NCBI GenBank assembly: GCA_964247055.1
Contig: OZ176052.1
Coordinates: 558,001 to 622,000 of the forward strand
Length of the DNA: 64,000 bases
Reading direction: 5' to 3'
DNA from: Paragordius varius
Taxonomy: Eukaryota; Animalia; Nematomorpha
In this document: in pieces, positions 1 to 64,000 of the stretch
Position numbering within the stretch: position 1 is the first letter of the stretch
How the letters are laid out: each line of letters opens with the position of its first letter
Notes under the pieces: model-generated
Database searches by the model: none
Told to the model about the DNA's origin: nothing
The model's input: only the letters and a program-made list of their open reading frames with translations
Position numbers and translations under genes: made by a program

Positions 1-2
1 AT

Positions 3-382
3 GAACGTCTAATAAATTCTTTCGAATTATGGGTTTGGAGGAAACTTCTTCAAACAAAATGGACAGACAAAGTTTCAAACACCACCCTTCTAAATAAAAT
101 TAACCCAGAAATGTCACTTCTTGGCAGCTTAACACGGCAAAAACTCTCCTTCTTCGGGCACATCATGAGATCCAGCTCACTTGAAAAATCACTGATGCTG
201 GAGAAAGTGAGTGGTGCCCGAAAAGAGGGAGAAGACGAACTCGTTGGATGGATAACATCCTTAAAGAAACCAAACAATCATTATACGACCTAAACACCAA
301 AACCTGAAATCGCAGTGAATGGAGAAACTTTATTTTCAATGTTCAGTTAGTCGGAATCGACTTTAGCAAACAACAACAACAA
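3..382 (+). mobile_element. 3' end of a decayed RTE-clade non-LTR retrotransposon (LINE), truncated by the window start
   Basis: Frame +3 from base 3 reads ERLINSFELWVWRKLLQTKWTDKVSNTTLLNKINPEMSLLGSLTRQKLSFFGHIMR..LEKSLMLEKVSGAR. After a 1-nt frameshift it continues RGRRRTRWMDNILK, matching the RTE post-RT C-terminus (FELW.WR..L.I.W, KL.YFGHIMR, G.R.RGR..RW.D). There is an in-frame TGA and a (CAA)n tail at about 369-382. Confidence 0.85.
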
Positions 383-399
383 TAGAGCTTTTTTCCAAA

Positions 400-1075
400 T
401 ATTTTATGCACCACTTCTATCAAAATGATGCTGAAAAATTGGAATTCCAATATTTATGATTACAAAATGGAACATTTTGAAAAAATAAATAGCTAAATCC
501 AATTTTCGACAAAATTATGATGGGCAATGGTATTTTGTCAAAATAATAAACACCCCCTTTTTATTTTTTTAATAGCGCTGAACTTTCCTATACCATTCTC
601 CAAATTTCAAACGTAAATCGAAATATCCTCATCAAATTATGGAGAAAAAGTGTTTTTTAACATAAGCATTTTTATACATTTCCCATCATGTCTTAAAACA
701 ATATGAAGTACGCATCAACAAAACTTAATATTTAAACAAACTACCTATTTTTAGAAAAATATTTAAAAATTTATTGAACAACATCAGCTTATTTGCATTT
801 ATTTTATGAGAAATAGTCCTCCTTAGAAGGGACAAAAAATTAGGGACTTTTCGAGACCACATCAAATTATTAAAATATTTTTTTTCTTCTTTATATAGTT
901 TTTGGTATATTTTAGTTATATTTTTTGGTTAAAGCATTTATCTTTCACCAAAAAAATTTTAACAAAACTGTGCAAATTTGCCATATTCTGATTTGAAGCA
1001 GTTAAAACAAAAGCGTTATAACTCGTAAGCCCTAAAACAAAAGGGTCATGAGAATCTTGATATTTTATCCTTTTC
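400..1075. mobile_element. Fragment of the large non-coding TIR family G (homologous to about 56250-56945)
   Basis: Shares gcatttattttatgagaaatagtcc with 56650-56680 and ccatattctgatttgaagcagtt..aaaagcg..actcgtaagccctaaaacaaaag with 56825-56905 and 60045-60125. Confidence 0.6.
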
Positions 1076-1669
1076 ATCAGGATATTAAAGCCGGCGATTT
1101 TGTGCGCAGTGTAAAATACGTATAATAAAATTTAAATCGCGCTATTTTTGACATTTACCTCCATAAATTTTTTGTTCTCTTTATATACCACAATTTTTAT
1201 AAAAAACTTGAATACAAAATGGCAGGCACTCGAAAAAATACCATAATCGGCGTGAAAATAAATGATGCGTATGACTTTATGTTTTTAAACCCCGAGTTTA
1301 TTTATTGTAAAAAACTTATAAGAATACAAAAGGTGTAAAAACTTTTGATGATTTATCCGCAACGACTCCTAATTTTGTCATTCCGTAGGGCAAATTTTGT
1401 GCATTTATCGACATAGTTTCGGATATATTCTTTAAACATTACAGATACACCCCAAAAACAGGAAAAATACAAAATAATAAATATACGTAATTTATTGAAA
1501 ATGCTAAAAATTGGTAATGTGCTGACAAATAAATAAATAAAAAATGTATCAAATCAATAACATAATCACATATCACATTCGTATTAATAAATATCGTGTC
1601 ATCCATTCGTGATCTAATTAAAAAATCTTTTTATATCGAATGATTTAACAGATTTAAACCTAGACTCTT

Positions 1670-4600
1670 TCATAGGGCATTTATGGAATTTAGATCGAGT
1701 CTATTCATATGTTGGCTATTTAAATTATTTACAGAAAAAGGTCCATTTTTTCCAACTAAAAGGGCATTAGGCCCAAAACTATTGTTGAAAGGGTCAACAA
1801 CAGACTGTTGTTTTGAGTTAGCAGAAAACGAAAAATCTGTACGGACTGAACACTTCTTAGCAGTCGACATGGCAGATTTTGTGGTTGGGTTTAATGGTAA
1901 TAAACTTATATTGCTGTTACCATCCTTTGTTTTTATCATGGATGAGTAGTAAATACTACTTTTGTATTCTTGAGGATTCAATACATATTTCCATATTATA
2001 ACGGTTTCATCAGCTCCTACACTGGCGAGCAAATCGCCCTTGGCTGAAAAAGCTGTAAAAAGGACACGATCTTTGTGACCACGTAATCGACAAATCTAAA
2101 ACAAAAAATTCAAAATATTATAAGGAAAAATGAGGGCAAAAAATAAAATTTGACCACAAATATTTTTTCTCATTTACATTAGTTACAAGTTTTATCGATT
2201 TAAAAAATGGTATCCTTGCTTGAAGTATCCTAGGAGAGCATACTTATGATGAATGTATGATATTTATCAAAAAAGTAAGCATGTGTAAAAAAACATAAGG
2301 ACGTAAGTATTACTTACTTTAGCATGGGTCATTATGCTACTTTGGATAGGTTACTTACATAGATATTTAAACTAATAAATTTTACGAGAATTCAAATTAT
2401 TATTTTAACATAAAATATTTGTTCTCGTTGACAATATTAAAAATATATGATTTTTGTATAAAACATTAGTTTTTAACTCGCCCCCTTTAACTTACGAATC
2501 TGAAAAAAAAAACCTCGTCGTACGTTATAAACTAAATAGTTAGGAGACAAATTTATCCATAACCTTTTATAACTAATATTTCCCACAATCAACACATTTT
2601 TCCAAAGTGCATCTTTATAATAAAACTTAAATTTTTACTCAACATTATTTTCACCAATTTTAGCTATCAAAAGCATCCTTTTCGAACTTATACCATTTCT
2701 AGATATTTATACCCAATCAACCGACAAAGCTTAATTGTCATTTATATTTCCCTTTTTTATAATTTTAATTTTTTTTCCTGTATAATAGTATAGTATAAAA
2801 CCTTTTCCATTTCTAGATATTTTATTCTAAACTATCAACCCACAAAGCGTATTTTTTACAAAATAAAATATTTGTCTTTTATAATTTCATTTTTTAATCA
2901 TCAAAACTATTAAAAACTCTAATTTTTTTTAGATATTGAATTCAAGACTATCAACGCACAAAGCTTAATTGTCATTTATGTTCCCTTTTTTATAATTTTA
3001 TTTTTTTCCTGCATAATATAATGGTATAAAACCTTTTCCATTTCAGGATATTGAATTAGACTATCAACCCACAAAGCGTATTTTTTTTTCTTAAAAAATA
3101 AAATATTTGTCTTTTATAATTTCATTTTTTAATCATCAAAACTATTAAAAACTCTAATTTTTTTTAGATATTAAATTCTAGACTATCAACCCACAAAGCA
3201 AATTTTTTTAAAAAATAAAATATCAGCCTTTTATAATTCCCTGTATAATAGTTTAAAACCTTTTCCATTTCAGGATATTTCCATACAACCAGGGCATATT
3301 TATCCAATTTTTCTTCAAGAATCGTGGTGTCCAAAGATTGTTTTCTATTCCGTTTTTCAATGCGTGCTAATTCTTGGCTGGTATCAACATAATATCCATG
3401 TCCAGTTATTATTTCACGTAATCCACCTGTTGAACACCAATCAAGGGTAGTTATTGGCCCGTTTCCAATTCTGTGTTAAGTTAAATATATTTAAAGGTAA
3501 AATTTTTATAGATATAAATTAATAATCTAATAAGTACAGGAAAAAATTGAAATTAAAACAGAAAATAGAGTAAAAATTACAATTATTCGTTTTATCAAAC
3601 TGTGTTATTTTTGTTGTTTAAAACAATAGATCGTTTTCCAATCCTGTTTGATATGATAAAAATATTAAAGGGTGAAATTTTTATAGATTTAAATTAATAA
3701 TCTAATAAGTACAGGAAAAATTGAAATCAAAATTGAAGTTTGAGTAAAAATTACAATTATTCGTTTTATCAAACTGTGTATTTTTTTGTTCTTCTTAAAA
3801 ACACCACTGTATTTTTTATTTTAATATAAAGCAAAATATTTAAAAGCACATTCAATTACGTATTTTACAATTGCAATTTCAAATAATATAGATGGTTAAA
3901 ATTAAAATTTTAAAAACTGCAATGATTCTTTTTTCTTTAAAAGGCCATTGTACTTTTTTATTTTATTTTTGTTTAAACAATGGATCATTGTTTTAATCTG
4001 CAAAGTATGAAGAGTAGAAATTTTTATAAATGGTAATTAAACTAAGTACAGGAAAAATTCAAATTAAAATTGAATTTGAAATTAGAGTAAAAACTAAAAT
4101 AATTTTTTGTCAAAAGACCACTGTTCTTTTTAAATATATACCATTTACAGTTCAAATTCACTCTTGAACAATTCAAATTCACCCACGAACATTTTAAATT
4201 AACGCTAAAAATAAATTATATGTTTGTTAAAATTAAACTATTCCTTACATTTTTTTATATATCTTAAAAAATAAAAATATTGTTCTAAATTAAAATAATA
4301 CTGAAAAAATAATAAACTATAGCATAATCATATTTTTTCATTTTAATAATGAGTTATATTAGTTCGAATTTACATAATTTATTTTTAGGGTGAATTTGAA
4401 TTGTTCGAGGGTGAATTTGAACTGTAAATGGTATACTATAGACTTTTCTGAAATTGCAAATTAAATCAGTATATTTGTTGCGAAAAAAAAAACAATTCGC
4501 ATTAATTGGTTTTATTACATTTATATTTGTTAGCAATAATTATAATAATATTACAAAAAAATTAGCTATAATCTTTAGGTAATACCCAATCCCCCTCTTT

Positions 4601-7539
4601 ACTGTAAAAAACTGCAATTTCAGGCGAATTAATTACTGTAAAAATTAAGCAACAAGACGAATCATAAAAATTAAAAGATTGCTATCAATATAAAAATTAT
4701 ATGTATGAGTTAATCATCAATTTAACTTTTGATAAAGTTTTGTCTTTACAAGAATTTCGAGTTTTTTAGCTAATTACTTAATTTCTTTTTGAAGTTGGCC
4801 ATTTCTTGTATTCCAAAGATGAATCATGCCATGAGATCCGCTTGTGGCTAGCAAAGCCGTTAACCAAGGACACCAGCTCAAACAGCTGATGGAATGCGTT
4901 GAAAAGGCGGTGGAGATGGCGCCTTTTTCCGTCTTCTTCTCTGAAAAAAGTGTTGTTGTTGATTTTGATTCTATGAGACTTAGATTTCCAAGTGATTTAT
5001 GGAGGGGAGGAACAGCTGATTTTTCATCAAACAACAATCTATTGGGGGTTTTATTTGACATTTGATAAAAGTTTTTTAGGGCGGAGTTTGCCTGCTTTTT
5101 TTGCGTTGAGAATGCACCTAAGACAAAAAAAACAGTAAAACATACTAAAAAATTCAAAAAATCATGAGTAGAATAAATATTATAAAAGGTATAAAAAATC
5201 TTTTCAAAAGTAAGTTTTACTGTTTAATATTTACCGTGGACACCCCTTTTATAATGGTTTTTTTGAAATAAGGATAGCGCCTAAAAACTAATAGACTTAT
5301 GCCGATTATTGGTCACCCTTTCTGCTTTTGAAATAAGGTCCGTCCTACTTTTAGAGTTATAATCGCTTAGAGTTAGGTAATAATTTCACATAACTTATCA
5401 CAGTGAGAATCATCTACATAAATAATTCTAATTTGATAAAACCATTTCAAAAAATGAAATTACATCTGAATAATAAGTTTTTCTTAGAACAATAATATTA
5501 TTCAAATATATACAGTGAAAACTGAAAGACAAAACGTAAAAATATAAAGACAACCATACTTTATTAAACCTTAATTTATTCTATAAAAAAATAATTAATT
5601 ACAATCGTAAACTACATAATTGATTGTGGTACCTACCAATTTACATTTTTATATTACACTTTGTAGTTTAAAACAATGAGTTAGTTATATTAAAAAAATC
5701 AAGATTGAAAAAAAGATGGTTGTGTCGTTTATAAAAAAATATTTGTCTATATATTTTTACATTTTGTCCTTTCGTATAATTTCAATTTTTATATTGTTTT
5801 TAGCTCATTACCCCAAAATATCCACAAATTAAAGGGTGTAAGGATAAGTACATCAACTTAAACGATTTTAACTTAAAAACCTAGGTTTGAAAGTTAGGCA
5901 ATTAATATATTGGCGCTGATTTCAAAAAACCTATTTTATGGATAAATCCATATTTATGCTATATTTCTCGATAAAATCTGAGAAAATTTAAAATTTTGAC
6001 TCATAGATAGTAAAATAAATATCTCATAAAACAAACCATTATTTTTGGCAAAAAATAAATGATACTTGTATTTTTTTCCAGAGTAAATAATCTAAAAAAG
6101 TTAAATATACAATTTACAGTTAAATGTCATCCTTAAACAATTCAATTTTATCCTCGAACAATTCGAATTCAAATATAAATTATGTGTTTTTAAAGATTAA
6201 CAACTGCCTATATTTTTACCTATATTCTAAAAAATAAAATTATGTTTTAAATCAAAATAATACTGAAAAAATAATAAACTATGATGCCATAAAGATATAT
6301 ATTATATATTATAAGTTTACATTAGTTCGAAAACACCTAATTTATTTCATTTTTAGAATGAATTTTAACTGTTCAAGGGTGAATTTGAATTGTTCAATGG
6401 TAAATTTAAATTCAAGGGTGAATTTGAATTTTTCAAGGGTGATTTTAAATTGTTCAAGGGTGAATATAAATTGTTCAAGGGTAAATTAGAATTGTTCAAG
6501 GGTAAATTTGAATTTTTGAGGGTATTTTTAATTTTTTTGAGGGTAAATTAGAATTGTTCAAGGGAGAATTAAAATTGCTCAAGGGTGAATTTAAATTGTT
6601 CAAGGGTGAATTTGAACTGTAAATAGTATATCTTATTAAAACCCACGCAAATTTTACATAAAACTATATAAAATATTACCTAAAGAACAGGATGGTTGTT
6701 TTCTAAGCTCCTTATTATTAAGATCAAGGACAAATAATGGTTTTATTACGTTAGTTTTTAAAGTAGTTTTTTCTGAGTTTTCAGATTTTGTAGAAAGAAT
6801 AAATTCTTGTGAATTCCAAACGCATAATTTTCCACTCACGTCACAACTTGCCAGTTGGTTTCCAAAGCTATCCCATTTAAGGGCACAAATCTACCGTGAT
6901 ATATAACATAAAAATTTTAAGATATTTAAAAAGTGAATGTTTAATAGCATTATTTAGTAATTAGGATTAGGTTTAATTATAACTGTGAAAATTTGATAAA
7001 AAATGATAAATTTTAAAAAGTTTAAAAACTTTTTTAATTTGACACCTGGGGTATTTAAGGGCACAAATCTGTGTGATATAACACATAAAAAGTTTAAGAA
7101 ATAACATAAAAAATACCTAAAAGTATTAAATAAATGTTTAATAGCATTATTTCGATGGTTTATTATATATGTTTTATGATTTGCTCCTTTTGTTATATAA
7201 AATATATAAAATTATTAATTTTATGATTAAAGTATATCTAATATATTAATTTCCTTACCAAATAATATTAGTATATTACAATTCGAATTCACCCTTGAAC
7301 AAATCAATTCAAATTCACCATTAAAAGAAATTATATGTTTTTTAAGATTATAATTTTTTTTATTTAAAAAAAATGAAATTACGTTGAAAATTAATATAAT
7401 ATAATACTGAAAAAATAATAAACTATGCCATAAGAATATGTTTCTTATTAATGATGAGTTATATTAGCTGCCCGAATAACACATAATTAATTTTTAGGGT
7501 GAATTCAAGAATGAATTTGAATTCGAACTGTAAATGGTA

Positions 7540-7570
<31 letters not shown>

Positions 7571-10500
7571 TTAGCATAAATCAAGGTTAAATAATGATTG
7601 TTTCATTTTTAAGAAAAAAAATATTTGCCATTATATATATATATATATATTGTATTATACAAAAAACCTAGATTAGACTAATTTTACTATACATATTTTA
7701 AACCACAAAAGTTACGTTTAATAATCATAAATAAATGTAAATTTTTAAAAATTTTTAACATTTTTGCATTAAGATTTTTAGATTTTAATTTCAATTTTTT
7801 TAGATTTTTGAAATTTCTTAACATTTTTGCATTAAGATTTTGAAATTTTTGAAAATTTTAATTTTTTTAGTTGAAAATTTTAATATTTTGATATTACCTC
7901 ATACTTATGTTCATTGCATTGAGCTATGATATGTCTTTTACTCAACATATCATGATAAAGGATTTGACCAGATTCAGACCCACTAACAATCCAAAAATTC
8001 TTAGAATTCGATTTTTTAGCTAAGGGAAACCAACACAGTGAAGATATACGATGATAAGGTTTTTCCTAATATCAAATAAAATTTTTTAGAAAAATTTATT
8101 TGTAAAAAAAAGGTTTAAAATTAAAATATGATATATAACTTATTATGTGAAGTCTGAATTCTAAAAATGATTCATTTTTAAAATGTTATTTATTAAATAA
8201 ATCATATTTTTGATTTCTTATTTAAACTTTAAAATATTTAGAAATATTTTTTTTAATAAAAAAAACCGGTAAAATTATGTGAAAAAGTATAAATTCTGTG
8301 AATTATTCGTCAAATTTTTATAAAAAATGTAAGTTATTAAATCATTCATATTTTTGAATTTTTATTTTTTAAAAAAACATCTTATATTTTCCTAAAAAAA
8401 TAAAATTTTGAAAATTTTATTTGTAAAAAAAGTAAATTAAAATTTGATAAATATAGTATAAATTATGTAAATTATTCGCCAAATTTTTATGGAAAAAATA
8501 ATTTATTTTTAAAAAACAATATTATGTGAAAAATATACGATAAAGTTTTTCCTAAAAAAATAAAATTTAGAATATTTTTTTTAATAAAAAAACCAGTAAT
8601 ATTATGTGAAAAAGTATATATTCTGTGAATTATTCGTCAAATTTTTATGAAATAATTTATTTTTAAAAAACAAAGTGAAAGATATACGATAAAGTTTTTC
8701 CTAAGTTAAAAATAAAAAGTATAAATTAGTGAATTATTAATCCAGTTTTAATAAAAAAAATAATTCATTTTTATAATGCAAGTTATTAAATTAATTCATA
8801 TTTTTGGATTCTTATTTTTATAAAAAAACATCTTATATTTTCCCCAAAAAGCATATCATATTTAATAAATAAAATTTAAAATATTTTTTTTATAAAAAAA
8901 AAGTGTAAAATTAAAATATGATAAATAGTATATATAAATCATGTGAATTATAAGTCAAATTTTTATAAAAAAATAATCATTTTTGAATGTTAGTTATTAA
9001 AGCATTGATATTTTTAGATTCTTACTATAAAAAATAATTAATTTTAAAATGTATAATTAAATTAATTCATTGATATTTTTGAATTCTTATTTTTATAAAA
9101 AAACATCTTATATATATCATTAAATAGTTAATACGTTCAAATTATAAGGAGGGTCTATTAAAAATATATAACACTAAAAAGAAAAATTAAGTTTAAAAAA
9201 TACTCTTTAAATAAAAAACCTGCTCTCTATTCACTAATTGTGGGTACCCCTTAATACTTTATATGGACAAAACGTAAAAATATAAAGACACAGATATTTT
9301 TTTTTCAAAAGGTAACCCCATACTTTTTATAAACTAAATTTTTCCCTATAACAAACTATTTAATTAAAAAGAGTGAAATATATATTGATTGTGTTACCAA
9401 TTAACATTTCTATATTATATACTTTGTTGTTTAAAACAATCAGTTTTATTAAAAAAAGCAAATTTAAAAAAAGTATGGGGTTATCTTTTAGTAAAAAAAA
9501 TATTTGTCTTTATATTTTTACACGTTTTGTCTGTATGTTCTGTAATAGGAATGATTACTGTAAAAATTGGAATTATACGGATGGACAAAATGGAAAAAAA
9601 TATAAAGACAAATATTTTTTTCTAAAAGAAAACCATACTTTTTTAGAATATAACTAATACTCATTGTTTAAAATGGTAAAAAATTAAATAGAAATTTATA
9701 TTACTAAAACAATCAATTCTATATATATATATAACAATAGTAATTAAATAGCTTATATGGGAAAAATAAAGGTTTGAAAAAATTATATGATTATCTTTTA
9801 AAAAAAATATTTGTCTTTAAATTTTTAGGTTAATATAAAATTTTTACTGTAATTTCTATATATTTATTTGATATATTTAAGAATTTTTTTAAAAAAATAC
9901 TTGAGCATTTATATCTCCAGACATCCAACGTAACATTTTTGATTTTTTCACGTCCCAAATCTATAATTGTTGTTAATATTGGTTAAACAGAAAAAAAGTA
10001 AAAAAAAGTAATTTTTACAAAAAAAATTAATTTTTTTAAAATAAAATTATTTTTAAAAGTTAAAAGCATTAGAAAAAAAATCTTTCTATTTTAAGTTATA
10101 AAATATAGTTTAAGGGTTTGTTTTAACCCTACATTGGACAATTAAATCCCCTAAGATTTATATATTAAAAGAAGCTAATAACATAAAGTGTTAATTTCAC
10201 TAAAAATGACATTGTATTACTAACTCTTTAGGTATATATATACCATTAATTCAAACTCTTTAATTTACAATTCAAATTCACCCTTGAACAATTCAAATTC
10301 ACCCTTGAACAATTCAAATTCACCCTAAAAATAAATTATGTTTTTAGGGCTAATATAATTCGAAATATATTTTTATGGCACATAGTTTATTATTTTTTCA
10401 GTATTATACTAATATTTTTTTATGAAAACATATAGGTAATTTTAAACTTTTAAAAACACATAATTCATTTTAGAGTGGGTGAATTTGAATTGTTCAAGGG

Positions 10501-13500
10501 TGAATTTGAACTGTAAATGGTATATAATATAAACTATTTTCAATTTTTTTGTAAATTTAAACAAAAAATTTTTTTTTGGAAAAAAATAAAATAAAAAAAA
10601 CTTGAATCTTTGAAACATTAGTCCCGATTGCCAGTAAACGACCATCAGCTCTCCAGTTTAGTGACGTTACATATAAAGTAGGTTCACTATTGTTTAATTC
10701 TTGAGTGTCTATATTATAGAATTTTAAAATTTAAAGCTTTTTTTGATATAAAATATAAATTTAAATTATTTATGGATATAAAATGTAAAAAAAACATAAA
10801 GACAAATATTTTTTTTTAAACGACCATAATTCTTTAATCTTTGATATTTTATATTTGAGCTTATATTACAATTGTGAAATTTTGGGTTAATAATATTCAT
10901 TTTTATTTCATATTTTGCAGTTTAAAACAATTAGTTATATATGCAAAATTCAATTAAAAAGTATGGGGTTGTCTATTTTAAAAGAAAATAAAATTTTAAA
11001 TTTAAACTTTTTTTTCGATATAAATAAATATAAATTTAAATTATTTATGGATATAAAATGTAAAAAACATAAAGAAAAATATTTTTTTTTATTAAAAGAA
11101 GAGCTATATTTTTTAATCCTTTATACTTCACACTTTGCCATTTTAAACAATATTATATATAAAAAAATATAGATATAGAAAGTATGGGGTTCACTTTATT
11201 ATAAAAAAATTTATATTTAAACTTTTTTTGACATAAAATTAAGTATAAATTAAATTTATACGGACAAAATTTAGCAAAAATATTAAGACAAATATTTTTT
11301 TTCAAAAGACAACCCCATACTTTTTTAAACCTTATTATTTTTTGATATAAAATATAAGGCTACAATTCTAAAATATAAAATTGATTTTGTTACCAATATA
11401 TATACCATTTACAGTTCAAATTCACCCTAAAAATAAATTATGTATTTTCGAACTAATATAACTCACATTATTAATATTAAATATATGTTTATGTTATAGT
11501 TTATTATTTTACAGTATTATTTTAATTTAAAACAAAATTTTTATTTTTTACAAATATATAAAAATATTGGTAATTTTTAATCTTAAAAAACATGTATTTT
11601 ATTTGAGGGTAAATTTGAATTGTTCGAGGGTGAATTTGAATTGTTTAAGGAGGTGAATTTGAATTGTTCAAGGGTGAATTTGAATTGTTCAAGGGTGAAT
11701 TTGAATTGTTTAAGGCTGAAATTGATTTCACTGTAAAATAAAATTAAAAAATTACCATTTTGAGAAAACGTAGGATTTAAACTGGCATCTTCTAAAAGAT
11801 CACATAAATGTGTTGTTTCTTGTGTTTGAGAATCCCACAAATACGTATTAGAACCCAAACCCACTGCCAATTGATTTTCACAACTCCAATCAATTAAATT
11901 CAAATCTTTTTTTTATAAAATATGTAAATTTGTTAAAATTAGGTTTTATTATATATATATATATATATTACAGCATTTTTACAGGTTAAGATTATATTAA
12001 AGGTCAAATCTTTTTTTTTGCATTGAAAATAAAATATATATTTAAAAAATCAGGTTTTATTATATATATATTAAGCATTTTCACAACTCCAATCAATTAA
12101 ATTCAAATCTTTTTTTTTCAAAATATATATATATATTAAAAATTAAGTCTTATTATATATATATATATATATATATATTACAGCATTTTTACAGGTTAAA
12201 ATTATATTAAATTCAAATCTTTTTTTTATAAAATAAAATATGTAAAAATTGAAATTATACCATGGACAAAACGTAGTAAAAATATAAAGACAAATATTTA
12301 TTTTTATAAAAAAAGGCAACCATATCTAATCTTAATTTTTCATCTATAAGCTATTCAATAATGCACACTTTTTTAATTTAGAGTTATATTCGAAAAAAAT
12401 AAAGATTTAAAAAATATGGTTGTCTTTTGAATTTTGTCTTTATATTTTAACGTTTTGTCCGTATTAATTTATTTTTACTGTAAATATGTAAAAAAATTGG
12501 GTTTTATTTTATATATATATTACAGCATTTTTACAGGTTAATATATTAAGGGTCAAATCTTTTTCCATATTTTTAGATGTAAAAATCGATATTAGTTTTA
12601 AAATCGTTAAATTTTTAAGTTTTTTTAGAGTTTAACTTAGGTTAAAATTCATAAAAAAAGATAAAAATGGGCGTATACTGTTTACAATACAAATTACCCC
12701 TTGAGCAATTGCAATTCACACTCATACAATTCAAATTAACCCTGATAATAAAATTTTACCTATATTATATTTATATTTTAAAAATAAAAATTACGTTGAA
12801 AATACTAAATCAATAATAAACTATGCCATAAAGATATATTTCATAGTTACATTAGCTCGAAAACACATAATGGTTTAGGGTAAATTTGGAATGTTCAATG
12901 GTGTGAATTTAAATTGTAGATGGTATATGTAAAACAATAAAGCTAAAAAATTGTGTGAATTTTAAGAAGACAAAACTGTCACTTTTTTTAATAAAATCAA
13001 CCATATTTTCATAAATATTCTATTAAAACTAATTTCTTAGGGGTTGTTGAATATAGATGGTCAAATAAAAACAACCAACATTTAATCATTTAAATCATAT
13101 AAGCTATATAAAAATATGGTTATAAATTAAAGTAAAAATTGAAATTATATATGGACAATACGTAAAAATAAAAAATATTTTTTTCTAAAAGACAACCATT
13201 TTTTTTAAATTTTTACCTATATAGCTCATTGTTTTAAATTCCAAATTATAAAATAGATGAGATGTATATTGGTAACGCAATCAATTATATTATATTGCAA
13301 ATTAATTGATTTTTATAGGATAAATTAAGGTTTAAAAAATCAAGATTTAATTTTTTTAAAAAATATTTGTCTTTATGTTTTTACATTTTTTCCATAGTAT
13401 AATTTCACATTTCAAATTGTAAGCCATATATTACCCCCATCAAATCTTTTTTGGTGGGGATATGAGTTTATAATATATATTTTATTTCAAACTTTTTATT

Positions 13501-14530
13501 TTATAAATTTATGAAGATATTTTAAGAAATCTAAATAAAATTAAATAATTAATAACTTTTATAAATTAAAGATATTTTAATAAATTAAAAAAAAATGAAA
13601 TACTTGTATCATTTATGAGATCAGGGGCATCCAAGATTTTTTCTGGATGCGTTTGAATATTATCTCGTTTAATGTTTATGCCTTCATTACAACTCAAATT
13701 GGGTAAGGCTATAAAAAAAGGGAAATTAATTATATAGTTAATACAAAAAATTTGAATAGAATGGAATATTAAATACCATTTACAGTTCAATTCACCCTTG
13801 AATAATTCAAAATCACCCTTGAACAATTCAAAATCACCCTTGAACAATTCATATTTTCCCTTAAACAATTCAAATTAACCCTCGAACAATCCAAATTCAC
13901 CCTAAAAATAAATTATGTAGTTTCAGGCAACTAATATAACTCATTATTAATATGAAATATATCTTTATGGTGCATAGTTTATTATTTTTTCAGTATTTTC
14001 TGTCAATTTAAAACAAAATTTTTATATTTTAAAAATATATAAAAATATAGGTAATTTTTAATCTTAAAAAATATATATTTTATTTGAGGGTGAATTTGAA
14101 TAAATGGTATATCGTGATTGCATTTAATTTTTAAGTTTACTTATTTAAGAAAAACTTTGTATCGAAAAATCGTAAAATTTGCGCACATAAGGCTAAATTA
14201 CAGTAAAAATTGAAATTATACTATGGACAAAACGTAAAAATATAAGGACAAATACTTTTTTTGAACTAAAAAACAACCCCATACTTTTTAAATCTTAATT
14301 TTTATAATGATAACTTTTTATTTCAAATTATAAAGTAGGAAATAGAGATATAAATTAATAACACAAGCAATTTATGCTATTATACGATTGTAATTTTATT
14401 ATTTTAATGGGATAAATTAAGGTTTAAAATATGGTTGACTTTTAAATAAAAAATTTGTCTTTATTTTTTACGCTTTGTCTATAGTATAATTTTAATTTTT
14501 AGTGTAAAATTTTTACCAAAATATTAAATA

Positions 14531-14580
<50 letters not shown>

Positions 14581-15870
14581 AAATATTAAATATCAAATGA
14601 TATTAATTAATTTTTTATATCGTACCCAAAAGTCCTTACCTTTTACCTATCTAAAATGGGCTAGTTCTCTTAATTGCGTTTGCAATATTTTTAAGGGAGT
14701 TTTTTCTATAAATACTCCAAATAGAAATTTTCTATGAGAATTATTAATTTTATAGGCGTTTTTTTTTCATTGCTATCGATTTTAGGCCAAGTTTTTAGTT
14801 TATATTTTAATTTTATTTTTTACGTTTGACAAAGATTACTTGTAGTAATCAAAATATTATAATAAATTTATACAATTTTAGCTAAATTATAATTGCATAT
14901 ATAATAATTTATCAAAATAAAGCACAATATGAAAAGAAAATGGTACTTTTTGTAAGGTGGGATGATACATTATTGAATGATTGATTATTTGAGCCATAAA
15001 ATGAGTTACCATTCCCACTAATTAAATCGTGAAACATTTTATCTGACATGGAATTCTAACGAACGTGCAAAAATATTTTACAAGGTAATATTACAGTAAA
15101 ACTTGAAATTATAAAGTCAAAACATAAAAAATTTAACACTATTATATGGTAAATTTAAACTTGAATTTTGTAAAATAACTTAAAAAGGAAATTGTAGAAA
15201 AAAACGGTTTTTGATCAAAACCTTTTAATTTAATACATTGTGAATAAAATATCTATAAATATAAGCGCATATATTATATGCTGACTGTGGAATTCTAATC
15301 AAAAATTATAAAATGGAATGTATTGTATCAAAAGAAAATTCCCAATAAAATCAAAAATATTTTTTAAAGACATTTTTAGAAAATAATTCCATAAAAGGCT
15401 ATATCCCGGTTTTAATCTCTGGAATAAAAATGTAAATTGGCGAGACACCTAATTTCTAAATGTAGTTTTGTAAGAAAATCAAGGATTTTAAAATAAAGTT
15501 TCATTTTTAAAAAAAGGTTTTGTCCTAATTAAGTTTTGTTTGTAATATAAATTACATTATTGCATCTTTGTAAGCAATCTTCACCAGTCCGACCATCTTT
15601 ATCTTTGTAAAAAACGCGTCGATTAGAGGATCCAGCCAAATTTATGTTTGATTTACTTCTAACAGGCATAAAACGATCATTGGGATTAAAAAGGAGGGAT
15701 GTGGTGGAAATATTTCCTTGACTCGGTACTTTTTTCAATAAACTCTTTAAGTCATTTGTGCTTTGTTCTTTTTCTAAGAAATTTATAAAGCAAATAAAAC
15801 TTTTTGCGGAAAAATTTGGTGTTTTAGCTGCATAAGTTAGTAAATCACTGGCTGTAATTGTTTGAACCAT
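1670..15870 (-). CDS. CDC20: CDC20/fizzy-like APC/C co-activator, WD40 beta-propeller, 11 exons, about 733 aa, divergent
   Basis: Exons in transcript order: 15870-15556, 15055-14947, 13708-13604, 11905-11756, 10708-10602, 9960-9901, 8065-7898, 6890-6680, 5117-4778, 3470-3260, 2095-1670. All are GT-AG and phase-compatible (2202 nt). Motifs: C-box DRFMPVR, PEKILDAPDLIND-NLNLIDWS, LAVGLGSNTYLW, TSLNWRADGRLLAIGT, IWDV, RISSLCW, SGSESGQILYHD, ICALKW, LSWCPW..LLATSG, EIITGHG, VWKYPEM, LRGHKDRVL, ASVGADETVIIWK. PEKILDAP favours CDC20 over FZR1 (PFKVLDAP). Confidence 0.9.
2680..3290. repeat. Degenerate tandem repeat (about 240-bp units made of about 120-bp subunits) containing copies of the CDC20 exon-10 3' edge
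   Basis: aaaaccttttccatttc(ag/ta)gatatt at 2797, 3028 and 3255; actatcaac(c/g)cacaaagc recurs five times. Confidence 0.85.
3495..4110. repeat. Intronic direct repeat, about 170-bp unit, 2-3 diverged copies
   Basis: aaattaataatctaataagtacaggaaaaa..attacaattattcgttttatcaaactgtg at 3515-3605 and 3690-3780; partial third copy at about 4015-4110. Confidence 0.75.
4141..4431. mobile_element. MITE family A (TA-flanked; TIR CCATTTACAGTTCAAATTCACCC plus 21-bp subterminal repeats)
   Basis: ta|ccatttacagttcaaattcac ... gtgaatttgaactgtaaatgg|ta; non-coding core shared with at least 12 other copies. Confidence 0.85.
6109..6626. mobile_element. MITE family A with one arm expanded into a 21-bp minisatellite
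   Basis: About 12 copies of ttcaagggtgaatttgaattg variants at 6360-6615, ending gaactgtaaatag|ta. Confidence 0.8.
7276..7537. mobile_element. MITE family A, degenerate
   Basis: Family-A core and right terminus aactgtaaatgg|ta at 7537. Confidence 0.7.
8037..9120. repeat. Degenerate AT-rich tandem array starting at the CDC20 exon-7 acceptor
   Basis: gatatacgat(gat)aa(g/a)gtttttcctaa at 8043, 8532 and 8680; attatgtgaa..tgtgaattattcgtcaaatttt recurs. Confidence 0.75.
10243..10520. mobile_element. MITE family A
   Basis: ta|ccatt... left end and gaactgtaaatgg|ta right end; 21-bp repeats in both arms. Confidence 0.8.
11405..11735. mobile_element. MITE family A next to the CDC20 exon-4 donor
   Basis: ta|ccatttacagttcaaattcaccc at 11405; right-arm 21-bp repeats at 11605-11720. 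Confidence 0.8.
11876..12570. repeat. Tandem duplication (about 200 bp) including 30 nt of CDC20 exon 4, later interrupted by a family-B MITE (about 12241-12480)
   Basis: ttttcacaactccaatcaattaaattcaaatctttttttt at 11876 and 12079; ttacagcatttttacaggttaa at 11968, 12178 and 12520. Confidence 0.85.
12679..12923. mobile_element. MITE family A, degenerate
   Basis: Family-A core; right end tgtagatgg|ta. Confidence 0.65.
13776..14107. mobile_element. MITE family A
   Basis: ta|ccatttacagttcaaattcaccc ... gaataaatgg|ta; source of the spurious FKGDFEL ORF 13566-13868. Confidence 0.85.
14201..14504. mobile_element. MITE family B (about 290 bp, TA-flanked, about 100-bp TIRs, terminus CAGTAAAAATTGAAATTATACGGACAAAACG)
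   Basis: ta|cagtaaaaattgaaattatactatggacaaaacg ... cgctttgtctatagtataattttaatttttagtg|ta. The TA TSD with CAG terminus is Tc1/mariner-like. About 25 copies or fragments in the window (others near 5514, 9260, 9570, 10760, 13130, 22680, 23130, 26340, 43293, 46085, 46562, 48275, 61762). Confidence 0.85.
14535..14576. repeat. (TA)n microsatellite
   Basis: About 20 TA units; similar tracts at about 7540, 7632, 11950, 12155, 21282, 60153 and 63445. Confidence 0.95.
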
Positions 15871-17235
15871 CGCTCGCCAACCACAATTTAAAAATGCCTC
15901 CGCATATGATAAAAAATGCTTTCACCTAATCAAATGATGCGGAAAGCAAGATTATTTTAGATTGCAAAATATATTTTATTTTGAGGGTAAAATCACTTTT
16001 TTAAATATTTATATGGATTTTGTGTTTTTTACAGTTTGTAAAAGATTATATTCTTGTTATTATAAAATGTTTCAAAAATTAACAAATGCATAAATAAATA
16101 AAATTTTCTCTATTTTATAAAAAATTTTTCTTAACTATATCATAATTAAGTATTTTAAATTGAATATTAACTCATTAATATCTAAAAATATCCAGAAAGT
16201 TATGATTTTTAGCGTTTACAGTGCACAATTGTAAATGTTACACAGCGTCCACCAAAAATAACCCTGATAAAAATATATATATTTTGATAGGAAACTGCAT
16301 CATTTTGTTTTTGGCTTCCGAGTGATTTAAGAAAGTACATTTTTGTAGTAAGTCACTATATCAGAAAATGACAATTTACATAAATTTTTTAATGAAGACT
16401 GGAATTTTTATTTTAGTGACAAAATATATTATAAGCTACCTAAAAAGATTAAGACACATTTTTTAAATTTTCTATATTAGGTGGCCAAAAGTTTAAAAAA
16501 TTCTTTTAAAATGGGCTATTCTTAAATAAAAGCATAAATGTTGGGATTTCGCGATAGAAAATTTTATATGCTAAATTTTGATATCAAATATTTATTAAAA
16601 AAATGCATAAAAATGTCAAATTAATTTTTATCAGAATTTTGATGCAACGTATTTCTTATTATTTTGGACTCCATTAACTTTTGGGGTAGTTTTATATTCC
16701 AGAGAGAATTCAAATTTGAATAACTTAAAAAGTATTTAAGGTATTAGCCGAATTTAAAAAAAAGGTTTATTCAGCCTTTTAGGCGCACAATACAAATTTT
16801 TTTGTGAAATTACAAAAAACTTCTCATCTTAAACCTTTTGCCACCATTTTTTTATGTATTTTTTAACATTGCCAATGCAACAGGCAAATGTATTTTATGG
16901 TTAGAAAATGTAAATAATTAACTTAAAATAGCTTCTATTTTTTAAATTCTATATATTTTTGTTTAAACATTAGATGTTCGTTTCAAATGTGTTTTGTAGG
17001 TTGAATTTTAGAGTCTAGAACTCTCAAAACTGTAAAAATACAAGCTTTTTTTTCTAATAAACGACAAAAACGCTTGATGATTTTTTAATAAAATAATTTC
17101 TGTATTTTATTTACGGTATTCTACTCTGAAATATAAAAATATCCTAAAAGGTAAACTAGAACAAAAAAGTGAAATAGTAATATTTTAAAATTATTTTTTG
17201 TTTAACACTTCGATACAATTTAGGATATCTAAATA

Positions 17236-18333
17236 CCCCAGACTATATTTAACACTTGGATACAACACATTTCCAGTTCTTTGATTCAAATTGGGGTAGT
17301 TGGCTAACCCCAGGCCTGTTTAAAATTAAATATTTTAAAAAATATAGAAGGAATCGGAACCATGGCAAAATTATGCACTTACATCACATTAATAAATAGA
17401 ATATATAAATAATTTAATTTAAAAATACTTGATATTACTTATTTTAAGCTAAAACCCAAAGGTAAACATTTCGTCAACGTGACATGTGTGAAATGTAATA
17501 TAAAAAATAATACTAAATCCGCTTTTTCTATTTCTATCAATCTAGATGTAATTTAAATAAAAAATTAGCTTTAATTTTACCCTTAAAATTAAATGAAAAC
17601 GATATTTGTCAAAGATTTTGTAAAATAAAAATGGCGTCGAAGTAGTTTGACATGGAACTTTTTTTCAAAGCAAAGTTTTATATAGATATTTTGGCATATG
17701 TATATAGGATAGAATCATAAATTTAAATTGGACCGTTTCCTTCAGTTTTTTTAAAATTTCAACTAGTCTGGGGTATGTACCCAATTTTAATCAAAGTGTT
17801 AAGTTAAAATTTAAAAAAACTACTAAAAGAAACGGTCTCACTTTAAATTTAAGCTTCTCTTCAAATAAAAAATATATAAATAAGCCGTAATATCTAAATA
17901 AAATTTGGTTTTGAAAAATGTTTCATATCTAACTACTTCGACGCTGTTTTTATTTTCAGCATTTTTGCACATAGGGTTTATTAAATTTATACGCTAAAAT
18001 TAAAGTTAATTTTTATTTAAATACATCTAACCTTGATAGAAACAGAAAAAGTTATTTATTTTTTATTATTTTTAAATTTAACTAATGCACACATGTCATG
18101 ACGACCAAATTTTTTACTTTTGGATTTTACCTTAAAATAATATCAAGTATTTTGTAATGAAATTTTTTTTATATTTCGTTATAGTTATAAATGTGCAAAT
18201 TTTTGCCATGGTTTCAATTCATTCCATATTTTTTGAATTATTTATTTTTTAAACAGGCCTAAGGTATCCAACTGCCCCAATTTAAATCGATGGACTAAAA
18301 TGGATGTGTTGTATCCAAGTGTTAAAACAGGGG
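17236..18333. repeat. About 1.1-kb imperfect palindrome: two inverted copies of an about 540-bp TA-flanked element
   Basis: Copy 1 (17236-17773) has perfect 10-bp TIRs ccccagacta/tagtctgggg. Copy 2 (17780-18333) is its reverse complement at roughly 75-80% identity by eye (e.g. ttaacacttggatacaacacat / atgtgttgtatccaagtgttaa; aaacaggcct / aggcctgttt). Confidence 0.85.
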
Positions 18334-18720
18334 TATAGAGAAAAACGGATTTAGTCAAAAAGGTTTTTGTTGATTTTTGTGTAATTAACTGTTTTCATGG
18401 GTTGAGCCAAACTGAGGGGGGATTATAGTCAGTTTATATGAAAAAAATCAAGGCCTCCCTTTTTCCTAAAATTTCTCCAAAGCTAACAAATATATATAAA
18501 CATGTTAGTTAGGAGGGCCTGGTTAAAATAAGGGGCTAAAAGGCTCAGGCAACCTCGGCGCATTTATATACGATTTTATTTATAAAAATTTATAACCTAA
18601 AAATCTTAAAGTACAAATTATTTTTATAAATTAGAAAATCATTCATAGTTTTTAAAAAATATTGGATGTTACATTTATTTGATAAACCCAATGTGTGCAA
18701 TAAGCTGATTGCTATAAAAT

Positions 18721-21276
18721 ATGATTTTGAAAGATTCTTTGTTTTTGGTGCCTATAGATTCGAATTCGGAGGAGCGCATGGTTTTACTGTTAAAGTCCAA
18801 TTATAAAAATGAAACTCTAATCACTAAATTATTTCCCACCGGTCAAATTGACAACAAATCTGTTTTTAAAGGCGAAGGAAACCATTCAAATATTATAGTT
18901 TGCAAACATCACATTAAAGGTTTCGTTTTTGTTTAAAAGTATTTAGATGTTAAATTAACACAACCGAATTTAAGGTTTAAATTTACAGTTTTCCTCACCA
19001 AAAAACAGAACACCCACAAAACAATCAATAATGACTCATTATCATTAACTACTCCAGTAAATTAAGATTTTATATTATTTTTTTATATTTTAAAATTTTT
19101 ATAATATCTTTTTAATTACCTTTAGTTTATTATATATTGTGAAAAAATAATCAAAATTATAGTCAATTAGGAGATTATTCAATTAACCATTTTTTTTTAA
19201 TTAACTCACATCTATAATATATATTATATATTAATCAATATATTTATTGTACTATATTGTATGCTTTATTGATTTTTGGGAGTTTTTACCTGTATTTATT
19301 TTTTCTACCGTTTTTATCATTTCCTTATCTTTTTTATTTTATATATATTTTTTAGGTTAAAATTAATTATATAAAATTATTTTTATACGTTATAAAAATG
19401 GTTACTGATTTTCAAAATTATTTTTTAACACTTTTTCCCCATATTTTATAGTGTGAAATTTTACACTTTTATGTTTTAGATATAAAAAAATCATAAAGTT
19501 AAGTGTATATTTTCTTTTACACTGTCATAAAAATATATACCATTTACAGTTCAAATTCACCCTTAAACAATTCAAATTCACCCTTAAACAATTCAAATTC
19601 ACCCTTGAACAATTCAAATTCACCCTCGAACAATTCAAATTCACCCTCAAATTAATAACATATTTTTTAAGATTAAAAATTACCTATATTTTAATATATT
19701 TTTAAAAAATAAAATTTTGTTTTAAATTAAAATAATACTGAAAAAAATAATTAATTATGCCATAAAGATTTATTTTATATTAATAATGAGTTATATTAGT
19801 TCGAAAACACATAATTTATTTTTAGGGTGAATTTGAATTGTTCGAGGGTGAATTTGAATTGTTTAAGGGTGAATTTGAATTGTTCGAGGGTGAATTTGAA
19901 TTGTTTAAGGGTGAATTTGAACTGTAAATGGTATAGTATAAATATGGCAGTTAATAAAGAAATTAAAAAATTGAATTATATATATATGTTTATTATATTT
20001 TTAACTATTTTTATAAAGATTTAAATTAAAATTAATATTGAATATTTATTAGTAATAATATAATAAGTAGATATTTGATATATATTTTAATCAATTTATC
20101 TCTTATATAGCTTTTTACAGACTTTATCCATATTAATTTTTTAAGGTGGTCTTGAATATCTTATAAAATGAGATTTTACAATTTTTTTGTAATTTTTTTT
20201 GAATTTTTTACTTATAAAACTGTTCGAAATCTTATGGATAATAATTCTAAAAAAAGCTTATAATTTTTACAAAGATATATCATAAAGATTTTAAGATTTC
20301 AAGATTTTAACCATTTTCTAAGATTTTTTATTGGGTAAATTTTATGTTAGCATTTTTTGAAAACTTTTAGGCTTAATGGTATTTTTAGACGTTAGAGAAA
20401 TGTATGGTATTAATTTATAAAATGTGTTGAATTTTAGTCAAAAAATTTGAATTATATATTTTATTTTTATGTGTCAAATTTTAAACATTTTTAACTTTTT
20501 ATCATCAAATATCATTCAGCCTAAAACTTTGAATAATATTGTAATAAGTTACGAAATGTGTTAAATTTTGGTCAAAAATTTTATTTTTATGTGTTAAATT
20601 TTAACCATTTTTAACTTATTATCCTCTAATAAAATTCCTTTTATAGTTTTTTCTATTTCTTATATATAGGAGCGTAGAACTTTAGATTTCTGGTTTTCTG
20701 ACAATAATAATCGAAATTCTTCACAAAACAATGTTAAAAACTCGGCCTCAAAAAATCAAATTAATCAATTTTTAGTTTCGTTATTTAACCCGACCACGTT
20801 CCCACGAAGTAGTATTTTATATTTTAAATAAAAATTACACTTTAATTCACAACATTAAAGTTTTCTTTTTTTGTAGGAAAATATTTATATTTAAAGTTTT
20901 TTTTAATCTAAAATAAGCTATTTTAGGGGATTATTTTTTGATTTTTAGACAATTTGTCTCATGATTCAAGAGTATATTATAAATTTTTATTTTGCAGTAA
21001 AAATTGAAATTTTACGGGACACTTGAAAATATAAAGAAAATTTTTTTTAAAGACAACCAACCATACTTTTTTCAACTTATCCTATAAAAAATATTTAAAC
21101 ACAATCGTAAAATATTAATTTTTACCAATTTACATCTCTATTGCATTCTTTTCAGTTTAAAAATCAGTTATATTTTATAAAAAAGAATTAAAAAGTATGG
21201 TGGTTATCTTTTTAAAAAATATTTGTCTTTATATTTTTTCGTTTTGTCTTTCCGTATAATTTCAATTTATACTGTA

Positions 21277-21323
<47 letters not shown>

Positions 21324-24300
21324 TTTACAAAATTTCACCCTTAAACAATTCAATACACTCACGAACAATTTAAATTCACCCTCAAACAATTCAAATCCAC
21401 CCTCAAATAAAACAAATGTTTTTCAAGATTAAAAATTAATAAAATTTCTATTTTTAAATTAAAATAACACTGAAGAATTAATAATATATTCCATAAAGAT
21501 ATATTTCATATTAATAATGAGTTATATTAGCTGCCCGAAAACACATAACTTATTTTTAAGGTGAATTTGAATTGTTCAAGGGTGTAAATTTGAACTCTTC
21601 AAGGGTGATTTGAATTGTTAAAGGGTGAATTTGAACTCTAAGGGTGAATTTGAACTCTAAGGGTGAATTTGAATTGTTAGGGTGAATTTGAATTGTTCAA
21701 GGGTATAAATTTGAACTGTTCAAGGAGGTGAATTTGAATTGTTTAAGGGGGTGAATTTGAATTCTTCAAGGGTGAATTTGAATTTTGTTCAAGGGTGAAT
21801 TTGAATTGTTCAAGGGTCAGTTAATTTGAATTGAACTTAAATGGTAAATATATATTTTAGATTATACCGGATTTCTAATTCGTCTACTTAAATTGTTGGA
21901 ACAATTCAATGGTTTAGATAAGATTTTAGTCACATTTTCTACAACACCATCATCAGTTGTTTGCAGTAAAGAACCAACAGGAGTAGTTTATGATTGTAGG
22001 AATATTTCATTAGTCTCAGGACTACATCCTATAGATGCAAATTCCCCCCAATCTAAAAATGGAAATGTTCTAGAAACTAATTTAAATTTACCCTCTACAG
22101 AACAAATTATTACTAAAAGTATATATAGATGATTTATTTAAACAATTTTTTTGAACAAAAATATGGGTTCCAAAATATGCATAGAGTGTAAATTATGAAA
22201 ACAAATTTCAAACATTAAAACGCATTCATTTATTAAACTAATATAATCATATTTTTGATGTTTCAATTTTTTACCTCTACTAAAACAGCTATCTTTAATG
22301 AAAACTTTGGCATTAATTTATTACATTGTTTTTAAGGTAAGATCAAAAGCGTTCGCGAAAAAATGGTAATAACTTTCATTAAATTGGAAATATTAATCTT
22401 TATTTAATCCCTAAAATTAGAAAAGATTGATTTTTTTTGTTTTATACATTTATAAAATTTTATATTTTTATTAAATTTATATTTAATATTTTAGAATCTT
22501 GTATATCAGAACAAACAACAACCACGACAGTTTTGGAAAAAGAAGTCCTCAGTATTTTGGAATCTGTTTTCCCGGCATCGTTAACCACTGAAAAATTAAT
22601 AAAGTTTAATAATTTTTTTTTATTTTAACTATAAACTGTAAAATTTTTGACATAATATTTTAAAATGTAATAATGAATTCATACAGGGAGAACTTTTAGT
22701 AAATTAAGACAATTTTTTATCAAAAAAAGACAACCATACTTTTTAAATCTTAATTTTTTTTAATTTAATCACCTTTTTTCTAAATATAATTCATTGTGGT
22801 GCAATTTAAAACAATGATATTTATATTAGAAAAAAAACGCACGTTTTAAAGAGGAACAACAATTTTTGTAGAAAAGAAATATTTGACTATTTTCAGGTTT
22901 GTCCATATATTTCAATTTTTACTGTATATGAAGATAAAATCATTTTCCTTAGTTTACGAAGCCTAAAATTATCTTTAACACTCAACTTTTATTTCGTGTT
23001 TTTTTATAAAATAAACTTTATATAGAAATTAGAAACGCTCAATAATATACCTAAGCTAGCTAACTGGCTAATTAATTTTTTATAGGCCCAGTTTTGTTAT
23101 ATAAATAATTATCAATTAATCCATATAATCAGTATAAATTGAAATTATACGGAAGGACAAAAGGTAAAAATATAAAGACAAATATTTTTTTTTTCAAAAG
23201 ACAACAACCATTCTTTTTTTTAACCTTAATATTACTTATATAAATAAAAATATTACTTGCCTATAAAATATAAAATTGATGGAGTTTTCTATTTACATCT
23301 TTTTTTGAGACATAATTTTAGATTAAAACAATGAGTTTTATTGAAATAATCAAGGCTTCAAAAAGTATATGGTTAGTTAATTGTCTTTCTTTTACTAAAA
23401 AATATTTGTCTTTATATTTTGACATTTTGTCCTTCCGTAAATTTTACTGTATATTATCAAGGTTTTAAAAAGTATGGTTAGTTGTCCCTCTTTTACTAAA
23501 AAATATTTGTCTTTATATTTTTACATTTTGTCCTACCGTATAATTTCAATTTTTACTCTTTAGATTAAAAATTTTTTTTTATTTTACTTAAAAAACAATA
23601 CAGATATATACAAGATTCAAGTCATATACTCCGTTCACATTCAGAATCGCTCGAAACTCTAAGCCTAATAATTCAAACTATTTTACAAAACCTTTCTACC
23701 TCAACAAATTCCGTAGTTACAAAAAACGATAATAATTTCAATAATTTTAATAATCTAAATAATATTGATGATAATATAAATAATAATGAACAAATTTTAA
23801 TTAAACAACTTTCTGACGGTTCTTGGATACGTTTTGATGAAGCCTTAAACTCTAATTCTACGAATAATACAGTAAAAGTTAAAATTATACTATGGACAAA
23901 ACGTAAAAATATAAAGACAAATGTTTTTTAACTAAAAAAGATTTTTTTTAAATCTTGACTTTTTTTAATATACTTTAATGTTTTTGGAAATTAGGTTAGA
24001 TATAATATATGTTAAAATTATACGAACAAAAAGTTAAAATATATAAAGACAAATGTTTTTTTTATATCCTAACTAAGAATAGTTTAAATATAAGAAATAG
24101 ATATATTTTAATATTTTGAGATTTAAATATGATAAATAGATATAGAAAGTTAAAATTATACCATGGACAAAACGTAAAAATATAAAGACAAATGTTTTTT
24201 TTCAAAACAATCTAAAAATCTTGATTGTTTAAATCCTGATTTTTATACGTTAACGTTTTGGGACTTTAAATATAACAAATAGATAAGTAAAAGTTAAAAT

Positions 24301-27300
24301 TGTACGAATAAAAGTTAATAATATAAAGACAAATATTTATTTTCCCAAAAGATTCTTAAAATCTTGACTGTTATCCTGATTTTTTATGATATAATCTAAC
24401 GTTAAATTCTTTAAATATACGAAATAGATATAATGAAAGTTGAAATTATACGGATAAAAGGTATAAAAGGACAAATATTTTTTTCTAAAAGGCAAACATA
24501 ATACTCTTGATTTATTTCAATATAACTCATTGTTTTAAATGGCAAGCTGTGAAATAGAGATTATTACTAAAACAATTACTCCATATTTTACAATTGTATT
24601 TAAATAGCTTATCTTATAAGAAAGTTAAGGTTAAAAAAGTATGGGGATGTCTTTTAGATAAATATATTTGTCTTTTTAATTTTTCGTTTTGTCCATAGTA
24701 TAATTTCTTCAATTTTTACTGTAATTTATATGTGAAACATTAAGGCTCACAAAGGTAAGTATTATAGTGTCTTTTAGAAAAAAAACATATGTCTTTATAT
24801 TTTTAATTTTTACGTTTTGTCCATAAATTTTATTGAAAAAACATACTCACTCTATTTTACACATTTAAAAATTGTAATTCAATATAGTGTATGTTGCAAA
24901 TTATCAGAGTTTCTAAAAGTATGGTTATAAAAAAATTTGTCTTTATAATTATTACGTTTGTAATCAATCTGTTTAATAATTTTTACTGTAATAATATACT
25001 CTAATTTAAACATTTCACAATTGTAATTATATAGTTATATAGTTAATTATCAGGGTTTCTAAAAGTATGGTTGTCTTTTAGAAAAAAAATAGTTGTCTTT
25101 TTAATTTCGCGTTTTGTCCATAGTAAAATTTCAATTTTTATTATTTAATTTACACATTTCACAATTGTAATTATGTAGTTATATAGCAAATTATCAGATT
25201 TTAAAAAAGTATGGTTGTCTTTTAGGAAAAATATTTGTCTTTTTAATTTTTACGATTTCCTAGTAAAAAATTAATTTTAACTGTAATAATATACTCACTC
25301 CATTTTACATTTCACAATCGTAATTATATATATAGTTATATAACAATTATCAAGGTTTCTAAAAGTATTTTTAAAAAACATATTGGTCTTTTAAAATTTT
25401 TAAGTTTTATTCATAGTATAATTTCTTCAATTTTTACTGTATTAATATACTCACTCTAATTTACGCATTCCACATTTCACAATCGTAATTATATATTACT
25501 GTATGTAGCAAATTATCAGGGTTTCTAAAAGTATGGGGTTGTCTCTTAGATTAAAATACTATTTTACATTTCACAATCGTAATTATATATATACTGTATG
25601 TAGCAAATCATAAGGGTTTCTAAAAGTATGGTTTCTTTTAAAAAATATTTGTCTTTTTAATTTTTTACGTTTGTAATCAATCTGTAATCGCTAATTTTTA
25701 CTGCAATAATATACTTTTACATTTCACAATTGTAATTATATATAGTTATATAGCAGATTATCAGAGTTTTAAAAAAATATGGTTGTCTTTTAAAAAAAAA
25801 TATTTGGCTTTTAATTTCAATTTTTACTGTTTGTTATATTGATTTTAATTTTTATTGTAATTGATGTGTTAAAAATTATGGTATTACTAAAGTATGGTTG
25901 TCTTTTAGAAAAATACATATTTGTCTTTATAATTTTCACGTTTTCTTAGTAAAATTTCAATTTTTACTGTAATTTTACTTTGATATTGATTTTAAGGTTG
26001 ATATTTATGAAAAAAACACTGTGGATTTGAAAGGAAATATTAAAATTGAACCCAAAAATCTTAATTATTTTAATGGCAATAATGATAAAACTAAAAATGA
26101 TAAAAATTCTGAAAAATATGGTTCTTGGAAAACGGGAAATTCCGATGAAAGGATTCAAAGTTTGGCTGATTGTGTGAAAGAAAGTGCTTTTTTCGTTGAC
26201 AATTGCGACAATGCATTAACGAATCAAAAAAGTTAGTTTTTTTGCCTTTTTTTAAAAAGTTTTTTAAAATTTAGGAATTTTTAAACGATTTCTAAAAGAT
26301 TATTTCGTAAAAATTAAGGTTTTTTTTTAATATTTTTTGAAATATTACGAAATAACATAAAAATATAAAGACATATACTATTAAAATAATTTAATTACAA
26401 TTGGATAATACATAAATGCATGTGTTATAAATATACAACTTTATATCCTACTTTATAATTTGAAACAATGAGTTATCATTAAAAAAATTAAGATTCAAAA
26501 AATATGTAGTTGTTTTTTTAAAAAAATATTTATATTTATATTCTTACGTTTGTTCGTATAATTTCAATTTTTACTGTATTTGATATTTTTTTAAAATTAT
26601 ACATATATTCCTAAACAATTTTCCTGCAGATATATTTATAGGTATTACTTTTTTTGTTTTTTAAAATTTTTTTTTCGAAACAATAGTGTTGACGAATAAG
26701 TTAATGTTGTAGAATAATATAATTACTCACAAAATATATCATGTAATTATTATAAATATTTTGAATGATTTAAATAATTGCATCTAATTTAATTAAATTT
26801 TTTTCCAATTTTTTTCGGGTTTTTCTCCTAAAAAAACAATCCACATAATTTGTAAGTTTAAGCTAAAATATAATAATCTTTAAAAATATGAAATACAAAA
26901 CAAAATTAATATTTTTTTTATTACATTACCTAATAAATCTTTTCTTAAATTATAATATAATAAATAATTAATTTGAAAGATATGAATCTTATATATATTC
27001 TTTTTAAAATTATAATATACCATTTGCACTTTAAGTTGGTCCTTTGACTTTTTTGTTTTGTTTTTAATTTTAACCTATTTTCTATTATTTAACATAAATT
27101 TTAAATCGATATCAACTTTTAATGTTTGAGAAACCGTATATCTTTATAATTTCTTAAAATAATTTTAGATATTTATAAGATTTTAACATGGAATGAAAAA
27201 ATATATAAGTTATCTGGGTTAATAATTAAAATTTTTCATTAAAAACATTTAAAAGTTAATAATTTTGTTTAATTGAAAAAAATAGTTTGAAACAAAAAAG

Positions 27301-30300
27301 TGGTTTTTCAATAAAAAAAAGTTTATTTTTAAATGGATAAATATGTATAATAAATAAAGAATTAGGTTAATAAATAATAAAATAAAAAAATAAATGCAAA
27401 AATTATGGTTAAATTAAATTTAAAAAATTTTAAGGACCAACTTGAAATGTTTAAGGACACTCTTGAAGTGCAAATGGTATACAAAAAAATAAATATTTTC
27501 TTATTATAATTGCTTAATAAATCTTTTTTTAAATTATAATATAATAAAGAATTAACTTAAAAGATATAAAACTTATAAATTCTTTTTAATATATCGCTTT
27601 TTAAATTATTATAAATTTAAAATTACTTTATAATTTTTTTTGTATTTCTTACCAGCTAAATCGCAAAGTTTTGACGTGAATGATTTTAAACCGCTTATTG
27701 GGATTATTACATGGTTATATTGTGAAAAAATTGCAGTTGACTCTATGATGGATCAAAAACCTATCAATATTTTCAAGTTTAAAACGCAAGGTTTTGTAAA
27801 ATTTTAAACATAAATCATTTAAGAATTTATAGTTTTTTTTAGAAAATTATAATTTTTTTAGAAAATTTAAAATATATAATATGTAAAAATGATTTTTTTT
27901 TGTTTAATGCTAACTATAACTTTAATATTTTTTATTAATTTTTAATAAATCTAAACTTTTTGAGTATTTTATTTGATGGTTTTTTTGTTTTCTGCTATAA
28001 AAGAGTTTTAATTAAACTTTTTTTATACTAAGGGGACTATTAGGTTGAACACGGGTAACCTTTTTTGCATAAAAATTACTTTTTTTATAATTTTCAAAAG
28101 AATCAATATTTTTAAGGATTTTGTATTGGAAAGTTCTCGATCGATATATATTTGAGGAACATTTTTTTTATTCCTCCTTTCAAAATATACCAGTTAAATT
28201 TTTATATCCTTAAAATGATGTTTTTAAGTAAGTTTTTCCATATTTTTTTATGTTTTAATTTGTCAGAAAAAAAATGATTTTTATATGTTTTTACGGTAAA
28301 ATTGAAAATGACCACAAGTTTAAATATAAATTTTGTCCATAAATATTTGATTTAATGCATTTTTTTATTATAAAATTAAAAGATTTTAATTATCTTTACA
28401 GTAAAATTAATGATAACCACAAGTTTTTATTACTAAGTATTGTCTGTCCATAAATGTTTGATTTAAAGTAGTTTTATATTATACTTTATAAAATTAAAAG
28501 ATTTTTTTTTATGTCTTTACGGTAAAATTAATGAGAACCATTAAGTTTTAATAACTAAATATATATTGTCTGTCCATAAATATTGTCTGTCTATAAATGT
28601 TTGATTTAATTCAGCAGTTTTTTATTATTTTTTTTATAAAATTAAAAGATTTAATTTAAAGTATTTTTTAATTATTTCTCAAAAGATTTTAATTTTAACA
28701 TTTTTATTGTCTTTTAATAAAGGTAACCATCATTTATACACCTTGGGACGTATAGGGGAACATACGGTAGTTAGTATTAAACTTTCGACTTTGGGTAAAT
28801 CTCGGCCAGCTTTAATTTCCTCTACGAATGCCATAACACGCTTACTTGGTGAGAATTTGACTTTTTATAGTTAAAAAAGTTGATTAATATTTATAAATAT
28901 TGAGAATATTTTAAGTTTAAATGATGATTTTGATATAAAATATTATTTTTTAATTTTTTTTTAAAAAAAAAGAAAAATATCCATATATATTGGGGAATAT
29001 GAGCTTTTTTTATATTTTGTTATAAAATTGACCTTTTTTTGTTAGTGAAAAAAATGAAAATTCATAAATTTTGATTATTTTAAGCTTAATTTATTAGGGT
29101 TTATATAAAATATAGGTTTTGACCTTTTTTTGTTAGTGAAAAAAAGATAAATATTCATAAATATTGAGCATATTTTAAGTTTACTTTAATAGGATTTATG
29201 TAAAATATTTTGACGTTTGATATGTTTCTCTATTTAATACTCTAAAATTGATTTTATATTCTAGGGTAATTTCGTACACTCTAAATTGTATATATATAAT
29301 CCTAAAAATGTTGTTTTTAAATAGTGTTTGTACCTTATAAATTTTAGATTGTTTTAATGAATGGATTTTGTTTGCAATAGCAGAAAAATTTTAATTACAA
29401 TAATATGGTTTTGTTTTGGATGTTTTCATTTTAACACTAATATAATTTTAATTTTCCTGAACATTGTTTTATAACTCTAAATTTTTGAATATCTTTAAAT
29501 AATGGTGATTTTTTAATCTAATTTGGCAAATATTGAACAAATATTTGTAGGAAATTTTTTATTACAAAATATAGTTTCTTTAGTTAGTATTTTAATGATT
29601 TTTCAACTCTATTTTAGAAAAATCTAATCTATTATAACATTCAATTAACACAATATAATTTCTGCTATTGTTTTATATTACAGTAAAAATTGAATTATAT
29701 ATGGACAAAACGTAAAAATATTAAGAAAAAAATTTTTTTATTAAAAGACAATAATACTTTTTCAAACCTAAAAAATATTTATTAACAATTGTGTAATACA
29801 TATTTGATTGTGTTACCAATACATCTCTATTTTACTTACAGTTCAAAACAATGAGTTTAATTTAATATTCATATATAAAAGAGGGTTGTTTTTTAGAAAA
29901 GAATAAATTTTTACGTTTTGTCCGCATATAATTTCAATTTTTACTGTATGTGTGTGAATTCACAGTTTTCTAATTTTCTATGTATTTTTAAACGTTTTTT
30001 TGCAATTTATATTTAAAAACGCGAAAATTTTGTTTTTTAGCATAGTTTAATTTTAAAACATCTAAATTTTTTATTGTTTAAATGTATATATATTAATTTT
30101 CTAACTTTAAAAAACATTTTTTTGCTAATAAATTTTGTTTTTATTGTTAGGTACCTTTCCATCCATAAAACATATAATATGTGTTGGGGTCGGTTATGGC
30201 GTCAATTATCTCAAGGATTATAGGTTATTTTAGACGTCTTTTCTTTTTTCTTTGATTTATATGTAAAATTTTAGTTTTTAGTTTAAAATATGAATATATA

Positions 30301-33300
30301 CCATTTACAGTTCAAATTCACCCTTAAACAATTCAAATTCACCCTCGAACAATGTAAATTCACCCTAAAAATAAATTATGTGTTTTTCGAACCAATATAA
30401 CTCATTATTAATATGAAATATATGTTTATGGTATAGTTTATTATTTTTTCAGTATTATTTTAATTTTAAACAAAATTTCATTTTTTTAATATGTCTAAAA
30501 AATATAGGTAATTTTTAATCTTAAAAAACATATTTTATTTGAGGGTGAATTTGAATTGTTCAAGGTGAAATTGAATTATAAATGGTATTGTATGCATTTT
30601 AATAGTCGCTTATTTTACACTATAGTAGGGTAATTTGCAATATAATACAGTAATGTATGGTAGAAAAAAGAAAGGAAATACTTGTTTATTCAACCTTAGT
30701 TTTCTTTTTTTCCATACACTACTGTTTCGTTGCAAATTGTCACCCTACTATAGTAACATGAAATAAGCAACCATTAAAATGCATACTGTATATTATATTA
30801 TAAATTTTTGGTTTATAATAATAAGAAAGTCAGTCTATGTTTCACATTGTACTTTATAAATTTCTTAGGGGAAGTTTAAAAAACTTGATGTAATTATCTT
30901 TTATCTTAATATACCATTTACAATTCAAATTCACCCTTAAACAAATTAAATTCACTCTAAAAATAAATTATGTGTTTTCGGGCTAATAGAATTCACATTA
31001 TTATTAATACGAAATATTTTATCTTTATGGCGCAAATAGCTTATTATTTTTTCAGTATTATTTTATTTTTAAGCAAAATTTCATTTTTTTAATATGTAAA
31101 AAAATTTAGATAATTTTACTCATAAAATACATATAATTTATTTTAAGATGAATTTGAATCTGTGGAAGGGTTAATTAGAATAAGAGTGAAATTGAATTAT
31201 TGTAGGATAAATTTAAATTTTTCTTCTAGGGTAAACAGTATTGTGTTTTGATTTGTTTTTCAAGGGTGAATTGGATTTGTTGTTCAAGAGTGTATTTGAA
31301 TTCTCGATCAAGGCTGAATTTGAATTGTTCAAGGGTTAATTTTTATTGTTTAATGGTGATTTTGAATTGATGTTCAAGGGTGAATTTGAATTATTGTTTA
31401 AATTTCAATTATTGTTCAAGGGTGAATTTAAATTGTTGTTCAAGGGTGAATTTAAATTGTTGTTCAAGGGTGAATTTGAATCGTTGTTTAAGGGTGAATT
31501 TGAATTTTTATTTTAGGAATTCGAATTCTTGCTCAATGGTGAATTTGAATTTCTATTGTTTAAGGGTGAATTTGAATTGTTCAAGGGTGAATTTGAATTG
31601 TTCAAGGGTGAATTCGGATTGTTTAAGGGTGAATTTGAATTATTGTCCAAGTGTGAATTTCAATTTTTGTTCAAGGGTGAATTTGAATTTTTTAAGGATG
31701 AAAATAAATTATTATTCAAGGGTGAATTTGAAGGGTGAATATGAATTGTTTAAGGGCGAATTTGAATATTATTGTTTAAGGGTGAATTTGAATTGATGTT
31801 TAAGGATGAATTTGAATTATTATTGTTCAAGGGTGAATTTAAATTGTTGTGTGAATTTCAATTCTTGTTCAAGGGTGAAATCAAATTATTTTTTAAGGGT
31901 GAATTTGAATTTTTGTTCAAGGGTGACTTTGATATGTTTAAGGGTGAATTTCAAGGGTGAATTTGAATTATTATTGTTCAAGGGTGAATTAGAATTAGTG
32001 TTCAAGGGCAAATTTGGATTGTTCAACGGTGAATTTGAATTTTTGTTTAATGATGAATTTAAATTATTGTTTAAGGGTTAATTTGATTTTTTTTTCAAGG
32101 GTGAATTTTTAGTTCAAGGAATTTAAAGTTTAATTGGTATATATATTATGTTTTTATATTTTGCATTTTTAGACGCAAATTTAAACTGGGCGACATTGTA
32201 GTTTCTACGGACAATCCGGGGTGTCCTTACATGTACTTGGCATTAAATCAAAATTTTGAATTGTTACCCAAACATAATAAATCTCCTCAATATTCTCAAA
32301 TGCCACGAAATAATCATAATAATAATAATTGCAATCTAAATGAAAATGTTTGTTCCAATTATCACATGAAAAATATTAAGCTTTATAAACCGACTGCTAA
32401 AAGTTAGTTTAGTTTTATAGTTATTTAGGTTATTTTGAATATAGAAATTTTTTTAGATTCTATAGTTTTATTGATTTGGGTTATTTTGAATATTTAAAAA
32501 AAAATTTTGTTGAAAACATAATTTTGAATTAAAATATATTCAGATTTTTTTATGTAAAAAAAGATATTTATAAACATTTGTGATTATTGATTAAGATTGT
32601 TTTAATTTTAAACTTTGAGATTGTAATATTTTTTTAACTTTTTATTGTATTATTTTACATTTTTTAGCTACATATTAAGTAAACATTTTGAATTAAAAGA
32701 TTTTAGTTTTTTGTAAAATGAAGAGATATTTATGATTTGTCATAATTGATTTTAAGATTGTTTTAATTTTAAACTTTGAGATTGTAATGATTTTTTATTT
32801 ACATTTTTTTATTAACAATTTTTTAGCTACAATTTAAGAAAACATAACTTTAGAATTAAAATATATTCAGATTTTTTTGTGTAAAAGAGATATTTATAAA
32901 GATTTGAGATTGTCAAATTATTTTTTCTTTGAACTTTTAAGATTGTAATTATTTTTTATTTGCAATTTTTAGCTACAGTTTAAAAAAACATAATTTTGAA
33001 TTGAAATATATTTAGATTTTTTGTGTGAAATAAAGAGATATTTATAAAGATTTGAGATTATTGATTTTAAGATTTTGAACTTTTAAGATTGTAATTATTT
33101 TTTATAATTTTATTTAAAATTCATTGAAGAGACACTTTTAATTATTTATAAACTATATTAGGGTTAAATATAATTTTTAATTAAAAATATTGATAATTTC
33201 TATATTTCCCGTATGATATAAATGGACTTATATATACCATTATGCATTTCATTGGTTACTTATTTTCACATACTTTTTATAGATGTATAGTTTTTTACGT

Positions 33301-35647
33301 TATTTTAAATATTTTGAAATTTTTTTGTCGAAAACATAACTTTTGAATTAACATATATTCAGATTTTTTTATGTAAAATAAAGAGAAATTTATAAAGCTA
33401 TTTGAGATTGTTAAATATTTTAATTTTGAAATTTTTAACTCTATATTTTCCTTATGATAATAAATGGATTTATATATATACCATTATGCATTTCAATGGT
33501 TGCTTATTTCACACACTATAGAAGGGTAATTTGCAACACAACAGTAGAGTATGGAAAAAAGAAAGGAAAACATTGTTTTTTCAACATTTTGTAGTTTTTT
33601 CCATACACTACTGTAATGTTGCAAATTACCCTACTATAGTATGTGAAATAAGCAACCATTGAAATGCATAATATATATCCAGTACAAAAAAATATACGGA
33701 CAATTGTAAAAATATAAAAACAATTATACTTTTCTAAAAGACAACCCTACACTTTTAAAACCTTAATTATTTTAAATATAACAACTCATTGTTTTGAACT
33801 GTAAATTAGGAAATATAGATGTATATTGGTAACTAAATCAATGATATATATTTTAAGATTGTTATTAAATGGTTTAAATAAGTTATATTAAGGTTTGAAA
33901 AGTATGGTTGTTTTTTGAAAAAAAAAATTTGCTTTTTTACGTTTTGTCCATCCGTATAATTTCAATTTTTACTGTAGTACTTATTCAAAAAAAATTTACG
34001 ACAATAATTTTTATTTTTTATCATAAAATAAAATTTTTTTTTTTATTTATTTGTAGAATTGAATGATTTAACACATGTTATATGGAGTGAACACTTACAA
34101 TATCCCGATGATTTCTCCCCCTGGATTGAATTTATGCAAGAAGCTTTGACAAAATTAAAAAGTAAGAAAAAAGAGTGAGTTTTTTAGTAAATTATTAAGA
34201 CCAAACTTAAAAAATAATTCCGTTTTATAAGGAAAACCATATAAAAAAGCATATATTTTGAGAATAATCTTTCATTTTAACTGCTAAATATGGAATTGAT
34301 ATTGGTAAATCACTCAATTATACATTTCCTAATTGCTATGTAGAACAAATTGATAAAAAAATAAGATTTAATTTTAAAAAAATCATTTACTTTTTATTTT
34401 ATCTTTTTACTTTATATTTTATCTTTTTATATTACCAAATATTTATTTTACTATCTACTATAGATCAATCGTCAACCATTGATTGGACTAAACCAATATT
34501 TGCTAATAATACGAATAATGCGGTTTCCAATACAATTCCCCTCTTATTACTGGGACAAGGCGAAGGCACTTTAAAGGCTAATTCCTCTGATGATTTCAAT
34601 TCCAATTCAATTGATTTTTGCGATCTTATAACGCTGGATGAATCAATCGAAGAATTTGACAATAATATAGATTCAAACCTATCATATCAAAATCTTGATA
34701 AAAATGAAAACTTTACTAAAAATGAAACAGCAAATATTGGACATCCTCATATCCATTTAGGTGCAATTGCCTCATACAATAACACCACGCATGATTTACA
34801 AGGTTGGTTTTTCGAGTTTTTTTAGCAATTTTTGTAATTAATTTTAAAGCATAATAAGGGATATTTATTGTTTTAAAAATTTATTTTTTTTGAATATTGA
34901 AGGGTAAATATGTTAACTTCTAATTAATATAATGGAGATTAAAAGTATATTATCTTCTTTTTTTATCGAAAATATGTAATTGTTATTAGATATTTTAATT
35001 ATTACTGTTTTCTAAGAATTTTTTAGATTATTTTGGATAAACCCTCAGTTCTTGTCTTATTAACAATCATTAACGAAAATTCTTTATAAATTTTATAAAA
35101 TTACTTTCAAATTTTAAGGCTTTACAAAAACCATATTTATACTTTACATTTAGCAATCGACATCGAATCAAATGGCAATAAAGTTAATAATTATCTATCT
35201 ACCCACACTAACTTAAATCGAACCAATATTACTGAAAATTTGCCTACCAATGAAACCATCAATCGTAGCAATAATTATAATAATAGGGACGCGTTTTTAG
35301 CAAAACTCGTGCAAACAGCACAATCCTTGGGTATTTTAGCGTTTGATCGAAATTTCGACCCCGTTCTAGAAGCGTTTGAGGGGAATTGTATTGAAAGTTA
35401 TACCGTGGTACGCGGTCTGGCTGGTCATATTGGTCAACCTGAGTTTGTACAAGAAGCTTGTAGTATGTTTGAAACTAATCCTAATAGCAACCAACAAAAT
35501 TTGCCAAGAAATTTTATAAAGGAAAAGCCAAGTTTGTTGAAATCATCACCAATGAGTTCAGTAGAAAAATCCTGGGAACCTTATGCAGCTTTAAGTGCGG
35601 CAGCTTTTGCTAAATGTCTCATAGTTTACCTTAATAGTGGGATATGA
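18721..35647 (+). CDS. Uncharacterised about 925-aa protein: probable winged-helix region plus C-terminal purine/uridine-phosphorylase-like (PNP_UDP_1) domain, 14 exons
   Basis: Exons: 18721-18919, 18989-19056, 20670-20808, 21861-22118, 22495-22603, 23604-23871, 25997-26231, 27656-27790, 28723-28848, 30151-30223, 32173-32402, 34057-34161, 34464-34802, 35154-35647. All are GT-AG and phase-compatible (2778 nt). PNP-fold motifs: KPLIGIITWLYCEKIAVDSM, YTLGRIGEHTVVSIKL, TRLLGTFPSIKHIICVGVGYGV, KLGDIVVS, HPHIHLGAIAS, YTVVRG, WEPYAALSAAAFAK. Helix-wing-like segment EVLSILESVFPASLTTEKLIK..LIKQLSDGSWIR. The 5' exons are less certain. Confidence 0.8.
19540..19931. mobile_element. MITE family A, well preserved
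   Basis: ta|ccatttacagttcaaattcaccc with 4-5 repeats per arm ... gaactgtaaatgg|ta. Confidence 0.9.
20995..21274. mobile_element. MITE family B
   Basis: cagtaaaaattgaaattttacggg ... ccgtataatttcaatttatactg|ta. Confidence 0.8.
21323..21844. mobile_element. MITE family A with expanded right arm, ending 16 nt before an acceptor
   Basis: About 14 repeat units at 21560-21830; end aaatgg|ta at 21844; acceptor AG at 21859-21860. Confidence 0.85.
23870..25969. mobile_element. Telescoped family-B MITE cluster (tandem-amplified left arms, core, tandem-amplified right arms)
   Basis: Starts ta|cagtaaaag at 23870. Left-arm motif ggacaaaacgtaaaaatataaagacaaat-like at about 23895, 24025, 24165, 24305 and 24450. 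Right-arm motif aaaagtatggttgtctttt..gtcttt repeats from about 24640 to 25960. Ends aatttttactg|ta at 25969. Confidence 0.85.
27020..27477. mobile_element. MITE family C (TA-flanked, CCATTTGCACTT terminus)
   Basis: ta|ccatttgcactttaagttggtcctt ... aaggaccaacttgaaatgtttaaggacactcttgaagtgcaaatgg|ta; short second copy at 49889-49962. Confidence 0.8.
28260..29220. repeat. Two intronic tandem arrays (about 125-bp x3 before, about 105-bp x3 after exon 28723-28848)
   Basis: tacggtaaaatt..accac/accatt..gtccataaat..ataaaattaaaagattt x3; ttgacctttttttgttagtgaaaaaaa..tcataaat x2-3. Confidence 0.7.
29681..29946. mobile_element. MITE family B
   Basis: ta|cagtaaaaattgaattatatatggacaaaacg ... cgttttgtccgcatataatttcaatttttactg|ta. 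Confidence 0.85.
30301..30585. mobile_element. MITE family A
   Basis: ta|ccatttacagttcaaattcaccc ... taaatgg|ta. Confidence 0.85.
30591..30785. mobile_element. Hairpin MITE family E (about 190 bp); second copy at 33481-33672, fragment at about 33236-33285
   Basis: Arms tatgcatttt..gcttatttt..ctatagtagggtaatttgcaa..cagt..gtatgg / ccatac..actg..ttgcaaatt..ccctactatag..aaataagc..aaatgcata. Confidence 0.8.
30914..32137. mobile_element. MITE family A with right arm expanded to an about 1-kb 21/24-bp minisatellite
   Basis: ta|ccatttacaattcaaattcaccc at 30914; dozens of aagggtgaatttgaatt(g/a)tt(gtt)c units at 31140-32110; end aattgg|ta. Source of ORFs 31380-32081. Confidence 0.85.
32510..33440. 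repeat. Degenerate intronic tandem repeat, about 160-bp period
   Basis: ttttgaattaaaatatattcagatttttt..gagatatttataaa..tttgagattg recurs about 5 times. Confidence 0.7.
33680..33974. mobile_element. MITE family B
   Basis: cagtac..atatacggac ... gtccatccgtataatttcaatttttactg|ta. Confidence 0.75.
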
Positions 35648-36758
35648 TTGAAGAATGCTTGTTTTTTACATGTAGACTAAAAAAAATTTTAATTTGCCAT
35701 AAAATTGAAAAAAATGAGGAAATTAGTATGCTTTTCTAGAAATTTAAGCCTATACTCGCGATAGCTAACTTAATTTTCACATATTGAAACAAAATTTTTT
35801 TCTCATCGGTGCCATATAAATTCCCTAGCAATGCACTTTTTTGATATTAAAATTAAAAATTTATCAATTTATATTATTTGTTCCAACATTTTTTTCAATA
35901 TAGTTGTTGAACAACTATTATTAAAACAATTGGAATCCGGTTGAGGTCAGTGGAGAAATTTATTTTTAATTTTTCACATTTATATTATAAAAACCTACCT
36001 GGCATTTTAATTTTTAGTCTTATGCCCACCCCCCACTGCATTATTTATATTCTTAAATGCAATATTGAATCTTAACAAGTCCATCAATTTTTAAAATTTG
36101 CAATTATAAATTAGATTTTTTTTAGCGAATTTAATATTTATAAATTTTAAGTAAAAAATTTTTTATATAAATAATTTATAATATTTATATTAGTATTTGT
36201 ATTAGCTAATAAATAATTTGAAGTAAATATTTTGAATAAAAATCAATAAAAAATAATTAACACAGGATTATAGCAATGAGTTCCGGAAGTCTCATTAATT
36301 TTAAAACTTTTTAGTGTACGATACCACAATAAATAATAGCAATTTTATATATTTGTAAAATTAATAATAATGTTATGTGTAAATTATTAGTAACTGGGAA
36401 GACTATAGTGTTATTCTAACCCATATTTTAATATTTTTTTATATGAAACATAAAAGGTTTGTTACTCAGGTAAGAAAGCAATTATTTTTAAACAATTACT
36501 TGTATTTTTTTACAACTAATCAAAATATTAAGATGTGTTAAAATATAATGCCGAGCGTTTGCGCTTTGATTATTTTTTGTCCGCTAGAATTTATCATTCA
36601 TAAATGAAAATCAACCCAGTCTATTTGACAACCTATTCGGCAATTGCAAATTTTCTTGCACAATCTTTTAAAATCTTGAATAAATATATTATAATTTTAT
36701 TGTTAGACATGGATTTTCAGGTTTGTCGCATAATTTAAATTTAACTTTTACATTATAC

Positions 36759-36910
36759 CAGTGCTACTCACCAAAATTTTTTAAGGGGCAAAAAATTTTT
36801 TTCTTGTCTTAAGGGCCATAATACCAGGAATATTTTAATGTTTGCCACATTTGCAGATTCATTATACTCAAAATAAGAATTTCAGTCCCACGGGCTACGG
36901 TTTGTCTTTG
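36759..36910. mobile_element. 152-bp non-autonomous derivative of the neighbouring hAT element
   Basis: Begins cagtgctactcaccaaaa (compare 37800 cagtggtactcaccaaaa) and ends cccacgggctacggtttg..tg (compare cccgcgggccgcggtttg). Flanked by cattatac (36751-36758) and cattatag (36911-36918). Confidence 0.7.
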
Positions 36911-37471
36911 CATTATAGTGTTAAATAATATTAAAGTAGTATTTGTGAATAGAGGAGCCATTAGCAATCAAATCACTCATTTTCTAACGTTAGCTTTATT
37001 AAAGCATATTTATAAATATATTTTTATGAAATATCTAATTTAATCAATAAATTTTATATGTTATATGTTTTTTGTACTGAAATAATTGCCAAAAAAATAT
37101 TTTATTAAGTGTGTGCTCTACTGCAATTTTGCATATAGAGCAACTGCCATAAAAGTGTAATAACTTTCTAAAATGACTCGTAAGCCCTAAAACGAAAAGC
37201 ACCATGAGATGCCTTTTCTATCAGAATTCATATTATAATTTATATTAGCCCTTATTATGTGAACCAAAATTAATTCAAAAATATATATTTTTTATAAATA
37301 TTATTGTATTCGAATAATTAATTAATTCCTTAATTATATGCTAAATATTGTGTTAGATCTTTAAAACCATTTAAACTTAAAACCCGATCAGACGATTTCA
37401 TCATTTGATTTAAATAATAACGCTCACTTTTGAAATATTTACCTACCCGTTCTGTTGACTGGATCTATATA

Positions 37472-37751
37472 CAGTAAAATTGAAATTATACGACAAAATA
37501 TAAAAATAAGACAAGTTTTTTTTCAAAAGACAACCATACTTTTTAAACCTTAATTTATCCTATAAAAAACATTTAATTACAATCGTAAAATACATAATTG
37601 ATTGTTACCAATTTACATTTCTATATTAAACTTTCTAGTTCAAAACAATGAGTTATATATTAAAAAATCAGGATTAAAAAGGCATGGTTATCTTTCTGAA
37701 TATTTGTCTCCATATTTTAACATTTTGTCCGTATAATTTCAATTTTTACTA
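37472..37751. mobile_element. MITE family B
   Basis: ta|cagtaaaattgaaattatacgac ... gtccgtataatttcaatttttact. Confidence 0.8.
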
Positions 37752-37799
37752 TATATAAAACCAATTTTCCAAAATTACTATTTACCTTATATTCTAACG

Positions 37800-40138
37800 C
37801 AGTGGTACTCACCAAAAAAATTTGACGGGCCAAATAAAATATATTTTTTTTTCGAGGGCCCTGAACCTTATAATGGCAAATTTTCCATAGCTAATTGAGA
37901 CGTATGCACATAATCATACTCTACGGATCGCATGTAAATCCAGCTAAATCGTTTTGCACCATTTAGTTCAAAAAAATTAAAATATTTTGATAACAACATT
38001 AATTTTGATATTAACTAATAATTTTTGACAAATTTGGAGGCCAATCTTAATACGTCGTCCATATAATCATCGGTTAAGCGATGTCTATATGTATCTTGAC
38101 ATACTTCATTTTCGAATACGCCGTTTTGTGTAAGTTGAGGGAAAAACAGTTCTCTACGATTCTCCTTAAATATAGCCTCCAAATTGTAATCATTTTTAAA
38201 ATCTACAAATTCTTCAATTATATGCGCCTGATCAAAACCAAAATGCTCAAGTTACTTATGGAGATATGGATATTCAAGGAGTTTTAAGCAAATTTTAATA
38301 TTTCATAATTCTTGTGAATTTCATCTCGTTAAATAAAAATATTAAATGATTGTCTATTATTAAATAAATCTATGCGGTAAATTCCATATTTTCTTCATGA
38401 ATCGTTTTAAGTGTTGGAAATTATACAAGTGTTTTATTTATGAAATCTTGTTTATATATTATTAATTCTTCTTCAAAGGAAAATATTTGAGCGAATTGGG
38501 TATTTATTTTGCTCCCTTGAAGACGTGTAAAAATAATAAGTTTATAAATAATGTCGCAAAGGTAGGCTAATAAAACCCATCATTTGTCACTGTTAATTTC
38601 CTCGTTAATCATTCTGCTATCTTTAACAAATAATCTTTCATGTCTTAAAACAAAAAATCTATTTTACTAAGGTTTAGCCATCTCACGGCGAGTACAAAAG
38701 ATTATCATCAAACTCATTGTAGATATCTTTCAGAAGGTTTTCGAATTTACGGCGGTTGAATTCTCTGCCACGGTTGTGGTTAACTATATCCTCAACCGTT
38801 TTAATTACCGAATTGAGTGATTCATCTTTTACAGTCGAAAATAAGTTTTGCTGATGAATAAAGCAGTGAAAGGAAAAAATATTTTTAAATTATATTTGTT
38901 TTTTAAAAGAAAAATAAATCCTTTTATTCCAATCTGAACAGCCATCTGTACAGATTGAAATCAATTTTTTCATAGATATACCATTATTGTCGAAAAAAAT
39001 GCTAATTATTTAGAAAAAATGGTCCTTTCGTGATATTATTCATTGGTGAAAAATTTAAATAATCCTCGTTGATTATGTTGTTGTTGCAAAATCTCACGAA
39101 GAGCGCCCTTGAGGTGTTGAACTTATATCAGTGCTAGAATCGATTGCAATACTGAAGTATTTGCAATTTTTCAGAGCCAATAATGTATTGTTAAAAATGT
39201 ATTTAGACATATCTTCAATGCGTCGAGCACATGAATCAGAAAGTTGAAGTTTTTTAATTTGTCTCATGATTTGATCTTTATTATGGAATTTATCAAATAA
39301 AAAAGGACAATTATTTATTAAACCTTCTTTTATTAGTTGGGAATCAGTAAACGGTTTCATATTTTTTTCTAAAATATAGCAAATTTTCATACGAGGCTGG
39401 ACAAAATAGATTTTTTTTGGTATAATTTTTTGATCTTTTTATTTTTTTCGTTTCTTTCCTTATGATTTTCCGGTAATTTAGGAAAATGATGAAAATGTCT
39501 TTCAAAATTGTATTTTTTATAATTATGTTGTCTTTACATATAAAGCAGGTAACAACATTTTTATTAAAACGACAAAAATTTTCGTCCGATTCTTTTTTAA
39601 AGAAGCTATTTTCATCGGATAATTTACGTTTTTTTGCATTAGATGTCATCCTTAAAATTTATGTTTAAATATTATGTAAATTTTGTCAAAAAATAGGAAT
39701 ATAATTTGAATTATGCTATGGTCGAGATTTAATGATGTTGATTAGAAAAATATTTTATAAAAATGAGTATAAAAAATGCAGCAATGAAAAGAATATGTAT
39801 ATGCAAGTTTGGAAAAGGCTTGCCAAAATACAATTATGTAATGCAATAAAAATTTCAAAATAGAAAAGAAAATAGAATGCAGAAACAGAAGTAACTTGTG
39901 CCAAAATTTTAAAACAATTTTAATGTAGGGAAATTTTTCTACATTTCAAATTGGATAAAAAATACCAAAATTAAATCTAAGGAAATAAATTAATATTAAA
40001 ATAAGGGAAAATTCGTTATTATATGTATTTTAAAAATTATCAATAAAAAAAAATTTAAGTATCAATATGGTCATAGGGCAATTATAAAGCGCTCTTAGGG
40101 CCGCATGCGGCCCGCGGGCCGCGGTTTGAGTATCACTG
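37800..40138 (-). mobile_element. Full-length (2339 bp) hAT DNA transposon, Buster/Charlie (GTF2IRD2/SPIN-like) group
   Basis: 12-bp TIRs CAGTGGTACTCA (37800-37811) and CAGTGATACTCA (reverse complement of 40127-40138). Perfect 8-bp TSD TTCTAACG at 37792-37799 and 40139-40146 with a central TA. GC-rich subterminal palindrome gggccgcatgcggccc at 40098-40113. Confidence 0.92.
37950..39649 (-). pseudogene. Frameshifted hAT transposase
   Basis: Fragments in different frames: MTSNAKKRKLSDEN..VTCFIC; ASYE/ICYILEKNMKPFTDSQLIKE; YFSIAIDSSTDISST (first catalytic Asp region); KLISICTDG (about 38945); SFHCFIHQ (CxxH, about 38860); VRWLN (about 38680). The 3' limit is approximate. Confidence 0.85.
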
Positions 40139-40515
40139 TTCTAACGTAATTTGCACATATTTTTTTCCGAAAAATATTTGAAAATTATTAACTCGTACAA
40201 AAATTATCGTTTCCTCATAAAAGTTAGTTAGTACAAAAATATATTTTAATCATATATTTCATTATTATTTAAATTCAATTTTGTATCATTTCTAAAAAGT
40301 GTGATTTTTATGAGCGTAGTCTTTTTGAAATTAAACTTAAATATTTTTTCACTTTAATTTGTTGTGTGATATACGAGATGTCTTATCTTTTATAAAACAT
40401 CTTTCTATAATTTTACAATTATATATCACGTTTGCATTTAATAAAAACATTTAAATATTTTAATTACATACGAAAAATAATATATAATTATTTTAACAAT
40501 TATTATTATCATATA

Positions 40516-40632
40516 CAGTAAGGTATGGTATAAAACAACTAATGATTGAAATTAAATATATATTTTACTATATATACTTTACCATTATTTGTATTTAATT
40601 TTGGTGTAAACTTTGTTTTATACCATACGCTG
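40516..40632. mobile_element. 117-bp TA-flanked hairpin MITE
   Basis: ta|cagtaaggtatggtataaaacaa ... ttgttttataccatacgctg|ta. Confidence 0.7.
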
Positions 40633-41547
40633 TACGCATTCATTTTTAAAACCACAAAGCTTTTTTAATTTTTTTCTAAAATTAACATTTAACTGTATGA
40701 TGCAACATATGCATTAAAGGAAGCCTAATATTTTCATTTTCAAAAAAAATTAATATAAAAACGAAAACAAATTGTGGAAAAATAAAGTTTTGTTTTAATT
40801 TTTAATTATAAAATATCTTATTAGTTTATTTTGGTCAATTTTAATACACTTTCATCACAGGTATGAAATATATAGGTCTTGAATTATATTTTTTCCGTAG
40901 TTTTTTTTGCACTGAACATTAACAATGTTATAAAAAAAATTACATCATATAATATGTTTTTTTTTACTAAAAAATTAATAAGAAAAGTTTTATAAATCTC
41001 AATTTCGCACAACAAAATCTGTTGTATATTTTATAAAAAATACATTTTAATACATATTTACTTACTTTTTATTTTTATTATGCAAAAAAAATGAATTCAA
41101 TCAATAAAAACTATACATTTTACATTATCAGTTGTGATTATTAAACATTATTCACATTCCGTTAATGCAAATTTTTCGCTGGAAAATGCAATTCCTCCAT
41201 TATAATAACGGATTTTTCATATTCCAAGAAAAACTGCAGAAGCCATTTTAAAATTATTTATTCATAAAAATTAAAATTATAAATTTGATTATTAATTGTA
41301 AAATTTTTTTTGCTTTTCCATATTCTACGGAAATAAGGTATAGAGAAAGATCTATGAACCTTTATAATTAAGAGTGTTGTTGCAAATGAAAGATGCATGA
41401 TATATAATTTTTATTTGAAGCAAAAAAATAAATTTTGAGCGGGAAAAAACACCTGATCTGCACGTTTTCCATATTTTTATTTTTTTTTAACAAAATCACA
41501 AGATTTTTATCCTATAATTAGTTTTAAACATCAATTATTATTCCTTT

Positions 41548-44500
41548 ATGCCTATTATAAATGAAAAATATGAAAATTTTTGGAATCGTATCGCCCAAGA
41601 TGCCAACGGGGTGGGATCAAAAACGAAAAAAATTTTACAGGTAAAGTTTTTTTTCATAAAATTTAAAGGTTAAATTTGTAAATTGTTAAAAATTTTTGGT
41701 CAATATATAATCGGAACCCCTATAATTTACAGTAAAAACTGAAATTATGCGGACAAAACGTAAAAATATAAAGACAAATGTTTTTTTCTAAAGGACAACC
41801 ACACTTTTTAAGTCATGGTTTATTTTAATTGGCAAAGTGTGAAATAGAAATGTATATAACTAACACAATCAATTCTATATTTTACAATTGTAACTAAAGA
41901 GCTTATATTAAAAAAATTATGGTTTTAAAAAGTGTGGTTGTTTTTTAGAGAAAAATATTTGTCTTTATATTTTTACATTTTGCTCGTATAATTTTAATTT
42001 TTACTGTAATATTTCAATATTGCTTTTTATTTTTCAAATGCCGATATAATTCAATTACATCGATTATTAGAGTGGTGATTTTAACCGTATAGAAATAGAT
42101 CTGACTACAATACATGGACAAAGGAATTAATAAAATAATTGAAAAGATTTGAAATAATAATACCCTATTTTAAAATTTTAAATTGGATCAATCTTTTTAT
42201 ATACCATATTGTTATATTGACAGAAAAACATATGTTATATAAATTTTACTGGTTATTTTTTTAAGCGGTACAGTCAAAGTCAGGATTGCATTTATAACTT
42301 TTTTAGAACTAACCGTTATCTTTAACTCTTGGAACTTTTTATGATGTAATAATTATTGTTTGGGTATGATAGGCGGTAATTTTAAAATTCTACGAAAAGC
42401 TAAAAACATGATCTAAAATTCACTGGATTTATGTTCTAAGTTTAATATTTAACTCCTTTTAACTGATTTAATCCACTGTTTTTTAATAAATGTTACTGCA
42501 ATATATATTAATTATAGTTAAACAAATTACAATATCAATAAGTATACATTGCTAGAAAGTTATTAATTATTGCCAAATAATAAATACAACAAAGGGCACT
42601 ATTATTGGTTAATAATAGTAAGGAGTGAAAAAAATAACTATAAGCCAACAATACTGCCCTTTGTTGTATTTACTAATTGGCAATAATTATAACTTTCTAG
42701 CAATGTATACTTACATACAGTAATATAACTGAATAATTATTTATTGTTTTTTTCAGTTAATATTAACCTAAATTTTGAGTAAAATTATAAATTTATGGTA
42801 CATCTATCTAATCTAATTTCACTTTCTTACGGAATCCATACCCAGAAAAAAGATTTCCATTCTTCTATTCACCATTAACCTATTATTTTTTTATAGATTT
42901 TTTCTCCATTTAATATTTAGCGCAAATCAATTTGCCAATTGAATGGTCCTCGTTTGATTAAAGATGATGAATTTGGCCATTTAATTTACAAGAAGGGAGA
43001 TTATATCAAAAATCAATGTAAGAAGAATTTTCGATTTGCTACCAATAATTTATTAACAAATAAATTTTCAAAATTTCAATTTTTTTGTAAGTTGTTAATT
43101 GGTATTTTTTTATATCCCTACAGGTGAAATATGGGACATATGGTCCCCTTAACAAATATTTAATGCTTAATTTTATAAATATTATAGATGAAATTATTTG
43201 TACGTTGGGTGAAGGCACGTTTGGAAAAGTTGCTCTAGTCGCCGATAAAATGTAAGTTCAAATAAAATTTTATTATAAAGTTAAGGAACTAAAAAATAAT
43301 TGCAGAAAAAATTGAAATTATACGGACAAAACGTAAAATATAAATGACAAATATTTTAAAAGACAACCATATTTTTATAAATCATCGTTTTGATTTGCTA
43401 AACGGGAATTAGAGATGTAAATTGGTACCTCAATAAAAAATGGATTTTATAGTTTATGTATAAATAATTAAGGTTTGAAAAAGTAACGTATTCCTTATAT
43501 AAAAAATATGGGTTTTTTTTACGTTTTGACTGTTTATTTTCAATTTTCATTATATATTTACAGTAAAAACTGAAATTATACGGACAAAACCTAAAATAAA
43601 TAAAGATAAATATTTTTTTCTAAAAGACAATCGTACTTTTAAAATCTTGATTTATTTAAATATAACTCGTTGTTTTAAACTGCAAAGTATGAAATTGATA
43701 TGTCTATTGGTAAAATCAATTATATATTTTACAATTGTAATTATATGCTTATTTATATATAAAAAATTAAGGTTTGAATATAGGTGTCTTTTAGCAAAAA
43801 ATATTTGTCTTTATATTTTTACGTTATGTCCGTATAATTGTGATTTTTATTGTATTTTAGGAGATTTCAAAATGCTCCCCCGACACAAGCCCTTAAAATT
43901 GTCAAAAATATCAACAAATATCGCCAGGCCGCAAAACTAGAAATTAATGTATTGAACATCATCAAAAAATTGGATGTCGATAATATTTCGTAATATATGC
44001 TAATATATACCATTTACAATTCAAATTCACCCTTAAACAATTCAAATTTACCCTTGAACAATTCAAATTCACTCTAAAAATATATTATGTGTGCTTTCAA
44101 TCTAACATTCATCATTAATATGAAATATATTTACGACATAGTTTATTATTTTTTCAGCATATTATTAATTTTAAATAGAATTTCATATTTTTAAAACATT
44201 AAAAAAATAAAGGTTATTTTAATCCTAAAAACAACACATAATATATTTTAGGGTGAATTTGAATTGTTAAGGGGGAATTTGAACTGTAAATGGTAATTTA
44301 TTAAAATTTTTATTTGTAAATAACAATTGGGAAAACGCGCCCTATAAGCGAATATATTGCAATTATTTGATACAGCTGATTATGAGCATGTCTGTTTACG
44401 CCGTTTATCTAAATGTTTTTACAACTTTTGATAACAATATTTTATTTCGACTAAATTAGTTTAAATTATGATATACTTGTTATTTTTAGAGAGTTAATAG

Positions 44501-47500
44501 CTAAAAACTTATAATTTTGACTAGTGTGTCATTTTAATTTTATTAGTATTTTAGCTTGTATGGTCAGTAAAAAATCTAAATTCTGACCTTTAATGTGTCT
44601 CACGCATTTATCAATAGCTAAAACTGTTATCTTTGATTAACAACCTTTCTCTGTTAAATCTTCTATAATACATCTGATAGCAGGAAACCCTAGTAAAACG
44701 ATTTCAATCACATCACCCATAAAAATTATGAAAAAATAATTAACTGCCCCTATGGCATTAGAATAAACTCTTTCAAATGTTTAAAAATCGTAAACTATTG
44801 CCTTAAATTCCATGCTCTTGGTAAAAATGATTTCATCGCCAGTGGAAAGGTTTCGATTTTGTGGATCAATGGTTAACTTATACTTTCAAGACTTCTTTCT
44901 GTATTATTGAGTGGGATAAGCTTTTCGGTGTATGATTTAAGTAAGAAGGAATTTTCCTTTTTTGTATATCAGTATTACATGGTTTTCCTGCTATTTGAGT
45001 CTATCATCCTATTTTTATAGAGTGTTTTTCGAATATATCAATATTATTTTCAGAATAGGGGCAGTTAATTTTGGTGATTCTAAGATTTCGTAATTTTTCT
45101 ATATGGACAAAAGTTTGGATATGTAGCTATTTCAAAAAAACGTCCACCTTATATAGGCAGTAGATTTAAGATTTTTAATTAATTTCAGTATCTGTTCTTG
45201 GGGCTTCATCACTGATACATTGAATGTACTGATCATTTTCTTTTTTCAATTATTATCAATTCTACCAGAGCAATTATTCAGGTTAAATTTATTTTTTATG
45301 GCCTTTTACAGTTATGTATCCTTAATTTTATCAAAAATTTATTTTTTTCCTTAAATGTATGTAATTATTTGGTAAAGAATGGAAAAAACAAAAGCTCTAT
45401 GGTAAGTTTTATACTTTTTTGATGAATATGATATTGTTAATACCATCTTGTTTTTTCTCCATTCTTTACCAAATATTTATACCTACCCATTTAACGAAAA
45501 AAAAATAAATTTTGATAATATAAAGGATACATGACAGTAATTACTTGTGAATGTAATATTGCCTGGTAGTAGAAATTATATTTCAAATAACTAAAATATT
45601 TTTTATTTCTTATTACGTTTATAATAATTTAGGAATTGCGTGAATATGATAGATTGGTTTGATTACCAAGGACACATATGTATTAGCTTTGAAGTTTTGG
45701 GCTCAAGCATTTACGATTTCTTGGTATAAATATTACAGTAAAAATTGAAATTAGACTATGGACAAAACGTAAAAATATAAAAACAAATATTTTTTCCAAA
45801 AGACAACCTCATACTTTTTAAATCTTTATTTAGTTCAATATAACTCTTCATTGTTTTAAATGGCAAAGCATGAAAAAGAGATATTTTTTAGTAACACAAT
45901 TAATTTTATATTTTACAATTGTATGTAACTAAATAGTTTATAAGAGAAAAAATAAGGTTTTAAAAAAGTATGGTTGTCTTTTAGTAAAAATATTTATCTT
46001 TATATTTTTACGTTTTGTCCGTATAATATTTACTGTAATTATATGTAAGAGTTATTTAGTTTATAGGTATGTTTGTTGTGCATAATTATAATTATACTGA
46101 CAAAATGTAAAAATATAGAGACAAAAACTTTTTATAAAAGACAACCATACTTTTAAACCTTAATTTATCTTATAAAAACATTATATTACAATTGTAACAT
46201 ACATAATTACATGCGTTACCAATTTACGTTTCTATATTATACTTTGTCGTTTAAAACAATAAGTTATATCAAAAAAAAGAAGTTAAAAAATATGGTGGGC
46301 CTTTTGAAAAAATTTTTGTCTTTATATTTTCACGTTTTGTTCGCATAATTTCAATTTTTATTGTATTATCTTATGTTCCAGAAAACGAATTGTTATCAAC
46401 CATTTCAACTTGACCAAATTCAATGCATTGCAAACCAATTAGTCCAAGCTTGTGATTGTAAGTCATAAAAACTATTAAAAAATTTATGAATTTTGTGATT
46501 TAATATATAAATAGCAAAATTTTAAAATTGTTTTAAAATTAGCTTTCTTTCATATACGCTAAAATATTATACGGACAAAACGTAAAAATATAAAGACAAA
46601 TATTTTCTTCTAAAAGACAACCAAACTTTGTGAATTTTGATTTTTATAATGATATTTCATTGTTTTAAACTATAAAGTTGGAAATAATGTAAATTGATAA
46701 AACAAGCATTCCATGTAGTTACGATTATAAATAATTTTGTTTTAATAGAATGAATTAAGGTTTGAAAAAGTATCATTGTGTTTTAGAGAAAAAAATTGTC
46801 TTTATATTATTACGTTTTGTCCGTATAATTTCAATTTTTACTATATTTCTCATTAAATTAATTGATGTACTAAAAAAGTTTTTATAATTTTTAGCGTATA
46901 TTTATTCTTTTTTTTATAAATAAAATATTTAAAAACTTTTTTGGATGTTTTAGTTTTGCATCAAAATCATATCACACATACCGATTTGAAACCAGAAAAT
47001 ATGCTTTTCATCGATTCCGCATTTACAACTATGTATGACAAAATTACAGTAAAATATTTTTACACTGAACAACTTTTTAAGAATATGGAGGTTATATTTT
47101 TAAAATAATCAGAATATTACTTAATAAATAGTTTTAAGGGCATTTATTGCTTTTTAAAGATGTTTTCAATTATAAAAAACCTGAATAATTTAAATAATTT
47201 AAGTGCATAGATGGTACTTAAAAGCATATCTTAACAAAAAATATGCATGGTAACCTAGTACCTAATATACCTAATATAAGATATTATTAATACAAGTCAA
47301 TAACTTTTTTAAGCATCATAAATTTTTAATATTTTATATTTTTCTGAAAATCTAAACCTAGTACCTAATAAAAATTATATATATTTTAACTATTTAAAAA
47401 AAATCTAATCAAACCTTATTTGCAAAGGGTAAACGTTACATGAAAGTCAAAAATGCTCAAATCAAACTTATCGATTTCGGTTCGGCCACGTTTGATCATG

Positions 47501-49814
47501 AACCTCATAGCCCACTTATTTCCACAAGACATTACCGCGCACCTGAAGTTATATTAGGTGATTTTATTGAAAGACCAATCGAGCCTGCCTTAATCCTTAA
47601 AAATATATTCCATTTTTCAGTTAAAAACAACATTTTTTTATCAGCATACCTTTCTACCACAGAACATAAACTTTGTAAACTAATGTTTTAAAAAGTTTTT
47701 TTGCTTAAAATTAAATTATCATACCATATTCTTCTCTATTAGGAAAACTTAAATTTGTTACAGTTTTGTAACTTTTACTCAAACAAACAGATGATTCTAA
47801 AATTAATAATATTATAATAAAGAGTTTTGTTAAAATGTAATTTGAATACCCCCCAAAGTTAATTATTTACATTTTTTTAACCATAATATATTAGCATGGC
47901 GAAAAAGTTTGAGATGAGGATTTTTTACAATTTTCATTTTTAATTTTTTTTTGGATCACATGCCTAAAAAGGCCAAAGAAAGCATATTTTTAAATTTGGT
48001 CCAATACTAAAATACTTTTTAAGATATTTTAAATGGCTCTGGGGTATAAAACTACCCTAAATCGTAATGATGAAGTGTGGATGAAAAAATAATTATGTAA
48101 CTGTATTATATAGATTTGGGTTGGTTCCAAAGCTGTGACATGTGGAGTATAGGAGCCATTTTGTTTGAATTATATCGTGGTTTTACATTGTTTCAAGTAT
48201 GTTTCATATATAATCCATTTTAACAGTAAACTGAAAAATATCCGTTTTCCTGAATTATTAAGCAATTTTAAATACAGGAAAAACTGAAATTATACGGACA
48301 AATACTTTTAAAATCCTTATTGATTTTTTAAATTTTAACTGATTGTTTTAAACTCCACAACGTATAAAATAGAGATGTATATTGGTAACACAATCAATTA
48401 TAATATAACTGTAATTAAATAATTTATTTATCAAAAATTTAGGATCAAGAAAGTAGGATTGTCCTTTGAAAACAAATATTTATGTATATTCGATTTCTAA
48501 ACATATTTACAGTAAAATTGAATTGAAATTATACGGACAAAACTAACAATTATAAGGACAAATTTTTTTTCAACCTTGATTTATCCTATAAGAAACATTT
48601 TACACTAGTAAAATACATAAATAATTTGTATCTTCATTTTACACTTTGCATTTAAAACAAGCAGTTATATATTTTAAAAAATAAATATTTAAAAAATATA
48701 GTAGTTTGTCTTTTAGAAAAAATTATTTGTCTAATTTTACGTTTTGTCCGTATAGTTTCATCTTTTATATTGTATCATTTTTTTTGATAAAATAGACTCA
48801 CGATGATAGAGAACATTTGGCTATAATGGAACGTGTCTTAGGTTCTGTCCCAACACATATGCTTCAAAAATCAAAGTAAGTCAATAAAAACTGAAATTAT
48901 ACGGACAAAACGTAAAAAATATAAAGACAAATATTTTTTACTAAAATACAACCAACCATACTTTTTAAACCATTATTTATGTTAATGTAACTCTCATTGT
49001 TTGAAATGACAAAGTGTGAAATGAAGATATATAATACTAAGACATTCAATTCTATATTTTGCAATTGTAATTAAGTAGCTTATATGGGAAACATTTAGGT
49101 TTAAAAAGTATGGTTGTCTTTTAGAAAATATATATTTGTCTACATATTTTTACGTTTTGTCCGTATAATTTAAATTGTTACTGTAATTTTTATATGAGAT
49201 TTTTAATGCCTTTTTTTTTGTTTATTTTTAGAGCCCAATTTATCAAAGATGGTGAATTAGATTTCACAGAAAATGGGCCCATGATACAATACGTTCACAA
49301 ACATTGTAAACCATTGAAGGTATTATGGAAAATAAATTTTACTTTAATGAAATTTTTAAACCATAATATTTCCAGTAAAAATTACATTTTAAAGACCAAA
49401 CATAATAAAAAGTGACTACATCTTTTCTATAAAGAATACCATATTGATTTTTTTGTGCATTGTAATAAATATATAATTATTTCAACTTTTATTGAGTGTG
49501 TTAGCATCCCATATTCCTTTTTTTTTCGTTATCCGAAACGATAATATAATGTAATTAAAATTCAAGTTTAAAAAATATATGGATGCCGTTATAAAAAATT
49601 ATTAATGTTAGTCTTTTTGCGTTAAGTCTTCTTTATAGAGCTTAATTTTTACTTAAACATTTCCTCATAATTTATGTAGGATTACATGTTGGCTCGTTCA
49701 GAAAAACACGCCCAGCTATATAATCTCATGTCTCAACTTTTGGAATATGATCCATACGAAAGATTAACTAGCTTCGAAGCTCTTAGACATCCCTTTTTTA
49801 TATCCAAAAATTAA
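41548..49814 (+). CDS. CLK: CDC-like (LAMMER) dual-specificity kinase, CLK/Doa family, 12 exons, about 386 aa
   Basis: Exons: 41548-41640 (tentative first exon), 42921-43017, 43188-43251, 43861-43989, 45633-45723, 46382-46457, 46954-47048, 47428-47557, 48114-48196, 48796-48875, 49232-49319, 49680-49814. All are phase-compatible. Motifs: [95 protein letters not shown]. Confidence 0.93.
41730..42006. mobile_element. MITE family B
   Basis: ta|cagtaaaaactgaaattatgcggacaaaacg ... aatttttactg|ta. Confidence 0.85.
42539..42713. repeat. Near-perfect 175-bp hairpin (about 70-bp arms), probable MITE
   Basis: taagtatacattgctagaaagttat..ttgccaa..aaatacaacaaagggca / tgccctttgttgtattt..ttggcaa..ataactttctagcaatgtatactta. 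Confidence 0.85.
43561..43852. mobile_element. MITE family B ending 8 nt before a CLK acceptor
   Basis: ta|cagtaaaaactgaaattatacggac ... gtccgtataattgtgatttttattg|ta ttttag|exon. Confidence 0.85.
44010..44293. mobile_element. MITE family A
   Basis: ta|ccatttacaattcaaattcaccc ... gaactgtaaatgg|ta. Confidence 0.85.
45258..45575. repeat. About 320-bp foldback insert in a CLK intron
   Basis: tctaccag..atgtatcctt..ttatcaaaa..ttggtaaagaatgg / ccattctttaccaa..ttttgataa..aaggatacat..ctggtag. Confidence 0.75.
45736..46035. mobile_element. MITE family B starting 12 nt after a CLK donor
   Basis: ta|cagtaaaaattgaaattagactatggacaaaacg ... tttactg|ta. Confidence 0.85.
48510..48772. mobile_element. MITE family B
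   Basis: ta|cagtaaaattgaattgaaattatacggac ... gtccgtatagtttcatcttttatattg|ta. Confidence 0.75.
48882..49183. mobile_element. MITE family B making up about 85% of CLK intron 48876-49231
   Basis: gtaagt|caataaaaactgaaattatacggac ... gtccgtataatttaaattgttactg|ta. Confidence 0.85.
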
Positions 49815-49823
49815 GAACATATG

Positions 49824-50157
49824 CCATTTACACATAAAATTACCCTTGAACATTTCAAATTCACCTCATAGATTATGTGTTGAATATACCATTTGCACTT
49901 CAAGAGTGTCCTTAAACACTTCAAGTTGGTCCTTGAACATACTCTTAAGGTGCAATTGGTATATCAAAAATACCTATTTTTCTAGATTGTTTAATAAAAT
50001 ATATTTGAAATTAACATAATAGAAAAAAATGCCTACCGTAAAGCAATATTTTATATTATAATTATAAATGACTTAAATTAACTCAAAAAACATAAGGTGT
50101 ATAAATGTTCAGGGGTGAATATAAAATGTTTAAGGGTGAAGTTGAAATGTATATGGC
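49824..50157. mobile_element. Family-A variant in the CLK 3' region with a nested family-C element (49889-49962)
   Basis: atatg|ccatttacac..ccttgaacatttcaaattcacc ... gggtgaagttgaaatgtatatgg|catat; internal ta|ccatttgcacttcaag..gtgcaattgg|ta. Confidence 0.7.
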
Positions 50158-50514
50158 ATATTTATAATATACACTTTTACATGAGTATTTCTCCAATCGA
50201 TATAACGGCATCAATTATTATGAGCATTTAACAATAAAACTTGTGCTGCTTTTCTCAAAAATTCATTTCACTCAACTTTAGTAGATATATGCATTTGTGA
50301 CTCAAAATATAAATTATACACATTTGGAGACATCTTTTGTGAACATTTTTTACTTTATATACTTTATGTTTGACAAATAAATGATCAAATTAATATACAT
50401 TTATTTTAAACACACATTTTGACTATATATTTTGTAATAAAATAAGTGCTATATAAAAATATATTTCAACGGGTTTATGTTTAAGTATTGCAATAATAAA
50501 GTATAATGCAAATT

Positions 50515-52401
50515 TTAAGTTATGATACATTTTTCTTGTTTTTTGGGTAGATGAGGCGTTACGTGCGAAGAATTTTCTGCAATATCTGTACTGTTGCATT
50601 TAACATTGGCAACAGGAGAACTAGAATATAATGGTTGAATTTTCTCTTTGATTGGACTCGACGGTTCAACATGAGTATTCTGTTTGTTGCTTATAAAAAG
50701 GTCTTCTAGGAACTGTATACGCAACTTTGAAGATGCATTAAAATTAATTAAGGGGGACATCGACAAAGAATTACTCTTATTATTATTATTAATAGATTTT
50801 GAATTATCACCAACGCCATTTGCCTTATTAGCTTTGTTAGGAGTAGACAAAGGTGTTTGAGAATACTTATTTAAAGCTTTGTTAACTTTGTATTCTTGCA
50901 TTTGGAGGGCTACCTGAACTAAATCTGCTTGTCTGCGCCATTCATCAAGTAGGACTAAAAAGAGCTCATTATCCTGGTAAAGTGATGTAACTTCTTTTTT
51001 CAATGTCTCCATTTTAACCGGGTTGTTGAATTCATCAATCGCATTGGAGTATTGTTGTTTTTGTTGTATGGCATTCGTGATATGATTCATTTTTCGAAAT
51101 AAAACTTCTATGCAAAGATTATACTTGTACAAAGCATTCTTTAAAGCGTTTGTACTTGCGCTTGTTAAATTTGGGACTAATAGTTTAGCTGCATCAGACA
51201 GCATAATCGATGACATTATTTCCTTATCATGGCAAAAATGTTTTTGAAATAATGAAATGTCAAAATCATTAGAGTCGCTAGTTTTCTGTTGGGTGCATGT
51301 ATTATTTTGTTCCGTGTGAGGATATTTTATAGATGTTTCGGAAAGCTTGAGAGTATTTGCCTTTTCGAACAAATCGTCAATGAAATCTCGCATATGGTCT
51401 CTGCGTTCATTGCTTTTTTCCAAATGTAGGATTGAACTAAGAACATTCGCGGCATTTGCGTAATTCAAAACGGCTTCTGCCAAATCTTTTTTGCGTTCAG
51501 CCGCTGACCCGTTTTCCAAATAATATTCCGTGTTTATGAGCGCACTTTGAATAATTAATTTTTTCTGTAATTTGTTATCCAGTGAATTATAAGTGACGAA
51601 AGGGTGCATAAAAAACGAGGTAAACGAAATGCGAAATTTGGGATCTTTTTGTAACAATTTTAACAACAAATCCTTAAACCAATATGTAATGGGTTTTGTG
51701 GTAGGGATTAATATTGGTTGGGAAGAACAGATGTCTTTAATTAAACCATCAATACTTTTATTCAAATAGGGCGTGGCGCCATAATAACATTCATACAATA
51801 TTACGCCAATGGACCATAAATCAGCTTTAGCATCGTAATTTTTATGATTGAGTATTTCGGGGGCCATGTAAAGATATGTTCCACGAATGTTATTTACTAT
51901 GTTAGCTTCTAATAAGCATTTAGCCAATCCAAAATCTGCAATCTTTAGGATTAGTAACTCATTGTCAAAATATTTTACAAGTATATTGGATGGTTTTAAA
52001 TCGAAATGCGATATTTGCATAGAATTTAGATATTTATAGGCATTCATGATTTGATTAGCACAAAGTTGAATAAGATTTTCAGTAAGCGTTCCAAGTTTTT
52101 TCAAAAGTCCGGATAAATCTCCATATTCGCAAAGTTCGGTAATGATATAAATATATATAGAATTCCATTTAAAATCCATCATATGTATGATATTTGGATG
52201 TTTGATGCGTTTAAGTATGGAGATTTCGGTTATCAAATTTTCAGAATTGGATGATTTTAATTTATTCCGACATATACATTTAATGGCAAATTTTATATTG
52301 GTCGCCTCTTGTATGGCTAAATATACTTCTCCATATGATCCTGACCCAATCTTTTTTGCAAAGGAAAATCCTTGCAAAACAAGTGGTGCTTTCATTGACA
52401 T
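50515..52401 (-). CDS. ULK3: Serine/threonine kinase ULK3 (kinase plus two MIT-like domains), single exon, 628 aa
   Basis: Uninterrupted 628-codon ORF: IGSGSYGEV, FAIKCI, EISILKRIKHPNII, HFDLKPSN, KIADFGLA, RGTYLYMAPE, YDAKADLWSIGVILYEC.YG..PY, RISF..FF.HPF. MIT-like segments (SAAERKKDLAEAVLNYANA..ERRDHMR; AL.KYNLCIE.L..V.EW..QA). C-terminal CIIT. Confidence 0.93.
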   Translation of the reverse strand: MSMKAPLVLQGFSFAKKIGSGSYGEVYLAIQEATNIKFAIKCICRNKLKSSNSENLITEISILKRIKHPNIIHMMDFKWNSIYIYIITELCEYGDLSGLLKKLGTLTENLIQLCANQIMNAYKYLNSMQISHFDLKPSNILVKYFDNELLILKIADFGLAKCLLEANIVNNIRGTYLYMAPEILNHKNYDAKADLWSIGVILYECYYGATPYLNKSIDGLIKDICSSQPILIPTTKPITYWFKDLLLKLLQKDPKFRISFTSFFMHPFVTYNSLDNKLQKKLIIQSALINTEYYLENGSAAERKKDLAEAVLNYANAANVLSSILHLEKSNERRDHMRDFIDDLFEKANTLKLSETSIKYPHTEQNNTCTQQKTSDSNDFDISLFQKHFCHDKEIMSSIMLSDAAKLLVPNLTSASTNALKNALYKYNLCIEVLFRKMNHITNAIQQKQQYSNAIDEFNNPVKMETLKKEVTSLYQDNELFLVLLDEWRRQADLVQVALQMQEYKVNKALNKYSQTPLSTPNKANKANGVGDNSKSINNNNKSNSLSMSPLINFNASSKLRIQFLEDLFISNKQNTHVEPSSPIKEKIQPLYSSSPVANVKCNSTDIAENSSHVTPHLPKKQEKCIIT

Positions 52402-53405
52402 TTATTATAATTCTAAACAAACAGACGATCTCTTTTCGAATTCTAAATACATCATGAACCGACCGTACAACGGTTTAAAAAATGTTTTATTCCAATAAAT
52501 ATAAAAAAATCCTAAGCTAAATTAAGTCATAAAATATTTAAAATTGCTTAATACTTGATAATTATAGAAATTAACAACAAATTTATCAGACTCATGAGCA
52601 AGATTTTGCGCCTATTACTGTGTATATTATTTGAAGGAATCCTTATTTAATACTTTTCGCTCAATCAAAAATATTTTTTGCACAGTGTACCGTAGCCACT
52701 TTTAAAGAGTCTCAAAATTACTTATGTGCCTAATTATAATAAATTATTTAGTTTATGTGATTAATTGACTATTAATTTTTACTCATTGAAACGTTTGATA
52801 CACAATTCACAAAATTAAAGATTGTGATCAGCAGACAGAGCTGGGTAAGCATTTAATGGTTTATAATGTTCTTTTTTTATCCGATTGAAATCAATTGACT
52901 TACGGTATTTTTGGCAAGGTAACTATGTCTCGAGGCGTCTTTTGGGTTGTTTAAAAGTTGGCTATGAAAAATTTATAAATATGGCAAAATTCAATTAGTC
53001 AATCGCCTTAATATTTATTCAAATCCTTTGCTTCCCGAACAGAATATGCGTCATTCTCCCTAAAGTACTGCTAAAATCCAAGAATAGCAATATCTTTTTG
53101 GTACATGCTTTATCTCTAAACTGTTCATCAAGCTACTACCTAGAAAGCCAAAAACATTTCGTAAAAAACTTGACTATGATACTAATGATTCTTGATAACC
53201 TTAAAAATTGATAAAACATGAAAAGTAAATCAAATTCTTATCCCACAATCTGCCAAAATACAGCGGATGAATTATGCCATTCAAACCATATAAATATATA
53301 ACTATCAATAATTAATCTTGCCTTTAAAAAATGCAGATTAGCAAAAAACAAAAGAAATCGATGTGTTTTTAAAATTTAACAACAATTTTGAAAACATCAT
53401 AAGAA

Positions 53406-54033
53406 CGAAGCTATTGTCGGGGCATTCATTGATATTTTTATTTTTTTGATGTTTGGATTTGAATGGGTCTACCGGTTTTCCGGTACCAGATCACAAAGCC
53501 AGAATTTTCCATTGTTATAAATATATACATTACCATAAAAAATGTTTTATTATCCATATATTTTTTCTCCTTACTCAGCAGTTATCATCAAAGAAACGCT
53601 TGACTAAAATTTTTGCCTTTTAGCAGGGAATACGAAAAATCTTTATTGAATTTTTACACTCTCATACCTTGGTCAAAAAAATACGATTAAAAAATTATTT
53701 TTGTGTTGTTTTTTTGATAAAAATGGCATTTTACGGGGGTAGCAGGTAAAAAGAGGGCCTAAATCAAAAAAGTGAGTCGATTATGTTCGGCGCCATCAAA
53801 AATAAGTAAACTCATATTTGAAATTGAATGATCCAACACGTTCTCCGGAAAATTGACTTAACCCATTTTTCACAAGGGGTAGGCCCGAACTGGGGGCCTA
53901 TTTCAAAAAAGGGCGAAGCTATTGTCGGGGCATTCATTAAAGATTATATTTTTTCGATGTTTGGATTTGAATGGGTCTACCGGTTTTCTGGTACCAGATC
54001 ACAAAGCCAGCATTTTTCATTTTTATAAATATA
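53406..54033. repeat. Pair of about 120-bp direct repeats, 508 bp apart, flanking a GC-richer spacer
   Basis: cgaagctattgtcggggcattcatt..gatgtttggatttgaatgggtctaccggtttt(c/t)(c/t)ggtaccagatcacaaagccag at 53406 and 53914. Confidence 0.85.
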
Positions 54034-54034
54034 T

Positions 54035-56947
54035 AGATTTACGCTCTTTTCGTAAGTGCACCATATCAGAATATGGAAAAATGAAGACATTTTTTTAGAT
54101 AATATTTTTTGGCGAAAGGTAGAGTATTCATTCCGAAAATATCACTAAAATATATTTTAAACTATGTATAAATATCTAAACAATATTTTCAAAAAAATTA
54201 AATTATTAAGTCTATTATTTATATGTTTATTATATTACAGTGAGTCTTTAATTTATAATATTTATTAATAAAAATAAATAACATAATAAAAATAATTGGA
54301 TTTTTATAAAAATGCCAATATTATGGTAGTATAATATTAAAACATTTTTTAATATATATACGTTAATTTTATTAATTAAGTATAGGAAAAAAAAAATATT
54401 TAAATAAAAAGAAGATTGAGGTTGCAAAAATCATTTTTAACGCTTGCATCAAAAATGGTCATTAAAAATATAATGCTAAACAATGAAATATCACTCGATA
54501 ACTAAAAGCCGCTGTATAAAATGAATATCGAATTAATAAAAATATTTTTTCTTCTATTAGCCCATAATCGAAAAATACTATTATCCTCGGACATTTGGTT
54601 AACTAAAATTCGAATAAGAGGAATGTGTCAGTTTTTATAACTAATTTTTTTTAAAGAAAAACCTTATTAATTAGGGGTAAATATTATTTTAAAAACATTT
54701 TTGAAAAATTTACAATAGTTTGTAGTTCAAAGATTTTAAATTATTATATCCCTGTTCATTATCTAGTTTTACAAACGACTTAATTAAATAAAGAATTTTC
54801 ATGTGATTTGTATGACAGCGAAACTACCCTTTTGATAAAACTAAAATAAATATGTTTTTCTATGCATTTCGATGTAGGAAAAAACTTTTAATACTTCAGT
54901 TTTTTGATTTATTTGAAAAAGGCGGGAAAACTAATGAAATTTTTATATAAACATTCCAAATCAGAAACGTGAGACATAGATTTTTATAAATCAACTAGTA
55001 TAGATAATTACATAACTTATATCTTAGGGTTAGGTAATTACTTTCGATGTGTATATAAATTCCTTTCTTTATAAAAAGCTAAAATGTTACCGCTTTGGGG
55101 TTAAATTTATATATAATATGTATGTATAAAAATTAATAATTTTACCGCAGTTAATATACTTTAAATTTTAACAACAAAGAGCGGTTTCTCTTACTGATAC
55201 TTAAATGGCTACAGGGGTTTTTATGTTTGTTACGTAAGTGATTGAGATTTTCATTTTTATTAATAAAATTAATGATAAAATGATATTTCATGTCAGTGCT
55301 GTATTTTTTTACCACGATTCGAATAAAAAATATGTAACCAATATAAATCTCACAATAAATATATCCATTTAGCCATTTAAAATATCGAAATAAACAATTA
55401 CAGCTGCTTTCTTTACTGTATCATAATGACAGATTTATAAATAAAATTCAGTTGCAGGGTTTTCCATTTTGATAAAAATTTTTATACGAACTTAATTTTC
55501 GAATATGCGACTTTTTTAATTGGACAAATAGCAGAGACGATAAAGAAATTTTTTTATATTTTTTACGCTGTTTTAAATTTTAATATGCATTATACTAATG
55601 CTTTTATAAATATCGCATAACACAGAATTCTGAAACATCTTGTAAGCCCGTATTTTGATAATTTATATATAGACATGTGGTATAAAAAACGCCACCTGTT
55701 TATGGACAAGGTACAATAGATATTACTGATATAAATATTGCATTAAATTATTGTGCAAATTATTAACAATACCTTCTTTTAATATATTTCCAGCAAAACT
55801 ATATTAGATTTAATATATAAAAAATTAAAAAAAATAAAAAAATAATTTTTTTCGTTTTTGCCTCACTACACTACAATGTATAAAAAAGTATCCTGATGAA
55901 ATATATTTCTGATAGAATATTGTATTATGATTATCATGCTTTTGGTTTTGGCCCTTACGAGTGGGTTTAATAAAATATTTACACTATTATAGTAAGTTCT
56001 CCATATAAAAATGCATTGCGCACATTTTTTAGAAAAAATTTTGGTGAAGCTAAATGTTTCATGAAAAATATCACAACATATAATAAACAAAAATATAATT
56101 TAATTAATTTTTAGATGTTTCCTAAAGTCTCAAAAACGCTCTTGGCTAGTTTTAATTAAATAAAATTAAAAAATTTAAATACATGTTAATTTGCAACCAA
56201 AAATATCTAAAAAAGCAAGACTTTTTTCAAAAAATTTAATTTTTGGCAATTCATTTTTGAAGCGTGCTTCATACAATTTTGAGGGATCATGGAAACGGTA
56301 ACGTAAGATATGTTAGAAACACTTTTTTCTACATAGCTCGATGATGCTAAACTCTATCACCTCAGAAAAAATATTCTTTAAAAATATGTTAAATTTGTGT
56401 TTTTTTTCGAAAAACACCCAAATCTCAAAGTTAACGAACCTTTAAATATAAATTCTGAAATGTTCAGCATTATCGAATAATATAGAAAAAGTGTTTTTAT
56501 TATATCGTAAAGCGTTTTTAAACTGTTATTTTCATGCCTCAAAGTATAAAATACTCTTAAATAAAATTTATACTAAATTAAATTTTTGGAATTATGCATT
56601 TATAAAAATATTTTTAGTTGCTATCAAATATATATTAAAAATTTCCGGCATTGCGTTTATTTTACGAGAACTAGCCCATTTGAGAAGAGCGAGCAAATTT
56701 GGCAGATCTTCATCGAGATTATAATTTTATGAAAATATTGTTTTGTTTTTATATGTACTTTATAATATTTTATTTTTTGGGATTTTCAACTGAGAAAATA
56801 TTATATAAAAAATCGTCTGAAATTTTTCCATTTTCTGATCTGGAGCCATTACCACAAAAGCGTAAATAACTTTCCTATATCACTCGTTAGGGCCAAAACC
56901 AGAAGCTCATAATAATTCTGATACATTTTTCTATGAGATATATATTT
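54035..56947. mobile_element. Composite non-coding TIR element, family G copy 1 (about 2.9 kb; internal about 1-kb TIR module 55905-56947)
   Basis: Left end tttacgctcttttcgtaagtgcaccatatcagaatatggaaaaat is inverted at 56820-56866. An internal left-end copy (gcttttggttttggcccttacgagtg, about 55938) pairs with cactcgttagggccaaaaccagaagc (about 56880). No credible ORF. Confidence 0.7.
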
Positions 56948-57194
56948 ATCAGGTTTTTGTGGCTACTGTGTACAAAAAGATAACATATAGTTTAGGCAAT
57001 CAAATTATGTTAAAAAGTTGTTTGATGGATAATGGAGATACAAAAAGATTTTAATTATAAAATTCATATGTGCTTTGTAGATTTTTCCAAGGTCCATCCA
57101 ACATAATCATTTACTTCCATTCTTAAAACTAGTTAGGTTAAACTCATCTAACACTGCATATAAAATCCGGGGGTATAAAATAATAACCCGCTCA

Positions 57195-60160
57195 AAATAT
57201 ATATGTTCTGGTATGATGGTGCTTTTGGTTTGGCCCTTATGAGTGAATTAGAAAGTAATTTGCGCTTTTGTGGTAAGTGCTACATTTCAGAAAATGAAAA
57301 AATGCAGACATTTTTTTATAATAATATTTTTTGGTGAAGGGTAGTGGATTCATTCCGAAAATATCACTAAAATATAATATAAACTTTGTATAAAAGTAAA
57401 ACAATATTTTCAAAAAAGTTTGATTTTTAGATATGTCCATTATTTATGTTTTTCATAATAATATATAACATAATAAAAATAATTTGTTTTTTTTATAAAA
57501 ATGCCAATATTATGGTAGTATAATATTTAAATAATAAGTAAGTATAAGGAAAATAATATTTAAGTAAAAAAATCATTTTTAACGCTTTCAACAAAAATGG
57601 TCATCAAAAATATAATGCTAAACAATGAAATATTATTCGATAGCTAAAAGCCGCTGTATAAAATGAATATCGAAATAATAAAAATATATTATATTTTCCC
57701 ATACAAAAAATGGCATTATCCTCAGACATAACTAAATATTCGAAAAAGAAAAAAATGTGTCAGTAACTAAATTTCAAAGCAACACCCTATTAATTAGGGG
57801 TTAATATTATTTTAAAAACATTTTTGAAAGAATGACAAAAATTTAACTAATAAATTGTTGTTTGGGGTGAAATTTGAACCAAAAAAGCGTTCAAAGATTT
57901 TTAATTTACTATTATATCCCTGCATGTATTAATTAAATGGCGATTCAAAAATGACTTAAGCTATATATAAAAAAGGAATTTCAAGTAATTTGTATGACAG
58001 CGAAACTAGCCTTTTGATAAAAGTATAATAAATATATTTTTCTATGCATTTCGATGTAAAAAAACTTCTAACACTTCTATTTTTTGATTTATTTAGATCT
58101 AAAGGCGTTATATCTTGGGGTTAGGTGATTACTTTCACGTGTATATAAATTCCTTTATTTATAAAAAGCTAATGTTACCGATTTGGGGTTAAATTTATAT
58201 ATAATATATATGTATAAAAATTAATAATTTTACCGCAGTTAATATACTTCAAATTTTCACAACAAAGAACGGTTTCTATCACAATTTCTAAGAACGCTTT
58301 GCTAACAATGAATACCTTAATGATACTTTGCTTTTTTAGTATCACATTAACGATAGATATTATTGGCCCTTTTTGTATTTTAAATGGCTAAAGGGGTATT
58401 TATGTTTGTTGCGTAGGTAATTGAGATTTTCATATTTATTACTTGTCTTAAAATCAATTATAACATGATATTTCATGACAGTGCTGTATTTTTCACCGCA
58501 ATTTAAAATTAAAAAATATGTAACCAATAAAAATCTCACCTGGCAATAGAGATAAAAATTATTTCCATTTAGCCATTTAAAATATGGAAATAAACAATTA
58601 CAGCTGTTTTCTTTAATGTATCATAATGACACATGTTTAAATAAAATTGAGGTGCAGCGTTTTCCATTTTCATAAAAATTTTATTCGAACTTAATTCTCG
58701 AATATGCGACATTTTTAATTGGACAAATAGCAGAGACGATAAAGAATTTTTTTTATATTTTTTACGCTGTTTTAAAGTTTAATATGCATTATACTAATGC
58801 TTTTATAAATATCGCATAACACAGAATTCTGAAACATCTTGTAAGCCCGTATTTTAATAATTTGAATTGGAAGGTATTAATAAAAACGCCATCTGTTTAA
58901 GGACAAGGTACATTAGATATTACTTATATAAATATTACATTAAATTATTGTGCAATTTATTAACAATACCTTCTTTTAATATATTTCTAGCAATACTATA
59001 TTAGATTTAATATAATCATAACAATTAAAAAAAAATAGTATATAATTTTTTTCGTTTTTGCCTCACTACACCACAATGTACAAAAAAAGTATCCTGATGA
59101 AATATATTTTTGATAGAATATTGTATTATGATTATCATGCTTTTGGTTTTGGCCCTTACGAGTGGGTTTAAAAATATATATACACTATGATAGTATATTC
59201 TCTACATAAAAATGTAGAATATGCCCACATTTTTTAGAAAAATTTTTGGTTAAGCTAAATGTTTCATTCCAAAAAATATTACAAATACATATAATAAACA
59301 AAATACTATAATTAAAATAATTTTTAGATGTTTGCTCCTAAAGTCTCAAATTTTAACGCTCTAATTGGCTAGTTTTAATTAAATAAAATAAAAAAATATT
59401 TAAAAACATGTTAAATTTTGATAACCGAAAATATTTGAAAAGCACACTTTTTTCACAAAATTAATTTTTAGCATTTTGTTGAAGCGTAGTTCATAAAATT
59501 TTAAGGCATGATGGAAACGGTAACGTAAGATATGTTAAAAACACTCTAAATCTATATCCCGATGATGCTGAACATTCTAACACCCCAGAAATCAAAATAT
59601 GAGTTCATCTCCAAGTTAAATATTAATTTTGTTTTTTTAGAAAATCACCATCAAAGATAACAATAAAATTTTAAACAGCATTATTGAATAATATAGATAA
59701 AGTGTTTTCATAATATCTCATAGCGTTTAACTCATGCCTCAAAATAGTGTGAAGTACTCTTCAATAAAATTTTGCCATAAATATAATTTTAAGTAAAATA
59801 TCCATTTTTTCGGAAAAAACTTTTTTGATATCAATTAATATATAATAATTTTTATCGCCCAATTTCGGTCCTTTCGTCTTTATTTAAGTAGCTCATTTAA
59901 AGGGTCTAAAAATTTCGAATCCTATATTTAAAAATTAAAATTTCATAAAAATATTGTTTCGCTTTCATATGTATTTTATGAATATTTTATAGTGATATTT
60001 TTTGGAATGAAGCCTCTAGCAAATTTTATCGTCTGCAAATTTTGCCATTTTCTGATATGGAGTCGTTACTACAGAAATTATTATAACTATCTTATACTCG
60101 TGAGAGTCAAAACCAAAAGCACATAATAATCCTGATATATTTTTCTCTCAGAATATATAT
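57195..60160. mobile_element. Composite non-coding TIR element, family G copy 2 (direct repeat of copy 1, offset about 3.2 kb)
   Basis: Long near-identical blocks, e.g. ttggacaaatagcagagacgataaagaa..catcttgtaagcccgtatttt at about 55520 and 58720. Same internal TIR module at about 59100-60160, ending in (TA)n. Confidence 0.75.
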
Positions 60161-60530
60161 ATATATATATATATACATGTTTCATCAGTTAATTTTTTTG
60201 TGATATACAAAGATTCATATAGTTTTGGCAAACAATTTAAGTTATAAAGTTTTTAATTTAATTTAAAATTGAAAGCAGGTTTGATTATATAAAAATCAAA
60301 ATCTATTTTGGACAAAAAAAGCCAAAAAGCTGAGGTTGACCATAACTTAATATTTGAAAAGTGTAGTTTTTTAGGTTTGTAGGCCGTTTTTGAATTCTCG
60401 TGAATGCTCTTAAATAGGCCCGATATCTCACGTTAACGGTAAAAATTTACTGCGGTTACAAACGCAAAAGGCAGTTTTTTTGCAGTAAAAAAAATTGATT
60501 TTCGTTATATGAAGTCAATCTTATAAACTA

Positions 60531-60810
60531 CAGTAAAGATTTAAATTATACGGACAAAATGTAAAAATATAAAGACCCATAATTTCTAAAAGACAACCAT
60601 TATTTTTGAAACCTGGTTTTTTCTAACCATAAATTATTGTTTTGTATAGCAAAGTATGAATTTGATATGGATGTTGGTAATACAACAAATATATATTTTA
60701 CAATTGTAATATAATTTATAGGGGATAAATTAGGGTTTAAAAAAGTGTGGTTGTCTTTTGAAAAATATTTGTCTCTATATTTTTACGTTTTGTCCGTATA
60801 AGTTTTAATA
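60531..60810. mobile_element. MITE family B
   Basis: ta|cagtaaagatttaaattatacggacaaaatg ... cgttttgtccgtata; right end degenerate. Confidence 0.75.
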
Positions 60811-61166
60811 TAACACCGTTAAATAATTGGCCAATTTATTAATTAAAGTATTGCAGTTTTTGGTCAGGGAATTTATTGAAAAAACATTTTATTATTTGAA
60901 ACATTATTTTTTACATAGGTCACGCTTTTTAAATTATTCTAATTAATATATAAACAGCGCTATTCTAAAAATTATAAATGTATATTTAACTTTTGTAATA
61001 TTTTCAGTCTATTTTAAAACGTATATTTGTTTGCCATTCAAATAAAGCATCAATTGCTTGGATTATAATACTATAAAGTGGGTTAATATTTCATAAATTT
61101 TATACAGCCGAAAATGAAAACTATTTAAACTTTTTCTCAACCATTCCTGTAACGTTTCCAAAGGTG

Positions 61167-63584
61167 ATGGATGAAATATCGAATGAATTAAATTTCAACA
61201 TTATTACTACGCACAATAATATAAATAATTGTTATGAAAATAAGCAAGATGACACGTTCTACATGTCATCCAAATTTAATCACCGCAAAAGGGGTAAAAA
61301 TTTTCCCAATACTTTTAATAACTCTCATAGTTATAACAAGGAAAAGTTTTATCAAAACAGCCGTGGTTCTTCAACTATGAATGGTGGAAGGGAAACGAAT
61401 TCCAATTTTAATCCTACTAAATTTCGACATTTTAATCGTTTTAAACATTCTGATATGTTTGATAACAATTTTAACAATAATAGATGTTATGTTACACCAC
61501 CATCGGCCCAACCCAATGATATTGGGATAGACTGTGATGGACATTTATACTACAAGTAATAATTATTTGTCAAAGTTTTAAAAGTACGACACGACGACTT
61601 TATAAGTAATACAATTATAACAGGAAGAGAGATACATGTGTTTTTTTTAAAGTCTCAAAATTTATTTAACAATCAGAAAAAATGACAAATTGATGTCTAA
61701 ATAATATACCATCTATTCCCATTTGAATAAGAAACAACGTCACCATATTTGATTTTTATAGTAGGAATTGGAATTATACGGACAAATTGTAAAATTATAA
61801 AGAAAAATATTTTTGATAGAAAAGACAACTATATTAATTTAATTTTGATTATTTTAATTATTATAACCCATTGTTTAAAATGGCAAAGTGTGAAATAGAC
61901 ATGTATATTGGCAAAACAATCAATTATATATTTTACAATTTTGATTAGGAAAAATAAAATGGTAAAAAGCAGTAGTGTCTTTTTGAAAAAATATTTGCCT
62001 TTATATTTTTTCGTTTTGTCCGTATAATTTGAATTTTTGCTTTGTATATTATTGCATATACTAAAATATTATAGTTTTTAGAGTTAATTAACCTATAGTT
62101 ATCTCAATATTTAGCCAAAATTTTATCGCTGTCCCTAATAGTCCACATACCCTATAATGGTGTGTATGTTGCATTTTCTCAATTGTCTTTTAATGTAAAT
62201 TGAAATGTATAATATTAAAGCCTTCACATTTTATATGTTTTTTTATTTGAACCTAGTAGCCTAATGTACTCAAACCGCTATACTCGCATAGTTTTTATTT
62301 TTATTTCCTATTTAATAAAAATTTTTGTTAATAGATATTTAAGGTAAAAGAAATCTTAATAGTTATTTTGATTCCATATAATTATTATCATGCTGCAAAA
62401 TGGTTTAAAGTTATTTATTATCTGATTTTATATGCATTTCAGTTGGATATATATAAGAGAGCTAAAGATATTTAATAATGTAAAGACTGAAAATAATTTT
62501 GGTAACATATATTTTTTCATTTATTGATAAAAAAATACAGTTCGGCTCTTTCTTCCTCTTTTTAATAAAGGGCAAAGAATTATATCAGGACTCGTCAAAG
62601 CTTTAACAATCGCCTGCTTAGGGCTGACAGTGATAATGGAAAAAATGCGCTGTTTCGAGTTTCGACTCTAGCACTTGACAGACAAAAATTCGGCTTTCAT
62701 TTATAATTATTTGGCCGATTTTAATTATAAAAATAATACTGTAAAAATTAAAATTATACAGACAAACCTGAAAATATAAAAACAAATATTTTTTTCAAAT
62801 GACAACCAACCATACTTTTTTCCTAATAATTTATTTAATTCCCATTCTTTAATATAATTAATTGTGTTACCAATATACATCTCCATTTCATACTGGGTAA
62901 TTTTAAACAATGGCTTATATTTCAAAAAATGGAGAGTAAAAAAAGTATGGTTGTTTTTTTGGAAAAAAATATTTGTCTTTATATTTTTACGTTTTGTCCG
63001 TATTTAATTTTTAGCTAATTATTTTATTAAATTTTACCATATTTGTTAATTATATCGATAGGAACCCATTTGCCAACATAAATCATCAATACAATCAACA
63101 TTTTTATGGTGAGGACCATGGTATGGGTAGCTCTTTACCCATTACCCATAATACTTTGGGGGAACTAACTCCAAAAATGTCTGAAAATCTTGTTAATATT
63201 TCTGCTAAGAATGGTGAACGAGAGAATATGCCTACTCATTTTGCTGCAAAGTTTTCTGGTTTCATATCCTCCTATCCCATGGCAAACAAACATTATCGAG
63301 CCAGTAGTAACCTTAAAAGTCATCACAAGAACAATAATGGTTATGATATGGAACAAGAACTTGTAAAGCATAATGTAGCCTATGAACATACGGAAGATGC
63401 CATTGTGTTTCGGAAAGGACTTAGTTTACAGAACACAGTCAGGTGTATATATATATATATATATAATATGTTATAGCGTGTCAAATTTAGGGTTAAAAAT
63501 GTGGTTTTATTATTATATGGTATTTTTGGATTCTCTTCTTTCAGAATCCAAAATCGGAGATCATTAACTGGAAAAATTAATTAA
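61167..63584 (+). CDS. Hypothetical Asn-rich protein, 3 exons, at least 269 aa
   Basis: Exons 61167-61555, 63062-63442 and 63545-63584 join in phase (2,2) and end in TAA. The frame is open upstream to an acceptor at 61106-61107, so a further 5' exon is possible. No family recognised. Confidence 0.6.
62739..63015. mobile_element. MITE family B
   Basis: ctgtaaaaattaaaattatacagacaaacc ... cgttttgtccgtat. Confidence 0.7.
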
Positions 63585-64000
63585 GCAGTAAGATGTTTTT
63601 AAATTTTCGTTATAATTCTTATTTATCTAAAATTGCTAAACTTTGAAAATCAATAAAAATACTAAAATACATAAATTAAGCTGTACGACATTTACAAGAT
63701 AAAGCGTTTAAAATAAAAATCAAATTTTATGAAATAGAATTAAAAAGCATATGCCGTAAATTTTTGGTTATGGGCGTTTTAAATACAAAAAATTAAGCTA
63801 AATTATAAAAACTTTAGATTATTTACGTTGATCCCTAAGCTCGGTGCTTGAGATAGAAATTAAATTAAGATTCTAATTTCTATAATAAAATACATTTATG
63901 CACCAAATGTAAAAATGCTTCATGGTTAATAAAAACTAAGTTGGGTCTTAATTGATCCTAAAAGCATATTATTTCTCCATCTCAGGTACTAAACGGGTTA

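Follow-up and report, generated by a model that had tools for sequence, protein, structure and literature searches.

A MITE terminus as putative 5′ splice site: a candidate transposon-made intron in a conserved nematomorph gene

Intron gain in animals is rare and poorly documented, and several known systems come close to the case presented here. Introners, or transposon-derived introns, were reportedly treated by Huff, Zilberman and Roy in 2016, while Rushforth and Anderson are said to have described in 1996 how Tc1 is spliced out of C. elegans pre-mRNAs. MITE-derived non-canonical introns have reportedly been found in Fritillaria borealis by Henriet et al. in 2019 (cited in PMC11282704), and nested MITE insertions are said to have been described by Jiang and Wessler in 2001. 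A large survey found introners in just two animal groups (PMC9860276). Exonic transposons may also be removed from transcripts by SOS splicing, a hairpin-triggered process that cuts in or near the paired terminal repeats and leaves small indels (PMC12779559); its authors speculated that the ends of Tc1 may have evolved splice sites, with the spliceosome as a back-up route (Zhao et al. 2025, PMC12779559). Here we describe a locus of Paragordius varius that is a plausible animal candidate for a transposon-made intron, judging from sequence comparison.

The window, that is, the whole stretch of 64,000 nucleotides that was analysed, carries a gene whose product is a winged-helix and PNP-like protein conserved across animals (positions are those of the window, all features lie on the plus strand and ^ marks a boundary). 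Exon A (23604..23871) contains the end of the winged-helix domain (IKQLSDGSWIRFDE), which aligns with IRQLEDQSWIRIND of Gordionus, and 9 linker codons; the translation of 23605-23871 is stop-free and has the C-terminal end ...GSWIRFDEALNSNSTNNT. Upstream of it lies intron W (22604..23603; phase 2), with three MITE-family copies inside. Downstream, a putative MITE-containing intron of 2,125 nt in phase 0 (donor 23872, acceptor end 25996) is followed by exon B (25997..26231; 235 nt), which is entered in phase 0 and left in phase 1 through the donor A^GTTAGT. Then come the phase-1 intron Y (26232..27655), which corresponds to the lone phase-1 intron in the linker of Gordionus and other animals, and exon C (27656..27790), where the PNP-like domain starts (KSQSFDVNDFKPLIGIITWLYCEKIAVDSMM). 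The remaining exons of the gene are all intact, although the MITE family is old (copies 76-95% identical to the consensus). Homology searches queried the exons one by one, and the local tblastn covered the sequence outside 27301-27450; genome searches with each exon separately found no paralogues of exon A or exon B.

The splice sites of the putative intron were considered together with the reading frame. An earlier note on this DNA had read the end of exon A as ACG AAT AAT ACA^GTAAAAG and had placed the first phase-0 GT after the GSWIR motif inside the MITE. Both readings agree with the sequence, the former also with the translation: the final two bases of exon A, CA, are MITE bases 1-2, and the putative phase-0 5′ splice site (GT at 23872..23873, ACA^GTAAAAGT) corresponds to bases 3-4 of the terminus. 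The only GTs between GSWIR and the MITE, at 23819 and 23831, are both in phase 1 and were rejected as donors because they would delete the conserved SWIR(F/I)(D/N) wing. All in-frame GT-AG models keeping the conserved SWIRFDE wing use a GT of the MITE, and the best pair, 23872/25996, is in phase 0, gives a stop-free joined frame and has signals similar to those of the other introns of the gene.

The family to which this terminus belongs has a consensus of 295 bp, flanked by TA, with the termini CAGTAAAAATTGAAATTATAC and its reverse complement. It shows the features of the MITE class, namely terminal inverted repeats, small size and no coding capacity, and the profile matches lie on both strands. 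Against an expectation of 0.16, the window contains 38 matches to the terminus pattern, which CAGTAAAAGTTAAAATTATAC at 23870 fits exactly. Independent copies from both the window and other contigs have the form TA^CAGTAAAAA...TTTTTACTG^TA, with TA on both sides in most of the copies examined (5 window copies and 13 on other contigs). Ninety-nine distinct copies in 264 kb make up 8% of that sequence, a first look yielded 3,724 candidates genome-wide and, in the profile comparison, copies diverged 5-24% from the consensus. Judging from its TA duplication, inverted repeats, size and copy number, the family is a Tc1/mariner-type (Stowaway-like) MITE.

At the locus itself, the left TA target-site duplication (23868..23869), recognised from the sequence and from copies elsewhere, is directly followed by the family terminus CAGTAAAA, which both the sequence and the pattern match bear out. 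It had also been claimed that the intron consists of family sequence save for its last 25 nt; indeed, the profile assigns 23870-25969 to the family, followed by the right TA duplication (25970..25971; sequence and profile) and a non-MITE remnant of 25 nt (25972..25996) that holds a putative branch region and the acceptor TTTTAAG^G. In contrast, the idea of a single inserted MITE has to be given up: the insert is a composite array (23870..25969; termini CAGTAAAAG...TTTTTACTG) that combines 1 full copy with roughly 5 left and 10 right halves and, as an array, occurs once in the genome. According to the profile scan, left halves start at 23870, 24011, 24141 and 24285, the full copy spans 24431-24721 and right halves end at 24833, 24988, 25143, 25283, 25439, 25703 (double), 25829 and 25969, each half element measuring about 140 nt. 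The first 150 nt of the intron are predicted to pair with the last 150 nt (99 pairs; base 1 with base 2096), and the predicted MFE of the intron fold is -396 versus -355 for shuffles.

Once the array and one TA (23870-25971) are taken out, AAT and GTT are separated by 26 nt, one base off, exactly as had been noted. The exon obtained by removing the element and one target-site duplication is out of frame by that base, so that a later indel in the remnant must be assumed. Two other histories of the site were rejected. An older micro-intron struck by the MITE does not fit an empty site without GT and a left junction without the expected duplicated CAGTA, and DNA-level elimination of the TA-bounded segment would produce an out-of-frame exon without GT.

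Comparison with orthologues placed the array inside what is a single coding exon in Gordionus, a related horsehair worm. The orthologue there is P0024; it is colinear with the gene in the window, and its exon for amino acids 234-307 is unbroken across the MITE site, covers exon A and runs to a phase-1 intron. The flanking Gordionus introns equal ours in phase (2 upstream, 1 downstream), and intron W is shared in place as well (K^Y here, K^H in Gordionus). In the 37 kb Gordionus locus we found no copies of the MITE family. The earlier note had named an ancient intron shared by orthologues at this position as evidence against its proposal; none was seen at the phase-0 position in the linker of Gordionus, the nematode Aphelenchoides, the cestode Schistocephalus, the scorpion Centruroides or the beetle Tribolium, which argues that the MITE intron is lineage-specific.

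Exon B is less readily traced. With 0.20 bits per codon, it has a higher coding score than any of 53 control ORFs, and its GC content peaks at an exon-like 0.36. Together with the phases, the score and the GC peak support its status as a predicted exon. A word search with exon B gave no match, its similarity to the Gordionus linker was not significant in unanchored tests, and neither the exon A tail nor the empty-site read-through showed significant homology to that linker. An alignment anchored at the intron matched the 3′ end of exon B to that of the Gordionus exon (p about 0.03 in a post hoc test). The possibility that exon B arose by duplication of the exon A end was tested, and the homology was not significant. 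With exon B included, the modelled linker has 105 aa, versus 22-37 aa in other animals.

On balance, we consider that a MITE inserted in a one-exon linker probably made a new intron, a true intron gain. A Tc1/mariner-type MITE would have landed in a single coding exon that comprised the winged-helix wing and a poorly conserved linker and is still undivided in Gordionus; its target would have been a TA of the linker. Because the element begins with CA^GTAAAA, its bases 3-4 would have served as a phase-0 5′ splice site and rescued the transcript. The TA duplication cannot yield an AG, so the host TTTTAAG^G, 27 nt past the other terminus, would have served as the acceptor of the new intron, at the cost of about 8 codons. 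Afterwards, the intron may have grown from about 0.3 to 2.1 kb as half and whole elements were added at the element centre, while the 25 nt remnant would have lost one base once it was intronic. Exon B would be the former 3′ part of the undivided exon, and splicing would take place at the 23872/25996 sites. The earlier proposal of a MITE-made intron is thereby kept in part: a MITE donor GT in every wing-keeping model and the absence of the intron from orthologues speak for it, whereas its one MITE has become a composite array.

A somewhat unlikely alternative is that the MITE did not make an intron and that an old phase-1 linker intron was split through donor replacement and exonisation. That intron would have run from close to the end of exon A to exon C and been filled with MITEs, exon B would have been recruited from it and the MITE terminus would only have taken over from the lost old donor. 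Ancient phase-1 linker introns do lie near the MITE site, one each in Aphelenchoides, Schistocephalus and Centruroides (Tribolium has none), 5-8 codons past the wing Arg and 6-8 codons from the MITE site. A recruited exon B would also agree with its lack of significant Gordionus homology and with the coding score of its first half, which is near zero, and use of an acceptor at 26033 would turn it into a 198 nt exon B′, a symmetric phase 1-1 cassette. However, this history requires that a phase-1 donor give way to a phase-0 one together with the rise of an exon of 1-mod-3 length, and a 78-codon open frame must arise from intron DNA of 20% GC. Moreover, intron Y has the phase of the Gordionus intron and, measured from the shared D(V/Y)N(D/N)(F/Y)(K/N)P motif, the two positions differ by 5 codons, the Gordionus exon already extends beyond the ancient donor position, and between exon A and the MITE there is no non-MITE intron sequence.

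Two further readings involve SOS splicing. The array could be a fixed exonic transposon subject to two modes of removal in turn: first tolerated in a dispensable linker thanks to hairpin-triggered SOS splicing, which is independent of the spliceosome, and later captured by the spliceosome through the GT of the terminus. We regard this as unlikely; if it were true, SOS splicing would be a nursery of new introns in a MITE-laden genome. As a side observation on this sequence of events, the predicted terminal hairpin would make the 2.1 kb intron effectively about 30 nt long, similar to the micro-introns of the species. Distinctly unlikely is the second reading, according to which the exonic array is removed from the mRNA by AKAP17A-CAAP1-RTCB and not, or not only, by the spliceosome. 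The outer arms of the array are predicted to pair (99 pairs), and the two factors searched for gave homologues in the genome (CAAP1 with 38 bits, RtcB with five exons matched). SOS removal would make the GT-AG frame logic unnecessary, and rescue of Tc1 insertions is best in poorly conserved regions (PMC12779559). Yet a good GT...AG pair with correct phases is available here, heterogeneous and mostly out-of-frame products would be a poor lasting fix for a conserved gene, and intronic Tc1 copies in C. elegans were not SOS-spliced (PMC12779559).

It is very unlikely that exon B is skipped and that a MITE-internal phase-1 donor, AAC^GTAAAAAT at 23903, joins exon C, with ten MITE-derived codons exonised and the single ancestral phase-1 intron kept. 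The phases would be compatible, the linker of 37 aa would equal that of Gordionus in length and the intron count would be that of the relatives, but this donor would face competition from the GT 31 nt upstream at 23872, which is just as good and would bring a frameshift with exon C, and the open frame, coding score, GC peak and phases of exon B would all have to be coincidental. That the insertion broke the gene, which would now be a decaying pseudogene, is highly improbable with twelve homology-supported exons all open and colinear with Gordionus in the presence of family copies already 5-24% diverged.

In an ORF-adjacency scan of 264 kb, 1 of 92 MITE termini adjoined a real exon end, that of exon A alone, which suggests that specialisation as an introner is not a trait of the family. 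IMPAD1 provides a further case of a donor located at a MITE terminus. The top other candidate for a MITE-made intron (L022) was rejected as a normal short intron whose own donor precedes the MITE by 45 nt, and the scan is too noisy for finding such introns without annotation.

The locus joins an undivided Gordionus exon, conserved neighbouring introns, a putative donor supplied by a transposable element and probable later intron growth by insertions. If the junction is real, it would provide a useful animal system for asking how an exonic transposon becomes an intron and what part SOS splicing plays in this, in a genome that offers tens of thousands of TA^CA^GTAAAA element copies as well as tiny introns.

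The array resembles the reported nested MITEs in that runs of left halves come first and runs of right halves after them, with the elements broken at their centre and the outermost arms predicted to pair. It differs in its unequal counts (5 left versus about 10 right), so that deletions or tandem duplication must have contributed. As in Fritillaria borealis, MITE insertions in an animal genome would have turned into introns, but the introns there are said to be largely non-GT/AG whereas the boundaries here are canonical. The splicing of Tc1 offers a Tc1/mariner-type element with a TA target, a CAGT terminus and cryptic 5′ sites within or close to the inverted repeat; those cases were reportedly fresh mutant C. 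elegans alleles with heterogeneous products, while the insertion described here lies in a conserved gene, is old and fixed and has grown to 2.1 kb. With SOS splicing, the locus shares an exonic DNA transposon with pairable terminal repeats and the presence of CAAP1 and RtcB homologues, but SOS junctions are variable and rarely GU-AG, in contrast to the putative clean in-phase GT-AG pair found here (PMC12779559). Unlike in introners, the element gives the donor only, with the putative acceptor taken from host sequence at a distance of 27 nt (an AG), most of the family lies in introns or between genes, and the genome is that of an animal, a member of Nematomorpha. In common with them, a non-autonomous DNA transposon with terminal inverted repeats and target-site duplications in coding sequence would be removed as an intron, its end providing a splice signal (PMC9860276, PMC12130899); here, the element end coincides with the putative splice site, the GT being terminus bases 3-4, and the intron is missing in the relatives compared.

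Our reading of the window confirmed the sequence arrangement that the earlier note had described at 23855-26005, namely a MITE terminus, its TA, a phase-0 GT within the MITE and a 25-nt remnant. Exon A (23604-23871), in the frame from 23605, passes through IKQLSDGSWIRFDEALNSNSTNNT and closes with the codons ACG AAT AAT ACA, followed by GTAAAAGT. Exon B (25997-26231) begins with VDIYEKN and has A/GTTAGT at its 3′ boundary, and 2,125 nt separate the two exons. The profile scan assigned 23870-25969 to the MITE family, with a TA on each side (23868-69 and 25970-71), and the right TA is followed by 25 nt unrelated to the family, ending in TTTTAAG. The proposal that the intron was family sequence except for these last 25 nt held for its content, but the filling is a composite and not one element. 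Read from the final MITE base, a G, through the TA duplication to the end of the remnant (25969-25996), the sequence also forms a 28 nt GT-AG unit, GTAATTTT...TTTTAAG, whose length lies within the micro-intron size class of the P. varius genome. Only two GTs, 23819 and 23831, both phase 1, occur between GSWIR and the MITE, and they were rejected as donors because the wing motif would be deleted. The next GTs (23872, 23878, 23903 and 23923) all lie within the MITE, and the best signals among in-frame stop-free pairs belong to 23872 with 25996. These signals are similar to those of the gene's other sites, whose donors include GTAGTA, GTTTAA, GTTAGT, GTTTTG and GTAAGA and whose acceptors are T-rich and end in AG. 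At 49373, an 83-codon open frame terminates at CA/GTAAAAATTAC outside any family copy, and donors of the GTAAAA type may be frequent in the P. varius genome. None of the words was found in the runs labelled as possible RNA.

A large protein search with the last exon as query gave XP_065320284.1 of Gordionus sp. m RMFG-2023 as the best relative. This protein belongs to a conserved animal HTH_69 plus PNP_UDP-like family of about 580 aa and aligns colinearly with the window between about 18721 and 35647, where tandem satellites in introns of the same gene (19457-20024 and 31200-32100) create long spurious frames (FKGEFEL... and RVNLNC...). At the Gordionus locus, aa 234-307, from K/HIKQKYE through SWIRINDFTT...ILKKRST, are encoded by one exon. 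Its upstream intron has phase 2, identical to the phase at 23603/23604 (AA/A), and its downstream intron has phase 1, again in agreement with 26231/26232 joined to 27656 (A/CT); measured from the shared D(V/Y)N(D/N)(F/Y)(K/N)P motif, the downstream introns of the two species are five codons apart. Since the Gordionus exon is undivided and the flanking phases match, exons A and B fill the place of one Gordionus exon. The open frame just 5′ of the exon A acceptor (23569-23603) reads LKKQYR, matching IKQKYE, which is exonic in Gordionus, so this acceptor seems to have shifted about 21 nt downstream in the P. varius lineage; the end of a MITE is located 45 nt upstream. Aphelenchoides, Schistocephalus and Centruroides each carry a single phase-1 intron, 17-20 codons before IAIIT, the Tribolium linker has no intron, and a phase-0 linker intron was found in none of these four species or Gordionus. 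Comparison of 22324-22547 of L016, the Gordionus locus, with loci L017-L019 puts the ancient phase-1 linker intron of Gordionus 29 codons past the wing Arg, against 5-8 in the scorpion, nematode and cestode, and Gordionus RINDFT is still similar to nematode RVNNFA; the Gordionus donor looks to have moved 3′-ward, exonising about 70 nt.

In the simplest history, the single old phase-1 linker intron would persist as the intron at 26232-27655, its donor already shifted 3′-ward in the hairworm lineage as in Gordionus, and the MITE-containing intron would be a later addition in the P. varius lineage. Lineage-specific gain through a MITE-supplied donor is, on the sequence evidence, the best reading, with a chance slightly better than even. 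The earlier note's MITE-made intron gains from the absence of this intron in Gordionus and of a phase-0 intron in distant orthologues, but its empty site is a weak part, as 26 nt and not 27 remain once the array and one TA are taken out. Either the remnant lost one base once intronic, which is plausible given its T-runs and the age of the family, or the history was different. A rival explanation is that exon B was exonised within the old intron and the MITE merely replaced a donor; another is that exon B is skipped, through the MITE-internal donor at 23903. Exon B has no paralogue in the genome, gave no match in a word search and does not significantly resemble the linker of Gordionus; with it, the predicted linker reaches 105 aa, compared with 22-37 aa elsewhere. 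N-rich insertions occur throughout the window protein. The frame-specific coding score of exon B, 0.20 bits per codon, is above all 53 control ORFs and equal to that of the weaker known exons, its 3′ half forms a GC peak (0.36) like those at known exons, and its phases are as required (in at 0, out at 1). Its last residues, DNCDNALTNQK, anchored at the intron, resemble Gordionus DNIEDTILKKR with p about 0.03 in a test picked post hoc.

The repeat family is a Tc1/mariner-style MITE. Its 21-mer terminus pattern matched 38 times in the window (0.16 expected), and canonical copies, in the window and at ten sites on other contigs, measure 277-304 bp and run from TA/CAGTAAAAA to TTTTTACTG/TA. A profile derived from five copies found 99 distinct matches in 264 kb, 8% of the DNA, with 76-95% identity to the consensus, and the orthologous locus of Gordionus, 37 kb long, has no copy. 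The array opens with four left halves of ~140 nt each, continues with a complete copy (24431-24721) and closes with about ten right halves. All half-units are broken at the element's centre (consensus position about 146-150), a common breakpoint that suggests a preferred self-insertion site, and the identity of the individual units to the consensus is 77-88%, a divergence similar to that of free copies. The array looks like successive insertions, each into the centre of the preceding element; the imbalance between left and right halves would then come from losses or tandem duplication. No second site was found elsewhere in the P. varius genome. In the predicted RNA fold, the two outermost arms of the array, left and right, form 99 pairs with each other (base 1 to base 2096). 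A further rival is removal of the array through SOS splicing, in which a hairpin triggers the excision of exonic Tc1-type elements (PMC12779559). It is made possible by this predicted terminal hairpin together with the genome's homologues of two of the three SOS factors, CAAP1 and RtcB (G000:C3:9724963-9725082 and G000:C6:4252771-4262260). That the gene is a pseudogene is unlikely, since every exon is intact.

Returning to intron gain through a MITE donor, we examined 92 intact-GT termini in 264 kb for an adjacent long open frame. The best case besides the array locus, L022 (8895-9141; G000:C3:650895-651141, minus strand), is a receptor-like exon ...VSFVGLTGLVKFDEHGGNVIHRLKISNVV followed by an ordinary short intron that starts at a GTAATT donor of its own, 45 nt 5′ of a MITE that landed inside. 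This locus serves as a contrast case, showing what an ordinary MITE in an intron looks like. At the end of an IMPAD1 exon (G000:C3:716061-716654, loci L044/L049), GAA TTA CA/GTAAAAAT coincides with a family terminus, and the intron comprises one fragment of a terminus, one full MITE and, on its 3′ side, about 100 nt that are not MITE. Taken together, the normal intron of L022 and the terminus donor of IMPAD1 indicate, from sequence comparison, that the family behaves as an ordinary MITE, providing a donor on occasion, and not as a specialised introner.
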